The notes under the pieces are model-generated. The model searched no databases, was not told where the DNA came from, and worked only from the letters and a program-made list of their open reading frames with translations. 64,000 nt of DNA from Thermoprotei archaeon (GTDB lineage: Archaea > Thermoproteota > Thermoprotei > Thermoproteales > B15-G16): positions 1 to 64,000 of the forward strand of contig QMRC01000003.1 of assembly GCA_003649205.1 (NCBI GenBank). Direction: 5' to 3'. A program made the position numbers and the translations under genes. How positions within the stretch are numbered: position 1 is the stretch's first letter; every line of letters starts with the position of its first letter. This document shows, piece after piece, positions 1 through 64,000 of the stretch.

Positions 1-519
1 CACTAGACTTAACCTCAATCAGTATATGCTCACCATCCTTAACAACTAAATCAACATCGATAACAACAGGATAACCATAGACAAAACCCTCCTCATCAAC
101 ATAACACCACCTCTCAATCCTAGCAACCTTAAAGTACTCCTGAAGAAACCTCCTCAGCATAGATACCCCACCTAACACCAAGAGCAGTAACCCTATCACC
201 AAGACGCTTAATCTCCCTCTGAAGCTCAAGAATGGCTACAGTATGCTTCTCGAGAATTTCACCATGCCTCCTAATAACCTCCTGAAGGTCCCTAATCGCC
301 TTACTTATGTTCAATAACCTGCCTCTGTAGATCTCTAATTTGCTCTTGAAGATCCCTAACCTGCTTCTGCAAATCCCTAATAGCTTGAGTATTCTCACTA
401 ATTTTCCTAAGAATTTCCTCAATACCTAGTAAGCCCATTACAGCATACCTAAATTCAACATCCTCCCTAAGCAACCTAAGAAACTCATCCCTCAACCTAG
501 AAGACACAAACAAACACAA
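1..519 (-). pseudogene. DUF3782-like coiled-coil PD-(D/E)XK nuclease, frameshifted, runs off the window edge
   Basis: Three reading frames join into one typical protein: EFLRLLREDVEFRYAVMGLLG, then heptads and ALGVRWGIYAEE, then QEYFKVARIERWCYVDEEGFVYGYPVVIDVDLVVKDGEHILIEVKSS. Frameshifts lie near 305 and 147. Confidence 0.75.
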
Positions 520-626
520 TCGAAGAGAGCAAGAACACCAATATAAGAACTACTACCAAGGAAAATACACTGGAGAGAACAAGCATAGAGGAACAGTCCA
601 TATAACCAATCCAGTCAATCAGTAAA

Positions 627-1073
627 GTGACCAACATGACAAAAGTCGACAAGCAAATAGTTGAGGAATTCCTCAAAGAAGCACTCGAGGCCATAGATGA
701 GATAGAGAGCATAGTCAATACAGAAGAGAGCACCTTCATCAGAGATAGAAGAGCGAGATTTAGTCTAAGGTACTCAATAGTGCTAGCAGTAGAAGCACTA
801 GCAGACATAGCAGTGGCAATACTCGAAAAAGACTTCAACCAAGTAGCAGAAACCTATCGAGAAGCATTCATCAAACTAGCAGAGAACACAGTGATAAACC
901 TATCAACAGCACGAGAAATGGCAAAACTAGCATCACTAAGAAACATCATCGTACACAGGTACTGGACAGTGGATGACCTCAAGATATATGAAGAAGCAAA
1001 GAAAGGAGGAGTAGAAGTACTTAGGAAATTCATCCAAGAGGTGAAGCAATATATCGAAACTAAGGACCCTTGA
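627..1073 (+). CDS. HEPN-domain (DUF86/HepT-like) ribonuclease toxin
   Basis: RNIIVHRY fits the RX4HXY HEPN motif; adjacent to an MNT gene. Confidence 0.9.
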   Translation: MTNMTKVDKQIVEEFLKEALEAIDEIESIVNTEESTFIRDRRARFSLRYSIVLAVEALADIAVAILEKDFNQVAETYREAFIKLAENTVINLSTAREMAKLASLRNIIVHRYWTVDDLKIYEEAKKGGVEVLRKFIQEVKQYIETKDP

Positions 1074-1098
1074 AGAAGAAAGGAGAAAACCAAAAACC

Positions 1099-1476
1099 AT
1101 GACATGGGAAGAGAGACAGAGAATAATCGAGGAGATAGTACAGGAACTAAATAAGAGAGAGGAGATAGTACTGGCAGTACTACATGGAGGATTCCTCACC
1201 TCACAAGTATTTAGAGACATAGACATAGCAGTATACACAGAACACACAGTACCACCACAACAAGAACCACAGTACATAGACGAACTAAGAGAACAACTAG
1301 AGAAGAAGATCAAACAACCAGTAGACATACAACTACTAGACTACGCACCACCAACATTCCAACAAAAAGCACTACAAGGCAAAATACTCATAGAGAGAAA
1401 ACCAGGAATAAGAGCAATACTACTCCACCACGCAAAAGAAGAAGTAAGGAGACTAAACAAAGTAAGAAGCCTATAA
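1099..1476 (+). CDS. Minimal nucleotidyltransferase (MNT) antitoxin
   Basis: VLHGG...RDIDIAV and VDIQLLDYAP motifs; 125 aa; next to HEPN. Confidence 0.85.
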   Translation: MTWEERQRIIEEIVQELNKREEIVLAVLHGGFLTSQVFRDIDIAVYTEHTVPPQQEPQYIDELREQLEKKIKQPVDIQLLDYAPPTFQQKALQGKILIERKPGIRAILLHHAKEEVRRLNKVRSL

Positions 1477-1511
1477 AGGAAACAAAGGAGTAGAGGAAAT
1501 GGGATACGGAA

Positions 1512-1712
1512 ATGAGTAGTAACCTAGAAGCAAGAGTAGCGAAAATAGAGGGAATTCTAGAGCAAATGGACAAGAGATTAACCAGAGTAGAAAACGAAAT
1601 CACACACCTAAGAGAGGAGATTAGAAGAGTAGAGTCAAGACTATGGTGGATAGTTGGAATACTCATAACAATGTGGATCAGCATCATAACGACAATACTG
1701 TTAAAACCGTGA
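1512..1712 (+). CDS. Small coiled-coil protein with C-terminal TM helix
   Basis: Heptad pattern followed by hydrophobic LWWIVGILITMWISII. Confidence 0.75.
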   Translation: MSSNLEARVAKIEGILEQMDKRLTRVENEITHLREEIRRVESRLWWIVGILITMWISIITTILLKP

Positions 1713-1727
1713 GGAGATGAAGCATAG

Positions 1728-2138
1728 ATGACACAGCACATTCTAGCTAAAGTACTTCTCCAAGGAACGAAGAACCAGGTAGCAGGACAAGCACTAGTAG
1801 ATACAGGAGCAACCTTCACAGTAATAGATGAGGAACTAGCAAACTACCTCGGAGTAGAACCAGTACCAAAGAGAGAACGAGAAAGAGTAAAGCTGGTAGG
1901 TCTATGCTGTACAGTTGAAGGAAAGCTAGTTAACCTCAAGTACATGGAGATAGAGGGTAGACCAGTAGGAGCAACATCAGTCATAATGGTAAAATTATCC
2001 AAAGAAATTAAAGAAGCACTGAAGAAACTAGGAGCAAGACAAGACGTAATCATAGGCATAGCAGATCTAAGCAAGACAGGACACACCATAGACCTAGTAC
2101 AGAGAAAACTCAAGTACGTAGGAATAATATGCGTATAG
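1728..2138 (+). CDS. Retropepsin-like aspartyl protease
   Basis: ALVDTGATFTVI catalytic motif and C-terminal VIIG motif; GGAG RBS upstream. Confidence 0.85.
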   Translation: MTQHILAKVLLQGTKNQVAGQALVDTGATFTVIDEELANYLGVEPVPKRERERVKLVGLCCTVEGKLVNLKYMEIEGRPVGATSVIMVKLSKEIKEALKKLGARQDVIIGIADLSKTGHTIDLVQRKLKYVGIICV

Positions 2139-2168
2139 CAACGCAACCCCACATCAATGCCCAAACAC

Positions 2169-2762
2169 CTAGACAACCCTACCAGGAGGAGGTAACACAC
2201 CTCTCTTAAGCAGAAAACCCTTAGCCATAGCAATGAGAACCCTCAACTTACCAGCATAACGCACGAGATCAGACCTACCAGAAACCTCAGCCTCCTTAAG
2301 CAACAACTCATAAATCCTCTCAAGCTCAAAAACATCATCCCAAGTAAGCTCATTAGGATCCTTCCTAAGTAACTCACCAAGCCTCTCATAAACCTCCTTC
2401 GTATAGTACCTAGAACTATGCACAGGCCTAGCACTAGACAACAAAGCAGCCAAAGCCCTATACTCAGAATCAGATACAGAACCCCTCAAAACCTGAATAC
2501 CTAACAAAACCTCATTAAAATCAACAAGAACACCAATACATCTCACAACATCACCCAATCTCCTCTCAACATTACTAAACCTCCTCTCCATGTACAGAAC
2601 AAGTACTAGAACAACAACAGCAACTAATGGAAGCTGAGCAACAAGCATTGAAACCAAGGTAACCAGATCAATAACCAACCCAAACCACCACAGGAAAACA
2701 CAACACACCAATAAATAACTACCCCGATTCAATTCCCCAAGCAACACCCTACACCCTATCAA
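2169..2762 (-). CDS. Membrane-anchored hypothetical protein (true start probably about 2675)
   Basis: N-terminal TM; C-terminal TKEVYERLGELLRKDPNELTWDD resembles the C-terminus of 11847..12551. Confidence 0.65.
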   Translation of the reverse strand: MIGCRVLLGELNRGSYLLVCCVFLWWFGLVIDLVTLVSMLVAQLPLVAVVVLVLVLYMERRFSNVERRLGDVVRCIGVLVDFNEVLLGIQVLRGSVSDSEYRALAALLSSARPVHSSRYYTKEVYERLGELLRKDPNELTWDDVFELERIYELLLKEAEVSGRSDLVRYAGKLRVLIAMAKGFLLKRGVLPPPGRVV

Positions 2763-3226
2763 TCAACTCCCTAAGCACCTCAATGAGTCCCAACTCACCC
2801 TCCCTATGCTTCTCAAACAACTCCCTCCTCATGAAATTATGATAGAAATTAGCATGCAAACCCTCAACTAACCTAAACAACGTCGAAAACTCAGGATCAC
2901 CAGTCTTACCAACAAGGAACTCAACAACATCCCACAAATCCCTATGAGTAAAGTGAGGTAAACCCCTTAACTAAGCAACAGCATTAAGCAACGCAGTAAC
3001 AGCACCCCAATACTTCCCACCAGCCTCAACCAAATCACCCCTCCTATAAAGCTCCTCAGCATCACTAAGAAACCTCTCATGAAACTTAGAATAACTTCAA
3101 CCTCAGCCCAGGATCAAGCTCCCTACAAATGAGACCAAGGTCAAACTCATCAACATACTTACCCCTCCTACGAGCAAACTCACGAAGTAAATTAAGAACA
3201 ACATCGCACAATCTAGCACTAACCAC
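2749..3226 (-). pseudogene. PaREP1 family pseudogene
   Basis: FLSDAEELYRRGDLVEAGGKYWGAVTALL...LHANFYHNFM; frameshift near 3086 and in-frame TAG at 2971-2973. Confidence 0.8.
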
Positions 3227-3332
3227 AAAATAAAATATCTCAGAGAGCAACCAGAGACCGCAACCTAAAAACACCAACCACGTCAGCACTTAGAAGATGC
3301 AAAACTATACTTCGAAGATACGCCCTCCACAG

Positions 3333-3890
3333 CTAACCTAACTTAACCCTCCCAATTCTTCGAAATTCCTTAACAGATACATGTAAACAACCTAACCTCC
3401 TATACACAACATCACCAGACACTATAGCTACAATCTTCCCACTATTATCCTGTCTCACCCTCTCATAGAAACCTGCTACTAACAAATCCCACGGAGACTC
3501 CTTTGGGAACCTATCTCTAAAACTTTGAGCAAATATGAAATCCCTAACATCCACATTACCAATAGTAATCACATCCTCTACCTGCTGCAGAAAAGCGAGA
3601 AGTTGATACCTATACCTCTTCAATACGTCATTAACCCTCTTAATAACGTTATTCAATGCATTAATCACTAACCTAAACTGTGAAACCGCCCCTCTAGATA
3701 AATGAACCAGAAATAACTCAACAAAGGACGTAGGTGCTATCAGTACCTTACCTATGGAATTCATGGCAACAGCATCCAACATAGCTAAGTAATACTCATG
3801 TAGCTTATCCCTTGGGTTAACTATTGCAAACAGAAACTCTGTTTCAACTACAGCTATGTCAATTCTCCTAAACGAACTCATCAACCCCAC
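3333..3890 (-). CDS. PIN-domain (VapC-like) ribonuclease
   Basis: IAVVETEFLFAIVNPRDKLH N-terminus, FVEL, SPWDLL and IVSGD acidic motifs. Confidence 0.7.
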   Translation of the reverse strand: MGLMSSFRRIDIAVVETEFLFAIVNPRDKLHEYYLAMLDAVAMNSIGKVLIAPTSFVELFLVHLSRGAVSQFRLVINALNNVIKRVNDVLKRYRYQLLAFLQQVEDVITIGNVDVRDFIFAQSFRDRFPKESPWDLLVAGFYERVRQDNSGKIVAIVSGDVVYRRLGCLHVSVKEFRRIGRVKLG

Positions 3891-3923
3891 TACCCTAAAA
3901 CAAACGTTGAAAGATACATGGAA

Positions 3924-4610
3924 CTACATATCCAATTCCTTCTCACCCTTCATCAAATACCTATCTAACTCCTCACGTAACTTCCTCCGCCTCTCACCAC
4001 TATAACTGAAATCCCTACCAAACACCTCTTCAATAACCCTACCAACTTCATTGAGTTGAGGAGCTAACTCCACAAATACAGCGTCCACAACACCCCTAAC
4101 TTGCCTCAACCTATCGATAAGCTCATCAACAGAAAAACCCCTGTACAACTCCTTAGTAAAATCCGTCAAACCAAGCACTCTCAACGAAATAACAGTCAAC
4201 TTATCAGGATTAAAATGAATAAACCTAGAGGAAATTCGCCTTATCCTCTCGGGTAATCCAGGACATGAACGTTCAAGAAATTCCTCAACCTCCCTACACA
4301 ACAACTCATCAACATTCAACCTAAACTCCCAACAAACCTCACCACGTACAGCATCCACAAAACCCTTACTAGGTAACTCCTTCACAACAGCCCTATACAC
4401 CGGAGCTGATGAAGGACCATACCTATGAATTACATACCTAAATTCACGAAGCACCGACCTATCTACAGGATCCAACTCAAGATAATCACCCTCAATCCTC
4501 GTATAAAGTGCCAAAAATATAAGCTTCTGAACCCTCTTCAACCCAACAACCCTACCACCAGCAACATCCAAAAGATAAATAACGACCGAAGGAACAACAG
4601 CAAACACCAC
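3924..4610 (-). CDS. YwgA/Panacea (DUF4065)-like putative antitoxin
   Basis: GLKRVQKLIFLA...FRYVIHRYGPSS matches the QKL...Y.GP pattern; directly upstream of the PIN gene. Confidence 0.6.
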   Translation of the reverse strand: MVFAVVPSVVIYLLDVAGGRVVGLKRVQKLIFLALYTRIEGDYLELDPVDRSVLREFRYVIHRYGPSSAPVYRAVVKELPSKGFVDAVRGEVCWEFRLNVDELLCREVEEFLERSCPGLPERIRRISSRFIHFNPDKLTVISLRVLGLTDFTKELYRGFSVDELIDRLRQVRGVVDAVFVELAPQLNEVGRVIEEVFGRDFSYSGERRRKLREELDRYLMKGEKELDM

Positions 4611-5263
4611 ATCTCCACCTCAATAACCTAACTCCAAAACAAATATAAATCCAACTTAGAACCTGAAAAGATAAAAAATCTAGCAGATCTAGCTAGACCC
4701 ACAGACGAAAAACCAGCATAATCACCTAGAAAACCACAATCACTCCAACACCTAGGGAATAGAAAGGAACAATACTCAACATACCAGCACTAGCTTTGAG
4801 TACACAACTATGAATAATCAACAACCCAACACCACTACCAGACCCAGAACACCACCTACACCTCCAGAACCAGCAATCCCACTAAGAAACCTAACCCACT
4901 TCAAACACTCACAAAATAACAGGAGCACAATTACCAGCAAAATTCCTCAACATAAACCCACTAACTAAGAACCTCTAAGCTAAGACCTCTCAACATAACT
5001 CAAAAATACAAAATACAAGACCTAACACTCAACGAAGCAAAACAGGTAGTAACTAAAAACGTAGGAGAGATACAATACCAATAACCAACATTAATGAAAA
5101 AGACACCTAGCACTAGACCACAGAATACAAATCCTCGTCAAACACAGCGATGAAAATAGGATGATTTACCTACACCACATTCCACACAATAACCTAAACA
5201 CACATCACCAGTATCCGACAGTAGTAAACACGCAACATTACAATCTGAGTGAAAAGAAAGAAC

Positions 5264-5548
5264 TTAAAGGACCAACAATGCAGCATCAACGTAAGGGCAT
5301 CCCTCAGACCCAAAATCCTCCTCACTCAAACCCAAACACCTCAACTCATCAACTATCCTCCTCGACAACCTCAAGCCCCTCAGCACCCTAAACCCATAGA
5401 TCCTAATTAAGTCATACATAGCGAAATGAGACAACCACCCACCAAAACCACGAACACTCTGCAAATCCCTATACAATCGATCAACACCAACACTAACGCT
5501 AGGATAAAGACGTGGATTGTACCTCCTCTTCAACTTAACAAACTGCAC
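5264..5548 (-). CDS. Hypothetical protein or gene fragment
   Basis: 94-aa ORF with island-like codon usage; no recognised motif. Confidence 0.4.
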   Translation of the reverse strand: MQFVKLKRRYNPRLYPSVSVGVDRLYRDLQSVRGFGGWLSHFAMYDLIRIYGFRVLRGLRLSRRIVDELRCLGLSEEDFGSEGCPYVDAALLVL

Positions 5549-5723
5549 AATGTATCATCTGGACACACATACTGCAACGAAGATAAAAGCTCTTCGAGAC
5601 GCTAAATTCACAAACAATGGCACAATGCAATCGCCACATGGTGTGTCTCCTGCAATGTATCGCTTAGTGTTCATAAGCAAAGGTGATATATCTAGAATGT
5701 CTGTAAGGACCTTTCGTAGTAGC

Positions 5724-6899
5724 TTAAGGCAATTCCCCTAAGAGGCGAGTTATAAGTCTGTAGCTTACACCATACTTCCATAGTACATGTCCTACTACCT
5801 CACGATATTTCTTCAACTCGAGTTGTACAGCATTAAGCAGTTTCTCTAATTCAGTAACCTTGACTTCACTCTCATATTTCTCGGCTAATTTGCTTACTGC
5901 AACTATGTCACCAACTAGGAGATGGCGTAAGACCTCGCAACATGGGGTCTCCCCTACGAGTGCAGCAGATGCTATGGCTATAGCACCAAGCAGCAAGTCC
6001 GTAGGTACATTGCGTAGTTTGCTAGCTAGGAACAGTAGTGTCTTACCTGGACGTGCTACCTTATCTGTTGACCAGTCACTAAGAAAGTTATCTATTCGAA
6101 CTATGTCTAATCTCCTTAGATCGTTAGTTAGTCGTGGCTTAAGTTCACGATTACAACGCTCAGCTGGTAGATTAATACCTGAAGTACTCAGAAACTCACT
6201 TGCTACATTGACTATTTCATCACGAGTAAATACAGCATTTTCAGCAAGCTCCATAACCTTAGGCAGCAATAGCTTCCTAAGAATATAACCTAGTAGCTGC
6301 AGGTACCTTTCAAACTTATCCTCCCCCGGAAGTATGAACAATGCTTGAAGCATTACTGGATTAAATTTTCTGATAACTTTCCTCACTCTGTCACCAACCC
6401 GAGCAATCTGCTCGATACGAGCAGTAAATAGCTCCTCTACCCTCAAGCCTACTTCATCTGAAAGCCGTTGAACCGAACCTGGTATAACTTCCACACCAAA
6501 CTTCTCCCTAAGTTCATGCCTAGTAATACCAAGGCTCTTGAGTACTTTAAGTAGCTCACCTTCACTTAGTGTTTGCAGGCGATCTTTAAGTCCGAGTAAG
6601 CATTGGTGAGGCTCAACCTCTATTCTGTAAGGCCATGAATCTCCATACTTAGAATCTATTGGCCAGAATTCGGTCTTATCTTCAAACTTCCTAACTATCT
6701 TCCCGAGAAATACTATTGCACCAATTGGCAAATTAGCATAAATGAAAACGATGTGTCCAGCTTGCAGTTCTCTTTCCCAAAGTCTATAGAGACCGCTATG
6801 AAATCCCCATAAGAACTTACCATTCATAACCCACTTCCTGATACTGTAGAGTACATTATCTGCATGACCTTTGAGTAGCCAATACACAACCATCCCCAA
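5724..6899 (-). CDS. EVE/PUA-like domain protein with helical C-terminal region
   Basis: YWLL...LWGF...LQAGHIVFIYA...IVFLGKIV...FWP...WPYRIEVEP is the typical EVE pattern; starts 5 bp after the mcrC stop. Confidence 0.75.
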   Translation of the reverse strand: MGMVVYWLLKGHADNVLYSIRKWVMNGKFLWGFHSGLYRLWERELQAGHIVFIYANLPIGAIVFLGKIVRKFEDKTEFWPIDSKYGDSWPYRIEVEPHQCLLGLKDRLQTLSEGELLKVLKSLGITRHELREKFGVEVIPGSVQRLSDEVGLRVEELFTARIEQIARVGDRVRKVIRKFNPVMLQALFILPGEDKFERYLQLLGYILRKLLLPKVMELAENAVFTRDEIVNVASEFLSTSGINLPAERCNRELKPRLTNDLRRLDIVRIDNFLSDWSTDKVARPGKTLLFLASKLRNVPTDLLLGAIAIASAALVGETPCCEVLRHLLVGDIVAVSKLAEKYESEVKVTELEKLLNAVQLELKKYREVVGHVLWKYGVSYRLITRLLGELP

Positions 6900-6904
6900 C
6901 AGAG

Positions 6905-8227
6905 CTATGAGACAATTACCTCTCTTAACAGATTTTCTTCGAAATACCTAGGTCTAACAACTATGAAGAATAAGTCCACTGATACATCATTGAAGTACGT
7001 CTCAATTCGTGGAGGATACCTAGCTCTTCCTAAACAGGTGATAGCTGCTCTTAGTGCTCTATCTTTAGCCACATCAATGATATAGGCTAGGAGGCGAAGT
7101 GTATCACTTAGTCTCAGCAACTTTCTACTCAGATCCCGGTACTTAGCCTCAAGCACAATGACTTTATTATCAGTAACCACTGCTATATCCGGTCTAGGCA
7201 AAGAACCGCTGATGGATTTTACCAGCTTGGAACAAGGTGCTTTATTTAAGTATAGCCTACAAGGCCCTAACCTGATAACATTTAGCTGCTCCAATACTGG
7301 GTGTTCTCTGAACTCTTTGCTAAGTACCTCGAGAACTTTGCTAAGTACATATAGCTCATAGACCTTTGTGCTGGGGTAAAGTAGTAGTTCAAAGAGACCA
7401 GGTCTATATGATGGAGTTAGCTGAATTAAGGTGGCTATACGCTCCAAGAAGTCTATATTCACCTCACCTAATTCAGCATACGACACTAATGCTGGTACTG
7501 ACATCTCAGTGGTAATGGTGGATATAAGTGAAGTAGTGAGTGTACGAAGTCTCTCACCTAATGAACGCAAGAAATCGCTTCGAGTAGACACTTCGGACAC
7601 GATACCTATGATATTAGCAAGTGCCTTGTAGACAAGCACCAGGGTAGCAAGAAGTGTTGTGTACTTTCGTGTATTAAATATCTGCTTCGGCTTAAGTAGT
7701 GCTAAGTCGCTAGGACTTACCTTCACCAATGTGCCATGTTTTGAAGGTATGTACTGGAGGATGTACCAAGGCTCTGACTGAATGTAGTGCTGTATTAACC
7801 GTAATACATGCGTAAGTAGTTGAGGTAAAATGAGTGCTTCACCTGTACGTTCATGTGTGGTAATTAGGTAGGTATGTGCTGTTACAAGATGTAGTAAGTC
7901 ACGCACCGTGCTACCGTATATCACATCAAGCATGTTAAGAAACTCATGCCCAATCTTTGGCTCAAAAACCAAGCATATATTGTATCTAGGTATGGAAACT
8001 ACACCAACCCACTGACCTGTATACACTTTGGTCCCTACCACTTCAGGCAGCCGCGACTCAATTTCCAGACCATACTTCTCAAATACCCGTTGTTTATATT
8101 CACGAAGAAAATCTCTAAGCTCACATATCATTAACTTGAGCTGTGATTCACTAACATCTAGTTCTCTACATAGCTTACGTAAATCAACTATAGAGTCCTC
8201 ACGGTGATGAAATACTCGGTAGTTCAT
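6905..8227 (-). CDS. mcrC: McrC-like PD-(D/E)XK nuclease
   Basis: GQWVGVV...EPKIG N-terminal McrC pattern, VYELYV, PRPDIAV...VLEAKYR, and LLAY. ATG at 8227 overlaps the mcrB end. Confidence 0.8.
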   Translation of the reverse strand: MNYRVFHHREDSIVDLRKLCRELDVSESQLKLMICELRDFLREYKQRVFEKYGLEIESRLPEVVGTKVYTGQWVGVVSIPRYNICLVFEPKIGHEFLNMLDVIYGSTVRDLLHLVTAHTYLITTHERTGEALILPQLLTHVLRLIQHYIQSEPWYILQYIPSKHGTLVKVSPSDLALLKPKQIFNTRKYTTLLATLVLVYKALANIIGIVSEVSTRSDFLRSLGERLRTLTTSLISTITTEMSVPALVSYAELGEVNIDFLERIATLIQLTPSYRPGLFELLLYPSTKVYELYVLSKVLEVLSKEFREHPVLEQLNVIRLGPCRLYLNKAPCSKLVKSISGSLPRPDIAVVTDNKVIVLEAKYRDLSRKLLRLSDTLRLLAYIIDVAKDRALRAAITCLGRARYPPRIETYFNDVSVDLFFIVVRPRYFEENLLREVIVS

Positions 8228-9488
8228 ACATAATGGCCTCAGCAGCACGGTATGTGAGGCTACTTGAACTAAAGTTATTCTCAAGGAACTTCATGAAGTT
8301 TCTAAATGCTATAGTACGAGGACTGCTTCCAAGGAACTGCTCAATCTTAAGCATTGGGATTAGGGAAGAGAGCTGAGGTAGCAATAATGATGCTATGGCG
8401 AGATCTAGTAACGCCTCATCTGATACTGAGACTAACGCTATATTCTGACTTATACACCTAGCCAATAACAGAGAGATGAAATCAACTAATATGGAAACTC
8501 CTAGATCAATCTTCAGATCATTGAGTGCTACGGCATAAATGCCGGCAAAGCTCTCAATTAACTTACTACTAGTATCTCTCAATCTGTCTAGTAATTTGAC
8601 TACTTCATCAAATTCAATACGTACCAAACAGGGTACATCATACTCGGGTAATAGTGATTTAGTGAACCTAAAGGTAAGGAACTCAACTTCTTTCGAGACT
8701 AGTGCTTCAACATACTCCTGCAAGGAAGTGAACACAGAGTTTTTATCCAGATGAAAATTGTCATATAACTGCACAATGAGGTTCTCTATATCGAGCCCTG
8801 GATCGTATTTCATATATGGAGGAATTACAGGAATAGGTATCAATCTTCTACTTAAAGCATAACCGATCTTAAATAGGTGTGCTCTATCAACAACATTCAT
8901 AGTGCCAATTATTCTGAAAGACCGAGGAATTGGGATACCACAAACCCTACTACCTAGGATATTACGCAACTTCACCATTAACTCCTTACACCTGTCGACT
9001 GATACTTCAAGACAGTTAGCTAGTACTGTGATATCTTCCTCGGCAAGCTTCTCCTCATCCAATATATCAGGGGGTAACACAGCAATGTTGTAGTATTCAG
9101 GATCGAGAGCCGTAAATACTCTACCTAGTGCGACCTCAATATTACATCTATTGACTTCATCGAGAACATACCATAGAGGGCCCTTACCCTCAATAATTCT
9201 AAGCCAAGTACCTAGGATAGCAATACCGAGAGAACCTAACCTCTTAACCAGTACATCTCCATGTCCTTTAACCTCTCTCAGCTCATTGAAGCATGTAAGC
9301 AGTTCATAAGTTAACTCACTACGACCAGTCTCGAGAATAGGATGCGCACCGGTCAGCTCGGCAGCAACATCGATAGCTAACTTCGTTTTACCAACTCCAG
9401 GAGCGCCAACCAATAATACGGATTTACCACTTAGTAAAGCAATAGTGATTAAATTTCTCAGCCGAGTCATAACTTCCCACACTACCAC
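8199..9488 (-). CDS. mcrB: McrB-like AAA+ GTPase lacking an N-terminal DNA-binding domain
   Basis: Walker A GAPGVGKT near residue 28, Walker B VLDEVNR, McrB signature GTMNVVDR (NxxD), ALSRR. Confidence 0.85.
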   Translation of the reverse strand: MVVWEVMTRLRNLITIALLSGKSVLLVGAPGVGKTKLAIDVAAELTGAHPILETGRSELTYELLTCFNELREVKGHGDVLVKRLGSLGIAILGTWLRIIEGKGPLWYVLDEVNRCNIEVALGRVFTALDPEYYNIAVLPPDILDEEKLAEEDITVLANCLEVSVDRCKELMVKLRNILGSRVCGIPIPRSFRIIGTMNVVDRAHLFKIGYALSRRLIPIPVIPPYMKYDPGLDIENLIVQLYDNFHLDKNSVFTSLQEYVEALVSKEVEFLTFRFTKSLLPEYDVPCLVRIEFDEVVKLLDRLRDTSSKLIESFAGIYAVALNDLKIDLGVSILVDFISLLLARCISQNIALVSVSDEALLDLAIASLLLPQLSSLIPMLKIEQFLGSSPRTIAFRNFMKFLENNFSSSSLTYRAAEAIMYELPSISSP

Positions 9489-9605
9489 TGATACTGCCAG
9501 TGTACAATGTTTTACACTTCACTGCTTGAGTAAAGTACATCAGCTCTGGTAAATATACCTGAAATTAAGCTATTTCTTGACTGGTGACTATACCTAGCAG
9601 TTCTG

Positions 9606-10133
9606 CTACTTAACAGCTCTTTGTCTCAGTTTCTCTATTTCTGCTGGTATGTGTATCAGTAACCACCTTACTTTGCCTTTCTCTACTAGGTCTTTGACCC
9701 ATTTCTCTCTTTGGCTTAGTGTTGTCGTTTTGCCGCTTTTTACCTCTATGAATGTGATTTCTTCTGGTTTTCCTTCTGTGAATCCTTTGAATGCTATGTA
9801 GTCTATTGGTGAGCCTATGAATCTTAGGTCTTTGGGATTTATGCCGTACTCCATGCAGATTAGTATTGGTGCTAGTTGCTCACCTACTTTACCGATTATC
9901 GTTGCTATGGATCTCTTGATAGCATCTTCTCTAATTCTCTCTTCCTCCTCTATTCTCCATTTTTCGAATAGTAGTTTTGCTCTTTCGGTGGCTTCTTTCT
10001 CGAGTTCTCTACTTCTCCATTGGTTGAATAGTTGTCTTGCTCTGTGCTCTACCTCTCCTTTGAGCTTGATGTATTTTGTGGTGATGTAGAGGAGTGTAAT
10101 TACTAGGATTAGGATTATGATTAGGTCTATCAC
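9606..10133 (-). CDS. TM-anchored Holliday-junction-resolvase-like endonuclease (Endonuc_Holl family)
   Basis: N-terminal TM; GKVGEQLAP, DLRFIGSPIDYIAFKG, FIEVKSG. Confidence 0.85.
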   Translation of the reverse strand: MIDLIIILILVITLLYITTKYIKLKGEVEHRARQLFNQWRSRELEKEATERAKLLFEKWRIEEEERIREDAIKRSIATIIGKVGEQLAPILICMEYGINPKDLRFIGSPIDYIAFKGFTEGKPEEITFIEVKSGKTTTLSQREKWVKDLVEKGKVRWLLIHIPAEIEKLRQRAVK

Positions 10134-10238
10134 TTTTCTTCACCGAGCTTTCTCCTTGTTTGGGTGCTTATTATGGATTAGCTTTGCTCTGGGTTGTGGT
10201 TTTGTGTTTTTATTCGCTAGTGGGTGTGGTGTTTGTGA

Positions 10239-10787
10239 TTAGGTGTTTTCTGAGAGTAGTTTGAGTATTGTTGTTAGTCCAGGGAATGCTTGTTCTAGGT
10301 GTTTCATGCTTGCTCTCTTGAGTAGTTCTTCTTTTGTTGCTGCTTCGCCTATTACTTCTCTTAATTTTCTGATGTTTTCTTCTATGTTGCCTTTCTCTGT
10401 GAATCCTGAGATAGCGATGTAGATTGTTACTTGCTTTGGTCCTTTGCGGCATGTTATTACTAGTGCGTGGTCATTAAGTTCCTTTATGTCTAGTACTTCG
10501 AAGCCGTATTGTTTCAATGTGCTTGAGAATACGTCCTTGTTGGGTACGTGTTCTCTATCGATTATGATTAAGCAGTACCTGGGTCTGGTTTTGTGTAGGA
10601 GTGTGGATAGTTGCTCTATTACTCCTCTTACTCCTGTTCTCGTTGGTAGTGTTGGTATTATGATTACTTTTCCTCTGTGGTTAAACTTCTCTGCTATTAT
10701 CTTCAGTACTCTTACCTCTTCTACACCGTTACCTGTTAGGAGTACTGTATCTACTGTTCTTGGTACTTGTCCTCTCGTTACTTTCAT
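10239..10787 (-). CDS. Hypothetical ATPase-partner protein (DUF3226/TOPRIM-like)
   Basis: ATG at 10787 overlaps the ATPase stop (ATGA); IIIDRE and GNIEENI acidic motifs. The longer ORF in the track is an upstream over-extension. Confidence 0.55.
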   Translation of the reverse strand: MKVTRGQVPRTVDTVLLTGNGVEEVRVLKIIAEKFNHRGKVIIIPTLPTRTGVRGVIEQLSTLLHKTRPRYCLIIIDREHVPNKDVFSSTLKQYGFEVLDIKELNDHALVITCRKGPKQVTIYIAISGFTEKGNIEENIRKLREVIGEAATKEELLKRASMKHLEQAFPGLTTILKLLSENT

Positions 10788-11782
10788 AGTTCGAGTAGGT
10801 CGATTAGTTTCCTTATGTCTATTCCACGATTGAAGTACTCTTCTAGTTCGTTTGGTGTTAGTGTTGTGTGTTCTACTATGTCGTCTGGTGTTTTTCTCAG
10901 GATTATTACTTGGCTGTCTTCTGGTGATTGATATGTTAGTTCGAGGAGGACGTCTATGCTGTGTGTTGTGATTACTACTTGCCAGTTCTTTGATGTTAAC
11001 CACTTCATCACTACCTCGATGAGTCCTGGGTGTGCTGCTACTTCCATGTCATCCCATAGTACTAGTCTTGGTTTTAGATACTCGAGTGCTAGTGCTGTGA
11101 GGCATATTCGTTCTATACCGTCTCCTAAATCTGCTACGTGGATGTAGAGTGGCCCGATTTCCTCACTTACCTCCTTTCTCAGCTTCAACTCATTTCTCTC
11201 AATTAGGATTTCTGTGTACTTGTCGTAGACTGTGGGGTTGATTAGTTCGGTGACTATCTTCCTGTGTGCTCCGTACTTGGTTAGTGTGGACCAGGTTGTG
11301 GGTTCTTTTAGCTTGTTTCGGAGTTCCTTGAGGAATTCGGTGCTATTTGGTATGTAGAGTGTGAGGTTGTGTACCTCATCCTTACTTATGTTGAGTAGCT
11401 TCGCTATGTAGTCAATATATGTCTCTACATATGCTTCTCTATTGTTTATTACTATTGATTCTAGGGTACCTGCTGTTAGGGTTACTGTCACTACTTCGTC
11501 ATTGAATAGCCGGTACCTTATTCTCGCTGTTCCACTATATCCATAGATTAGACACGATTTTCCTCCATGTAGCTGTGTTATGAAATCTAGTCTGCTTACT
11601 TCAGTTAGCGGTGCTGTGTATCCGGAGGGTGTTGCTAGCAGGTACAGTGCTTCTAGAATTGTTGTTTTTCCTGTGTTGTTTCTGCCTATGATGATGTTGA
11701 ATTTCTTTAATTTGATGGGCTTTGCTAGTTTCCTTACTCCACGAAATTCCTCTATGTCTAGCTCTTTGATGACTATTGTCAA
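10784..11782 (-). CDS. ABC-type (AAA_15/AAA_21, OLD/AbiEii-like) ATPase
   Basis: IEEFRG, GRNNTGKT, LGDG signature, LWDDMEVAAHP, ITTHS. Confidence 0.85.
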   Translation of the reverse strand: MTIVIKELDIEEFRGVRKLAKPIKLKKFNIIIGRNNTGKTTILEALYLLATPSGYTAPLTEVSRLDFITQLHGGKSCLIYGYSGTARIRYRLFNDEVVTVTLTAGTLESIVINNREAYVETYIDYIAKLLNISKDEVHNLTLYIPNSTEFLKELRNKLKEPTTWSTLTKYGAHRKIVTELINPTVYDKYTEILIERNELKLRKEVSEEIGPLYIHVADLGDGIERICLTALALEYLKPRLVLWDDMEVAAHPGLIEVVMKWLTSKNWQVVITTHSIDVLLELTYQSPEDSQVIILRKTPDDIVEHTTLTPNELEEYFNRGIDIRKLIDLLEL

Positions 11783-11846
11783 GTTAATTCACCTACTTTC
11801 GTAATGATTCTGGATCTACTCTCATTTAGTGTTGTGGTTTGCTTTA

Positions 11847-12551
11847 TCAGGTATCTTGCTTTTTCTTGAACTTTAGGTATGCCTTTATGGTTATGGCTGC
11901 TATTGCTATGAAGTATCCTCTATCATCCATGTCCTTACTGAAGAGCCTTATCCCGATCTCGTATGCCCTATCTAGTTCCTCTATTGTCATTTCGTTGATG
12001 TCTTTGCTGAAGAGTTTCTTTAGGAATTCCAACTCTTCCTTGGTTAGTGGGTTTGGTGTTGCTGTGGTGTATGCTTCAAGTACTTCTCTTACTCTGTGTC
12101 TTAGGTACGTTACTTCCTTTTCCTCTAGCAGTCCCTTTAGTCCTAGGTACTCGATAACGACTTCGTGAGTATGTGTTGTTGCTCTTGCTATGGTCTTAAG
12201 CATTTTCTCCATCCTAACATCAATGTAATTTCTTAGATCCTCGAACTTTGTATCAACATACTTCTTGAACTCGTCAAATCTCCTATCTATCTCCCTGAAT
12301 CTCTCTTCTATTCGTTCGAATCTACTATCTATCTCTTCAAATCTCTTCTCTATTTGCTCGAATCTTTTGTCTATTTGCTTGAATCTCTCATCGATGCTTC
12401 TAAATCTCTCGTCAATGGTCTTAAACCTCTCATCAATTAGCTTGAATCTACTGTCTATCTCTGTGAATTTTCTTCCTAGCCAGTACGCTAGTGTTCCTAT
12501 TGAGGTTACTACTGTGAGTACTGTTGCTACTGTGTCCCACGGTATTTGCAC
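11847..12551 (-). CDS. TM-anchored coiled-coil heptad-repeat protein
   Basis: N-terminal TM followed by nine FxxIDxR-type heptads. Confidence 0.8.
   Translation of the reverse strand: MQIPWDTVATVLTVVTSIGTLAYWLGRKFTEIDSRFKLIDERFKTIDERFRSIDERFKQIDKRFEQIEKRFEEIDSRFERIEERFREIDRRFDEFKKYVDTKFEDLRNYIDVRMEKMLKTIARATTHTHEVVIEYLGLKGLLEEKEVTYLRHRVREVLEAYTTATPNPLTKEELEFLKKLFSKDINEMTIEELDRAYEIGIRLFSKDMDDRGYFIAIAAITIKAYLKFKKKQDT
12279..12467 (-). repeat. Coding tandem repeat, 9 x 21 bp, degenerate
   Basis: FTEIDSR/FKLIDER/FKTIDER/FRSIDER/FKQIDKR/FEQIEKR/FEEIDSR/FERIEER/FREIDRR. Confidence 0.85.
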
Positions 12552-12614
12552 TGTGTCACCTAGGTATGTCTCAAGTTGCTCACACTTATGTACTTGATGT
12601 TCTTGCTCTTGTCC

Positions 12615-13619
12615 TCATCTCTGTATCAGTAGTTTCTTTAGGATGTCTCTGTATGCAGGTATTTGCCATGCGTAGTACTTCCCTATCCCTAGCTCTAGAT
12701 CACTTGGTACTTCGGTATTGTGTAGTGTTGTCACGTACTTGTAGATGAGTAGGTTCTCTTCAGTGAGTATTTGCTGTAGTTGCTCAGTTCTTGGTGTTGC
12801 CTCTGTGTGTACTGTATCTGGATCCTCTATGGCCTTCATCAACTCATTCTCTAGATTTCTCGAGCGTATGGTAGTTAGTACTTTCGTGAGCCTTCTCTCT
12901 AAGGTATTTAACCAGCTACCTATATCCCATCTATGTACGTGTGCTATCTCTATTAGTGCTCTTGGATTCCCACCTGTTACCCGCCATAGCTCCTCTCTGA
13001 GGTTGAGGTTCGGTGGTTTTAGTTCCTGTACTAGTTCGTAGAAGGGTTCTCTCGGTAAATTCCATATCAACTTCACTACTGTGTACGTGTGTCTCATTAC
13101 TAGGTCTAGGCTCTTACCTTCACTTGTCGTAGCTACTATGAGTATACTCTTTGGACTATACCTCCTATGTAGCTTACCTATTAGCTCGTACAACCACTTT
13201 ACATACCACTCAACTCTATCTAGCCCTATGGCTCTAGTGATGTCATCTACAATCACTATCAATGACCTTCCTTCAATACTCACTTTCTCAGCTATCTTCT
13301 CAACTATGAGTGTTATCCTATCTGCTAAGTACGTACCTAGCGGTCCTATGGCTTGCAATGCTACTTCCCTTACGAACTTCCTTACCTCTTCAATCACTGG
13401 ATTCAACACTATTGCTGTCTCTGGATCCCTCCTCTCTAGTGCATCTATGTAGATTGTCACTCCGTGCACTCTCTTGATGAATTCTCTCAGTAACCTCGTT
13501 TTTCCACAACCTTCAGGACCGTAGAGGTATATTGGTAGTGGACTTCCGTAACTAGCTAGTTCACGTAGTGTCTCTAGTTCTCGTTCTCTATCTACGAACC
13601 TTGGTTCAATTACTAACAT
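12615..13619 (-). CDS. Archaeal ATPase (ATPase_2/STAND-like)
   Basis: FVDRERELETL, YGPEGCGKT, IVDD, TGGNPR. Confidence 0.85.
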   Translation of the reverse strand: MLVIEPRFVDRERELETLRELASYGSPLPIYLYGPEGCGKTRLLREFIKRVHGVTIYIDALERRDPETAIVLNPVIEEVRKFVREVALQAIGPLGTYLADRITLIVEKIAEKVSIEGRSLIVIVDDITRAIGLDRVEWYVKWLYELIGKLHRRYSPKSILIVATTSEGKSLDLVMRHTYTVVKLIWNLPREPFYELVQELKPPNLNLREELWRVTGGNPRALIEIAHVHRWDIGSWLNTLERRLTKVLTTIRSRNLENELMKAIEDPDTVHTEATPRTEQLQQILTEENLLIYKYVTTLHNTEVPSDLELGIGKYYAWQIPAYRDILKKLLIQR

Positions 13620-13637
13620 TACTCAGCACCTAGTGCT

Positions 13638-14054
13638 CTAGGGTGCTAGTACCATCTTGAGTAAGATCCCTATTATCCCTATGAGGATTGGTACGTTAAA
13701 CGCGATGAAGATCTTGATCAATAAACTAACTTGTCCCTCCAATCTAGCTACTCTTGCCTCTAATCTCGCTGCTCTATCACCTAATCTACCTAACTCACTC
13801 CTTATTTCCGCTATTTCACTTCTTACTTCAGCTATTCTCTTGTCAATGTACTCCTGTAGCTCCTTCCTAAGAGCTTCAAGATCTCTCTTCGTTGCTACCT
13901 CCCTCATCACACCCTCAACTATTGCCAACCTTATGTCCGGTACCGTAACGAGAAGCTCAGCTAACTTCTTAAGAGCTGAAGGATCCTTCTCGAAAAGAGC
14001 AACAATATCACTCGCCGAAAGCCCCCTCTCACCCAAGAAATACCCACCTACCAT
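13638..14054 (-). CDS. Coiled-coil protein with C-terminal TM
   Basis: VATKRDL motif, heptads, hydrophobic C-terminus. Confidence 0.75.
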   Translation of the reverse strand: MVGGYFLGERGLSASDIVALFEKDPSALKKLAELLVTVPDIRLAIVEGVMREVATKRDLEALRKELQEYIDKRIAEVRSEIAEIRSELGRLGDRAARLEARVARLEGQVSLLIKIFIAFNVPILIGIIGILLKMVLAP

Positions 14055-14157
14055 ATAACACAGACCTAACAGCTAAATAAGTCTAGACAACATACATGAA
14101 GAAGCACAGAACAGAAATACCATAGACCTAGCTCAAGAACAGACACCTAAACAATGC

Positions 14158-14389
14158 AAAAAGCCCCGGGCCCTGACCGGTCCGAAACACTTAAGTATCA
14201 GCACTGAGCTACACTGAGGGCCCCGGTGCTTGGCGCCGCGTCTGCGGTCGCCAAGTCCTTAGTCATCTTCCGCTTCCTCACCAAGCCCCCTCATCATCCC
14301 GGCCAGGGCCCGGGCCTCATCAATTTACAGATCAACCCGAGCCCTGACCAGGACTCAGGGCCACTGAACAACTGAGCACTAGCACTACG
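14158..14389 (-). ncRNA. Putative structured ncRNA (omega/reRNA-like) downstream of the TnpB-like gene
   Basis: GC-rich island with hairpins at 14229-14255 (cttggcg-ccgc/gcgg-cgccaag) and 14341-14361 (gccctga/tcagggc), UGAUGA boxes, and a terminal T5 tract (14158-14162). Position matches TnpB omega RNAs. Confidence 0.55.
14166..14185. repeat. Inverted-repeat arm 1 (pairs with 15207-15226)
   Basis: ccgggccctgaccggtccga is the reverse complement of tcggaccggtcaggacccgg at 19 of 20 positions. Confidence 0.9.
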
Positions 14390-15202
14390 CTACTTCAGAA
14401 CATACTTAACAGCTCTACTCCTCGCTACATTAATCGCAGCCATCTCATCTCTATCCCACACACGACCGCACTTAGTACATCTCAACTCTCTATAGCTCAG
14501 TACCTCAGTTACTGAATCACACACCGGACAGTACCTCGATGTACCAGCTGGCTCAATAGCAACCACCCTAATACCCTTCCTCGTGCAGTGAACTAATGCC
14601 CTCATCAACTTCGTGTACCTCCAACCCCTCACCCTATCAGTTACCTCACTACGCACATCGACATACGGTAACCACTCAATCTTCGCAATTACGTCGTACT
14701 TCTCGCTCAACCTATTTAGACAAGCCATTAACCTATTCAGTAGCTTCCTCAACTCAACTACGTACCACTTCCTCCATCTCCTAACCTTCTTCCTCAGATA
14801 CAGCTCTAGATCGTACACAAACAACCAATTCGGTACAACACCGTACTCCTCAACTAGCTCAATGACGTAGCTGAATACACTCGGTATCGGTCTACAGGAT
14901 CTCTTAATCTCCCTCCAAGCCCATGACCCTCTCTCAACCTTGACATCTCTGTACCTCATAACGAACGGGTACTTCTCAACGAACTTCCTCAAACCCTCCT
15001 TAACGTAGCTAACTAGATTCGGCACCTCTACCACACCCCTAATCACTACGTAGTACTCACCCTCACCAACATCAATAAGCTTCGGCACAAAACCTCGTTC
15101 ACTGACTACGCTACAGACGTCAAGCAACATCTCTCGATCATGAACTCTGTACGCAGCAATCACTGACCTCACATTGTAGTCAAACCCAACCACAAGCTGC
15201 AT
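14390..15202 (-). CDS. tnpB: TnpB-like RuvC + zinc-ribbon nuclease, N-terminally minimal (alternative start at 15325)
   Basis: RuvC-I VGFDYN, RuvC-II KIEWL, PAGTSRYCPVC...CTKCG zinc ribbon, RuvC-III DRDEMAAINV. Confidence 0.8.
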   Translation of the reverse strand: MQLVVGFDYNVRSVIAAYRVHDREMLLDVCSVVSERGFVPKLIDVGEGEYYVVIRGVVEVPNLVSYVKEGLRKFVEKYPFVMRYRDVKVERGSWAWREIKRSCRPIPSVFSYVIELVEEYGVVPNWLFVYDLELYLRKKVRRWRKWYVVELRKLLNRLMACLNRLSEKYDVIAKIEWLPYVDVRSEVTDRVRGWRYTKLMRALVHCTRKGIRVVAIEPAGTSRYCPVCDSVTEVLSYRELRCTKCGRVWDRDEMAAINVARSRAVKYVLK

Positions 15203-15206
15203 TCTC

Positions 15207-15226
15207 TCGGACCGGTCAGGACCCGG
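15207..15226. repeat. Inverted-repeat arm 2, 4 nt upstream of the ATG at 15202
   Basis: See arm 1. The nearby leader also has a hairpin at 15296-15320 (acccgacg/cgtcgggt) and three cggacc copies. Confidence 0.9.
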
Positions 15227-15331
15227 CTTCGGTCCCTCCTCGGCAGTGCCTCCGGACCTATAACCCCCTTCATCGGACCTAACCTCTGGGGATCCACCCG
15301 ACGCCTTATCGACGTCGGGTTTCATCCACCT

Positions 15332-17554
15332 TCACTCACCTGAAGAACCTTGATAACCACTCTCCTTTACTTCAGGTACATCGACACTCAATCCATAGTA
15401 CTCTAGAACTGCCTTCCCGAAGTTCGTCAACCTACCTGACCTAGCAAATATTGGGTATGACCTCTCCCTCAGTAACTTAATTACGTCCTCAACATCGTGC
15501 TCTTGCACGAACTGGATCAAGTACTCTCTCTTACCCCTAGGCACACCGTACTTCCTAGCTAATTCACGCAACTTACTTAAGTCAACCCTCCTCAACTTCA
15601 ACCCCCTAGGAGCAGCAAGCTCAAGGTAATTCGTCTTAACCTTAGCGTAGAGACCGTCCCTGTAGTACAGACACTCACCAATCCTCAAAGTCTGAACCTC
15701 TCTAGGCTCAATACCATACTCCTCAACAATTCTCAACTCACTAGGTTCAGTGAGCCTGAAGAACAAGACATTACGACACTGACCACGAACAACATCACTC
15801 ACCTTAGCAATAGACTGATCAATGAGAATTAGGTAGAGACCACACTTCCTACCCTCCCTAGCCAACTTAACGAGAATAGACTCACCACGAGCATGTACCG
15901 GAGCAACCCTATGAACTTCATCAACAACGAGAACAGTACCAACACCCAACCTCCCCAACCTATAGAGAAACTCCATGAACGTAAGAGCAAAGACAGCCTT
16001 AGCAACCTCAGAATCCATACCACTCAAATCAACAACGTAAACACCACAACCGAGATCACTCAACGTAAAGTCACCAGGTCTAAAGTACCTAACAAGAGGC
16101 TCCAACCTCCTCAAAGCAGCAGCAACAGCAGACCTGTACTCACTACCCTCAGGAAACTCAAAGTACATCCCCCTCAACACATCAACAAGCTCACGAAGAC
16201 ACAGCTCACGAACCCTATCCCTAGCCCTAGTAAGAACCTCAACAACAATAGGAGAGAACGAACCCCTCTCAAAACCATAGCAGTACACCAGAGCATCCTC
16301 AACAACCTCAATACCCCTCCAGAAACCAAGCTGAAGAGGATCAAGAGCGAGATCTCGAGGAGGCTCAAGAACAACAGCACCAGGCAAATTAACGAAAGCA
16401 CCCACGAAGTCAATGACCAAAACCCTAGAACACCTAGACAACTCCCTCACCAAGTAAGCAACAGTACTAGACTTACCACTACCAGTCATACCAACAACGA
16501 GAGTATGACCATCAGGAACAAAGTACACAGCATCACCACAAACCCTAAACCCAAGAACCCTCCTACCAAGCACAACACCCCCACCACCAACATCGAGCTC
16601 TAGATTACGTAGAAGCTGAGAAACAAGAGAAGAAACAACATCACCAACAACACACTCACGAGCACACAACTGATGAACAAACCTCCTCCACCAAACACAG
16701 AGCAAAAACCTAAGCAAACCACTCAACCTACAATCAAACACAACAGAGTAAAGACCAACCCTAACAACACACTCACACCTCCTAACAAAGTAACCACAAA
16801 CACCCTCAACAAACGAATCCCTAGCACCACCACGACCAAGAGAACGAAACCAACCAAACAACCCCCTCCAAACACCAGAGTAGAAACGAGACAAATCCCT
16901 CAACCCACACCTCTCAAGAACAAGAACATAGCAACCACCCCTACTCAAAACCCTAACACCAACACCAGAAGAACATCCAGAACCATCACCCCTCCGAAAA
17001 CCAATAGAGGACAAGACAGAAACCCAAAACCAATCACCAAGAACAAAATCGAAATCACTCAACTCAACATCAAGACCAAGACCAGAGACAACACCAGCAC
17101 AGTAACGAACAACACCCTCAACCCAACTACGAGAACAGAAGAACCTATGCAACTCAACAATGAGAAAAACCCTACCGTAGACCTGCACTAAGAAGATCTT
17201 AGCAACATAGGGAACACACCTAAACAACGTAGTGACATCAGGAACATGAGAGAAATTCCTCACCCTAAACACGAGCAGAATACAGGACCACAAACCATGA
17301 CCACAAACATACACACCACGATCCACACAACGAGGACGAGAAGTCAGGTAAAGACACAGGAAATGAAGGAACTTGGGGAAGGTAAAGAACCAGAGTAACC
17401 AGTACGGAATAGCGAGTACGAGGTACGTGGGAGTTCCTTCGGTGAGGGAGATGTAGCTGAGCCAGGTACCGGGGAATGTGTAGAGTGTGAGTAGTGTTAG
17501 GGTTAGGAGCTTGATTGGTAGGGTGTACCACATGGTTCTTCCCGAGATCTCCAC
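15332..17554 (-). CDS. Membrane-anchored HerA/VirB4-like (DUF87, CedB-like architecture) ATPase
   Basis: N-terminal TM helices; HTLVVGMTGSGKS, VLVIDFVG, VLVVDEVHR, REGRKCG, IDQS. Confidence 0.8.
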   Translation of the reverse strand: MEISGRTMWYTLPIKLLTLTLLTLYTFPGTWLSYISLTEGTPTYLVLAIPYWLLWFFTFPKFLHFLCLYLTSRPRCVDRGVYVCGHGLWSCILLVFRVRNFSHVPDVTTLFRCVPYVAKIFLVQVYGRVFLIVELHRFFCSRSWVEGVVRYCAGVVSGLGLDVELSDFDFVLGDWFWVSVLSSIGFRRGDGSGCSSGVGVRVLSRGGCYVLVLERCGLRDLSRFYSGVWRGLFGWFRSLGRGGARDSFVEGVCGYFVRRCECVVRVGLYSVVFDCRLSGLLRFLLCVWWRRFVHQLCARECVVGDVVSSLVSQLLRNLELDVGGGGVVLGRRVLGFRVCGDAVYFVPDGHTLVVGMTGSGKSSTVAYLVRELSRCSRVLVIDFVGAFVNLPGAVVLEPPRDLALDPLQLGFWRGIEVVEDALVYCYGFERGSFSPIVVEVLTRARDRVRELCLRELVDVLRGMYFEFPEGSEYRSAVAAALRRLEPLVRYFRPGDFTLSDLGCGVYVVDLSGMDSEVAKAVFALTFMEFLYRLGRLGVGTVLVVDEVHRVAPVHARGESILVKLAREGRKCGLYLILIDQSIAKVSDVVRGQCRNVLFFRLTEPSELRIVEEYGIEPREVQTLRIGECLYYRDGLYAKVKTNYLELAAPRGLKLRRVDLSKLRELARKYGVPRGKREYLIQFVQEHDVEDVIKLLRERSYPIFARSGRLTNFGKAVLEYYGLSVDVPEVKESGYQGSSGE

Positions 17555-17684
17555 ATTCCTGAATTCTTATGGGGGTCTACAGGAAAGCTGTATTGTGGGG
17601 ATGTGACTTGCCCTGTGGTGGTTTGGTGTCTGTGGGTGGTGGGGTTATTAGGGTGTTTGGTGTCTACTTACCGGGTGTTTTTGT

Positions 17685-18104
17685 GTGACTCGTAGGAGGT
17701 TTAGGTCTGAGGAGGAGTTTGAGGCTTGGCTTAGGCGTAGGAGGATTCTGTACTGGATCATAACTGCTATAGGTATTGCGCTCATTGTCATTGGCTGTAT
17801 CCTGAAGTACAGTAGTCCTCCTGTTGTTGGTGATGTTGCCAGTATCCTAGGTCTTGTCGTTACTCTCTATGGTTTGTTCACGAGTAGGGATGAGGAGATT
17901 ATTGGTAGGTTGGAGAATACTGAGGTCGAGCTTCACGAGGGATTTGAGAGATTGGAGAAGGAGATTCATGATGGGGTTTCAAGGTTGGAGAGGGAGCTAC
18001 GTGAGGGATTTGTGAGGTTGGAGAGGGAATTTCGTGAGGGGTTTAGTGGGTTGGAGGTTCTTCTTCGTGAGATTAGGGATGAGTTGAGGAGGAGTAGGTC
18101 TTGA
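17685..18104 (+). CDS. Two-TM protein with 11-residue coiled-coil repeats
   Basis: Two hydrophobic helices, then LEKEIHDGVSR/LERELREGFVR/LEREFREGFSG. Confidence 0.75.
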   Translation: MTRRRFRSEEEFEAWLRRRRILYWIITAIGIALIVIGCILKYSSPPVVGDVASILGLVVTLYGLFTSRDEEIIGRLENTEVELHEGFERLEKEIHDGVSRLERELREGFVRLEREFREGFSGLEVLLREIRDELRRSRS

Positions 18105-18131
18105 GGGGTTTGGGGATAGGAGGAGTGGGGG

Positions 18132-18220
18132 TGGTGCCCCCGCCGGGATTTGAACCCGGGACCCTCCGGTCTCTGCTCTGGTCTTCAGCCGGATGCTCTC
18201 CCAGGCTGAGCTACGGGGGC
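18132..18220 (-). tRNA. tRNA-Phe(GAA) with 12-nt intron (18171-18182) and encoded CCA
   Basis: GCCCCCGTAGCTCAGCCTGGGAGAGCATCCGGCTGAAG-[ACCAGAGCAGAG]-ACCGGAGGGTCCCGGGTTCAAATCCCGGCGGGGGCACCA. Confidence 0.95.
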
Positions 18221-18228
18221 TCTTGGTC

Positions 18229-19104
18229 TCACTTTCGGTTTTCTCTCTGGGGTTTATGTTGTTTTCTTCGTGTTTTTGCTCTGTGTACTGTGTGGGTTAT
18301 TGCTGCTGTTGCGGTCCATGCTGTTAGTGCTAGTGTTCCTGTGCTTGGTGAGTGTATGTCTGGTAGTGGTGTGCTTAGGTACATGTAGGGTGCTAGTGTG
18401 TTGTAGGTTGCGTGTACTAGTGCGCAGGGTAGGAACCCCATCTCGTCTCTCAGTACCTTCATCACTGTGCTCACTGCTATCATGAGTGGTGTCTGCACTA
18501 GTAGTCCTGTTGCTCCTGTTGTTGGGTAGTTGAGTCTGTAGTTCAGTATCATTGGTGTGTGCCATAGTGACCAGATTGCTCCCACTACTGTGCTGTGGAG
18601 TGGTGTCTCTAGTGGTGTTTCCCTGTACTTGCTGAGTGCTCTCCTGAGCTTTACGTACATGTACCCTCTCCAAGCTACTTCCTCACCTATCACGACTGCT
18701 GTGTTGAGTAGTGATGCACTTAGTGTAGTTGCTATGAACGTTGCTGTGTCGAGTACTTTACTTGGTTCGTGTAGTGGTTCTACGAGTGGTCCTCTCACGT
18801 CTACTCCAAGTGCTGTCGCTACTGCTAGTGCTATTGCCCAGGTGATCCAGGGTATTGCTAGTGAGGTCGGTATTGCTAGCTGTGGTTTCTTGATTAGTGG
18901 TTTCACGTACTTCCAGATCTCTACCCTCCTCTTCACTACGAGGTCTACTGCTGTGGCTGATGCTGTGGGTACGTACGATACTGCTATCATTGCTTGCTGT
19001 GGGTCTACGTTCATTGTCTTGAGTAGGTGTACTAGTGCTGTTATTGCTGTGTAGCATAGTGCTGTGTACGTGATTAATTCCAGTACTTCTCTCCTATTGT
19101 TCAC
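18229..19104 (-). CDS. CPBP/Abi family intramembrane metalloprotease
   Basis: GEEVAWRG, WSLWH, HATYN motifs; multiple TM helices. Confidence 0.9.
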   Translation of the reverse strand: MNNRREVLELITYTALCYTAITALVHLLKTMNVDPQQAMIAVSYVPTASATAVDLVVKRRVEIWKYVKPLIKKPQLAIPTSLAIPWITWAIALAVATALGVDVRGPLVEPLHEPSKVLDTATFIATTLSASLLNTAVVIGEEVAWRGYMYVKLRRALSKYRETPLETPLHSTVVGAIWSLWHTPMILNYRLNYPTTGATGLLVQTPLMIAVSTVMKVLRDEMGFLPCALVHATYNTLAPYMYLSTPLPDIHSPSTGTLALTAWTATAAITHTVHRAKTRRKQHKPQRENRK

Positions 19105-19154
19105 GTGTGTTGTGTATTTTTGGTGAGTGTTAGGTTTATGCTGTATTTACTGTC

Positions 19155-19442
19155 TTGTCTACGTGGGTTCTGTTCATGGATGTTAAGGAGCTTGGTGAGT
19201 ACGTTCTCCGTGGTCTCGATACTATGAGGAGTCTCATTGAGGTTCTCCTAAAGGAGACTATCTTCAAGGCTGATCCCGATGTTGCTCGTGAATTTAGCTC
19301 TGCTATTACTCTACTCACTTCCTTGACCGCTCTCTACGCTGTCTTGATCTTGGTGTCTGCGTTCAGGAGGGTTATCGGTATTATCCTAGCTATTGGTTGG
19401 GTTATGCTCCTCGTGGCTATGCTCATCCTCGCATTTAGGTGA
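19155..19442 (+). CDS. Small membrane protein
   Basis: Two TM helices; likely ATG at 19176. Confidence 0.65.
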   Translation: MSTWVLFMDVKELGEYVLRGLDTMRSLIEVLLKETIFKADPDVAREFSSAITLLTSLTALYAVLILVSAFRRVIGIILAIGWVMLLVAMLILAFR

Positions 19443-20085
19443 TTTCGAGGTAGTTCACTACGGTGTATGCTGCTGTTGCTATGAGTATGATCGCTAGTGT
19501 CAGTAGTAGGTAGGAGTAGTACCTCGCTGTTAGTAGTTTAGCTCCCCTCCTAGATAGCTCCGCTACTAGTGGTAGCCATAGGAGGTCTAGCCATACGTGT
19601 GCTAGGTACATTACTGGTAGCGCTACTGCTACACCTAGCTCGGCTACTGCTGCTATGACTGGTAGGGCTACTGTTACCCACCATAGTAGGAAGAATATGT
19701 TTGTTCCTGTCAGTACTACACCGATGATTACTGGTTTCATACCCCTTATCGCCGTATTGGACATCACTTCTCCTCCTCTCCTCTGCCGTATCGCATCTCT
19801 CACTAGTAGGTACGAGAAGTAGGTTATGAACCCTATGTACACTGCTAGGAGTGGTGTCATCACGTACCACTTACCTAGGTACTCTCTAACTGTTGTGAGT
19901 AGGATTGTGAGTGTTGTTACGTATGGTAGTTCCACTACTACGTGCCCTATTGCTACCTCGAGACCTGCCCTCCACCCTCCCCTGGTTCCTACTGCTATTG
20001 TACTTATGGTTAGTGGTCCTGGTGATAGTGCTCCACTTGGTGTTATGGCGATTGTTAGTAGTATTAGTTGGAGGAGCTTGCTCAA
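19435..20085 (-). CDS. LysE family translocator
   Basis: SGALSPGPL...GGWRAG...GH...E N-terminal motif; WW motif. Confidence 0.85.
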   Translation of the reverse strand: MSKLLQLILLTIAITPSGALSPGPLTISTIAVGTRGGWRAGLEVAIGHVVVELPYVTTLTILLTTVREYLGKWYVMTPLLAVYIGFITYFSYLLVRDAIRQRRGGEVMSNTAIRGMKPVIIGVVLTGTNIFFLLWWVTVALPVIAAVAELGVAVALPVMYLAHVWLDLLWLPLVAELSRRGAKLLTARYYSYLLLTLAIILIATAAYTVVNYLEIT

Positions 20086-20180
20086 GTGCCTTACCTCCCT
20101 GTTGCTTGGTTCTTGGTGTTTCCTACATTGGGTATTCCTTAATTACCTTTACTCCCTACTTCTTGGTTTGGGTGCTCTGT

Positions 20181-21098
20181 GTGTTTCCTGGTTTTGAGGA
20201 TTTGCTTCAGGAGGTTGAGGTTGTTAGGGAGTTGATTAATCGTGTTGAGAGGGTTTATGGTAGGAGGGTTGTTGTTCCTGAGTGTGTTAAGGTTTTGTTT
20301 GGTGATGTTGGTCGTGTGAGGTTTGGTGAGGTTTCTAGGCTTGATTTTGCTCGTAGGTTTCGTAGGTTTAGGGATGTTCTCTACCTGGTCTACTTCGTGC
20401 TGTGTGTACTGGATAGGTGTAGGGATTTGATTAGGAGGGTTAAGTCTCCTCTCGATGCTAGGGGTAGGAGGGTCGTTTCATTGGTTAGGAGAGGTCTTCA
20501 GTTTGGTGCTCAAGTTCTTCCTAATCTATACCTGGAGAGTAGGCTTGGTCGTGTGGTCTCGGTGTTTATCTCTGTTCCTCCGAAGCCCACTACTCTGTCT
20601 ATACCTGAAAGAGCTAGGTCTATACTCAATCTACTGTCTCAGGTACTGAATCTCGATGTTCTTGTGTATGGTAGGTACGTGACTAGTATGCTGGATGTCG
20701 ATTCTGAGGTTCCTGTTAGGGGTGGTGGTTTTGCTGTTGTTTGTCGTAGTTCTTCTGGTTGGTGGGAGAGGTCTAGGGCTGTACCTGATGTAAAGTTATT
20801 TAAGTGGATTATCGAGAGTAGGCTTAGTTCCAATTGTCGTGAGATTGTGTCTAGTTGCTTGGTTTTGAGTGGTGATGTCCCTTATGTTAAGGAGGTTGGT
20901 CTACTGTGTATGGTTCCTGAGGTGTATTCCTGTAGGTTTGTTGTTGTGTCTAGGTGTAGGGTACCTGGTGATGTTAGGGATGTTCTTAGTAGATTCGGTA
21001 TTGAGGTTGTTGATTCTGTTGTTCCGAGGTCTGATGGTGAGGAGAGAGTCATCTCGATGTTTAGGGATGTCCTCATGTATGGTGTTGTTGAGGGGTGA
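20181..21098 (+). CDS. Hypothetical protein
   Basis: In-frame GTG at 20181 avoids overlap with the LysE gene; stop overlaps the MFS start (GTGA). Confidence 0.55.
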   Translation: MFPGFEDLLQEVEVVRELINRVERVYGRRVVVPECVKVLFGDVGRVRFGEVSRLDFARRFRRFRDVLYLVYFVLCVLDRCRDLIRRVKSPLDARGRRVVSLVRRGLQFGAQVLPNLYLESRLGRVVSVFISVPPKPTTLSIPERARSILNLLSQVLNLDVLVYGRYVTSMLDVDSEVPVRGGGFAVVCRSSSGWWERSRAVPDVKLFKWIIESRLSSNCREIVSSCLVLSGDVPYVKEVGLLCMVPEVYSCRFVVVSRCRVPGDVRDVLSRFGIEVVDSVVPRSDGEERVISMFRDVLMYGVVEG

Positions 21099-22276
21099 GG
21101 TACTTGGGTAAGTCAGGTAGTAGGTCTCTTTGGAAGAACATCTACTTACTTGGTTTAACTAGCTTCTTCACCGACATGTCTACTGAGTCCGTGCTGTCTA
21201 TTCTACCTGTGTTCTTTACTGAGGTCCTCGGTGCTCCTAGGTGGTTGCTTGGTTTTGTAGATGGTCTAGCTGAGAGTATTAATTACTTGACTCGTGTATT
21301 CTCTGGTGCTGTAGCTGATAGGTTAGGTTCTAGGAAGTGGATTGCTTTTCTCGGTTACACGATATCGAATGTAGCTAAGCCAATGCTCTACTTTGCTACT
21401 TCGTGGTATCACGTACTGGTTATTAGGATTGTAGATAGGTTTGGTAAGGGTGTTAGGGGTCCACCTAGAGACGCGTTAATTAGTCTATCTGTTAGGGAGA
21501 GGGTTACAGGTAGGGCATTTGGTATCCAAAGGGCTCTCGATGAGCTAGGTGCTACTCTCGGTCCACTAGCTGCTACTCTCATCCTCTTACTCGGTCTTGG
21601 TTATAGGTCTGTCTTCCTCTTCTCAGCTATACCTGGTGCTCTAGCTCTTCTCAGCTTACTCCCTGTAGTTGATGTAGGTACTGGTACTGGGGGTAGAGAG
21701 GTATCGATTTTCACCATGTACAGGAGATTGCCTAGAAGCTACTTGAGGGTACTAGTACCCATATCCATCATGTCTATTGGCTTCACCTCATTCTCATTCA
21801 TACTCCTACTAGCTAGGTCATCGGGTATTCCCGAGTACTTAGTACCAATGGTCTTCCTACTCATACACTTCATGAATGTCCTAGGGTCATTTCTCAGTGG
21901 CTTTCTCTGTGATGCAATTGGGAGCTCTAAGGTGCTACTGATGTCATTTCTCATGTACTCGGCAACCTGTGCAGTACCTGTACTCCTGCAGATTAACCCC
22001 TTAATCGCTGTTGTCACTGCTGTGCTCTACGGTCTCTATCAAGGTATCTATGAGGTATCTTCAAGAGCACTTGTACCTACGTACGTACCTAGTGAACTTA
22101 GAGGTGTTGGTTACAGTGCTCTTCAGGTAGCATCGGGTGTACTATCGATAGTTGGCTTCACGATCTTTGGCTACCTATGGGATGTTGTTGGAGTGAAAAT
22201 TGCCTTCACGTACTCTCTCACTATAGCTCTAGTATCGTCGCTAGTACTGTACCTACTGACTGTGAGAAGGGAGTAA
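21095..22276 (+). CDS. MFS transporter
   Basis: FFTDMSTE, GAVADRLGSRK, DRFGKGVRGPPRDALI; about 12 TM helices. Confidence 0.9.
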   Translation: MRYLGKSGSRSLWKNIYLLGLTSFFTDMSTESVLSILPVFFTEVLGAPRWLLGFVDGLAESINYLTRVFSGAVADRLGSRKWIAFLGYTISNVAKPMLYFATSWYHVLVIRIVDRFGKGVRGPPRDALISLSVRERVTGRAFGIQRALDELGATLGPLAATLILLLGLGYRSVFLFSAIPGALALLSLLPVVDVGTGTGGREVSIFTMYRRLPRSYLRVLVPISIMSIGFTSFSFILLLARSSGIPEYLVPMVFLLIHFMNVLGSFLSGFLCDAIGSSKVLLMSFLMYSATCAVPVLLQINPLIAVVTAVLYGLYQGIYEVSSRALVPTYVPSELRGVGYSALQVASGVLSIVGFTIFGYLWDVVGVKIAFTYSLTIALVSSLVLYLLTVRRE

Positions 22277-22329
22277 GTACATAGAGAACATCTTCACTTA
22301 GTACCTCACTTAACCTCTCTACTCACTAC

Positions 22330-22815
22330 CTATCTGGTGTAGGTCAGTAACCACTCTACCACTGGTACCGCTATCCCTACGTCCTCTACCCTGTACCTCG
22401 CTTCATGGAGACTCCATACATGGACTTCATAGGCTTTAGACCAAGTCAGTGCTATCCTCTCTTCCCTAAGTACTCTGGATAGGTCTGTTGATGCCATTCC
22501 CAGTAACCACGTTGTCCATCTACCTCTCTTCTTAACTTCTTCAAGTTGAGGTACCTTAAGTACTTCGGCAAGTACCTTAATGCACTCTTCAACAGCTCTG
22601 TACAGCTTCTCAGATGATTGAACAGGATCTCTCTTCCTAATGTACTCCTTGGCTTCTTCAAGGAATTTCTCAGCAATTTCAAGTCTAGCATTGGTGAGTT
22701 CACGTACATCTAGATTCAGAGTATTCGCCAGTGCTTTCAGTACTACATCGTTAATATCAATACCCAGTTCCTGAGCTTTCTCTATAAGCCTTCTAGGTAC
22801 GTAGATTACCTCCAT
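22330..22815 (-). CDS. PaREP1 family protein
   Basis: KFLEEAKEY...DPVQSSEKLYRAVEECIK...HVWSLHE. Confidence 0.85.
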   Translation of the reverse strand: MEVIYVPRRLIEKAQELGIDINDVVLKALANTLNLDVRELTNARLEIAEKFLEEAKEYIRKRDPVQSSEKLYRAVEECIKVLAEVLKVPQLEEVKKRGRWTTWLLGMASTDLSRVLREERIALTWSKAYEVHVWSLHEARYRVEDVGIAVPVVEWLLTYTR

Positions 22816-22987
22816 GTACTCTTCCTCGGTGATACCCCCACTAGTGAGGTGGTAAAGTGTGGTGTGTGATCCCCGCGGTTGACCCACTTCATCGCTTCCT
22901 GTCTTAACAGGGTCTCTGTGGGTCTAAGTGAGTGTTGCGGGTAGGTACTTATGTACCTTACGTAACAGACTTAGTGTTGTGGTTTAT

Positions 22988-23683
22988 ATGGAGATTGTGC
23001 TCAATACTCTGTGTGAGTACTTTGGTGATGTTTGGCGCATTAGACCTAGTGGTAGCCTGTACCTAATTGAGTTGAGGAGAGATGTCCCTAGTTATGAGCT
23101 GTATCCTGTTCAGTGTGTTGTTTGGAGTAGGTGGTTTTGCTGTTTCTGTAGGTTCTTTCACTACAGTGTTCGTAAATTTCTTGAGTTTGCTGAGCCTCGT
23201 GACTTGAGGAAGTTGGATAAGGGTATTCCTGCTGCTGTTAGTGGTGCTGATCTATGTGAGAGAGCCATTAAGTTCCTATCTCTTGACGTTAATTGGAGGA
23301 GGGGTAAGTCACTTAGTGCTATTAAGGAGCTTGCTGAAGCTCTTGAGGTCTTTACGAAGATCTTAAGTGATGAAGCTGTTGCTCAGGGTACTCCATACTG
23401 CTTTGCTGGTTGGATTGTGGACTTTGCTCAGCTACCTCAGGTTCTGAGGAATTACGGTATTAGAGGTTGCTTCGCTACAGCTCTTCTCCTAGGTCCTGAT
23501 GGTGTTCCCGTTCTCGCATCTGGAGTCTTGGGTAGAGCTTCAAGAGGTGTACTGGTGAAGGTGCTAAGTGTACTCATTAGATGCGTTCTTAGGTGCTGTG
23601 ATGAGGATCTTAAGTGGGTTCTCTTCGGTTCACATAAGGTTCAGAGAAGTGATGTTGAGAAACTACTTAGGGAGAAGGTTTAG
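22988..23683 (+). CDS. Hypothetical protein
   Basis: Long ORF with coding-like usage; ATG at 22988. Confidence 0.6.
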   Translation: MEIVLNTLCEYFGDVWRIRPSGSLYLIELRRDVPSYELYPVQCVVWSRWFCCFCRFFHYSVRKFLEFAEPRDLRKLDKGIPAAVSGADLCERAIKFLSLDVNWRRGKSLSAIKELAEALEVFTKILSDEAVAQGTPYCFAGWIVDFAQLPQVLRNYGIRGCFATALLLGPDGVPVLASGVLGRASRGVLVKVLSVLIRCVLRCCDEDLKWVLFGSHKVQRSDVEKLLREKV

Positions 23684-24003
23684 GTTCCTGAACAGTAGAA
23701 CGTATAGAGCTTGTCAATCCTCTCCTTTGCCTTCTCATGTAGATCCTGCTTTCTCTCGTACGTTCTAATCAACCTCTCAATTTCAGGTACCGGAATTCCA
23801 AGGTTTGTCGACAGTTCCTGCAGTGAAATTCCCTTATCCACAAGCTCCTTAAAGAGGTATCCTAGAGCTACCTTCTCCTCTATATGTAGTGTTGCCTTTA
23901 GCGACTTCTTGAGGAGGTATACAAGTACCTTCTTCTCCTTATCCTCTAGAGGTAGCTTAGATACGAACTCCATCCTGATGCTCTTAACCTTTTGAGAACA
24001 CAT
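23680..24003 (-). CDS. Small HTH-containing protein
   Basis: GISLQELSTNLGIPVPEIERLI helix-turn-helix pattern. Confidence 0.6.
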   Translation of the reverse strand: MCSQKVKSIRMEFVSKLPLEDKEKKVLVYLLKKSLKATLHIEEKVALGYLFKELVDKGISLQELSTNLGIPVPEIERLIRTYERKQDLHEKAKERIDKLYTFYCSGT

Positions 24004-24108
24004 GTGTATCACCTGCGCTGCAGGGCTCATCCCGGGCGTGGACTAACGCCCCGTCACCCTGCCGAGGAGGCTAGGTATAGTAAGGTACCTAAGGCTTTAA
24101 ATCTACTC

Positions 24109-24453
24109 TCAAGGTTTGATAATGAGATCACTTGGTCTATCAGTAGATAGCTCGTACTCTTCTGTTGGCTTAATGGCTTTTACTGGACAGACCTCTACAC
24201 ATTGGTGACAGAATATGCAGCGGTATATGTGGAATACTGGGTACCTCCTCTTATCTTTGGTAATTAGCTCTATGGCAAATGATGGGCAATACCTAGCACA
24301 GAGACCACATCCAGTGCACTTACTGTAGTCTACTCTGGGTACTCCTCTGTACCCTGGTGCTGGTGGTAGCTTCTCCTCAATAGGTACCTTCACTGTTGCT
24401 GGTTTTCTAAAGAGGTTAGAAAATGTTTCCTTAATTATTGCAGGTAGTCTCAT
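24109..24453 (-). CDS. 2[4Fe-4S] subunit of a group 4 hydrogenase (NuoI/EchF/MbhN-like)
   Basis: CTGCGLCARYCP and CIFCHQCVEVCP. Confidence 0.9.
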   Translation of the reverse strand: MRLPAIIKETFSNLFRKPATVKVPIEEKLPPAPGYRGVPRVDYSKCTGCGLCARYCPSFAIELITKDKRRYPVFHIYRCIFCHQCVEVCPVKAIKPTEEYELSTDRPSDLIIKP

Positions 24454-25625
24454 GCCTTTGGCCTCCTGAACTCTCTAAACATCTTCTTGAGTTGTGTCCA
24501 GGTTAAGATTTTCCTCTCATTAGTCCTTATGTCGAGGATTGTTACTCTATCTGTGCAGGAGAAGCAGGGGTCTATTGAGACTAGTATTGCTGGTATATCA
24601 GCTATGTAGCAGCCTTTGAACATGTGGCAGACCGCTGGTATGTTGGCGTAGGTTGGTGTTCTCACTCTCCACCTATATGGTTTGTCAGTACCATCGCTGT
24701 ATACGTGGTGAAGTAGTTCTCCTCTAGGTGCCTCTACGAATGCTACTCCCTCACCTGGTGGTGGTCTAATAGGTACCTTAACCCTTATGTCGCCACTTGG
24801 TAGGTGGTCTAGTGCGTACTTCACGATATTTATTGCTTCGAGAGTTTCATCTATTCTACAGAGAACTCTAGCCCATACATCACCTTCTTCACGTAGGACT
24901 ACATTGAATGGTATCTCGTCGTATGCTGCATATGGTCTATGTCTCCTAACGTCATAGTTAACACCTGAGCCTCTAGCTGTTGGACCTACTGCACACAACT
25001 TAATAGCATCCGCCTTACTCAATTTACCAACTTCAACACATCTAGCTCTAATGATTGGGTCTTCAATCCATACCTTCCTGTAGTACTTAACTCTCTCCTC
25101 TAGCTTAGTGAGCATCTTCTTAGCTTTCTCAATGAATTCAGGTGATACGTCTCTCCTAACACCACCTATCGTTATGTATGCTGATATGACTCTATTACCA
25201 GTCATCATCTCTACGAGATCCATCACTATTTCACGGTCCCTCCAGATCAACATGAAGAGAGTGTCAAAGCCAATTAACTCAGCAGCTACACCAATTATCA
25301 GTAGGTGACTGTGAATTCTATTGAGTTCGTGAATTACAGCTCTAAGGTACCTAGCTCTTGGTGGTACCTCAACACCGTAGACTTCCTCAGCTGCCTGTGC
25401 GTAACATAGTGTATGAGCTACATTACATATCCCACATATTCTCTCAGCTAGGTAGAGTCCCTGAATGTAGTTCCTCATCTCGAATGCCTTCTCAATACCT
25501 CTATGGACGTAGCCTAGTCTTGGCTCAACATCAACTACGATCTCGCCCTCAGTTTTGAAGAGGAACCTCTCTGGTTCCTTAAATGCTGGGTGTTGGGGAC
25601 CTAGTATCAGGTCTATTGTCGACAT
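24450..25625 (-). CDS. Group 4 [NiFe]-hydrogenase large subunit
   Basis: GPQHP, ERICGIC (L1) and DPCFSCTDR (L2) followed by a cleavable C-terminal tail. Confidence 0.92.
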   Translation of the reverse strand: MSTIDLILGPQHPAFKEPERFLFKTEGEIVVDVEPRLGYVHRGIEKAFEMRNYIQGLYLAERICGICNVAHTLCYAQAAEEVYGVEVPPRARYLRAVIHELNRIHSHLLIIGVAAELIGFDTLFMLIWRDREIVMDLVEMMTGNRVISAYITIGGVRRDVSPEFIEKAKKMLTKLEERVKYYRKVWIEDPIIRARCVEVGKLSKADAIKLCAVGPTARGSGVNYDVRRHRPYAAYDEIPFNVVLREEGDVWARVLCRIDETLEAINIVKYALDHLPSGDIRVKVPIRPPPGEGVAFVEAPRGELLHHVYSDGTDKPYRWRVRTPTYANIPAVCHMFKGCYIADIPAILVSIDPCFSCTDRVTILDIRTNERKILTWTQLKKMFREFRRPKA

Positions 25626-26096
25626 CTACTTTAGACCCTCCGGTCTCCAGTCCTTCCTAAGTGGGTAAATTCCTTCAGGCCAATCATCTGGTAGGAACAA
25701 CCTCTCAAGCTTTGGATGACCTATGAACTGTATACCAAGCATCTCATAGACTTCCCTCTCGTACAGTACTGCACCAGGTATGACATCAGTTATCGTATCG
25801 ATTTTCGGCTCACTCTTAGGTACCTTAGTCTTGACCATGATGTGTACGTTATTAGCGTACAGATGTAGGTGGTACGTAAGCTCAAGTTCCTCACCTAGGT
25901 CACACCCTGTTATCGTAGTTAAGTGGACATCACCGAACTTCTCCTGAATAGCTCTAATACATGATTTAACAGCATCTGAGCTAACTCTCACAACGACTCT
26001 CAACTTCTTTGGTGTTGCTACCCCAAATAATTTATCACCTAGCTTAGTACGTAGGTACTCAGCAACCTCACTCTCTACCTCTACCAGATGAACCAC
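25626..26096 (-). CDS. Hydrogenase NuoC-like subunit
   Basis: YEREVYEMLGIQFIGHP...FLPDDWP...PLRKD. Confidence 0.9.
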   Translation of the reverse strand: MVHLVEVESEVAEYLRTKLGDKLFGVATPKKLRVVVRVSSDAVKSCIRAIQEKFGDVHLTTITGCDLGEELELTYHLHLYANNVHIMVKTKVPKSEPKIDTITDVIPGAVLYEREVYEMLGIQFIGHPKLERLFLPDDWPEGIYPLRKDWRPEGLK

Positions 26097-26526
26097 CTCT
26101 CCTCAACTTCTCAAGTAATTTAGCTATACCTTCAACAATAGCATCAGGTCTAGGTGGGCACCCAGGAATGTACATGTCGACTGGTATCACCTTATCTACA
26201 CCACCTAACACACCATAGCAACCTTGAAAGGCACCTCCACTACAGGCACATGTACCTACAGCAATTACAAACTTCGGTTCAGGCATCTGCTCGTATATTC
26301 TCCTCAATCTAGGTGCGCACTGTCTTGTGACTGGTCCAGTGACTACTAGGATGTCTGCATGTCTCGGTGATCCCTTGAGTAGTATGCCAAATCTCTCGAC
26401 ATCGAATCTAGGTGTGAGAGCTGCTAGAACCTCGATGTCACAGGCATTGCATGCACCGGTATTGAAGTGGAGTATCCATGGTGATCTAGTGAGTGCCCAT
26501 GTACGTAGCCTACTGAGTAGCGCCAT
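26068..26526 (-). CDS. Hydrogenase small subunit (NuoB/EchC-like)
   Basis: GACNACDIE, SPRHAD, GTCA, PGCPPRP. Confidence 0.92.
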   Translation of the reverse strand: MALLSRLRTWALTRSPWILHFNTGACNACDIEVLAALTPRFDVERFGILLKGSPRHADILVVTGPVTRQCAPRLRRIYEQMPEPKFVIAVGTCACSGGAFQGCYGVLGGVDKVIPVDMYIPGCPPRPDAIVEGIAKLLEKLRRGGSSGRGRE

Positions 26527-26569
26527 GTCACTTCACTGCTACATACACTAGACAATGTCCTAATAAATG

Positions 26570-27085
26570 TTAACCATGTTCACTCAGTACCTTTTTCAAG
26601 ACCTTGATGAGTTTTTCAGCTACTTGATGAACTTCAGGAGAGAGACCCTCTCCAAATTCAAGATCTCGAACAACAATACCGAGTAAGTAAAACTCTGTAT
26701 CTGATTTAAACATCTTCACTACGTTAACAAGGTAGTTGAGGGGTATTGTATGTGTTGTTACAGGGATAAGGTCCTCTACTGCAGTCGGTAATTTCGTCAC
26801 TATGACAGTACCGACACTGTACCTCTCATCAAGGAGAGCATCAATCACAAGTACTAAATCGACGTCGATGCTGAGGAGTTTGCCGATGTAGTTTTCAGGA
26901 CACATCTCACAGTTAATTACCACATCCTGAAGACCGTAGTCAAGTAGCTTACTACCTACGTACGACCCTACTCCATCATCTCTCCTCAGTACATTACCTA
27001 CACACATGACTATGTACTTCTTGCCCCTAATCAAGCTACGTAGATACCCTTCGAGCTTCTCTACGTCACTTAACCTAAATACCAT
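26570..27085 (-). CDS. hycI: Hydrogenase maturation protease
   Basis: GNVLRRDDGVG, PEN, VIDA, TTH, GEGLSPEV. Confidence 0.85.
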   Translation of the reverse strand: MVFRLSDVEKLEGYLRSLIRGKKYIVMCVGNVLRRDDGVGSYVGSKLLDYGLQDVVINCEMCPENYIGKLLSIDVDLVLVIDALLDERYSVGTVIVTKLPTAVEDLIPVTTHTIPLNYLVNVVKMFKSDTEFYLLGIVVRDLEFGEGLSPEVHQVAEKLIKVLKKVLSEHG

Positions 27086-27124
27086 TACTCCTGTCAAGTC
27101 AAGTAACCTCATTAGTTTCTTCAC

Positions 27125-27139
27125 GAGAAAGGTTAAATA
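27125..27139 (+). promoter_or_regulatory. BRE/TATA promoter of the ATP synthase operon, in a divergent intergenic region
   Basis: gagaaaggTTAAATA about 33 bp upstream of ATG 27172. Confidence 0.55.
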
Positions 27140-27171
27140 TTGAAAGCTATATGCGACCACTGGGTACCTAC

Positions 27172-27477
27172 ATGTCGTTTGTAGATGAGCTGAAGAGAGC
27201 TGAAGAGGAGGCTAGGAGAGTTATTGAGGAGGCTAGAAAGAGAGCCAATGGGATAATTGAGGAGGCTAGAAAGAGAGCTAGCGAGTTACTGAGCAGACCT
27301 ATCGAGATCTCTGGTATTGAGGATGAGATTAGGAAAATTGATGAGGAGACATGTAGAGAGATTGAGAAGATTCGTGAGGAAACTGAGAGAACCATTGAGA
27401 AGATTAGGGAGCAAGCTAAGAGGAATTGGGAATCTGTGAAGGTGTATGTTCTCAAGATTGTGAGTGGTGATGTGTAA
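27172..27477 (+). CDS. A-type ATP synthase subunit H
   Basis: ELKRAEEEARRVIEEARK stalk helix; first gene of the operon. Confidence 0.8.
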   Translation: MSFVDELKRAEEEARRVIEEARKRANGIIEEARKRASELLSRPIEISGIEDEIRKIDEETCREIEKIREETERTIEKIREQAKRNWESVKVYVLKIVSGDV

Positions 27478-29453
27478 TGCCTATTCTCATCTCTCGACCA
27501 GAGGACATGTACTGGATCACGTTAGTTGTCCCTAGAGACTTCCGTGATGTACTGATGGAGTACGTGCATAGAAGTGGTGTTCTCCATCTAGCTGAGGTAA
27601 AGGAGGAGGTACCTGCTGAGGCTCGTAAGGAGATTGAGAATGAGATAACTAGGTTTAGTAAGCTCTTAGAGAAATTGAATTCTGTAATTGCTCTTTTTCG
27701 TGAGGAGAAAGTAATTGAGATTCGTTTCGTGTACAGTATTGATGAGGAGCTTAAGAGACTTCTACCTAAGATTGAGAAGGTAGTTTCTGAAATTGAGGAA
27801 ATTGACTCCAGACTGAGGAATTTAGCTAGAGAGTTGGATGAGTTACGTAGTACGTATGAGGTTGTTTACGCTCTTCGTGAGTTAAATGCTAAGTTACGTG
27901 ATCTAGATATCGTTACCAAGTATGTGTACTGCGTTGTAGTGTGTGTACCTAAGTCAGCTTTTGAGGGATTCACTACTTCACTAGCTAAGTACCTTCGTGA
28001 AAGTGTTATCGTACATGTTGGGTCCTATGGTGAGAAAGTATTTGCTGTGATTGCAGGTAGTAGGGAGGATTACGATAAGTTGCTGAAGTTAATTGAGGAG
28101 TTAGGTGGTAAGCTTGTTAAGTTACCGAAACTTGAACTCAGCATTTCTGAGTACTTCAATGTGTTAAGTACAAGGATTAAGGAACTTCAAGAACTTGAAA
28201 TCAAGCTCAGAAATGAAATATCGTCAGTCGTCGAGAATAATATTGAGGACCTAGTTAAGGTCAGAGAACTACTGTTGATTAAGATTGAGAGATTGAGAGC
28301 TATTCTTCAGCTAGCTACAACACAGTACCTAAACTACGTTAGGGGTTGGGTACCAGTATCGGAGTTCAGTAACTTCACAAGATTTCTCGAAGAATCGAAG
28401 ATTCCCTACTACATAAGTTATGAAGTTGCTAAGGATGCACCAACAAAGATGAGAAATCCTAGAGCAGTAAAGCCCTTTGAACTCTTAACTAAGCTCTACG
28501 GCGTACCGAGGTATGGAGATTGGGATCCTACACCTGTACTAGCATACTCATTCACGGTATTCTACGGACTGATGCTATGTGACGTCGTTTATGGTGCTGG
28601 GTTACTTATTGCAGCACTCTTCGTACTCGATAAACTGGTTGAAAATCCAGAGAGTGAAGGGTTTAAGCTCTTTAAGAGGATGTTGATGATAGCAGCGATA
28701 TCAGCTATGGTATTTGGCGTGCTCTCAGGTACGTACTTAGGAGATCCGAGTGTCATAATTGGTCATGAGGTGAACTTAGCCATAGTGAAGCAGATGACAG
28801 ACCCAGGATTCTTAATAGCGCTCTCACTACTTATCGGTTTACTTCACGTCGATCTAGCTCATGCACTAGCCATGAGAAGAGCTATGATTATGAAGAATTG
28901 GGGATTAGCAATAAACAAGATGGCACTATTTCTCCTTCAGCTATTCGGCATACCATACGTCATCACTAAACTTCTGAAGATCAATCTCCCACTACCCGTC
29001 GAACCATCTAACCTAGTAACCGGTATATACCTCGCTCTCGGACTACTCATACTAAGTCACATAATCACGAACAAGGGTATGGGTGTCATATCGTGGGTAT
29101 TCGACCTAACAGGTCTACTAGGTGATGTACTTTCATACTGTAGAATTGCTGGATTAGCACTTTCAACGTACTATCTAGCTAGGAGCATGAACATAATAGG
29201 TAGCTTACTAGCCAATGCCATAGCGGCATCAGTACCTGTCGTAGGTCTTGGTCTTGGTATAATTGTAGCTACTGCACTACTAATACCTGTTCACATACTA
29301 TTCCTAGCACTCAGCGCTATAGGTTGCTTTGCCCACTCACTTAGACTGTGCTTCGTCGAATTCTTGACCAAGTTCTACGAAGGTGGAGGAATAGAATACA
29401 CGCCACTGAAGATCACAACAGTCAAAAGAATACACTTAAAACCTAGTCAGTGA
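27477..29453 (+). CDS. atpI: A-type ATP synthase subunit I (a)
   Basis: PTKMRNP, YGVPRY..DPT, LSYCRI, HSLRLCFVEF. Confidence 0.93.
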   Translation: MPILISRPEDMYWITLVVPRDFRDVLMEYVHRSGVLHLAEVKEEVPAEARKEIENEITRFSKLLEKLNSVIALFREEKVIEIRFVYSIDEELKRLLPKIEKVVSEIEEIDSRLRNLARELDELRSTYEVVYALRELNAKLRDLDIVTKYVYCVVVCVPKSAFEGFTTSLAKYLRESVIVHVGSYGEKVFAVIAGSREDYDKLLKLIEELGGKLVKLPKLELSISEYFNVLSTRIKELQELEIKLRNEISSVVENNIEDLVKVRELLLIKIERLRAILQLATTQYLNYVRGWVPVSEFSNFTRFLEESKIPYYISYEVAKDAPTKMRNPRAVKPFELLTKLYGVPRYGDWDPTPVLAYSFTVFYGLMLCDVVYGAGLLIAALFVLDKLVENPESEGFKLFKRMLMIAAISAMVFGVLSGTYLGDPSVIIGHEVNLAIVKQMTDPGFLIALSLLIGLLHVDLAHALAMRRAMIMKNWGLAINKMALFLLQLFGIPYVITKLLKINLPLPVEPSNLVTGIYLALGLLILSHIITNKGMGVISWVFDLTGLLGDVLSYCRIAGLALSTYYLARSMNIIGSLLANAIAASVPVVGLGLGIIVATALLIPVHILFLALSAIGCFAHSLRLCFVEFLTKFYEGGGIEYTPLKITTVKRIHLKPSQ

Positions 29454-29471
29454 AACCTACTTGGGACCTCT

Positions 29472-29939
29472 ATGGAAGCCACCACATTAGCACTCCTATT
29501 AACCGCTCTCACAGCTAGTTCTGTACTAGCTATGGGTTCAATAGGTTCAGCTATTGGCGTCGCTATTGCTGTATTCGCTGGATTAGCAGTGATTACAGAA
29601 GATAGGAGACAAGCAAGAAACGTTATAGTGCTAACTTCACTACCTATGACACAGTGCTTCTATAGCTTCATAATATACTTCACCATACTCAGTAAGGTTA
29701 AGGCAGCTACGATAACACTGGGTACTGCATCTATGGTAGCTGCATTAGGTGCAGGGTGTGGTATCGTTGAACTGATCTCAGCTATATACCAAGGTAAGGC
29801 AGCTGCTAATGCAATATCATCTCTACCTAGAGCTGGTACCATGCCACCTGAGTACCTCATGCTGATCGTGTACATTGAGCTATTCGCAATACTTGCTATG
29901 GTATTCACGCTGCTCGGATTCACATTGATTGGGTGGTAG
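29472..29939 (+). CDS. atpK: A-type ATP synthase subunit K (c), duplicated 4-TM form
   Basis: LPMTQCFY, SAIYQG, IELFAIL. Confidence 0.9.
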   Translation: MEATTLALLLTALTASSVLAMGSIGSAIGVAIAVFAGLAVITEDRRQARNVIVLTSLPMTQCFYSFIIYFTILSKVKAATITLGTASMVAALGAGCGIVELISAIYQGKAAANAISSLPRAGTMPPEYLMLIVYIELFAILAMVFTLLGFTLIGW

Positions 29940-30548
29940 GTGAACTTCGTGAGTACAGGTATTGATAAGGTAATATCAGCTGTACTGGAGAAAGCTAAGA
30001 AGGAAGCTAAGAAGATTATTGAGAGAGCTGAGGAGGAAGCTAAGAAGATTATTGAGGAGGCCGAACGTAGGCGTAGTGAAAGGATTAAGGAGGAGAAAGA
30101 GAGGGTGATTAAGGAGTACAGAGCTGAAGCTAGTAGGAAGATTGCTGAAGCTAGGAGAGAATCGTACTTGAAGATTACTAGTGAGAAGGTGAAGATACTC
30201 GATGAGTTGATGAGAGAGGTTGAAAGTTGTCTTCGAGAGAGGAGAGGTTTTAATGTTGAGAACTCACTGAGGAACCTAATACTTGAATCCATTAAGGAGG
30301 TTGGTGAGGGTACAGGTGTTAGAATTTACGTTAGTAAAAGGGATCTAGAGGTTGTAGAGCGGTTGAGAAGTAATTTAGAGGTTGGTAAGTTCATTGCTGA
30401 GGTCATACCTAGAGATGATATTGATGGTGGTGTAGTTGTTGAGACTCTAGATGGTAAGGTCAAGATAGTTAATACTTATGATGCTAGGTTGAAGCAGGTT
30501 AGAAGTAAATTGCTTCCTCATATAGCTAAGTTGCTCTTTCAGGGATAA
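29940..30548 (+). CDS. atpE: A-type ATP synthase subunit E
   Basis: N-terminal helix; DIDGGVVVET.DG...NTYDARL. Confidence 0.9.
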   Translation: MNFVSTGIDKVISAVLEKAKKEAKKIIERAEEEAKKIIEEAERRRSERIKEEKERVIKEYRAEASRKIAEARRESYLKITSEKVKILDELMREVESCLRERRGFNVENSLRNLILESIKEVGEGTGVRIYVSKRDLEVVERLRSNLEVGKFIAEVIPRDDIDGGVVVETLDGKVKIVNTYDARLKQVRSKLLPHIAKLLFQG

Positions 30549-30553
30549 AGCCC

Positions 30554-31618
30554 ATGGTGTTTCAGTGCTACGGTAAACCAAGTTCTGTGTATGCTATAGT
30601 CAATACACTAATGTATCGATGTAGGTTAGGTAGGTCCGATATTGTACCAGCAACAGCAGCTTCTCAATGTGTACTCAGTAAGTTGTGTGATGTTAAGGCG
30701 CTACATAGGTTGATTGGTAGGTTGAGTAGTGTTGAAGAGTTGATACCCGTTATTAAGGGTACTGAAATCGGTAAGGTGGTTCTCAGCCATATAGAGAGAT
30801 CTAACTTTGGTGAGATCTCTAAGGCTTTGTGGTCCCACCTAGTTTCCACAATACACTACCTTATGAGTCGTATTCCTAAGAAGTGGAGATCTAGGATCTA
30901 TACCTACCTTAGGAGGTATGACCTACATAACATAGTCATCTCCTTAACCTCACTAGTTACTGGTGCTAGGATTAGAGTTGAAGATCTTGTTCCTCTTGGT
31001 GTTATTGAGAGTAGGGGGTTGCTAGCTAAGTTGTGTGAAGTAGCTAGTGTTAATGATTTAGTTGAGTTACTTCGTGAATGTGGCTTAGGTAGGTATGGTG
31101 ATCTAATTGAGGAGTTGGCCCCAGAGGTTAAGGATATTAGCTACATACTACCTATTGAGTCTAGACTTTATTGGCAGTATGTCTGTGATTTGAGGGATTG
31201 CGGCGATCCAGTACTTGAGTTTCTCTCTGGTGTTGAGTATGATCTGAAGCTCATGTTGAATGTACTTAGGTGCAAGGTTATGGGTGTTGAGGAGCACATA
31301 CTATCGAGAGCTATCCCTAGGTCTGGTTACTTGCTTAGTGATCGTGAGGTTAGTAAGCTCATTAGTATTGCTGTTAGTGATTTTGCTAGAGTACTTCGTG
31401 AAACGGTGTACAGCGAGTTGTCTAGGGCTAGAGTCCGTGAGGTTACTGATTTTGAACGTTGTGTTGAGGAATACTTCCTGGGTATTGTTGAGTATGTAGC
31501 TAAGAGACCACAGTTCACGATTTCTGATGTTGTATCTGTAATGATGCTTAAGGAGATGGAGGTTAAGGTGTTGAGAACTTTGATTTCAAGTCTCCTACTT
31601 TCTCCGAGAAGGAGGTGA
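30554..31618 (+). CDS. atpC: A-type ATP synthase subunit C
   Basis: Operon position; YLRRYDLHNI and KEMEVKVLR motifs. Confidence 0.8.
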   Translation: MVFQCYGKPSSVYAIVNTLMYRCRLGRSDIVPATAASQCVLSKLCDVKALHRLIGRLSSVEELIPVIKGTEIGKVVLSHIERSNFGEISKALWSHLVSTIHYLMSRIPKKWRSRIYTYLRRYDLHNIVISLTSLVTGARIRVEDLVPLGVIESRGLLAKLCEVASVNDLVELLRECGLGRYGDLIEELAPEVKDISYILPIESRLYWQYVCDLRDCGDPVLEFLSGVEYDLKLMLNVLRCKVMGVEEHILSRAIPRSGYLLSDREVSKLISIAVSDFARVLRETVYSELSRARVREVTDFERCVEEYFLGIVEYVAKRPQFTISDVVSVMMLKEMEVKVLRTLISSLLLSPRRR

Positions 31619-31624
31619 TGTTTA

Positions 31625-31963
31625 GTGAGGGCTATTGCTCGTGAGGTCAAGCTATGTGTTATCGGTGGTAAAGCTCTGGTCTCTGTCATGAGGTTTGCGG
31701 GCGCTGAATTGTATTACGAGGTCTATGATGTAGCTAGTGCTAGGAAGGCTCTTGAAGAGATTCTTGAGAGGGATGATGTTGGTGTTGTAGTTGTTGAGGA
31801 GAGGTATAGGGGTGCTGTTGCTGATCTGCTTGAGAGGGTACGGGGTAAGCTCACACCCATTGTTGTTTTCTTACCTGGGATAACCGAGGTTGCTGGCTAT
31901 GATGCACGTAAAGTGTATAAGGATTTACATAGGAGAACTATAGGCTTCGAAGTTGAGATTTAG
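31625..31963 (+). CDS. atpF: A-type ATP synthase subunit F
   Basis: VIGG...FAG, DVGVVVV, RRTIGFE. Confidence 0.85.
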   Translation: MRAIAREVKLCVIGGKALVSVMRFAGAELYYEVYDVASARKALEEILERDDVGVVVVEERYRGAVADLLERVRGKLTPIVVFLPGITEVAGYDARKVYKDLHRRTIGFEVEI

Positions 31964-31975
31964 AGGTGTATCAAT

Positions 31976-33757
31976 GTGGTAGTTGGTCGAATATATAGGA
32001 TCTCAGGACCTCTAGTGATTGCTGAAGGTATGAGGGGTGTTCAGGTTTACGAAGTTGTTGAGGTTGGTGAGGATAGGTTAATTGGTGAGGTAATTGGTCT
32101 TGATGGTGATAGAGCAATAATTCAGGTATATGAAGATACTTCAGGTCTAAGTGTTGGTGATAAGGTAGTTGGTACAGGTAGACCTCTTTGTGCTGAATTA
32201 GGTCCAGGAATCATTGGCACGGTCTACGATGGATTACAGAGACCGTTATCGGTATTAACTGAAAAAGTGGGTCCTTTCGTTAGAAGAGGAGTTAAGGAGT
32301 ACTCTCTCCCTAGGGACAAGAAGTGGCACTTTAAACCACTTGTGAAGGTTGGTGATAAGGTAGGTGAAGGAGATATCATCGGTATTGTTCAAGAGACTCC
32401 ACTTGTTGAGCACAAGATAATGGTTCCACCAGGTATCTACGGTGTTGTTAAGGAGGTTGTTCCTGAAGGTGATTACACAATTGAGGAACCTGTAGCTATT
32501 GTAGAGCGTGGTAGTGAGAAGTATGAGGTCAAGATGTACCAGCTGTGGCCTATAAGGAAGCCGAGACCCTATGTACAGAGACTTGATCCAGATGAGCCGT
32601 TGATAACAGGAGTCAGGGTTATAGATATGTTATTTCCATTAGCTAAGGGTGGTACGGCAGCTGTACCTGGGGGTTTCGGTACAGGTAAGACAGTTCTACT
32701 ACAGACCTTCGCTAAGTGGGCTGATGCACAGATCCACATATATGTTGGTTGTGGTGAGAGAGGCAATGAGATGGCCGATGCACTTCACAGCTTTCTCAGG
32801 TTAAGAGATCCAAGATCCGGAAGACCTCTTAGAGAGAAGGCAATCTTCATAGCAAATACATCGAATATGCCTGTAGCAGCTAGAGAGACCAGTGTATTCC
32901 TAGGTGTTACAATTGCTGAGTACTTCAGGGACATGGGTTACAATGTGCTTCTAGTTGCTGACTCAACATCTAGATGGGCGGAGGCAATGAGGGAGATTAG
33001 TGGTAGGTTAGAGGAGATGCCTGGTGAAGAGGGATTCCCTGCTTACCTAGGGTCTAGGCTAGCTTCGTTCTACGAGAGAGCAGGTAAGGTAGTGTGTCTG
33101 GGTAATCCGAGGAGAATAGGTTCAGTAACGATAGCTGGTGCAGTGTCGCCACCAGGTGCGGACTTCAGTGAGCCGGTTACACAAAACACACTCAGAATCG
33201 TTAGATGTCTCTTTGCTCTCGATGTAGCTCTAGCAAATAGGAGGCACTTCCCAGCAATCAACTGGTTAATCAGCTATAGTCTGTACGTTGATACTGTTGA
33301 GAGGTGGTGGGGTGAGAGAGTTGGTAAGGATTGGAGGTACTTGAGAGATAAGGCTATGGAGTTGCTTCAGAGGGAAGCTGAATTACAGGAAATTGTTAGG
33401 TTAGTCGGTCCTGAGGTACTTCCTGAGAGGGATAAGTTAGTTCTTGAAGTTGCTAGGATGATTAGAGAGGATTTCTTGATGCAGGACGCATTTGATCCAG
33501 TTGACTGTTACTCAGCTCCTGAGAAGACGTACTCTATGTTGAGGATAATCATTAAGTTCTATGAACATGGTGTGAAAGCTGTTGATTCCGGTATTCCTGT
33601 TGCTGAGATTAGGAAGTTACCCATTAGGACGACTATAGCTAGGTTGAAGTTCATGAGGAATGAAGAGGTTGTTGAGAAGGTTAAGGAGTACGAGAAGGAG
33701 CTTGAGAGAGAGTTCATGGAGTTAGGTAGTAAGTTTGGTGCAGGAGGTGTTGGGTAG
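31976..33757 (+). CDS. atpA: A-type ATP synthase subunit A
   Basis: [42 protein letters not shown]; no intein. Confidence 0.97.
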
Positions 33758-33758
33758 T

Positions 33759-35210
33759 ATGAGTACTATGGAGGTACCTAAGGTACCTCTGTGCTATAGG
33801 GAAACCTCATCTCTAAGAGCTACAAAAGGTTCTCTACTCCTTGTTGAGACTGTTCCAGGTGTTAAGTACGGCGAGATAGTTGAGGTTGAGCTAGGTAGTG
33901 GTGAAGTTAGGTACGGTCAAGTAATTGATGTTAGTAAGGACGTCACTGTGATTCAGGTATTCGGTGGTGTAAGTGAAGTCGATATGGTGAAGTGCCGTGT
34001 AAGGTTTAGAGGAGAAACCCTTAAGCTACCTGTATCACTAGATATGTTGGGTAGAATCTTCGACGGTCTCGGTAGACCAATAGATGGCGGACCACCGATA
34101 GTACCTGAAGAGTACCTAGATATCAACGGTGCACCAATTAATCCAGCAGCGAGAATGCCTCCTTCTGAATTCATTGAGACAGGTATATCAGCTATAGATG
34201 GTCTTAACTCACTTGTTAGAGGTCAGAAGTTACCAATATTCTCAGGTTCAGGACTACCACACAATAGGATAGCCGCACAGATAGTGAGACAAGCAACTGT
34301 AAGAGGTAAGGAGGAGAAGTTCGCCGTAGTCTTCGCAGCTATAGGTGTTACGTATGACGATGCAGCATTCTTCATAAGGAACTTCAAAGAGGCAGGTATC
34401 CTAGATAGGACAATAGTCTTCATAAATACAGCAGCGGATCCTGTCATTCAGAGAATAGCAACTCCAAGAGCAGCTTTAACAGCAGCTGAGTACCTAGCAT
34501 GGTACCATGATATGCACGTACTAGTGATACTCACAGACATGACAAACTACTGTGAGGCACTGAGAGAGATATCTGCAGCGAGAGAGGAGGTTCCAGGTAG
34601 GAGAGGTTACCCAGGTTACATGTATACAGACCTAGCTACCATATACGAGAGAGCAGGTAGGATATGGGGTAAGAAAGGCTCAATAACGATAATGCCAATA
34701 CTGACGATGCCAGATGACGATATAACACACCCAATACCTGACCTCACTGGTTACATAACTGAAGGACAGATAGTGCTGTCTAGAGACCTACAGAGAAAGG
34801 GGATCTACCCACCAGTTGATGTGTTCCTATCACTCTCGAGACTAATGAAGGAAGGGATTGGTGAAGGAAAGACACGAGAAGATCACCCATACGTATTTAG
34901 ACAGCTCTACGCAGCATACGCTGAAGGCTGTCACCTGAGAGAGATAGCATCTATTGTTGGCATGGAAGCACTAAGTCCAAGAGATAAGAAGTACCTAGAG
35001 TTTGCTGACGTATTTGAGAGGAAGTTCATCAACCAGGGAGAGTATGAGAGGAGATCCATTGAGGATACTCTAGATCTAGCTTGGGACCTACTAGCTATGT
35101 TACCGGAAGAGGAGCTCAAACTGATTAGACCTGAGCTAATAGAGAGGTACCATCCAAAATATAGGAGAGGTCGAGAAGCTGGCTCACACACTTCGTCTAC
35201 TCAGGGTTAG
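33759..35210 (+). CDS. atpB: A-type ATP synthase subunit B
   Basis: [47 protein letters not shown]. Confidence 0.97.
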
Positions 35211-35817
35211 ACCAACCAAGATAGAGCTCATTCGTTTGAGAAGGAGATTAGCACTTGCGAGGAAGATACATAGGATACTCAAGGATAGATTATCCCTGCT
35301 AGTTAATGAGTACTTAGTACATGCTAGAGAAGCAATAGAGAAGAGAAGTAGAGTTGTTGAGCTGCTTGCTAAGTCTTATGACAAGGTATCTCTAGCACTA
35401 GGTATGAATGGTTTAGAGGTCTGTGAGAGTATTGCCTCTATACTACCTAAGTACGTGACCATACTGGTTGCTACGAGGAATATCTTAGGACTTTCCGTAC
35501 CGGTTCTCGAATCTAAGGTGAAGCCACCACTGTACCCACTCTACATAACTTCTAGCTACGTAGATGACGCAGTTAGAACATGTAGGGAACTACTCCCTGA
35601 ACTCATTGAGTTAGCAGAGCTTGAGAAGACAATGGAAAGGCTATCTCTAGAAATCATTAAAATGAGGAGAAGAGTCAATGCTCTCGAGTACATTGTTATA
35701 CCACGAATTGAAGCAACAATCAAGTACTTAAGAATGAAGTTCGAGGAGAGGGAGAGAGAGGATAAAGCTAGATTGAAGAGAATTAAGGTTGTTTTAAGTA
35801 GGAGGAGAGGGAGTTAA
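35179..35817 (+). CDS. atpD: A-type ATP synthase subunit D (probable non-canonical CTG start)
   Basis: In-frame [14 protein letters not shown] lies upstream of the ORF-track start; [13 protein letters not shown] motif. Confidence 0.88.
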
Positions 35818-36296
35818 TGTATAGTATAGTGAATGATCGGGATTATAGACTTCTTGAGGAGTATCTTAAGGAGGAGCTTAGAATAGCTAATGCTCATTTA
35901 CCTCAGAGAAGAAAGACATTGAAACAATTACTAGAGGAAGATATTCCTCATGTACTGTGTAGAGATGGTAGAGTGCATGTCTTTAAGAGGAGAGAATTGG
36001 AGTACTTACTCAGTATCGTTGGTGAGGATAGAGCCGATGAGCTTCTCCTCCCAATACTAATAGAAATAGATCCATCCTTCAGTGAGTTAGTTGGTGTCGT
36101 TAAGGGTGTGCTTGAAGTCGAGGTGATATCTAAGGTACTAGGTATTAGACCTGAGAAGGTAGATGCTATGTATTTGTACAGGTCTCAGCTATGTGAGGTT
36201 AGGAAAAAGTTAAGGACAACAACTCAGTACGTATTTTCAACAAAGTACTTACTTGAGGAATTTAGAAGCTTGAAGGAAGAGGGTAAACTTACTTGA
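35817..36296 (+). CDS. DUF61 family protein
   Basis: NAHLP.RRKTL..LL.E..P...RDG..H.F...EL...LPI...LRTTTQ. Confidence 0.8.
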   Translation: MYSIVNDRDYRLLEEYLKEELRIANAHLPQRRKTLKQLLEEDIPHVLCRDGRVHVFKRRELEYLLSIVGEDRADELLLPILIEIDPSFSELVGVVKGVLEVEVISKVLGIRPEKVDAMYLYRSQLCEVRKKLRTTTQYVFSTKYLLEEFRSLKEEGKLT

Positions 36297-37008
36297 GCAC
36301 TACTCTGACGTCAACGATCTTAACTCCTCTACCCTTCTCATATACGAACACTGGATTGAGGTCTAGCTGATGAACGTAATCAGCTAGGTCGCTGAGCATT
36401 TGAGATGCCTTAACCATAGTATCTACGAGCGCATCGAGATCTGCTGGCGGTTCACCTCTATAACCCTTCAGTATGGGTGCACCCTTAATACTCTCAATCA
36501 TTTCCCAAGCTTCTTCTCTAGTTAGTGGCGCTAATCTAAATGTTACATCTCTAAGTATCTCAACGAAGATTCCTCCAAGACCAAACATTATTACTGGACC
36601 AAAGGTTTCGTCAACGATACCACCAATGATGACTTCCCTTCCATATGGAGCCATGTGGTGTACACATATTCCGTGAACTCTAGCACTTGGTGCTTTGACC
36701 TTAACCCGTTCCATGATTTCCGTAAATGACTTCCTAACCTCTTCCTCACTATTTAACCCAACCACAACACCACCAATATCCGACTTATGAGTTATGTCTG
36801 GCGAAACTATCTTAAGCACAACAGGAAAACCCGCTTGTTTAGCATATTCAACAGCTTCATCTGGATTCTTTGCGAGAAATACTCTCGGTACTGGTAACCC
36901 GTACTCAGCAGCTAGCCTCATAGCTTCATAAAATGTCAGTACTTTCCTACCTTCAGATTTTACAGAGTTAATTATCTCAAGAACTTTCTCACTTGGCATA
37001 GGAATCAC
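36289..37008 (-). CDS. ADP-forming acyl-CoA synthetase beta subunit (ATP-grasp)
   Basis: PVVLKIVSPDITHKSDIGGV, FGPVIMFGLGGIFVE, DLNP. Confidence 0.9.
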   Translation of the reverse strand: MIPMPSEKVLEIINSVKSEGRKVLTFYEAMRLAAEYGLPVPRVFLAKNPDEAVEYAKQAGFPVVLKIVSPDITHKSDIGGVVVGLNSEEEVRKSFTEIMERVKVKAPSARVHGICVHHMAPYGREVIIGGIVDETFGPVIMFGLGGIFVEILRDVTFRLAPLTREEAWEMIESIKGAPILKGYRGEPPADLDALVDTMVKASQMLSDLADYVHQLDLNPVFVYEKGRGVKIVDVRVVLK

Positions 37009-37115
37009 CTTAAGTAGTTTTTGTGAGGTGTATCACATGTTACTTATAACACTTTTCCTAAGTCGGTACGTATTAGGTGTGTATAAATTCACTACTGAGA
37101 GGTCCGGGGGTTTCT

Positions 37116-38039
37116 ATGGTCGTTAGGAAACTAGAGGTATTTGGAATACCTCTACCCGAGATCACTCCAGGTACTGATCTAGCTAGAACCATTGTGGAGT
37201 CAGCTAATAGACTCGGTATTGGTATTAGGGATGGTGATGTCATTGTAGTGACATCAAAGGTAGTTTCTAAGGCTATGGGTTTACTAGTGAAGATTAGTGA
37301 TGTTAGACCGAGTACTAAGGCTAGGATCATAGCTAGGATCCTTGGCAAACCAGCATGGGAGGTAGAGCTAATACTTAGGAACTCTAAACGTATCTTAGGT
37401 GCATTCCCTGCACATATGCTACTTAAACATTCAACGATTTTGAACTACATATCCCGTGATAGAGATAGAGCATTAAAAGTTATCGAGAGTGATAGGTACC
37501 TCATGATCGTTGACGTTGGGTATAGGGTAGCTACAGATGCTGGAATAGACACATCAAATGTACCTTCAGGGTACGTTTGCTTACCACCATCAGACCCAGA
37601 TAGAGTTGCTAGAGGGATTAGGGATAGGATAAGGGAGCTGACTGGTTGTGATGTTGCAGTTATTCTGAGTGATACTGAAGGATCAGTTCTTAGAGTTGGT
37701 TCACTAGATATAGCTATTGGTGCCTCAGGTATAGTTCCTGTTACAGCAAAATTCGGTGAGAGCGATAGATTTGGTAAATCTAAGTATGGTGGTGTTGACT
37801 TGATTGCTGATGAGTTGTGTGCTACTGCTGCCCTCTTGATGGGGCAAACTGGTGAGTCCATACCTGTTGTATTGATTCGAGGTTTAAACTATGAGAGGAG
37901 TAATCTGGAGCTAGGTAGGTTCAGGGTTCCGAGAGGTTTGCTCCTTAAAGCACTCATGCTCGGTATCTTGATCAGTGTGGTTATTAGGTTTCTCTTAGCT
38001 ATATTCTCGGTAGTTGATTTGTTGAGAGGTAGGTGGTAA
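37116..38039 (+). CDS. CofE-like (F420:gamma-glutamyl ligase family) protein
   Basis: DGDVIVVTSKVVSKA, AGIDTSN, VAVILSDT, LMGQTGE..PVVLIRG. Confidence 0.8.
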   Translation: MVVRKLEVFGIPLPEITPGTDLARTIVESANRLGIGIRDGDVIVVTSKVVSKAMGLLVKISDVRPSTKARIIARILGKPAWEVELILRNSKRILGAFPAHMLLKHSTILNYISRDRDRALKVIESDRYLMIVDVGYRVATDAGIDTSNVPSGYVCLPPSDPDRVARGIRDRIRELTGCDVAVILSDTEGSVLRVGSLDIAIGASGIVPVTAKFGESDRFGKSKYGGVDLIADELCATAALLMGQTGESIPVVLIRGLNYERSNLELGRFRVPRGLLLKALMLGILISVVIRFLLAIFSVVDLLRGRW

Positions 38040-38040
38040 C

Positions 38041-38322
38041 ATGGTTGTTAGGAGAGCCAGGATCATTGTCAAGGGATTAGTTCAAGGTGTTGGTTTTAGG
38101 TACTTCATCTATAAACATGCTAGAATGCTTGGGTTGAGAGGTTATGTTAGGAATTTACCAAGTGGTAGAGAAGTCGAGATTGTGGTTGAAGGTGATGAGG
38201 CTTCTATTCAGAGGTTAATTGAGGCTGCGAGAAGGGGTTCTCCATTAGCTATTGTTGAGTCTATAGAGGTTGAGTGGGAGGAGGTGAAAGGTGACTTCAA
38301 AACATTTACTATAGTATTCTAG
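38041..38322 (+). CDS. acyP: Acylphosphatase
   Basis: VKGLVQGVGFR, GYVRN. Confidence 0.93.
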   Translation: MVVRRARIIVKGLVQGVGFRYFIYKHARMLGLRGYVRNLPSGREVEIVVEGDEASIQRLIEAARRGSPLAIVESIEVEWEEVKGDFKTFTIVF

Positions 38323-38382
38323 CTTTACTTAGGTTAACTGTGTTATAATTCACCGCGTACCCACTATAGTTGGTGATCTTCT

Positions 38383-39120
38383 GTGGAGAGCTATAGGAGG
38401 TTTTTAAACATAGTCGTGAGTATTCTTGAGAAAGTTGTTCAGGAAGAGAGGGATAATCTTGAGAGAGCAGCGAACTGCATGGTTGAGACCATAGCTAGTG
38501 GTAGGTTCATTTATGTATTTGGTACAGGTCACTCAATGATGATGGCTATGGAGATGTTCTATAGGGCTGGTGGACTAGTACCAGTGTATCCGCTTCTCGA
38601 TCTCTCGATATCTGGTTTAAATGGAGCTGTCAAGAGTACAGGTATTGAGAGGTTGAGCGGGTATGCTAGGGTATTGCTGGATTACTATGGTGTTGAAGCA
38701 GGTTCAACTCTCATAGTGGTATCTAACTCTGGTAAGAATGCTGTACCTGTAGAGATGGCTTATGAAGCGAGGAAGAGAGGCATCAAGGTCATTGCAATAA
38801 CATCAACTGAATACTCAAAATCTGTAACACCAGATAATCCACTTGGTAAGAGATTATTTGAAGTAGCCGATGTAGTTATTGACAATAAAGTTCCTATTGG
38901 TGATGCAGTGTACGAGGTAAAGGGTTTACCGCAGAAGATAGCTCCAGTATCTACAATAGTGAACTCCTTCATTATTCAACTACTTACAATTAGAACTGTT
39001 GAAAAGTTACTTGAGAGGGGAATTGAACCAGAGATCTGGATGAGTGCTAATGTTCCTGGAGGAGTAGAGTACAATAGAAGGTACTTAAGTAAGTACTTCA
39101 AGGTAATTAAACCACTTTAG
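38383..39120 (+). CDS. SIS-domain sugar isomerase protein
   Basis: FGTGHS, FYRAGG, SNSGKN, DVVIDN, SANVPGG. Confidence 0.88.
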
Positions 39121-39129
39121 TCGAGGTGT

Positions 39130-40299
39130 GTGGTAGTGAAGAGAGCATTTATTGGTTCCCAGGTACTAACACCAGAAACTGAATACCGTAACTATGCTGT
39201 ATTAGTTAGTGAGGGCTATATAGAGGGTTTAGTACCAGCAGATAAGGTGCCGTGTAACTACGAGGTGATTGACTTCAGTGACTACATCATAGTACCAGGT
39301 CTCATAGACATACACATACATGGGTATGGAGGTCACGACACGACACTAGGTACGGTAGAGGATCTGGTTGAGATAGGTAGAGGGGTTTCTAGACATGGGG
39401 TTACAGCTATTCTGTTAGCTAATGTAGCTGCACCAAGGGATAAGTTACTCGAAATTGCTAGAAATGTGAAGGATGCTGTTAGGAGATCTAGAGAGAAGGT
39501 CGTAGGTGCAGAAATCCTTGGACTATATCTAGAGGGACCTTTTGTTAATCCAGAGAAGAAGGGAGCGCACAATCCAAAGCACTTGAGGAAACCTGATATA
39601 GGTGAGCTAGAAGAGCTGTATAGAGTTTCGGAAGGTACCTTGAGAGTCGTAGCTATTGCGCCTGAACTCCCAAACGCTCTCGAGTTCATCGAAAGAGCTA
39701 AGCAACTCGGTCTCGTAGTTTCTGCCGCTCACACTAACGCGACATATGAGGAAGCTATGAGGGCATTCAATGCTGGTGTAACTCTCTGTACCCATCTGTT
39801 CAATGCCATGAGGGGATTTCACCATCGTGAACCAGGTATTGTAGGTGCTGCACTTGAGAGAGATGATGTGTATGTAGAGCTGATAGTCGATTTGATACAT
39901 CTTCACCCGACAACGATAAGACTTGTCACTAAGTGTAAGCCGGTCGACAAGGTAATTCTTATAACTGATGCTATTGCAGCTACAGGGTTACCCGATGGAG
40001 AGTACGTGCTTGGTGATCTACCTATAGTTGTCAAAGGAGGTATTAGTAGGTTAAAAGATACAGGTGCTCTTGCTGGTAGCACACTGACTCTCGATAGAGC
40101 TATTAAGAACATGGTTGAGGTTACTAAGCTTCCTCTACGAGAAGTGCTTAAAATGGTTACTGTGAATCCAGCGACTGTACTCGGTGAGAAAAGACGGGGT
40201 AGGGTAGATGTGGGGTATATAGCTAACTTGACGGTATTAGATAAGGAGCTAAATGTGGTAGCTACTGTCGTTAGAGGGGAGGTAGTGTATCAACGTTAG
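39130..40299 (+). CDS. nagA: N-acetylglucosamine-6-phosphate deacetylase
   Basis: PGLIDIHIHG, LEGPF, HTNA, THLFNAM, LAGS. Confidence 0.93.
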   Translation: MVVKRAFIGSQVLTPETEYRNYAVLVSEGYIEGLVPADKVPCNYEVIDFSDYIIVPGLIDIHIHGYGGHDTTLGTVEDLVEIGRGVSRHGVTAILLANVAAPRDKLLEIARNVKDAVRRSREKVVGAEILGLYLEGPFVNPEKKGAHNPKHLRKPDIGELEELYRVSEGTLRVVAIAPELPNALEFIERAKQLGLVVSAAHTNATYEEAMRAFNAGVTLCTHLFNAMRGFHHREPGIVGAALERDDVYVELIVDLIHLHPTTIRLVTKCKPVDKVILITDAIAATGLPDGEYVLGDLPIVVKGGISRLKDTGALAGSTLTLDRAIKNMVEVTKLPLREVLKMVTVNPATVLGEKRRGRVDVGYIANLTVLDKELNVVATVVRGEVVYQR

Positions 40300-40915
40300 C
40301 TGTTTGCTAACATGTTATGAGTCACCGAAGAATTAACATAGCAATTCCTCAATACCTCCATACGTGTGTTTTCTACCTCCAATAACTATCAAGAACTTCA
40401 TGTTGTTTTCAGGTAGTGCTACTCCGCTATATCCCGTATACCCATGTAATACATATCTGCTCTGGTCACCTTACATGTAAGTGCCGTGGTAGTACAAATG
40501 CAGTTCATGACCATGGGCCCTACCTCATGAACAACCTAACTAACTTATTGACTCTACTCACTGTACTCTAGCACAGAGCAAAATTACCTACTAGCTCACG
40601 TACTTCACCCAATTTATTTGCCAGATTAAACTTGCTATGCCTTCCTCCCGACATCAAAGGTATTTAGGATGACTATATAGTAGCAAGCTCAACATTTGAA
40701 ATACCATTTATTGGAAACAATTTAGTGACAGAGACCACAGCAGCTACTACAAGACCCTCATACAACCTATGCTCTTAGTTAATTTCCTCGAAAAATATCG
40801 TCTCTACCTTAAACCACATGGTATATAATGACCTCTTGATCGCGGGTAGATCCTTCAGCTCTGAGAAACTTCATCAATTTCATAAATAATCTTCTCAGTA
40901 GGAAGGATTTAGGGG

Positions 40916-42193
40916 ATGAACTTGAACATTGGGTATGCAAGAACAGAGCTTAAACCACCGATCAACCTATCTCTTGCTGGGTATTTGGAGAGGAATTACA
41001 GGAGTATTAAGTCGAGAGGTTTTCTAGATACCTTAGAGTTATCTACCCTACTTATTGAGCTAGGTGATAAGAGGGTAGCAGTGGTTTCACTAGATACTCT
41101 CCACATATCAGAAGCTATCAGAAACTTAGTAGTTAGTACGTGTAGGAAAGTAGTTGATTGTGACTACTGTGTGGTTACAGCAACACATACTCACTCCGGT
41201 CCTGTGCTAGATCTTGAGGATCCATTCTACAGGATCTTCAGTGTTGATCCATCTACCGATAGGGAGCTTTTGAGTGGATTCTATCCACAGCTTAGACAGG
41301 TACTTAGGGAAGTGTTTGAGAAGGTTACTGAAACCCGTAGGGTTAATTGTATCAAGCTGTATAGAGTTGAGGGTGGTGTTGCTGCTAATAGGAGAGATCC
41401 TTCAGGTCCTGTAGATAGGGAGATTACAGTATTTCGCTTCAGGGCTGAGGATTTAGATCTACTTTGTCTAGTGTATGGTTGTCATCCAACTGTATTAGGT
41501 CCTGATAATGCTTACTACAGTGGCGATTTCACGTACTACGTGAGGGAGTACTTACGTAGGTTCCTCAATTGTGAGGTAATGTGGTTTACTGGTGCTTGTG
41601 GTGATGTATCTACTAGATTTACTAGGAGGGGTAGGGGAGTTAGTGAAGCTAGGAGAGTAGGCTATGTACTTGGTTCTACTGTAGCTACAGCTCTCTTCTC
41701 TGAAACAGCTCTGGAACTCCCTACTGAGCACTTATGTGTTGAGGTTGAGGAGTTAGATGTCGGTACTAGTGTACCTGAGATTGAGGAGGTTCTTGAGAGG
41801 AAGCGTTCTATAGAGGAGAAGATAAGGAGGTTGAAAGAGGTACCTATACAGTTGAGACATGAACTATTAGCTCTTGAACTTCTGGAGAAGTACTACGATG
41901 TACTTTGTAGAGTTCCTAAGGTAGTTAAAGTACGTCACACAGCTATAGCATTAAGCGATGTAGCTCTAACATTTGTACCGTACGAAATGTTTGCACAGTA
42001 CTCATTAGCATTGAAGCAGCTAAACTGTACCCTAGTGTGCTATGCTGATTCGTACTTAGGTTACCTACCTACACCAAGTGCCATTAAGATTGGTGGATAC
42101 GAAACTCTCTTCACGGTACTGAACTTCAGAGAGATCCCGAAGATAGTGTCTAGCGTAGTTAGAGTGACGCTTAGAGCTTTACTTTCTGCTTAG
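40916..42193 (+). CDS. Neutral/alkaline ceramidase-like amidohydrolase
   Basis: LAGY, ATHTHSGP, GCHPT, SGDF, GACGD, GYLP...GGYE. Confidence 0.8.
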   Translation: MNLNIGYARTELKPPINLSLAGYLERNYRSIKSRGFLDTLELSTLLIELGDKRVAVVSLDTLHISEAIRNLVVSTCRKVVDCDYCVVTATHTHSGPVLDLEDPFYRIFSVDPSTDRELLSGFYPQLRQVLREVFEKVTETRRVNCIKLYRVEGGVAANRRDPSGPVDREITVFRFRAEDLDLLCLVYGCHPTVLGPDNAYYSGDFTYYVREYLRRFLNCEVMWFTGACGDVSTRFTRRGRGVSEARRVGYVLGSTVATALFSETALELPTEHLCVEVEELDVGTSVPEIEEVLERKRSIEEKIRRLKEVPIQLRHELLALELLEKYYDVLCRVPKVVKVRHTAIALSDVALTFVPYEMFAQYSLALKQLNCTLVCYADSYLGYLPTPSAIKIGGYETLFTVLNFREIPKIVSSVVRVTLRALLSA

Positions 42194-42908
42194 CAGTTTT
42201 CCACTCATCGACGATTCTTACACCTGCTGAGGATCCAAGAACATCAGCACCAGCAGCCACTAATGTAAGAGCATCTTCAAGATGTCTAATACCACCTGCA
42301 GCCTTGACCTTGAGGCCACGGCTGTGGGCTACCTGAGCTAGCAGTGACACGTCGTGAACTGTTGCTCTACCAGGTCCAAAACCTGTACAGGTCTTAACGA
42401 AATCAGCACCAGCACGTGAGAGAACTTGAGCAACTCTTTCCTTCTCTTCGTCACTTAAGTAACCCGTCTCAATAATTACCTTTAGAATCCCTCCATATGA
42501 GTGGACAACCTCAGCAACAGCCCTAACCTCTTCCTCAATGTACTTCCACTCACCACTCTTCAGAGCTTGTACGTTAATCACCATATCTATGTCATCTGCA
42601 CCTAACTCCATGTACTTCCTAGCTTCAAAAATCTTAACATCAGTAATCTGGTAACCATGCGGAAAACCAACAACAGTACAAATCCTAACACCACTACCCT
42701 TCAATAACTTAACTACATGAGGTACGTGGTGTGGGCTGATGCAGAAAGCTCTGAATCCGTACTCCTTAACTCGTTCACACTCTTTAACCACAACATCTAG
42801 AGGAGCAGAGGGATCTAGCAATGTATGGTCTACGACCTTAGGTAAGTTACTCCACACCTCCTTTACACGCTGAAGACCTAGAAGTAGCTCAATAATTCTC
42901 ATAAACAA
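42171..42908 (-). CDS. deoC: Deoxyribose-phosphate aldolase
   Basis: DHTLL, VVGFPHG, DMVIN, KVIIET, FVKT, KAAGGIR. Confidence 0.93.
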   Translation of the reverse strand: MFMRIIELLLGLQRVKEVWSNLPKVVDHTLLDPSAPLDVVVKECERVKEYGFRAFCISPHHVPHVVKLLKGSGVRICTVVGFPHGYQITDVKIFEARKYMELGADDIDMVINVQALKSGEWKYIEEEVRAVAEVVHSYGGILKVIIETGYLSDEEKERVAQVLSRAGADFVKTCTGFGPGRATVHDVSLLAQVAHSRGLKVKAAGGIRHLEDALTLVAAGADVLGSSAGVRIVDEWKTAKQKVKL

Positions 42909-42979
42909 TCCCCGTCGGTACTGACAGTTCGAAAAATATGTAAGTTAGTTGTTTTCCTCAATGACTTGAGGTAGAGAAT

Positions 42980-43213
42980 ATGAGCGCATGGTCTGAAATA
43001 AAGGGTGAACTAGTAAAGAAGGTTAAGGAGCTGTTTAAGGATGCTGAAGTAAGTGAGTACCCTTACTACATCCGTGTAAAGATAGGAGAGAAATCCTACC
43101 GCATACTCTACAGCTATGGTCAACTCAGAATACTGGATGAAGCAACCAAGAAGGTAGCCATAACAGGTACTCTAGACAAAACTATTGAGACACTGAAGGA
43201 GTTAATTAAGTAG
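42980..43213 (+). CDS. Small hypothetical protein
   Basis: 77 aa; GAGGT RBS. Confidence 0.65.
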   Translation: MSAWSEIKGELVKKVKELFKDAEVSEYPYYIRVKIGEKSYRILYSYGQLRILDEATKKVAITGTLDKTIETLKELIK

Positions 43214-43267
43214 TCAGGAAGCCGGAAGACACATCACCAATCAGCCCCTAGTTGCTTCATCACAAGG
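43210..43267 (-). ncRNA. C/D-box sRNA
   Basis: GTGATGA-agcaactagggg-CTGA-ttg-GTGATGT-gtcttccggcttc-CTGA. Confidence 0.85.
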
Positions 43268-43273
43268 AAAGCA

Positions 43274-44668
43274 CTACTTCAAAGGTCTAACTTTCTCAAA
43301 TAGCGCGTAGAAGAAACCAACAGTATTGTGTCTATGCGGCCAAGCTCTCATGGTACCAGGTAGGAAACCTGGATCAAAGGGACCATCTAGTGGAATTAAC
43401 CTTATGTATCCATTAAACTCCCTCAATATCTTCTTAACTAACTCCTCACCCTCCTCCGGAAAGATACTACACACAGTGTACAGAATTCTCCCACCAGGTT
43501 TAGCTAATCGAATAGCGACCCTAAGCATCTTAAGCTGCATCTCAGAAATCTCCCTAATCTTCTCCAATCTAAGCCTCCACCTAACTTCAGGATACTTATG
43601 GAGTGTTCCACTTGATGAACAGGGTGCATCGAGAAGTACTCTATCTGCAAATTCTTCACCAAGTATCTTAGGTGCTTTCAAGACATCTTCATGATAGATC
43701 TCGACATTCCTAACACCAAGTCTCTTCAATACATTTCTCATCTTATTTATCCTGAATTCATCCACATCAAAGGCATAGATCTTACCCTGATTCCTCATCA
43801 ACTCAGCCATGTGTGATGTCTTACCACCAGGAGCAGCGCACATATCCACAACAACATGACCAGGCTTAGGATCGAGAATTATTGAGGCAGCTGCTGAAGC
43901 ATCTTCCTGAGAAATGACTTTACCCTCACGCACTAGCCTACATTCATCGAACTTAAATGGTCCCTTAACCTTAACAACAGTTGGAACATACTTACTGACA
44001 ATAGGTTCCTTACCCATCCTCCTCAATTCCCTAATAACTTCCTCAACAGTAGCTTTCAGCGTATTAACTCTCAAACTAATGAGAGGTCTCTTATTGTACT
44101 TCTTAAACAACTCCTCTGCCTCTTCAGGTCCAAGTAGGTTCCTCACCCTCTCTATGAACCAAGCAGGTAGATTGTACTTCAGCTCAAGTTCCTCAATCTC
44201 GTTCTCCGGTACATACCTAAAATTCATCAAAATTCTATCAACTAGATCCCAGTACCAAGTACCAACGTATGGATGTGTAACCTCAGTTAAGAACTTAGCT
44301 ACACCATACTTCAACTCATGAAGTAGGCTATTTGATAGAGGATGATCGTTGAGAACTAATAGATACGTAGCTAGTCGGAGTGCTGCTCGTAGCCATGGAT
44401 CGAGGATGTAGATATTGGGTAGACCTGTAGCTCTGATGATTATCTTATCAACAATACCTAACCTCCTCATTACCTTGTAGAATATTGCTGTCAATATCCT
44501 ATCCTTAGACGTACCCAATATACCGTACCTACGAAATATCCTACGTTTAGCTTCTTGACTAGGATGTACGTACTCAGCTTCCTTTATAACCTCAACTAAA
44601 GCAGCTAAATCCCTCCTACTTATCCTAATCTTCTCTCTAACTGCACTACACGTAGACATGTACTCCAA
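43274..44668 (-). CDS. RsmB/NOP2 family RNA m5C methyltransferase
   Basis: RVNTLK, QED.S, DMCAAPGGKT, DAPCS, YTVCS. Confidence 0.92.
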   Translation of the reverse strand: MEYMSTCSAVREKIRISRRDLAALVEVIKEAEYVHPSQEAKRRIFRRYGILGTSKDRILTAIFYKVMRRLGIVDKIIIRATGLPNIYILDPWLRAALRLATYLLVLNDHPLSNSLLHELKYGVAKFLTEVTHPYVGTWYWDLVDRILMNFRYVPENEIEELELKYNLPAWFIERVRNLLGPEEAEELFKKYNKRPLISLRVNTLKATVEEVIRELRRMGKEPIVSKYVPTVVKVKGPFKFDECRLVREGKVISQEDASAAASIILDPKPGHVVVDMCAAPGGKTSHMAELMRNQGKIYAFDVDEFRINKMRNVLKRLGVRNVEIYHEDVLKAPKILGEEFADRVLLDAPCSSSGTLHKYPEVRWRLRLEKIREISEMQLKMLRVAIRLAKPGGRILYTVCSIFPEEGEELVKKILREFNGYIRLIPLDGPFDPGFLPGTMRAWPHRHNTVGFFYALFEKVRPLK

Positions 44669-44715
44669 GAAAAGTAGTTCTTAGAGAATATGTTTGGAGA
44701 GGCTTAAACTCACTC

Positions 44716-45450
44716 TCATTCCAATGATGATGCGTGGTCGAGGATTAATGAGAGGTTACGTACGTAACGTACTATATCCATGAGCAATCTACGTAGATCA
44801 GTTAGAGAATTCAGTAACTTACACAAGGTATCGATCATTCTCCTTAGGTTATCGAGATACTGCTCGTAGAGTGTAGATACTACGTAATCGAGGAGATCTA
44901 CACTACATCGACAGGATATAGTGATTACAGCAGTTGAGCTATGAGGTGTTACATTGGTAGTGAGATTGAGGTACTGAACACCTCTCACATCTGGACGTAG
45001 ATTACCTAGATTTCTAGTGTAATAGTATAGCATTGACCCAACTAGATGATTCAAGCTATGGACTAGATCACTAACTCCCTCACCTTCTTCACAAGACAAA
45101 TCGATCCTAAAGCTAATCACCGTATTCGTGTCATTACAGGTTAGAGAGAACTTAACAACAATCACACTGCTAACAGTATGCACGACATCGATACTGGATA
45201 GAGTACCGTGAATTACGGTATCAGAACGAGGGTACAGAATAACTGCAATCAGCTTCTCAACATCGGAACAACATAGTGAAACCAATTCACGTAGTAACTT
45301 CACGTAGCTACTTAGCGAGAAGGCGAGACAGGAAGCTTCGAGAATAACCACTAATGTATCGTTACGGCGAATCACATTACGTAAATTCAACTGCAATGAG
45401 AGATCGAATAGAGACTTGAGCAGAGAATCCAACCTACTTCTCCCAGTCAT
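44716..45450 (-). CDS. Hypothetical protein
   Basis: 244-aa ORF without recognised motifs. Confidence 0.5.
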   Translation of the reverse strand: MTGRSRLDSLLKSLFDLSLQLNLRNVIRRNDTLVVILEASCLAFSLSSYVKLLRELVSLCCSDVEKLIAVILYPRSDTVIHGTLSSIDVVHTVSSVIVVKFSLTCNDTNTVISFRIDLSCEEGEGVSDLVHSLNHLVGSMLYYYTRNLGNLRPDVRGVQYLNLTTNVTPHSSTAVITISCRCSVDLLDYVVSTLYEQYLDNLRRMIDTLCKLLNSLTDLRRLLMDIVRYVRNLSLILDHASSLE

Positions 45451-45461
45451 AATACAAGTAG

Positions 45462-45518
45462 TTTCTCAGCCCTGCGTGGTCTCTTCACTAATCTGCGTGT
45501 TTAGGACTCATCACAGAG
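45462..45518 (-). ncRNA. C/D-box sRNA (second of a tandem pair)
   Basis: GTGATGA-gtcctaaacacg-CAGA-tta-GTGAAGA-gaccacgcaggg-CTGA. Confidence 0.8.
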
Positions 45519-45544
45519 CAGAGAGACAGTATACGCATTAGTGA

Positions 45545-45602
45545 GGAATCAGCAATCCCGGTCCGAACATCAATCATTCCCCTTTCGAGCTTCATCACCG
45601 CT
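45545..45602 (-). ncRNA. C/D-box sRNA (first of a tandem pair)
   Basis: GTGATGA-agctcgaaagggga-ATGA-TTGATGT-tcggaccgggattg-CTGA. Confidence 0.75.
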
Positions 45603-45690
45603 AGAACCCTGTTAATCACGAAAATATATGTTTTACTACCTCAATAGAGGTGACTGAGGACTCAGGTTAAGTTACCTGTAGGTGATGTAG

Positions 45691-46413
45691 GTGTCGGAGA
45701 TCCTAGCTAAGCAGATTGCTACCTTCATTGCTGGTGACATAGTCCTCTCTGATGAACCCGGTAGGAGAATGAGGTATTGGAGAGAGTACTTTGGGGTATC
45801 TCAAAGTGAAGTAGCTACGAAAATGAGTACCTTACCCTCCGTCATAAGTGACTACGAGAGCTGTAGGAGGAAGTCACCTGGATCACACTTCATTAAGAGA
45901 TTTGTTGAGGCATTGATAACTATCGACTTGGAGAAGGGTGGTAGGAAGATCAATGAGTTAGCTAGTGTCGTCATTGGTGTTAGCTCAGCATTTAGGAGAG
46001 CAGTGCTAGATATGAGGGAGTTTACGAAGCCAATTACCATCGGCGAATTCTGTAGTGTAATTGATGCAGAACTTCACGTTGGTAGGGAATTCAGTGATGT
46101 TCACATCTACGGCTATACGGTAGTTGATAGCATGAAGCTAGTTCTGGAGGTACCCTCCTACGAATACCTTAGACTATACGGTAGGAGTACTCAGAGAGCA
46201 GCTATCTTCACCAATGTACGCTACGGTAGATCTCCACTAGTAGCGATCAAGGCCATGATGGCTATTTCAGGTCTTCGACCAGTACTAGTAGTACTTCATG
46301 GAATTAAGGAACCTGATGAACTAGGTATAGAGATAGCTAAACGTGAGAGTATACCACTTGCAACAACACTACTCCCACTTACAGACATGATCAAGAAGTT
46401 AAGAGGGGTGTAG
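45691..46413 (+). CDS. Archaeal XRE-HTH transcriptional regulator (COG1709-like)
   Basis: IAGDIVLS..PG...WRE.F..SQ, SVISDYE..RRKSPG, GRSPLVAIK. Confidence 0.85.
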   Translation: MSEILAKQIATFIAGDIVLSDEPGRRMRYWREYFGVSQSEVATKMSTLPSVISDYESCRRKSPGSHFIKRFVEALITIDLEKGGRKINELASVVIGVSSAFRRAVLDMREFTKPITIGEFCSVIDAELHVGREFSDVHIYGYTVVDSMKLVLEVPSYEYLRLYGRSTQRAAIFTNVRYGRSPLVAIKAMMAISGLRPVLVVLHGIKEPDELGIEIAKRESIPLATTLLPLTDMIKKLRGV

Positions 46414-46420
46414 AGATTTA

Positions 46421-47044
46421 GTGGCTAAGTACTACATGCTCCGTCGGCCAACAGGACAAGCTAGGTGGGATTACTTCCTACTGTACGTAGGTGCTAAACT
46501 GAAGAAATTTTACGTAGGTACCTACTACATACCTAAGTACCGTGTACTTGCACCAGTATTCAAACCATCACCGGGAACACCCCTAGACTTAAGAGCACTA
46601 GTTGAGGTACCTAGTGACATACTCGAGAATTCGTACAGGATGATATGTATTGAGTGTGGTTGGTGCTGTGAACGTGATTCTGGTGCTTTCGCTCTAGAGA
46701 ATGAAGTTAGAGATCTACCGCTACACCTAGTTGATAGACCACTTGACTGGAAGTGGGTTGATACGGTTATTGGCCCTGTTAAGGTGTATAGGCTAGATCT
46801 CGGTCCTGGTGGTAGATGCGTATTTTATAGCGATGGTAGGTGTTTAGTGCCTAGAGATCGAAAACCAATAATCTGTCTCATTCACTACTGTTCTCTCTAT
46901 GCAGAGATGAGAGGCAGAAAGTTCATTAAGGTTGGTGTTAGGAGAGTTGGAGGTCAGTATGAACCAATATACAGGGAGGTTAGTGATGAAGAGTTTGAAC
47001 TTATTAAGAACCGAGTACTGAGTAGACGTAGAGGTTCTAGGTAG
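46421..47044 (+). CDS. YkgJ-like cysteine-cluster protein
   Basis: CIECGWCC, CVFY, C...KPIIC. Confidence 0.75.
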   Translation: MAKYYMLRRPTGQARWDYFLLYVGAKLKKFYVGTYYIPKYRVLAPVFKPSPGTPLDLRALVEVPSDILENSYRMICIECGWCCERDSGAFALENEVRDLPLHLVDRPLDWKWVDTVIGPVKVYRLDLGPGGRCVFYSDGRCLVPRDRKPIICLIHYCSLYAEMRGRKFIKVGVRRVGGQYEPIYREVSDEEFELIKNRVLSRRRGSR

Positions 47045-47099
47045 TCGTGATGAGTGGTATTACAGCGGACTGGTGAAGAAGCCCTCCGACACTGATCAG
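47043..47099 (+). ncRNA. C/D-box sRNA
   Basis: GTGATGA-gtggtattacag-CGGA-ctg-GTGAAGA-agccctccgaca-CTGA. Confidence 0.8.
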
Positions 47100-47171
47100 C
47101 TCGATAACCAGCACATTGATAAATTAGTAAGTTTTATAGTGTTGCTATAGTTCTTAGCTAAGGGGTTTAGC

Positions 47172-47423
47172 ATGAGTGAGAGTGAGTTTGAGATACCTCT
47201 CTACTGTCCTGCCTGTGGTCTCTACCTCGGTAGAAAAAGTGTCCAGATAAGAATAGAGCCCTCAGCAGATGGCTCTGAATATCACGTAACTCTAACACTA
47301 ACTTATCCACTTTGTAAATACTGTGTCTCTAAGAAGGAGCTAAAGCTACTGGATAAAGATGAGGACGATATTAGGGAAAGTATAGTGGAAGACTTAAGAC
47401 GTAGACTATCTAGGACAGAGTAG
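47172..47423 (+). CDS. Small zinc-binding hypothetical protein
   Basis: CPAC...CKYC. Confidence 0.65.
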   Translation: MSESEFEIPLYCPACGLYLGRKSVQIRIEPSADGSEYHVTLTLTYPLCKYCVSKKELKLLDKDEDDIRESIVEDLRRRLSRTE

Positions 47424-47478
47424 TGATGATGAAGGCCAGGAGTAGTGATCTATGATCTCTACTTCCGGCGCTGACCAT
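47422..47478 (+). ncRNA. C/D-box sRNA overlapping the annotated start of the next ORF
   Basis: ATGATGA-aggccaggagta-GTGA-tct-ATGATCT-ctacttccggcg-CTGA. Confidence 0.7.
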
Positions 47479-48900
47479 ACTACATCCATAGTTAAAACCC
47501 TGAAGTTGCTACTTATCATCTCACCTCTAGTACTAGCTATTACAGCAGCAATACCATTAACCTACTGTAGCGAGAAACCCATTGCGTACCTTAAGGTGGG
47601 CATCACCTTCAAGGAAATAGGTCTAGTACCTGAACCTGTTGAGCTAACCGAGGTTAAAGATGCAGTACCTGTAACGGTAAAGTACATCGTTCTCTACATT
47701 AAGGTACTACATCCAGGAACAGAGGTGTGTTATCAGGTAACATTTAGAGAACAGAAGACAGGTACAGTGTTTGGCTTTTATGACAGCATAATACTACCCA
47801 AGGGCATTAGCGTTCTACACATAGTCGCAACTTATCCAATTGGCTCACCTGAAGCGGCAACAGTAACGTACTACTTAGTCAGTAAGAGAGGTGTAACAAA
47901 GAGTACTAAGATCATAGAGAGAGCAACACCGAGACCACTATTCCCTGGTGTATGGAATGTAACCTGTACTCTCTGGATTGGAAGTACAACATTAATGTTA
48001 ACATATAGCTTCAGGATAAGGAATCCGTACCTAGTACTCAAGTTCATTGATCAGCACGAGCTAGAGGTAGCAAATGTTACGGTAGTACTTGTAAAGGATG
48101 GTAAGGTTGTGTACAATGTAACTAATGTAGGTCCTGAGATTTGTCTTGAAGTTGAGAAAGGTAGGTACACAATACTAACGTACTACAAAGGCTCTCTTGT
48201 TGCAAAGAAGTTCGTAGTAGTTAATGGTGATTGTAAGTACAGTATTGTAGTACCTAGGTACAGATTAGTCCTCTTTATAAGAGATGCGCTTGGTAAGCTA
48301 GTTAAAGCTGATGAAGTTACAGTTAAGCGAGGTAATACCACAGTAGGTAAGTACAGGGATGTCGATACTGTTCTACTAGTTGATGAACCACCTGGAAAGT
48401 ACTGCTTCACTGTAGTATGTAGGTACCGTGATATAGGACGAGTAGTTAAGGTAGTTAAACACATTGAATTAAGGAGTTCACTTGTTGCAAATGTTTCACT
48501 ACCTCTCAACTACTTGAGGATAACGGCAAATACTATTACAGCACCACTAAGGGACTTTAGAGTGACCCTTTCAGTCATGCACAATAGAACATTGAGAGTA
48601 GTCTACAGTGGTTCAAACAAGCTAATAGGTCCTCTTCCACCTGGACCCTACATACTGACAATTAGGTATCTTGACTATGTTAAGGTACTCCATATAACAC
48701 TGCCAAGTGAGTGTAGAGGTGTTGTTGATGTGAACATTAACCTAGATGTTGTACTACCTGCACTTGGTAAGTGCTTTACAACCTTTGAACACACAACACT
48801 GACAATAGCATTAACGATATTATTAGTAACCATATGTATTGAGTTTGTAGGGTGGTTACGTCATGGTAGATACAAGGCTTCAGAGACCACGAGGCACTAG
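47452..48900 (+). CDS. Secreted/surface beta-rich protein with C-terminal TM anchor
   Basis: Signal-like N-terminus, repeated PG.Y beta motifs, many N-x-T sites, C-terminal TM. Confidence 0.7.
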   Translation: MISTSGADHTTSIVKTLKLLLIISPLVLAITAAIPLTYCSEKPIAYLKVGITFKEIGLVPEPVELTEVKDAVPVTVKYIVLYIKVLHPGTEVCYQVTFREQKTGTVFGFYDSIILPKGISVLHIVATYPIGSPEAATVTYYLVSKRGVTKSTKIIERATPRPLFPGVWNVTCTLWIGSTTLMLTYSFRIRNPYLVLKFIDQHELEVANVTVVLVKDGKVVYNVTNVGPEICLEVEKGRYTILTYYKGSLVAKKFVVVNGDCKYSIVVPRYRLVLFIRDALGKLVKADEVTVKRGNTTVGKYRDVDTVLLVDEPPGKYCFTVVCRYRDIGRVVKVVKHIELRSSLVANVSLPLNYLRITANTITAPLRDFRVTLSVMHNRTLRVVYSGSNKLIGPLPPGPYILTIRYLDYVKVLHITLPSECRGVVDVNINLDVVLPALGKCFTTFEHTTLTIALTILLVTICIEFVGWLRHGRYKASETTRH

Positions 48901-50179
48901 AGACTACTTACCACTTGATTGCTTCAAGAGAAGAGTAGTTATTGAGAGAATTAGGTCTGTCTTCGAGAGATTCGGTTATGGAGAAGTACTTACACCAGCA
49001 TTTGAGCATCTAGAGCTATTAGAGGCAAAAGCTGGTTCAGAGGTTAGGGAGCAAATTTACTGGTTTGAGGATAAGGCAGGTAGGAAGCTAGGTCTTAGAT
49101 TCGAGATGACTACACCAATAGCTAGGATTGTCGCTACAATGCCACACTTACCTAAGCCAATTAGGTTCTACTACATAGCACCTGTCTGGAGGTATGAAGA
49201 ACCTCAACTAGGTAGATTGAGGGAGTTCTGGCAAGCAGGTATCGAACTCATTGGTTCACCACATGTGGAAGCTGATGCTGAGGTAATAGCTGTTACCTGG
49301 TACTCACTTCGTGATGTAGGTCTTGAGGATGAGCGTATTGAGGTTAGGTTCAGTAGTAGAGCACTAGCTGATAGAATAAGCGATGCACTCAACATACCTA
49401 GAGAGCTACGTGAAGACTTCTATAGGTACATAGATAAGTACCACAGGTACGGTATTGAGTATGTTGTTAAGGGTTTAGAGTCGTTGGGTATTTCTAGAGA
49501 GAACATTGAGAAGGTTCGTGAATTATTGATGATAGAGGGTAGTAATGAGGAGAAAATTGAGCTTCTCGATAAGCTCTTTGGATCTACTATTCGAACTGAG
49601 TTAGAGAAAATTAGTACATTACTTGATTTATTGAAGTCGTACAATGTGAAGAATGTAGTGTTGGACTTAAGCATTGTAAGGGGGTTAGCTTACTACACAG
49701 GAACAGTATTTGAAGTCTACGTGAAGGGACAGGAGGATGTAGGTAGTATTGCAGGTGGTGGTAGGTACGACGACCTTATAGAGCTTGTTGGAGGTTCAAA
49801 CCTACCTGCGACAGGTATGGCCATTGGTATTGAGAGATTAATTGAGGTTCTCGAAAGGTTAGGTAAGTTACCAACAGATTATCCAAGACCTGTAGCTGCT
49901 GTAGTTACTCCTAAGATGGATCTGTACTCAAGATGTCTTGAGATAGCGAATCTCCTTAGACAACATGGTATACCCTGTATAGTTGACGTGATGAGGAGAA
50001 GTCTTAGGGCAAATCTCGAGTACGCAGTCAAGATCGGAGCTAAGTTTCTAGTAATAGTTGGTGAGAAGGAGCTTAAGCTAGGTAAAGTAGCTGTAAAGAA
50101 CCTTACAACAGGAAAACAGATGGAAGTAAGTATACATGAACTCCCTACCTTCCTAAAGAGGGATAACGTAGTGCTATAG
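48863..50179 (+). CDS. hisS: Histidine--tRNA ligase
   Basis: PRGTRD, LRFEMT, WRYEEPQ.GR.REF.Q, RGLAYYTG, GGGRYD. Confidence 0.96.
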   Translation: MVDTRLQRPRGTRDYLPLDCFKRRVVIERIRSVFERFGYGEVLTPAFEHLELLEAKAGSEVREQIYWFEDKAGRKLGLRFEMTTPIARIVATMPHLPKPIRFYYIAPVWRYEEPQLGRLREFWQAGIELIGSPHVEADAEVIAVTWYSLRDVGLEDERIEVRFSSRALADRISDALNIPRELREDFYRYIDKYHRYGIEYVVKGLESLGISRENIEKVRELLMIEGSNEEKIELLDKLFGSTIRTELEKISTLLDLLKSYNVKNVVLDLSIVRGLAYYTGTVFEVYVKGQEDVGSIAGGGRYDDLIELVGGSNLPATGMAIGIERLIEVLERLGKLPTDYPRPVAAVVTPKMDLYSRCLEIANLLRQHGIPCIVDVMRRSLRANLEYAVKIGAKFLVIVGEKELKLGKVAVKNLTTGKQMEVSIHELPTFLKRDNVVL

Positions 50180-50196
50180 CTACACACTAAGCCCAC

Positions 50197-50511
50197 TCAC
50201 ACCTCCTCACTAAATCCTTCTTCACCGGTAAAGACTTCATAGGGATTCACATAACCATAACCTGGCACCACACCTAAGACATCACTTATTCTACCCCTCT
50301 CAACCATCTCCCTATACAATCTCCAAATTCGCTTAGCAGAAACCAACCCAGTAAAGAAACCCTTTTCCTCAAGTTTCTTCTTTACCTCATCAACAAAATC
50401 AAGTGGTGAAATCCAGGGTTTACTAGATAGCACCTCAACAATTACCTCAGCTATATCCTCGTTATGAGGATAAGCTCTTCTCCACCTACCTCCCTTCTTC
50501 CTACTACCCAT
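50197..50511 (-). CDS. Conserved hypothetical crenarchaeal protein
   Basis: KRIWRLYREMVERGRISDVLGVV winged-helix-like pattern. Confidence 0.7.
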   Translation of the reverse strand: MGSRKKGGRWRRAYPHNEDIAEVIVEVLSSKPWISPLDFVDEVKKKLEEKGFFTGLVSAKRIWRLYREMVERGRISDVLGVVPGYGYVNPYEVFTGEEGFSEEV

Positions 50512-50703
50512 GACGTATCACAAGGTACTAAACTATAAGGATCTTATAAGGATAGCTCACAGCTAAAGTAAAGGTAGCATCAAATCACACATACATAGGT
50601 GCACGAGGATAGATTTTTTACTCCTCCATCTCTTCCACATAGTGAGATTACCAATAGGTTACTAACACCACATCTCAGTACAGCAGCTGTAGATGTGATG
50701 TAG

Positions 50704-51222
50704 ATGAGTAATACAGAAGTAGCTCATGAATACGTACCATGGAGGTGGGTAAAGTACTGGCACTGTGTTAGGTGCGGTAAGTGCTGTATAAAGTTTCTAG
50801 TACCACTCTACCCCCATGAAGCACTCTACTACATCATGAAGTACGGTCCTGTAGTTGAGGAAAGAAATGGTAAATTCTACCTAAGATCCAAACCAGATGG
50901 CTCATGTGTATTTCTTGAGAGAACTCCTCTAGGTTACCGCTGTAGTATATACCTTGAACGTCCAATAGTGTGTAGGTGCTATCCATTCTACGTGACGGAT
51001 AAGCCACTTGGTGTAGTAGATTCCCGTGATGAGGATGCCGTATACGTGTACCGTAGTCCACTTGGTAAGTCAATTAAGGTTTACGTCTATATTGATAAGG
51101 TGTGCAGTGGTATTGGTCGTGGTATCCCTCTTGAAATCATTATACCGAAGATCGTCTCTGAGTGGATTACAGTTCTAAGACTCTATAGGATACATAGAGA
51201 TTTGAGACTCTACTCCACCTAA
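50704..51222 (+). CDS. YkgJ family cysteine-cluster protein
   Basis: CVRCGKCC, CVFL, CSIY..RP..CR.YPF. Confidence 0.85.
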   Translation: MSNTEVAHEYVPWRWVKYWHCVRCGKCCIKFLVPLYPHEALYYIMKYGPVVEERNGKFYLRSKPDGSCVFLERTPLGYRCSIYLERPIVCRCYPFYVTDKPLGVVDSRDEDAVYVYRSPLGKSIKVYVYIDKVCSGIGRGIPLEIIIPKIVSEWITVLRLYRIHRDLRLYST

Positions 51223-51573
51223 TTCCTTAAGTGCTCTCTTCAGTAAGGTCCATAGTCGTCTAGACTTCTTCCTTAGGACAGCAGTCGGTAGTTTTCCATA
51301 GATCTCGGTGATGAGATTGTCAAGCTCAGTAGGATTAATGTACTTCACATTTCTGTATTCGACAATGCACAATCCTCTAGAACTAGCTTCGATGCAAAAC
51401 CTTATGGAAGTGGGTAAGCCTCTAACTATAGTACTCACCTCATCGACTATAATGAACTTACGAGTACTAGGTAGTAGCTCTCTGAGTACGGTATGGTCTA
51501 TAGTGAGTAGTGCTCTGTAGGTGGATAGTATCTTACTGATGTATGTATGACGTCTATCTAGGTGGTGGTTCAT
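51175..51573 (-). CDS. Hypothetical protein
   Basis: Overlaps the upstream GTPase stop; no motif. Confidence 0.5.
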   Translation of the reverse strand: MNHHLDRRHTYISKILSTYRALLTIDHTVLRELLPSTRKFIIVDEVSTIVRGLPTSIRFCIEASSRGLCIVEYRNVKYINPTELDNLITEIYGKLPTAVLRKKSRRLWTLLKRALKELGGVESQISMYPIES

Positions 51574-52336
51574 AGTAGTACACTAGTTTACCTCTCTGCC
51601 AATCCCTAATTAAACTCCTTGCAGCTTCCTCAAGATTTAGTTTACCACCCTTAAGGAGGAAGCCTCTTCTCCTTGCATAGTTCTCCAGTATCTCCATGGG
51701 TTCACTACCTTCAACTCCTAGACAAGTCTTAAATGCATCTGGTGTGTACTTCAGTACCTTACCTATTAGCTCAAGTGCTATGGGGACAGGATCGTCTATC
51801 TCCTCAGGTGGTACCATGCACCTCAACACGACATCAGCATTCTCTGATGGTATTGGTACGACACCTGGGGTATCGATTACTATTAGCCACGTGTGTATGC
51901 GAACAATCTGCTCACCTCTAGTCCAGCCAGGTACAGGTGATGTTGGTGCTGAGTACCTACCCTTGAGTACATTTATTATTGTTGACTTACCGACATTTGG
52001 GTACCCAACAATAGCTACCTTAACAGGTAATCTAGGTGCAACAGCCTTAATAGCTATCCTGAGCTTACGTGTACCTTTCCTCTCCTTAGCGCTGATGTAC
52101 ACGGTAGGGTGCTCCTGACTAAGATATTCCTTCCACTTCTCAACTACGTCACGAGGTATTAGATCTGCCTTATTGATCACTATGATTAGTTGCTTACCCA
52201 ATCTACGAACAGTATTCTCAACTTCTCTACACCTAGTAACCTCAGGATCTCTAGCATCAACTACCTCAAGAACGACATCCGCATCATCGATAACCCTCCT
52301 AACTCTCCTCCAGTACTCCCTAGCTGTTGCGCTCAT
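51554..52336 (-). CDS. Circularly permuted GTPase (YlqF/RbgA family)
   Basis: DARDP, NKADL (G4) before GYPNVGKS (G1), DTPG. Confidence 0.92.
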   Translation of the reverse strand: MSATAREYWRRVRRVIDDADVVLEVVDARDPEVTRCREVENTVRRLGKQLIIVINKADLIPRDVVEKWKEYLSQEHPTVYISAKERKGTRKLRIAIKAVAPRLPVKVAIVGYPNVGKSTIINVLKGRYSAPTSPVPGWTRGEQIVRIHTWLIVIDTPGVVPIPSENADVVLRCMVPPEEIDDPVPIALELIGKVLKYTPDAFKTCLGVEGSEPMEILENYARRRGFLLKGGKLNLEEAARSLIRDWQRGKLVYYYEPPPR

Positions 52337-52815
52337 ACTAAACCCCTACTCCTCACATAATCCCTCAAACAGAACCTCAACCTAGTTAAGTACTTCTTCG
52401 TAATCCTCCTTCTCGTTCTCACCAACGCAATATACCTACCACCTTCATCAACAGAAACAGCAATAACTCTTTCCCTACCAAGATCGAGAACGAAGTCCCT
52501 AGCAGTAACATCGAATTCTCTCACAGCTGTGTACAGCATGTAGAGAGAACTCGCTTCTCTACCTACATCACCGTGCGTGAGAGCCTCGATGACGCTACCT
52601 TCGTAGTTCAGTATGAACACTGCATCCAGACCGTAGGTATGAGCTATCGAGTATAGATCAGCACCGTAGGGTACTAGACTCGGGATCAACTTTTCAAGTA
52701 TATTGAGTACATGCCTCCTCAACTGCTTCACTATCACCAGCACTAGAACTACCACTACGATAGTAATTACTAGCATAGGTAGCAAGTAGTTCCCCAGTGA
52801 GATTACACACATCAC
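52333..52815 (-). CDS. TM-anchored roadblock-like protein
   Basis: N-terminal TM; AVFILNYEGSVIEA beta pattern. Confidence 0.5.
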   Translation of the reverse strand: MMCVISLGNYLLPMLVITIVVVVLVLVIVKQLRRHVLNILEKLIPSLVPYGADLYSIAHTYGLDAVFILNYEGSVIEALTHGDVGREASSLYMLYTAVREFDVTARDFVLDLGRERVIAVSVDEGGRYIALVRTRRRITKKYLTRLRFCLRDYVRSRGLV

Positions 52816-52859
52816 TTTATTACCCTCTCTCCCTAATCACAAGACATGAGGTAGACACA

Positions 52860-54032
52860 ATGGTAACAAACCTACCAGCTGAAGCCAAGGCGAAGTGGAT
52901 TAAGGTGATGGAAGCTAGGACTCCAGAGGAGAAGATTAAGGCACTTCAGGAGTTCCTATCTTCAGTCCCTAAGCACAAGGGTACTGAGAAGTTGATTTCA
53001 TTTGTTAGACGTAGGATTGCTGAATTAAAGAGAGAGATTGAGCTTAGGGAGAGAGTTAGGAAAGCTGCTGGTGCTAAGAGAGTTAAGGTATACGTGGGTA
53101 AGGAGGGTGATGTTCAGTTAGCTCTACTTGGGTTAGCTAACTCAGGTAAGAGCGCTCTTCTCCGTGCTCTCACCAATGCTAAGGTTGAGGTTAGCGATGT
53201 ACCCTACACTACGAAGTTACCTGTACCTGGTATGTTTATTTTTGAGAACATGTACTTCCAACTAGTTGAAGCACCATCAATAGTACCTGGCGGTGAGAGT
53301 ACACTAACTACTTTAGCTATGTCAATTGCTAGGAATGCCGATGGTTTAATACTTGTTGTTGATCTGAGTAGTGATCCATTAAGACAGTTCGAGATCCTTA
53401 GAAGTGAGCTTGAGAGAGCACATATCTTGATTAATAAGCCGAGAGCTATCGTCGAGATTGAGAGGAGAGTTAGTGGTGGTATTCAGGTTGTCGGTAAGTT
53501 AGTTGGCTGTACAGTAGATGATGTAAGGAAGTTACTTAGTGAGTACAGGATACATCATGCACTTGTTAGGATAATTGGTGAAGCTACTCTAGACGACATT
53601 GAGAGAGCTATATTTGAGGAGTACGTCTACAAGCCAGCGATAGTCATTGGGACTAAGCTCGATGTAGCTGATGAGGTTACAGTTAGGGAATTCACTAAGG
53701 TAGTTGGTGAGAGGTATCCAGTGCTCACGGTCTCTAGCTTGACAGGTAAGGGACTGGATAGAGGGCTCATAGCTAAGACCATACTCACTACGCTCAATTT
53801 AATTAGAGTGTACACGAAGAGTCCATACCGTGATGCACCTGATGAGAAACCTCTACTAATAAAGGCTGGTTCAACAGTGATAGATGTTGCTGAGAGAATT
53901 CACAGGAAATTAGCTGAGAACTTTAAGTACGCGAAGATAATTAGATTTGAAGGTAGTAGAAAGAGAGTACTTAGAGTTGGTAAGGATTATGTTCTTCAAG
54001 ATCGTGATATTGTTGAGATTCACACTGGATGA
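52860..54032 (+). CDS. DRG/OBG family GTPase with TGS domain
   Basis: MVTNLP, PKHKGTE, GLANSGKS, PYTT, C-terminal TGS (IH...FKYA...DRDIVEIH). Confidence 0.9.
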   Translation: MVTNLPAEAKAKWIKVMEARTPEEKIKALQEFLSSVPKHKGTEKLISFVRRRIAELKREIELRERVRKAAGAKRVKVYVGKEGDVQLALLGLANSGKSALLRALTNAKVEVSDVPYTTKLPVPGMFIFENMYFQLVEAPSIVPGGESTLTTLAMSIARNADGLILVVDLSSDPLRQFEILRSELERAHILINKPRAIVEIERRVSGGIQVVGKLVGCTVDDVRKLLSEYRIHHALVRIIGEATLDDIERAIFEEYVYKPAIVIGTKLDVADEVTVREFTKVVGERYPVLTVSSLTGKGLDRGLIAKTILTTLNLIRVYTKSPYRDAPDEKPLLIKAGSTVIDVAERIHRKLAENFKYAKIIRFEGSRKRVLRVGKDYVLQDRDIVEIHTG

Positions 54033-54607
54033 TAGCTATGTCTGGTGTGAGAGAGGTTAAGATAACTGAGGATGGGTATAGGTTGCTGAAGGTTATTAAG
54101 GAGGTAGCTGGTTTAAGAAGTGAGGGTGAAGCTCTAGAATACGTGATTAAGAGATTCCTAGAGCAGAGTGAGGTGTTGAGGGAGATTCTGAGCAGACTAG
54201 ATGTTATTGAGGGAGAGATCGAGGTCTTGAAAGGTAAACTAGATGAACTTCGTGAACTATTAGAGGTTAGGGAGCGAAGAAGAGTGAAGAAAGAAGTGAG
54301 AAAGTACTATGAGGATCTTGTCCAGTACATTGAGAGTAGGGTTTACGTATTCCCATCAGAAATCAAGGCTAAGAAGAAGCTCCAGAGGTTAATTGAGGAG
54401 GGTGCATTAGTTCATTTACGTGATGAAGGTCTTAATGTAGAGGTCGTAACGACAAAAAACGTTATTGAAAGAATACTAGCGAAGCTACCGCTCAAGGTAA
54501 CTGACGTAGATAAGGTACTTACTGAGCGTGAACAGCAGCTCTTTGTATTACTAAATAGGCTAGGTTACGTACTGAAGAGAGGTGACATCTACGTTAGAGC
54601 TAGCTAA
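54029..54607 (+). CDS. Coiled-coil hypothetical protein
   Basis: N-terminal RHH-like segment and a heptad region. Confidence 0.65.
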   Translation: MIAMSGVREVKITEDGYRLLKVIKEVAGLRSEGEALEYVIKRFLEQSEVLREILSRLDVIEGEIEVLKGKLDELRELLEVRERRRVKKEVRKYYEDLVQYIESRVYVFPSEIKAKKKLQRLIEEGALVHLRDEGLNVEVVTTKNVIERILAKLPLKVTDVDKVLTEREQQLFVLLNRLGYVLKRGDIYVRAS

Positions 54608-55377
54608 GCTGTGTGTGCTGTTACTTCAAGAGGTGCTAGTACTCGCTTCAATCTCTCAACTAGGTCCATAGCGACTCTACTAACTCTCTCTGGATTAGCT
54701 ACGTACACGGTAATCCTCATGTAACACTCTTCCTCTGATAAGTCGGACAACACTATCTCAGGTGGTTTACTCTTATCGATCTCACCATATTTCTCTAGAA
54801 ATGACCTAATCTTATCCTCAATCTCCTTCACATTAACTCTACCCCTACCTCTTATTCTCAACATTATACATATCCTGTATAGACCACGATAAATCATTAT
54901 TGGGGTTCTCAAGAGGTCGTAATTTGGTATCCTAACTATGTGACCTTCATCAGTTCGAATCTCAGTGTACATAGGGGTTATCCTAATTACCCTACCCCTG
55001 ATGTCGCTCTCTCTCAGGTGAACAACATCCCTTGTTGACACAACTCTAGATAGGACTATCACGTAGTAAGATATGTAATTAGCTATGACATCTCTAATGG
55101 ATATCAAAGCTACTGCAAATAGTATTAACACACCATAGGCTATGTACTGTGAAACCCGTACAAGTAGTATTGAGATTATTGCCATGATGAGTATTATGGT
55201 TACGAATAGATTGAGTACGTTCCTAAGTTCATCAGCTGTTGAAGGTAGTATAACATCTTTCCTTTCTAACCTAGTAATGAGTTTACCTAGACCGATTCTG
55301 ATGATTAGCACCGTGATTATCACAACAAGTAAACTAATTCCCTGCTCTTTAGTTATGAAAGCAAGCTCAAACACCAT
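54604..55377 (-). CDS. mscS: Small-conductance mechanosensitive channel
   Basis: 3 TM helices, RDVIANYIS, GRV..I...T.IRT..G..V.IPN. Confidence 0.85.
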   Translation of the reverse strand: MVFELAFITKEQGISLLVVIITVLIIRIGLGKLITRLERKDVILPSTADELRNVLNLFVTIILIMAIISILLVRVSQYIAYGVLILFAVALISIRDVIANYISYYVIVLSRVVSTRDVVHLRESDIRGRVIRITPMYTEIRTDEGHIVRIPNYDLLRTPIMIYRGLYRICIMLRIRGRGRVNVKEIEDKIRSFLEKYGEIDKSKPPEIVLSDLSEEECYMRITVYVANPERVSRVAMDLVERLKRVLAPLEVTAHTA

Positions 55378-55391
55378 CCAAAACCCTCTAC

Positions 55392-56048
55392 CTACTTAAA
55401 CGTCTCCCTAAACTGCTTGACATGGTCCTTATGTACTAGAGCTATGATTACAGAGCCAGGCTTAATCGTGATATCCTGATCAGGGAGAACGAGCTTTTCA
55501 CCATCAAAAACAGCCAATATCCTACTCATGGATGGTAGAGGTAACTCACTCAATCTCTTACCAACGCTAGTGTCATCCTCCTCAATCTGAAGAGCAACCA
55601 ACCTATAGTCTGAGCCCATTGCTTCAAGAAGCTCAGTAACAGTTCTCCTACCTTCTACACGTGCCTCTAAGAGTGCGGCAATAGTCTTGGAAAAACCGAG
55701 ACACTCAATACCTAACCTCATGAGTATTCTCTCAATCTTCTCATTATTGACCAAGGTAATAACCCTATCTGCCCCCAAGTTCTTAGCTATGACAGATAAC
55801 ATCAGGTTTACTTCATCACTACCAGTAGCTATGACAACGACATCCATACGCTTAAACTCTATACCCTGACGCTCAAGAAAATCCAAATCCGTGTAGTCAC
55901 CTGTAACTACCAATACATCAGAAGTAGCAGCAACCTCTTCACATATGCTAGCATCTCTACCAACCAGGATAACGGAATGACCTTTCTGAGCTAGCTTCTT
56001 GGCTAGCTCAGCCGTTATCTCATTGGCTCCAACAATTAAGATATTCAT
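55392..56048 (-). CDS. trkA: TrkA family K+ transport regulator
   Basis: Rossmann-type N-terminus, GD.T, ATGSDEVN, TrkA-C domain. Confidence 0.85.
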   Translation of the reverse strand: MNILIVGANEITAELAKKLAQKGHSVILVGRDASICEEVAATSDVLVVTGDYTDLDFLERQGIEFKRMDVVVIATGSDEVNLMLSVIAKNLGADRVITLVNNEKIERILMRLGIECLGFSKTIAALLEARVEGRRTVTELLEAMGSDYRLVALQIEEDDTSVGKRLSELPLPSMSRILAVFDGEKLVLPDQDITIKPGSVIIALVHKDHVKQFRETFK

Positions 56049-56125
56049 GACTAAAGTCCCTTACCCAGAAGCACCTCAATACCTGTACTTTAAACTTTTT
56101 TCTTATACCTCATAACTACGACGAG

Positions 56126-57196
56126 TTGAAAGGAGAGATGCTCATGAAGTTAGTACTCAGACGAGAGAGAGTGCTAGGTCTGGTCATAGGTATCACAGTG
56201 AACGTAATTACGGTAATAGTGCTTTGGCATCTTGGAATAATTGATCTCTCTCACGTACCTAAGCTAAGCATTAGCTACCTAATACTAGCGTACATGGCAC
56301 TGCTCACACACTGGATACTAATAGCTTTAAGAGCAAGAATCCTAGTAAAGACCTTGGGATCACATATCACACTTCTCAACGCGCTCAAAGTCAATCTATC
56401 ATCCCTATACCTATCACTAATAACACCAACATACTTCGGTGGTGAACCACTCAGAGTGTATCTCTACTCAAGGTATGGGGGTATCAGCTATGGAGAAGCA
56501 GTGACAGTAGCTATGTGGGAGATAATCCTAGACACCACAGGACTATGCATACTATCGCTACTAGCTTTCACGTACCTGAGGTCGTTTTTCAGTATCAGTA
56601 GCTTCTTCATGCTACTCACACTCCTCGTCTTTGTTACACCTACAGCACTCCTCTACCTAACTGTGTATAGACTACTCAATGAGAAAACAATGCATAAAAT
56701 CATAGGAGTAGTGAGGAAACTAGCTGAGAAAGTAGCTAATACACAGGTACTGAAGAATAGACTCAACAATAACGACATACAGAAAGTCATGAGTAAAGTA
56801 GAACTCGAGCTAGATAGCTGGTGCAAGAGCTTAAGAAGCCTACTCCAGTGCGGCGCAAAAGTACTAACTATCTTGATGGTATTGACAATTGCTCACTGGA
56901 TAAATCTCTTCACAGTTGCCTACTTCCTAATATCTGGACTGGACCCTAGCTTCGACTTCATACTAAATACCTGTCTCCAAGTACTACTACATGCAGTGCT
57001 CGCCATACCAATACTACCCGGTGGTAGCGGTCTCTTTGATATAAGCTTCGTAGTCCTCTACTCCATGTGGTTAGGTAGGGAGGTAGTTGGTTCACTTCTA
57101 GTTTGGTGGAGAATCATAACCTACTATACACCACTCGTACTATCTGGATTCTTCTTTGTTAAGGTACTTGCTGAGGTAGGTACACGGAAGGGATAA
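56126..57196 (+). CDS. UPF0104/LPG-synthase TM (flippase-like) membrane protein
   Basis: ITPTYFGGEPLR, PGGSG, WRIITYY. Confidence 0.85.
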   Translation: MKGEMLMKLVLRRERVLGLVIGITVNVITVIVLWHLGIIDLSHVPKLSISYLILAYMALLTHWILIALRARILVKTLGSHITLLNALKVNLSSLYLSLITPTYFGGEPLRVYLYSRYGGISYGEAVTVAMWEIILDTTGLCILSLLAFTYLRSFFSISSFFMLLTLLVFVTPTALLYLTVYRLLNEKTMHKIIGVVRKLAEKVANTQVLKNRLNNNDIQKVMSKVELELDSWCKSLRSLLQCGAKVLTILMVLTIAHWINLFTVAYFLISGLDPSFDFILNTCLQVLLHAVLAIPILPGGSGLFDISFVVLYSMWLGREVVGSLLVWWRIITYYTPLVLSGFFFVKVLAEVGTRKG

Positions 57197-57243
57197 AAGT
57201 GAGTAGGAGGTAGTTGTTACTGCAAGTAATTTGGTGATGTAGT

Positions 57244-57657
57244 ATGAGAGATGTTGAGACCTTCCTCAGGAATCTAGATGTTTGGGTTGAAGATCAGAAG
57301 AGAGTTCTTGAATTTATTAGGAGGTATAGGAGTAAGCTAGATAAGTGTGATAGATTGGACCTAATTCTCACCATAAGGTATGTCTGCAGTAGAATGCTTA
57401 AGACTATCAAGGGATTTGAGACTTGGCTTCAATCACCATTCATCGTAGGTCCCATGCCGCTTGAAGTTGTTAAGGAGGTTCAAGAGAGGTTGTCCAATAT
57501 AATGCTGAAGATTCTCGACCTAAGTATTGAGCACGTTAATGAGTACAGAAATCACCTAGTTAAGTTGCTTGAGAGTAGGGAAGAACTTCACCCTCTCTTT
57601 GAAGAGGAGGAAGAGGAGAGAGGAGAGACATCTAGAGAATCAAGGTATAGGATATAA
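57244..57657 (+). CDS. DUF2153 family protein
   Basis: WVEDQK, DRLDLI, KGFETWL..P.I...MP. Confidence 0.75.
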   Translation: MRDVETFLRNLDVWVEDQKRVLEFIRRYRSKLDKCDRLDLILTIRYVCSRMLKTIKGFETWLQSPFIVGPMPLEVVKEVQERLSNIMLKILDLSIEHVNEYRNHLVKLLESREELHPLFEEEEEERGETSRESRYRI

Positions 57658-57710
57658 CTTGTTAACTCCCTCTACGTACTTTATTGATGGAGTTCCTGAG
57701 GTGATTATTT

Positions 57711-58688
57711 TTGAGTAGAGTAAGGTTTGGTGAGTTATGGGTAGAGAAGTATAGGCCTAAGAGACTTGATGAGATGGTTGATCAGAGAGATGTTGTTGAG
57801 AGACTTAAGGAATTTGTCAAGGCTAAGTCAATGCCCCACTTACTATTCGTAGGTCCTCCAGGTTGTGGTAAGACAACTGCTGCACTATGTCTAGCGTATG
57901 AACTGTATGGAGATAAGGTAGAGGAGAATGTTTTAGAGCTCAACGCATCTGATGAGAGAGGTATAGCTATGATCCGTGAGAAGGTTAAGGAATTTGCTAG
58001 GATGATGTCTACAGTACCCGATGTACCGTTCAAGATGGTGATACTAGATGAGGCTGACAACATGACGTCTGAAGCTCAGCAAGCACTTAGAAGAATCATG
58101 GAGGAACACTCGAGAACTACTAGGTTCTGTCTCATAGCGAACTACCTATCTGGAATAATAGAGCCAATTCAATCTAGGTGTGCTGTCTTCAGATTCTCAC
58201 CACTACCAAAGGATGCTGTCTTCGAAAGACTAAGGTACATAGCTAAGTGCGAAGGTTTTCAAATAACTGATGAAGCTCTTGAAGCAATTTGGGACATCAC
58301 TGGTGGAGACATGAGAAAAGCAATAAATCTACTTCAAGCAGCAGCTGCACTTACGAGAGTAGTTGACGAAGCTACAGTATACCGTGTCGTAGGCAGGATC
58401 AGTGCTAAAGACTTGAGAAACGTAATCCAATTAGCTGTGGAAGGTAAGGTAGGTGAAGCAGCGATAAAGCTACTCAACTTAATGACTGAGCATGGCATTA
58501 GTGGCGTTGACCTAGCTAAGCTACTTCACAGAGAACTAATCAAATTAAACGTTCCTGAGTACATAAAACCAAAGCTAGCTGATCTCTGTGGTGAATTTCA
58601 CTATAGAGTTCTAGAGGGAAGTTCACCAGAACTACTTGTCCCATGGATTCTAGTGAAACTACATAATATCGTGAAGAGTTGTAAGTAG
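57711..58688 (+). CDS. rfcS: Replication factor C small subunit
   Basis: WVEKYRP, GPPGCGKT, ELNASDERG, LDEAD, QSRC. Confidence 0.95.
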   Translation: MSRVRFGELWVEKYRPKRLDEMVDQRDVVERLKEFVKAKSMPHLLFVGPPGCGKTTAALCLAYELYGDKVEENVLELNASDERGIAMIREKVKEFARMMSTVPDVPFKMVILDEADNMTSEAQQALRRIMEEHSRTTRFCLIANYLSGIIEPIQSRCAVFRFSPLPKDAVFERLRYIAKCEGFQITDEALEAIWDITGGDMRKAINLLQAAAALTRVVDEATVYRVVGRISAKDLRNVIQLAVEGKVGEAAIKLLNLMTEHGISGVDLAKLLHRELIKLNVPEYIKPKLADLCGEFHYRVLEGSSPELLVPWILVKLHNIVKSCK

Positions 58689-58781
58689 ATCTGCTGTGAG
58701 GCATTCAGTTAAGAAATAGTAAGGTTTATTAGGGGGTAGAACTAGGGGAGCGTGGTTAAGGGTTAATAAAGGTTACGAATT

Positions 58782-59756
58782 ATGAGCACCGAAATTACTT
58801 CTGGTAGGGGTTTGGAACGTAGGAAGGAGAACGTAAGTAGTGAAATTACTGAAGAGGTTAGGTGCCCAATCTGTGGTAGTACAAGGTTTGTTCAAGATTA
58901 CCAAAGAGGAGAGATAATTTGTGAGGTATGTGGTTACGTATTCACTGAGAGGATAGTTGATAGAGGACCAGAGTGGAGAGCATTTACACCAGAAGAGAGG
59001 GAGAAGAGGAGTAGAGTTGGTTCACCACTAACTAGATTGACACCAGATAGCTTAGTTACGATGATAGATTGGAAGGGTAAGGACTACACAGGTAGGGAGC
59101 TAAGTCTCAAGAGAAAGCTAGAGAGCTTGAGATGGAGGAAGTGGCAGATCAGAATTAGGATGCAGACATCCATTGAGAGAAATCTAGCACAGGCAGTTAA
59201 TGAGCTTCAGAGAATTGGTTCGCAGCTAGGATTACCGAGACACGTAATGGATCAGGCACTAGACATATACAGGCAAGCTCTTGAGAAGGGACTGGTTAGA
59301 GGTAGGTCTATTGAGTCAATAATGGCAGCAGCTATCTACGCAGCCTGTAGAATGTACAAGATACCAAGAACACTAGACGAGATAGCTAGATACACGAAGT
59401 CCGGTAGAAAGGATGTAGCTAGGTGCTACAGACTATTGCTTAGGGAGATAAACCTCAGAGTACCACTAGCAGATCCAATAGACTACGTACCTAGGATAGC
59501 TGAACAACTAAAGCTTAGTGGTATGTGCGTCAGGAAGGCTATTGAGATACTTAAGGAGGCCAAAAAGAGAGGGTTAACTGCAGGTAAGGATCCAGCGGGA
59601 TTAGCTGCAGCAGCAATCTACATTGCATCACTCCTCCTTGGAGAAGTGAGAACGCAGAAAGAAATTGCACAGGCAGCAAGAGTTACTGAGGTGACAGTTA
59701 GGAATAGGTATAAGGAATTGGCTAAGGAACTAGACATTAAGATACCGATGAAGTGA
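58782..59756 (+). CDS. tfb: Transcription initiation factor IIB
   Basis: CPICG zinc ribbon, GPEWRAF, two cyclin repeats, [13 protein letters not shown]. Confidence 0.96.
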
Positions 59757-59766
59757 GGCTACGTAC

Positions 59767-60279
59767 TTGAGAGCATTAGACCTCCTCTGGGCTCCTTGGA
59801 GAATGAGATATGTCAAATACGCTGCAATTAGGAAACCCACTGAGGAGTGTATATTCTGTAAGGCTCGCGATGAAGTAGGTAAGGAGAGAGAAAACCTAGT
59901 GCTTTTTCGTGCAAAGTACTGCCTTGTAATGCTTAATCTATTTCCCTACAATACAGGTCATCTGATGATTGCTCCCTATAGGCATGTACCCTCACTTGAG
60001 CAGCTAAGTGATGAAGAGCTTACAGAGCTCATGGTACTTACAAAACGTTGTTTGAAGATGCTTCGTGAGGTGTATAGACCTGATGGATTTAACATAGGTA
60101 TCAACATAGGTAGAGTTGCAGGTGCAGGATTTGAAGGGCATGTACACATACACATAGTACCTAGGTGGAATGGTGATACAAACTTCATGCCTGTGATAGC
60201 TGGTACTAAGGTGATCCCCGAGTCGGTACTGGATACATATGACACGTTGATTAAGTATACTCACTTGCTTAGAGAATGA
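59767..60279 (+). CDS. HIT family hydrolase
   Basis: LWAPWR, CIFC, PYNTGH, HVHIHIVPRW. Confidence 0.92.
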   Translation: MRALDLLWAPWRMRYVKYAAIRKPTEECIFCKARDEVGKERENLVLFRAKYCLVMLNLFPYNTGHLMIAPYRHVPSLEQLSDEELTELMVLTKRCLKMLREVYRPDGFNIGINIGRVAGAGFEGHVHIHIVPRWNGDTNFMPVIAGTKVIPESVLDTYDTLIKYTHLLRE

Positions 60280-60337
60280 GCAGGTTTATGACCCCGTTAA
60301 ATAAACTTTTCTCTTTTACAACAACGAGGTGCTGTGA

Positions 60338-60529
60338 GTGAGAGAGTACGTAGTCGTTAAGAAAGACTTCTCTATCAAGGTACCTGCTGTGATCAGAAAC
60401 GCACTGAAGCTAAAGCCTGGTACAGTGATGCAGATAGAGTACAGAGCAGATGACCACGTACTAGTGCTGAGACCAGTTGCTAAATTAAGAGTTAGAGAGG
60501 TTAAGAATGAAGGAAGTTTGGGTAGGTAG
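60338..60529 (+). CDS. AbrB/MazE-like DNA-binding protein
   Basis: IKVPAVIRNALKLKPG. Confidence 0.7.
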   Translation: MREYVVVKKDFSIKVPAVIRNALKLKPGTVMQIEYRADDHVLVLRPVAKLRVREVKNEGSLGR

Positions 60530-60787
60530 ATGAGAGACTTCACAAACTACCTACTATGCTACAGATTAGTTAAAAGAGCTATCGAATTCATCTTACTTGA
60601 ACACAATGATTCTATACCGAAGAACATGCTCTATGACATGGTTAGACAACTAGTCGAAGACGAAGTTAAGGTAACAGAGGACGTATTTGAAGCTGTAATT
60701 CAGGAACTCGAACAACTAGGATTTCTGGAGTTAGTGAATGTGAGAGGTCTATGGGTTGTACGGAGAAGGGATGTAGGCAATACTTAA
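60530..60787 (+). CDS. Small winged-helix protein
   Basis: FEAVIQELEQLGFLE. Confidence 0.6.
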   Translation: MRDFTNYLLCYRLVKRAIEFILLEHNDSIPKNMLYDMVRQLVEDEVKVTEDVFEAVIQELEQLGFLELVNVRGLWVVRRRDVGNT

Positions 60788-60822
60788 AAGATCTGACTAG
60801 TGGTGTGGTATAAGGTGAAGCT

Positions 60823-61296
60823 ATGAGCCAGATACAGCAACCTAGAGTTGAACCACCTCCACCACCAATAGTTAAGGTACCTAGGTTAATTACATTTGGT
60901 GGAGTACCACCGAGAATGTACAAGGTAGGTAGAGGATACTCCATCGGCGAGATAGAAGCTCTTGGACTAACAGTTCGTGAAGCTAGATTACTCGGTATAT
61001 ACGTCGATGAGAGAAGGAAGACAGTGTATCAGGAAAACATTGAGCGACTAAGAGAGTGGTTAGAGAAAGTTAAGAAGGGTGAGATTGTACCACCACAACC
61101 AACATTACCGAAGGTGATTAAGATTAAGAGGAAGAGAGGGAGAGTCTTCAGAGGCTGTACACCAGCAGGGTACAGGATGAGAGGTCTCTACAGCGTTGGA
61201 CTACATGAGACACATAAGTGGAAGTGGAAGAAGAAGTACAAGGAGAGGATGCTGAAGAAGAGACACGAAGCAGCTAGGGCTAAGGGTGGTCACTGA
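60823..61296 (+). CDS. rpl13e: 50S ribosomal protein L13e
   Basis: [12 protein letters not shown]....AR.LGI.VD.RRKT...ENIE.L, with C-terminal extension. Confidence 0.9.
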
Positions 61297-61312
61297 AGCA
61301 CTGCTACCTCTA

Positions 61313-62017
61313 CTACACGATACCTAGTATCTTCAGTAGATCACTTAGGTTGTTTAGTGTTAGGTCCGGTGCAACTGATGTCTGTATATCTCTTCCACGT
61401 GTTAGGAGTATTGTCTTTATGCCTGCTGTCTTACCGCCTAAGATATCTTCCCAACTTGTACCCACGACCAGTACTTGAGTGGGTTTACACCTCATTTTCT
61501 TGAGAGCAACCTGGAATATCTTTCTATTTGGTTTAGGTACTCCAGTAACGTCAGCACTAACAACACCTATAAAGTACTTGAATAGCCCTGAGGATATCAG
61601 CATCTTCCTAGCTACGTCACCATCAAGATTAGTCACTATGCACAATGACATACCTCTCTGTCTCAACTTAGCTAATGCCTCCTCTGAATCCTGATAGGGT
61701 TTTGCGGCATTTATCATGCAGGTCATAGCTGAATCGGCTAGGAAACCGAGTTCTGTAGGACCAATGACAATATTATTTTCCTCAAGTAGTCTTCGTACAC
61801 TATCTCGAATTATCTCCTTCATATTTCTAAACTGACCCCTTGCTATAGCATTTACATACCTTCTCTCGATTTCATTCCTCAACTTCTTCGCTATGGATTC
61901 CGTGTCCTCTCTAATTGGGTACTCTCTCTTCAGCATACTAGCTATGTTATTGACATACTCACTGTAGTCAAGCACAACATTGACGTCCATTAGCAGTCCT
62001 CTAATACCTAGTGACAC
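61313..62017 (-). CDS. HAD-superfamily hydrolase
   Basis: LLMDVNVVLD, IVTN, KPN..IF, VG...EDI.G. Confidence 0.8.
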   Translation of the reverse strand: MSLGIRGLLMDVNVVLDYSEYVNNIASMLKREYPIREDTESIAKKLRNEIERRYVNAIARGQFRNMKEIIRDSVRRLLEENNIVIGPTELGFLADSAMTCMINAAKPYQDSEEALAKLRQRGMSLCIVTNLDGDVARKMLISSGLFKYFIGVVSADVTGVPKPNRKIFQVALKKMRCKPTQVLVVGTSWEDILGGKTAGIKTILLTRGRDIQTSVAPDLTLNNLSDLLKILGIV

Positions 62018-62078
62018 AGCATTTCACCCAAGTAATTCCCTACTTGTGACTTAGACTTGTTTACTAGGTATTAAAGTA

Positions 62079-62303
62079 TTAGCAAATGCTCTCAACTAGA
62101 GTATTCTGGTTACCTGCTCCATACCTTCTAAAGCTATCTAGTAGTGGTAGTACTCTAGCGAGGATGCAACATCCCTTACCTCCGTTCCTACAGTAATTAA
62201 GTAGCTTCTCATGCCTAATTCTCCACTCCTCCGGTGATAGGAAGATGCATCTCCTTCCATCACGTGTCTCACAGTAGTAAGGACAGGAACTATTTTCAAC
62301 CAT
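62079..62303 (-). CDS. Small Cys-rich protein
   Basis: CPYY, C, C...G.GC pattern. Confidence 0.55.
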   Translation of the reverse strand: MVENSSCPYYCETRDGRRCIFLSPEEWRIRHEKLLNYCRNGGKGCCILARVLPLLDSFRRYGAGNQNTLVESIC

Positions 62304-62393
62304 GTTCTTGACCCAACTCTGACTTAGTAAATGGGTAAGGTTAAGTCAATGTTTTGTTAAGTTATAGGTATAATAGTAGGAGGTACAGCTATC

Positions 62394-63056
62394 TTGTCAG
62401 CGCTCGAAGTTGTCTACAGGAAGGTTCTCGATAGAGTACTCAATCTTGCTAAGTACTTCACTACAAAAGTTACTCAACTCGATCTAGATGTGTATGATGT
62501 CTCTATTGGATCACACTGTGTTAGGTTATGGCTACTCAATAATGATGAGTTTTGGCACGATCCTAGGTTCTTAGCTGAGAAGCTATGTATTGATGAAGGT
62601 AGAGGTACCTCAGTGATAATCTTGTGTAGGATACCGAGTATTGTCGTGTACGAGGTTCAGACTAGCTTTGAGAGAGCTGAGAGATGGTATGGACTTAGGT
62701 ATCAGGTAGATGTCTATGGTCTTAGTGTCTACGATACTAGGGTTGAAGCATCTTTTGAGAAGATAATATACACAGTGACTACGAAGTACATGCTTGAGGT
62801 TGTTAGGGACAACGAATTACTTACACAAGCTCACTACGGTCTACCCTGTCCCAAGTGTGGTAACGTTATTGAGCACTACTACGTATCTCGTACTTGGAGA
62901 CCCTCATACATATACGAGTGTCCAGTTAGAGACTACTACATAGTGTGTAATCTCTGTGGTACTAGGATGAGAGGTGTAGAGGTGCTTACTCTGCTCATGG
63001 AGAAAGTAAGGGATATTAAGGTTTTTGAGCCTGAAAGAAGTAGTGATCGAGCATGA
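62394..63056 (+). CDS. Hypothetical zinc-ribbon protein
   Basis: CPKCG and CNLCG. Confidence 0.65.
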   Translation: MSALEVVYRKVLDRVLNLAKYFTTKVTQLDLDVYDVSIGSHCVRLWLLNNDEFWHDPRFLAEKLCIDEGRGTSVIILCRIPSIVVYEVQTSFERAERWYGLRYQVDVYGLSVYDTRVEASFEKIIYTVTTKYMLEVVRDNELLTQAHYGLPCPKCGNVIEHYYVSRTWRPSYIYECPVRDYYIVCNLCGTRMRGVEVLTLLMEKVRDIKVFEPERSSDRA

Positions 63057-63406
63057 GTAAGAGGAGGAGAAGAAAGAGTGAAGAGAGTAAGGGATTGAGT
63101 ATCCTATCCTTTGTCGAGGAATCTGAAGAGAAGCCAACTAAAGTAGTTGAGGAAAAAACAACCACAGCACCAACCTTAACAACCATACACACAACCGTAA
63201 CAGCAAGCGAGGAGGAGCTTGTTGCTTCGTTCTTGACAAGATTTAAGAGAGTTACGAAGAAGGACTTAATCGATTGGGCTAAAACAAGGAGAATACCACT
63301 GAGTAAGGTGTTCACAGTAATTTCAAAGCTTGAGAAGGAAGGTAAGTTAGTTAAGAGATTAAATGATAGAGGAGAACTCATTTACGAGGTTAAGTTATCA
63401 CAGTAG
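63053..63406 (+). CDS. Winged-helix hypothetical protein
   Basis: VISKLEKEGKLVKR...LIYE. Confidence 0.65.
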   Translation: MSKRRRRKSEESKGLSILSFVEESEEKPTKVVEEKTTTAPTLTTIHTTVTASEEELVASFLTRFKRVTKKDLIDWAKTRRIPLSKVFTVISKLEKEGKLVKRLNDRGELIYEVKLSQ

Positions 63407-63453
63407 TGTTAGCTGATTGAGTGATGTAGGACTCTCGCACAGATTGATGAAGA

Positions 63454-63726
63454 TTACACTTTGCGTATAACTACCTCGTCTATGCTGTGGATAACCGCAC
63501 CTAAATTCTCGATAACTTTCTTTAGTTTCTCAAAGTCAAATCCTTCACCTTCAACCACTATCTTGACGGTTTCAGTGTTTACGTCAACTTCCTGTACAGA
63601 TATCCTCACGTGCTTAACCCCAGCTACCTTCAGTATGCTCTTTGCTAGGTCAACTATTGAGGGGTTATGTGGTTTTAAGACGTCGAGAACCAATTTACAG
63701 ACAACTTCTCTATCACTACTTAACAT
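63454..63726 (-). CDS. DUF211 family protein
   Basis: LVLDVLKPH.P...GAVIHSIDEV. Confidence 0.88.
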   Translation of the reverse strand: MLSSDREVVCKLVLDVLKPHNPSIVDLAKSILKVAGVKHVRISVQEVDVNTETVKIVVEGEGFDFEKLKKVIENLGAVIHSIDEVVIRKV

Positions 63727-63817
63727 GTAGTCCTCACCGAGGATTCCTAAGTTAATGTAGATTAGTACCTCTTTAAAGCTTTTTTACTTCTGAGGCTACT
63801 ACACAACAGGTGTCGAG

Positions 63818-64000
63818 ATGAGTAGTGAGGTCGTGAGTGGTGTATCTGTTGAGGTCAAGCTCTACAAAGATGTTCCTCAAGACTCACTATTCGTGCTGGG
63901 TCTACCTGATGTTGGTCTTGTTGGTGCCATAGCAGTGATGCAATTGATTAGGAATTTGAATATGGAGGAGATTGGTTATATTGACTCTGATGTGTTTCCA
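63818..64000 (+). CDS. Proteasome assembly chaperone (PAC2) family, partial
   Basis: MSSEVV...FVLGLPDVGLVGAIA...EEIGYIDSDVFP; runs off the window edge. Confidence 0.8.
   Translation, partial: MSSEVVSGVSVEVKLYKDVPQDSLFVLGLPDVGLVGAIAVMQLIRNLNMEEIGYIDSDVFP

Follow-up and report, generated by a model that had tools for sequence, protein, structure and literature searches.

The window (i.e., the whole 64,000-nt stretch of DNA that was analyzed) carries on its minus strand a self-contained module consisting of a structured leader, a gene for a 270-amino-acid (aa) RuvC/zinc-ribbon protein (14390 to 15202), and a structured trailer (14156 to 14389). The leader (15203 to 15331) is untranslated and lies between a HerA-like gene (stop codon at 15332) and the start codon (ATG) at 15202. 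The trailer ends at a T5 tract (14158 to 14162). Structured RNAs stand out as GC islands in AT-rich thermophiles, and the G+C fractions of the leader (0.57 to 0.68) and the trailer (0.58 to 0.63) compare with 0.43 to 0.52 for the open reading frames (ORFs). The source of the gene is a hot-spring archaeon.

The TnpB-like protein and its flanking RNAs

The start codon at 15202, which had been proposed in the preliminary description, agrees with the extent of the family: eight related proteins (261 to 293 aa) align from residues 44 to 46 of the longer ORF. The sole Pfam match of the protein is PF07282 (E = 1.9e-13). The protein starts at the RuvC-I strand, with GxDxN at residues 6 to 10, and D8, E176, and D252 as well as four cysteines (including C228, C242, and C245) are invariant in nine sequences. 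A D-E-D triad distributed over RuvC-I, -II, and -III, with a zinc ribbon between II and III, is the arrangement by which TnpB is recognized.

For structural comparison we relied on an alignment-based AF2 model (pLDDT, 87.8), and a single-sequence AlphaFold model (pLDDT, 39) was set aside. The best structural matches of the 270-aa model are TnpB, Cas12f, and Fanzor. Residues 1 to 268 of the model align with residues 187 to 387 of ISFba1 TnpB (8iaz; Z = 12.7) and with residues 184 to 377 of ISDra2 TnpB (8h1j; Z = 11.1). In the structural alignment, TnpB residues 1 to ~185 (i.e., the WED/REC lobes) have no counterpart in the 270-aa protein, and a search of the neighboring ORFs for the missing WED/REC half yielded no conserved candidate. 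Against the NCBIfam guided_TnpB profile, the protein scored 48.6 bits and thus stayed below the cut-off of 100; only its residues 136 to 261 correspond to the profile (positions 262 to 388 of 389). Judged by its sequence and predicted structure, the protein is a rare miniature relative of TnpB that comprises the RuvC and zinc-ribbon half only. A paralogue with 26% identity is encoded on contig C1. The scan for the locus recovered one locus in the genome contigs and none in the viral contigs, and a word-index protein search returned no match besides the query.

The leader folds with an energy of -57.1 kcal/mol (z = -2.0) and contains a hairpin (ACCCGACGUCGAUAAGGCGUCGGGU; 15296 to 15320). By eye, the leaders of L065, L068, L069, and L072 have similar hairpins, which are flanked on the 5' side by a sequence resembling CAGUGUGG. 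The trailer has a minimum free energy of -117.3 kcal/mol (z = -4.5), and none of 200 shuffles folded as well. The motif GGGATGATGA was found in 11 of the 80 fetched loci, all 11 of them from the miniature TnpB family and none from ordinary TnpB loci. A stem reaching from the stop codon to just before GGGAUGAUGA (14300 to 14291 in the window) also appears when the trailers of L065, L068, L069, and L070, which differ in sequence, are each folded as single sequences. The first stem of the trailer, P1, which is also present in relatives, pairs a 5' strand that we call R1 (14334 to 14352) with a 3' strand that we call F_int (14299 to 14317; directly 5' of GGGAUGAUGA). When a MAFFT alignment of the P1 region, which is not structure-aware, was submitted to RNAalifold, it gave three trivial pairs and no consensus structure, so covariation of P1 among the relatives is a by-eye reading only. 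The trailer is nonetheless a structured sense-strand RNA located 3' of the gene and conserved with the protein family, as is characteristic of omega-RNAs, and we describe it as an omega-RNA-like module. A k-turn formed from AUGAUGA and CUGA is possible.

The last motif common to the trailers of the relatives, as read by eye (CUGACC...CUAAUAAG), is CUGAUACUUAAG (14190 to 14201) in the window. The by-eye counterparts are CTGACCTCCCTATTAAG in L065, CTAATAAA..CTGACC in L070, CTGACCTAGCTAAT in the paralogue, and CTGACC..CTAATAAG in L068, the contig of which stops there. Downstream of this motif, the trailer sequences are unrelated between relatives, and the 3' segment of the paralogue had no match of at least 14 nt with an E value below 1 in the genome. 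We also considered an archaeal C/D-box sRNA and rejected it; the best Rfam hit (sR18) reached 20.5 bits, where the gathering score is 45 (16.7 to 17.9 bits in the relatives), and the boxes are spaced differently from those of the ordinary C/D sRNAs of the genome. As a separate observation, TTAAG-N-G-N-TTCGGAC is common to the window and L071, possibly by chance.

The inverted repeat and its motif copies

The preliminary description had reported an inverted repeat between 14166 to 14185 and 15207 to 15226. On rereading the sequence, we found the two segments to be complementary at 19 of 20 positions, including a perfect run of 14 bp. On the minus strand, the leader arm (15226 to 15207) reads CCGGGTCCTGACCGGTCCGA and the 3' arm (14185 to 14166) reads TCGGACCGGTCAGGGCCCGG. 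The single mismatch was likewise described correctly, as it becomes a G-U wobble on the minus-strand RNA (U at 15221 with G at 14171). Two extra G-U pairs (15206-15205 with 14186-14187) extend the helix from 20 to 22 bp. The positions of the arms are as had been stated: the leader arm stops 4 nt (GAGA) short of the ATG at 15202, and the 3' arm is followed by GGC and then by the T5 tract (14162 to 14158). Hereafter, F_leader (15205 to 15226) and R2 (14166 to 14187) denote the extended arms. Together they would form an outer helix in which positions -2 to -23 of the AUG pair with the final 22 nt ahead of the oligo-U stop. In archaea, RNA polymerase stops at oligo-T tracts, and the T5 tract is the likely stop of this transcript. 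Since the T5 tract lies 3 nt beyond R2 and the gene downstream of it has, as far as the sequence can be read, an AT-rich promoter-like stretch of its own, R2 is likely the 3'-terminal tail of the transcript, and one transcript presumably spans both arms.

The complementarity of the arms is genuine and far above chance. A repeat search of the locus returned the arm pair at 95% identity; among the 19 inverted pairs in the 64-kb window that are at least 18 nt long and at most 1,500 nt apart, no other pair reached this level (the runners-up are at 89%, and one of them lies inside the same locus). Pairing between leader and trailer was scored with an ungapped helix score, because duplex folding pairs whole sequences and is therefore unsuitable. 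The observed score was 57, compared with 26.9 +/- 3.7 for 200 leader shuffles, none of which reached 57. The core CCGGKYCCTGRCCGG has three matches in the window (0.00 expected), and genome-wide (2.07 Mb) the 15-nt core is present solely at the locus and at the mirror image of the locus. The latter (C3:276029-277329) was rejected as a second copy; contig C3 is a perfect reverse complement of itself over all 291,428 nt, which is an assembly artifact, and the copy is therefore not independent.

A GC-rich motif of 15 nt is present four times on the minus-strand transcript, in the order F_leader ... [R1 - F_int] ... R2, and the arms are two of these copies. F_leader is identical to F_int at 13 of 15 positions, and R2 is identical to R1 at 13 of 14. 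The outer helix might thus be a functionless by-product: in this lineage, duplication or gene conversion would have placed copies of the P1 motif in the leader and at the 3' end, and the resulting complementarity would be tolerated. The close similarity between the arms and the strands of P1 fits this account, but several features do not. The two independent copies are mutually complementary over 22 nt (i.e., 5 to 7 nt past the shared 15-nt core), and they are placed exactly at the edge of the start codon and at the end of the transcript. Moreover, every difference between copies is compatible with wobble pairing on the sense RNA: the four substitutions that separate the motif copies, as read by eye, all give G-U on the minus-strand RNA and A-C on the other strand, an outcome of roughly 1 in 16 if transitions were random. 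Direct similarity between leader and trailer was not found outside the motif (score of 20, reached by 44 of 300 shuffles).

Comparison with other strains bears on the same question. The leader has no mismatches in 129 nt relative to strain L064 (97.8% identical; flanking ORFs differ by 2.0 to 2.4%), and the trailer has 3 mismatches in 252 nt relative to genome G001, the flank of which shows 72 substitutions in 2,038 aligned columns (~3.6%). This conservation relative to the flanks is weak by a Poisson estimate (p of ~0.06 for the leader and ~0.02 for the trailer). F_leader is unchanged in DNA contigs of runs X2 and X3, and R2 is unchanged in G001, X2, X3, and X4 (where covered). In run X3, the middle of the trailer differs by 7 letters and 1 gap over 142 nt (~5.6%), and the fact that both arms are intact despite this divergence also speaks against a by-product. 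Since the available strains carry both arms in identical form, they display no covariation of the arms; in favor of a by-product, strains that share the pairing are too close to reveal selection. Two further candidates from these data were discarded. An apparent recombination point at the stop codon, where the L064 contig ends and G001:C89 begins 11 nt upstream, dissolved when the loose ends proved to be Nextera adapter, and a joint in run X2 that skips 14327 to 14435 (depth, 4.3; 27-nt side) is untrustworthy.

Paired arms of this kind are absent from the six other family loci examined (the C1 paralogue, L065, L068, L069, L070, and L071), none of which scored above shuffles (56 to 185 of 200 shuffles reached their scores). 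With protein identities of merely 23 to 29%, these loci are little informative on close relatives. Among ordinary TnpB loci of related archaea, 24 were scored as well; none showed an end-pairing helix, and their scores ranged from 19 to 40 (57 at this locus). The outer helix is therefore lineage specific, and its absence from both sets is another point in favor of a by-product. On balance, we regard a functionless origin as doubtful.

Another proposal had been that the arms are terminal inverted repeats, recognized as DNA at the ends of a transposon. Inverted 20-mers around a gene of an insertion sequence-associated type invite this view, and hairpins that match each other are present at the ends of one ordinary TnpB locus (L007; score, 40). 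However, no direct repeat or target-site duplication lies beside the arms, and conserved sequence continues outside both of them. On the 5' side, ~105 nt of leader outside the arm are identical in L064 and include the hairpin common to relatives; on the 3' side, identity with G001 extends 16 nt beyond the arm. The sequences of other strains cease to be identical at 14150, where a 2,081-nt two-gene cassette replaces window positions 14023 to 14149, as seen in G001, in a bridging contig of run X2, and in loose ends of X3 and X4. Neither empty sites nor further copies bounded at 15226 and 14166 were found in the genome or in the four runs, and the runs contained the element in no other context. 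The element is single copy, and the 93.8% complete genome lacks a Y1 transposase (PF01797; no matches) as well as an ordinary TnpB. The arms are not self-folding hairpins like those of IS200/IS605 ends, and their mismatches suit RNA pairing rather than DNA pairing. We therefore reject terminal inverted repeats as highly improbable.

Folding of the transcript

We modeled the full transcript as 1,176 nt (15331 to 14156). In its equilibrium fold, F_leader:R2 is predicted to dominate, with mean pair probabilities of 0.978, 0.961, and 0.955 at 37, 70, and 85°C, respectively, and R1:F_int is formed with a probability of 0.986 to 1.0. The duplex energies at 37 and 80°C are -51.5 and -23.6 kcal/mol for F_leader:R2, -48.9 and -21.0 kcal/mol for F_int:R2, -44.5 and -20.1 kcal/mol for R1:F_int, and -32.1 and -12.8 kcal/mol for F_leader:R1. 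Therefore, the outer helix combined with P1 is the arrangement with the best sum. An equilibrium model of this kind takes no account of ribosomes, of proteins, or of the order in which an RNA folds during transcription, and its energy parameters at 70 to 85°C are extrapolated.

In the trailer alone, F_int is an alternative partner of R2, with which it makes an inverted repeat of 19 nt at 89%. F_int:R2 has a probability of 0.992 at 37°C, where it is also part of the minimum free energy structure, and of 0.055 and 0.004 at 70 and 85°C, while R1:F_int has a probability of 0.94 to 0.98 at 70 to 85°C. At 80°C, positions 14174 to 14187 of R2 are mostly unpaired in the trailer-only model (0.45 to 0.93), and positions 14168 to 14172 pair elsewhere.

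A largely free R2 is what would be expected if the trailer were an omega-RNA and R2 its guide, with a ribonucleoprotein that binds the leader DNA or mRNA of its own gene and represses it in the manner of TldR. TnpB guides are the 3'-terminal segments of omega-RNAs; they differ between copies and match a target beside a target-adjacent motif (TAM). In accordance with a self-aimed guide, which the preliminary description had put forward, R2 begins 3 nt past the last shared trailer motif of the family, where TnpB guides begin, and the sequences past this motif are unrelated between relatives, as expected of guides. The catalytic D-E-D and the zinc ribbon are conserved, and a match over the start of the gene is a sensible site for a roadblock. 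The protein, however, lacks the WED/REC half that in TnpB holds the scaffold and the guide-target duplex, and it does not reach the cut-off of the NCBI TnpB model. R2 itself, as a 13/14 copy of scaffold strand R1 that can pair with F_int, resembles a structural element more than a free spacer. A nuclease-active enzyme directed against its own chromosome would be harmful, and a TAM is not derivable from a single-copy element. To our knowledge, an oligo-U stop right after the guide is unusual for TnpB, which also counts against a self-aimed guide. We thus consider this scheme unlikely. Its most specific form, in which a RuvC-only 270-aa relative of TnpB works in an RNA-guided manner, the flanking RNA replaces the WED/REC lobes, and a fixed 3' guide is directed to its own leader, seems quite unlikely to us. 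If it were true, the locus would constitute a one-gene autoregulatory RNA-guided circuit, operated by the smallest member of the enzyme lineage among those examined.

The predicted helix encloses the ORF and the trailer, and it could also be a stem for processing or circularization. Stems of this kind bring RNA ends together for nuclease and ligase in archaeal rRNA processing, and at this locus an archaeal nuclease and ligase would excise or circularize an RNA comprising the ORF and the trailer. Circular IS200/IS605 omega-RNAs exist in Halobacterium and Sulfolobales, and their origin is unexplained (PMC12558985). As read from the sequence, however, the 22-bp helix is continuous and has no bulge-helix-bulge, with just a 2-nt bulge beyond its outer end. 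The reported circles also lack bulge-helix-bulge motifs, and they exclude the ORF (PMC12558985). A processing or circularization stem thus seems very unlikely.

The reading that we tentatively prefer, while short of calling it probable, is a cis-acting 5'-3' closing helix that masks translation initiation and provides a lineage-specific means of self-control. The full-length transcript would close on itself through F_leader:R2, which would hide the translation-initiation region and tuck in the 3' end. Loss or occupancy of the tail would open it (e.g., by 3' trimming, by cutting of the trailer from the mRNA, or by binding of the protein to the trailer), and how much protein is made would then be governed by the state of the transcript itself. 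An ORF-enclosing helix had been among the original proposals. The helix is predicted by the thermodynamics of the full transcript (0.955 to 0.978 from 37 to 85°C) and on that basis may form in the cell; that it regulates anything is a further inference. Overall, the preliminary description was accurate in its coordinates, wobble, arm positions, and start codon; its transposon-end option fell, and its interpretation is partly supported.

Comparison with known systems

The locus resembles the TnpB/omega-RNA systems of IS200/IS605 and IS607 elements (e.g., ISDra2 and ISFba1) in its RuvC domain, which is split by a zinc ribbon and retains the D-E-D residues, and in the structured RNA that immediately follows the ORF on the coding strand. 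It differs from them in that the protein corresponds to the C-terminal half only (270 aa, below the NCBIfam cut-off), the RNA begins at the stop codon rather than inside the ORF, and the gene is in addition preceded by a conserved, structured leader. In addition, the locus is single copy in a genome without TnpA, and its 3' tail matches its own leader rather than an empty target site. The carrier is a rare archaeal family (~265 to 290 aa) that has kept the TnpB/Cas12 catalytic core and lost the RNA-binding half, yet is accompanied by conserved structured RNA at both ends. Whether or not this RNA takes the place of the missing lobes is relevant to how small an RNA-guided nuclease can be.

TldRs are domesticated, nonmobile relatives of TnpB with a fixed 3' guide to a promoter-proximal site (PMC10705468), and a self-aimed guide at this locus would operate in their style. 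TldRs are bacterial, retain the RNA-binding lobes, have lost the catalytic residues, and target other genes, whereas the protein at this locus has intact catalytic residues and the gene's own leader is what the tail matches. The circular archaeal omega-RNAs likewise show that RNAs associated with tnpB undergo processing and that their ends can be joined, much as the helix at this locus would unite the ends of its transcript. The reported circles cover the omega-RNA only (PMC12558985), and the present locus has no bulge-helix-bulge.

If the outer helix is functional, the locus would represent a gene of the TnpB type that responds to its own RNA, whether through a fold-back switch or through a self-aimed guide. 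Such a locus would illustrate how TnpB-type genes stay quiet after their mobility ends. In the hok mRNA of plasmid R1, the 3' end pairs with the 5' translation-activating region (i.e., fbi-tac fold-back inhibition), and the message is closed until 3' processing releases it. Although hok is bacterial, belongs to a toxin-antitoxin system with an antisense RNA, and has no sequence or protein in common with the locus, its fold-back is the closest analogue of the closing helix that we propose.

A half-size relative of TnpB

The longest ORF at the locus (14390-15325; 311 aa) has PF07282 (Cas12f1-like TNB; E = 1.9e-13) as its sole Pfam domain. An exhaustive, profile-free search against 1.84 billion representatives returned 195 proteins at E values up to 0.001 and only 9 at 1e-10 or better; eight of the homologues (P0002 to P0008 and P0011; 261 to 293 aa) belong to the same family. 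For seven of these eight, a full-length alignment begins at query residue 44 to 46, which places the true start codon at 15202 (ATG; i.e., a 270-aa protein), as the preliminary description had proposed. G6, D8, and N10 (RuvC-I), E176 (RuvC-II), D252 (RuvC-III), and the zinc-ribbon cysteines are invariant in the nine-sequence alignment, from which a confident AlphaFold model was obtained (pLDDT, 87.8; pTM, 0.83). The best Foldseek matches of the model are all TnpB, Cas12, or Fanzor proteins (top match, ISFba1 TnpB; E = 2.4e-6), and VIA-align superposes residues 1 to 268 on residues 187 to 387 of ISFba1 TnpB (Z = 12.7; 190 aligned) and 184 to 377 of ISDra2 TnpB (Z = 11.1; 170 aligned). On the basis of these alignments, the protein corresponds to the half of TnpB that contains RuvC and the zinc ribbon, plus a helical insertion; the WED/REC half has no counterpart in the 270 residues. 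Its NCBIfam guided_TnpB score (48.6 bits) falls below the cut-off of 100.

The family is rare. Of 401 genomes sampled from the phylum, two (that of the window and G373) had full-length matches; of 120 genomes of the class, 3 had full-length and 2 more had partial matches (E up to 1e-22). Scans detected one family locus in genome contigs, seven in metagenomes, and none in viral contigs. The 1.84 billion representatives include about ten clusters of 261 to 293 aa, whose sources are, as far as visible, all archaeal or hot-environment assemblies. The window's genome (93.8% complete) carries the 270-aa gene and one paralogue (26% identity; contig C1), and neither an ordinary TnpB nor a Y1 transposase was found in it.

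Gene neighbors differ in every locus examined. The neighborhood in the window looks like a defense island: a run of ATPase genes of that type spans 5700-17600, including AAA_5 (8199-9488), an AbiLi/AriA/OLD-like ATPase (10784-11782), a PF01637 ATPase (12615-13619), and a HerA-like ATPase (15332-17554; PADLOC mad8/HerA). At two other family loci, tRNA genes adjoin (L071:1757-1845 and L070:3350-3475; Rfam, 45.9 and 48.6 bits). In L071 the tRNA precedes the start of the family gene by about 220 nt on the same strand. This hints at insertion of the module close to tRNA genes.

The inverted repeat and its four motif copies

On the minus strand, 15226-15207 (CCGGGTCCTGACCGGTCCGA) and 14185-14166 (TCGGACCGGTCAGGGCCCGG) are complementary at 19 of 20 positions, including a perfect 14-bp run; at the remaining position the minus-strand RNA has a G-U wobble. 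GAGA separates the leader arm from the ATG, and GGC separates the 3' arm from T5. The sequence confirms these features as first described; in addition, the helix grows to 22 bp with two further G-U pairs. The pairing is well above chance. The 64-kb window holds 19 inverted pairs that are 18 nt or longer and no more than 1,500 nt apart; only this one reaches 95% (next best, 89%). The leader-trailer helix score of 57 was reached by none of 200 leader shuffles (26.9 +/- 3.7). The 15-nt core of the arms has three matches in the window (0.00 expected) and is confined to this locus within the 2.07-Mb genome. A 100% identical "second copy" of the locus (C3:276029-277329) was rejected as an artefact: the entire 291,428 nt of the window's contig, C3, read the same as their reverse complement, and because of this fold-back assembly artefact every window feature occurs twice and only 145,714 nt are unique.

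The motif occurs four times on the minus-strand transcript, in the order F_leader (15226-15212), R1 (14351-14336), F_int (14313-14299), and R2 (14180-14166). R2 is a direct copy of R1 at 13 of 14 positions, and F_leader resembles F_int (13/15). R1:F_int is the counterpart of the relatives' first trailer stem (P1). That the P1 strands were merely duplicated into the arms, to no effect, is somewhat unlikely. All four substitutions that tell the copies apart still pair, as G-U, on the sense RNA. Duplex energies at 37 and 80 C are -51.5 and -23.6 kcal/mol for F_leader:R2, -48.9 and -21.0 for F_int:R2, -44.5 and -20.1 for R1:F_int, and -32.1 and -12.8 for F_leader:R1. In the full-transcript model, F_leader:R2 has mean pair probabilities of 0.978, 0.961, and 0.955 at 37, 70, and 85 C, and R1:F_int of at least 0.986. 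The trailer-only model changes with temperature: F_int:R2 forms at 37 C (0.992) and falls to 0.055 at 70 C and 0.004 at 85 C, where R1:F_int takes its place (0.94 and 0.98, respectively). In the latter state 14174-14187 is mostly unpaired at 80 C.

Structured flanks and their conservation

Both the leader (15203-15331) and the trailer (about 14156-14389) stand out as GC islands (0.57 to 0.68, versus 0.43 to 0.52 in ORFs), with folds of -57.1 kcal/mol (z = -2.0) and -117.3 kcal/mol (z = -4.5), respectively. Read by eye, four divergent relatives (L065/L066, L068, L070, and, in part, L069) have a common trailer plan: a stem from the stop codon, unlike in sequence between loci, that closes just 5' of GGGAUGAUGA; a hairpin with AUGAC in its loop; another GC hairpin; and an end of CUGACC ... 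CUAAUAAG. GGGATGATGA is present in 11 of 80 fetched loci, all 11 of the family and none an ordinary TnpB locus. A leader hairpin (15296-15320) is likewise common, by eye, to L065, L068, L069, and L072. Rfam gave only sub-threshold C/D-box matches (20.5 bits against 45 in the window; 16.7 to 17.9 bits in relatives). L071 (21% protein identity) and window 14180-14194 have in common TTAAG-N-G-N-TTCGGAC at the start of the 3' arm; the likeness may be coincidental or mark a conserved end. The C1 paralogue (186135-186948, plus strand) has a much shorter trailer (about 90 nt: GGUGAUGAUG, 5 nt, CUGACCUAGCUAAU, hairpin, T5) and an AT-rich leader, without leader-trailer pairing relative to shuffles. Elsewhere in the window's genome, a pair of GC-rich segments that resemble each other, each about 90 nt long (C2 near 53858, minus; C6 near 48753, plus), start with GGGGGAUGAUGA and finish with GCUGACCC; they are probably paralogous C/D-box-like small RNAs.

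The leader-trailer helix is lineage specific. None of six other family loci exceeds shuffles (scores reached by 56 to 185 of 200), and 24 ordinary TnpB loci of related archaea score 19 to 40, the highest being a classical end-hairpin pair (L007). L064, from a close strain (97.8% identity over 3,314 nt), has 0 mismatches in 129 leader positions versus 16/813 and 56/2372 in two ORFs; a genome of the same genus, G001, has 3 mismatches in 252 nt over 14401-14150 versus 72 substitutions in 2,038 aligned columns of flank. Beyond 14150, window 14023-14149 is replaced in G001 by a 2,081-nt two-gene cassette (C89:253-2333); its junction is bridged by a contig from X2, a DNA run of another strain, and loose ends occur at 14150 in runs X3 and X4. 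The cassette holds two opposite-strand ORFs (177 aa and an ATPase-like protein of about 400 aa), where the window has 127 nt and a different N terminus of a coiled-coil gene. Both arms are unchanged wherever G001, L064, or X2 to X4 contigs cover them, even in X3, with seven changed letters and one gap in 14175-14316. The covariation between homologous arms suggested as a check was not seen in the close strains, which show conservation only.

Readings of the arm pair

The arm pair is a real and unusual feature of an unusual half-size TnpB relative, with a putative function. Terminal inverted repeats, an early suggestion, are rejected because no target-site duplication was found at the arms, conserved sequence extends outside both, the element is single copy in a genome without a transposase for it, and the mismatches fit RNA pairing. 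A processing or circularization stem (compare PMC12558985) is very improbable.

The protein differs from TnpB in being half-size, with RuvC and zinc ribbon only; its catalytic residues are intact. A self-aimed guide, whereby the tail would direct the protein to the gene's own leader in the manner of TldR repressors, was also proposed at the outset; we retain it as an unlikely rival, since the WED/REC lobes are missing and the R2 arm resembles a scaffold strand. We tentatively prefer a cis helix, F_leader:R2, that would close the transcript over the translation start. The ORF-enclosing helix initially envisaged is predicted to dominate in the full-transcript model (0.955 to 0.978); it is absent from the 6 other family loci examined. 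The closest likeness for such action is the fold-back inhibition of hok mRNA.
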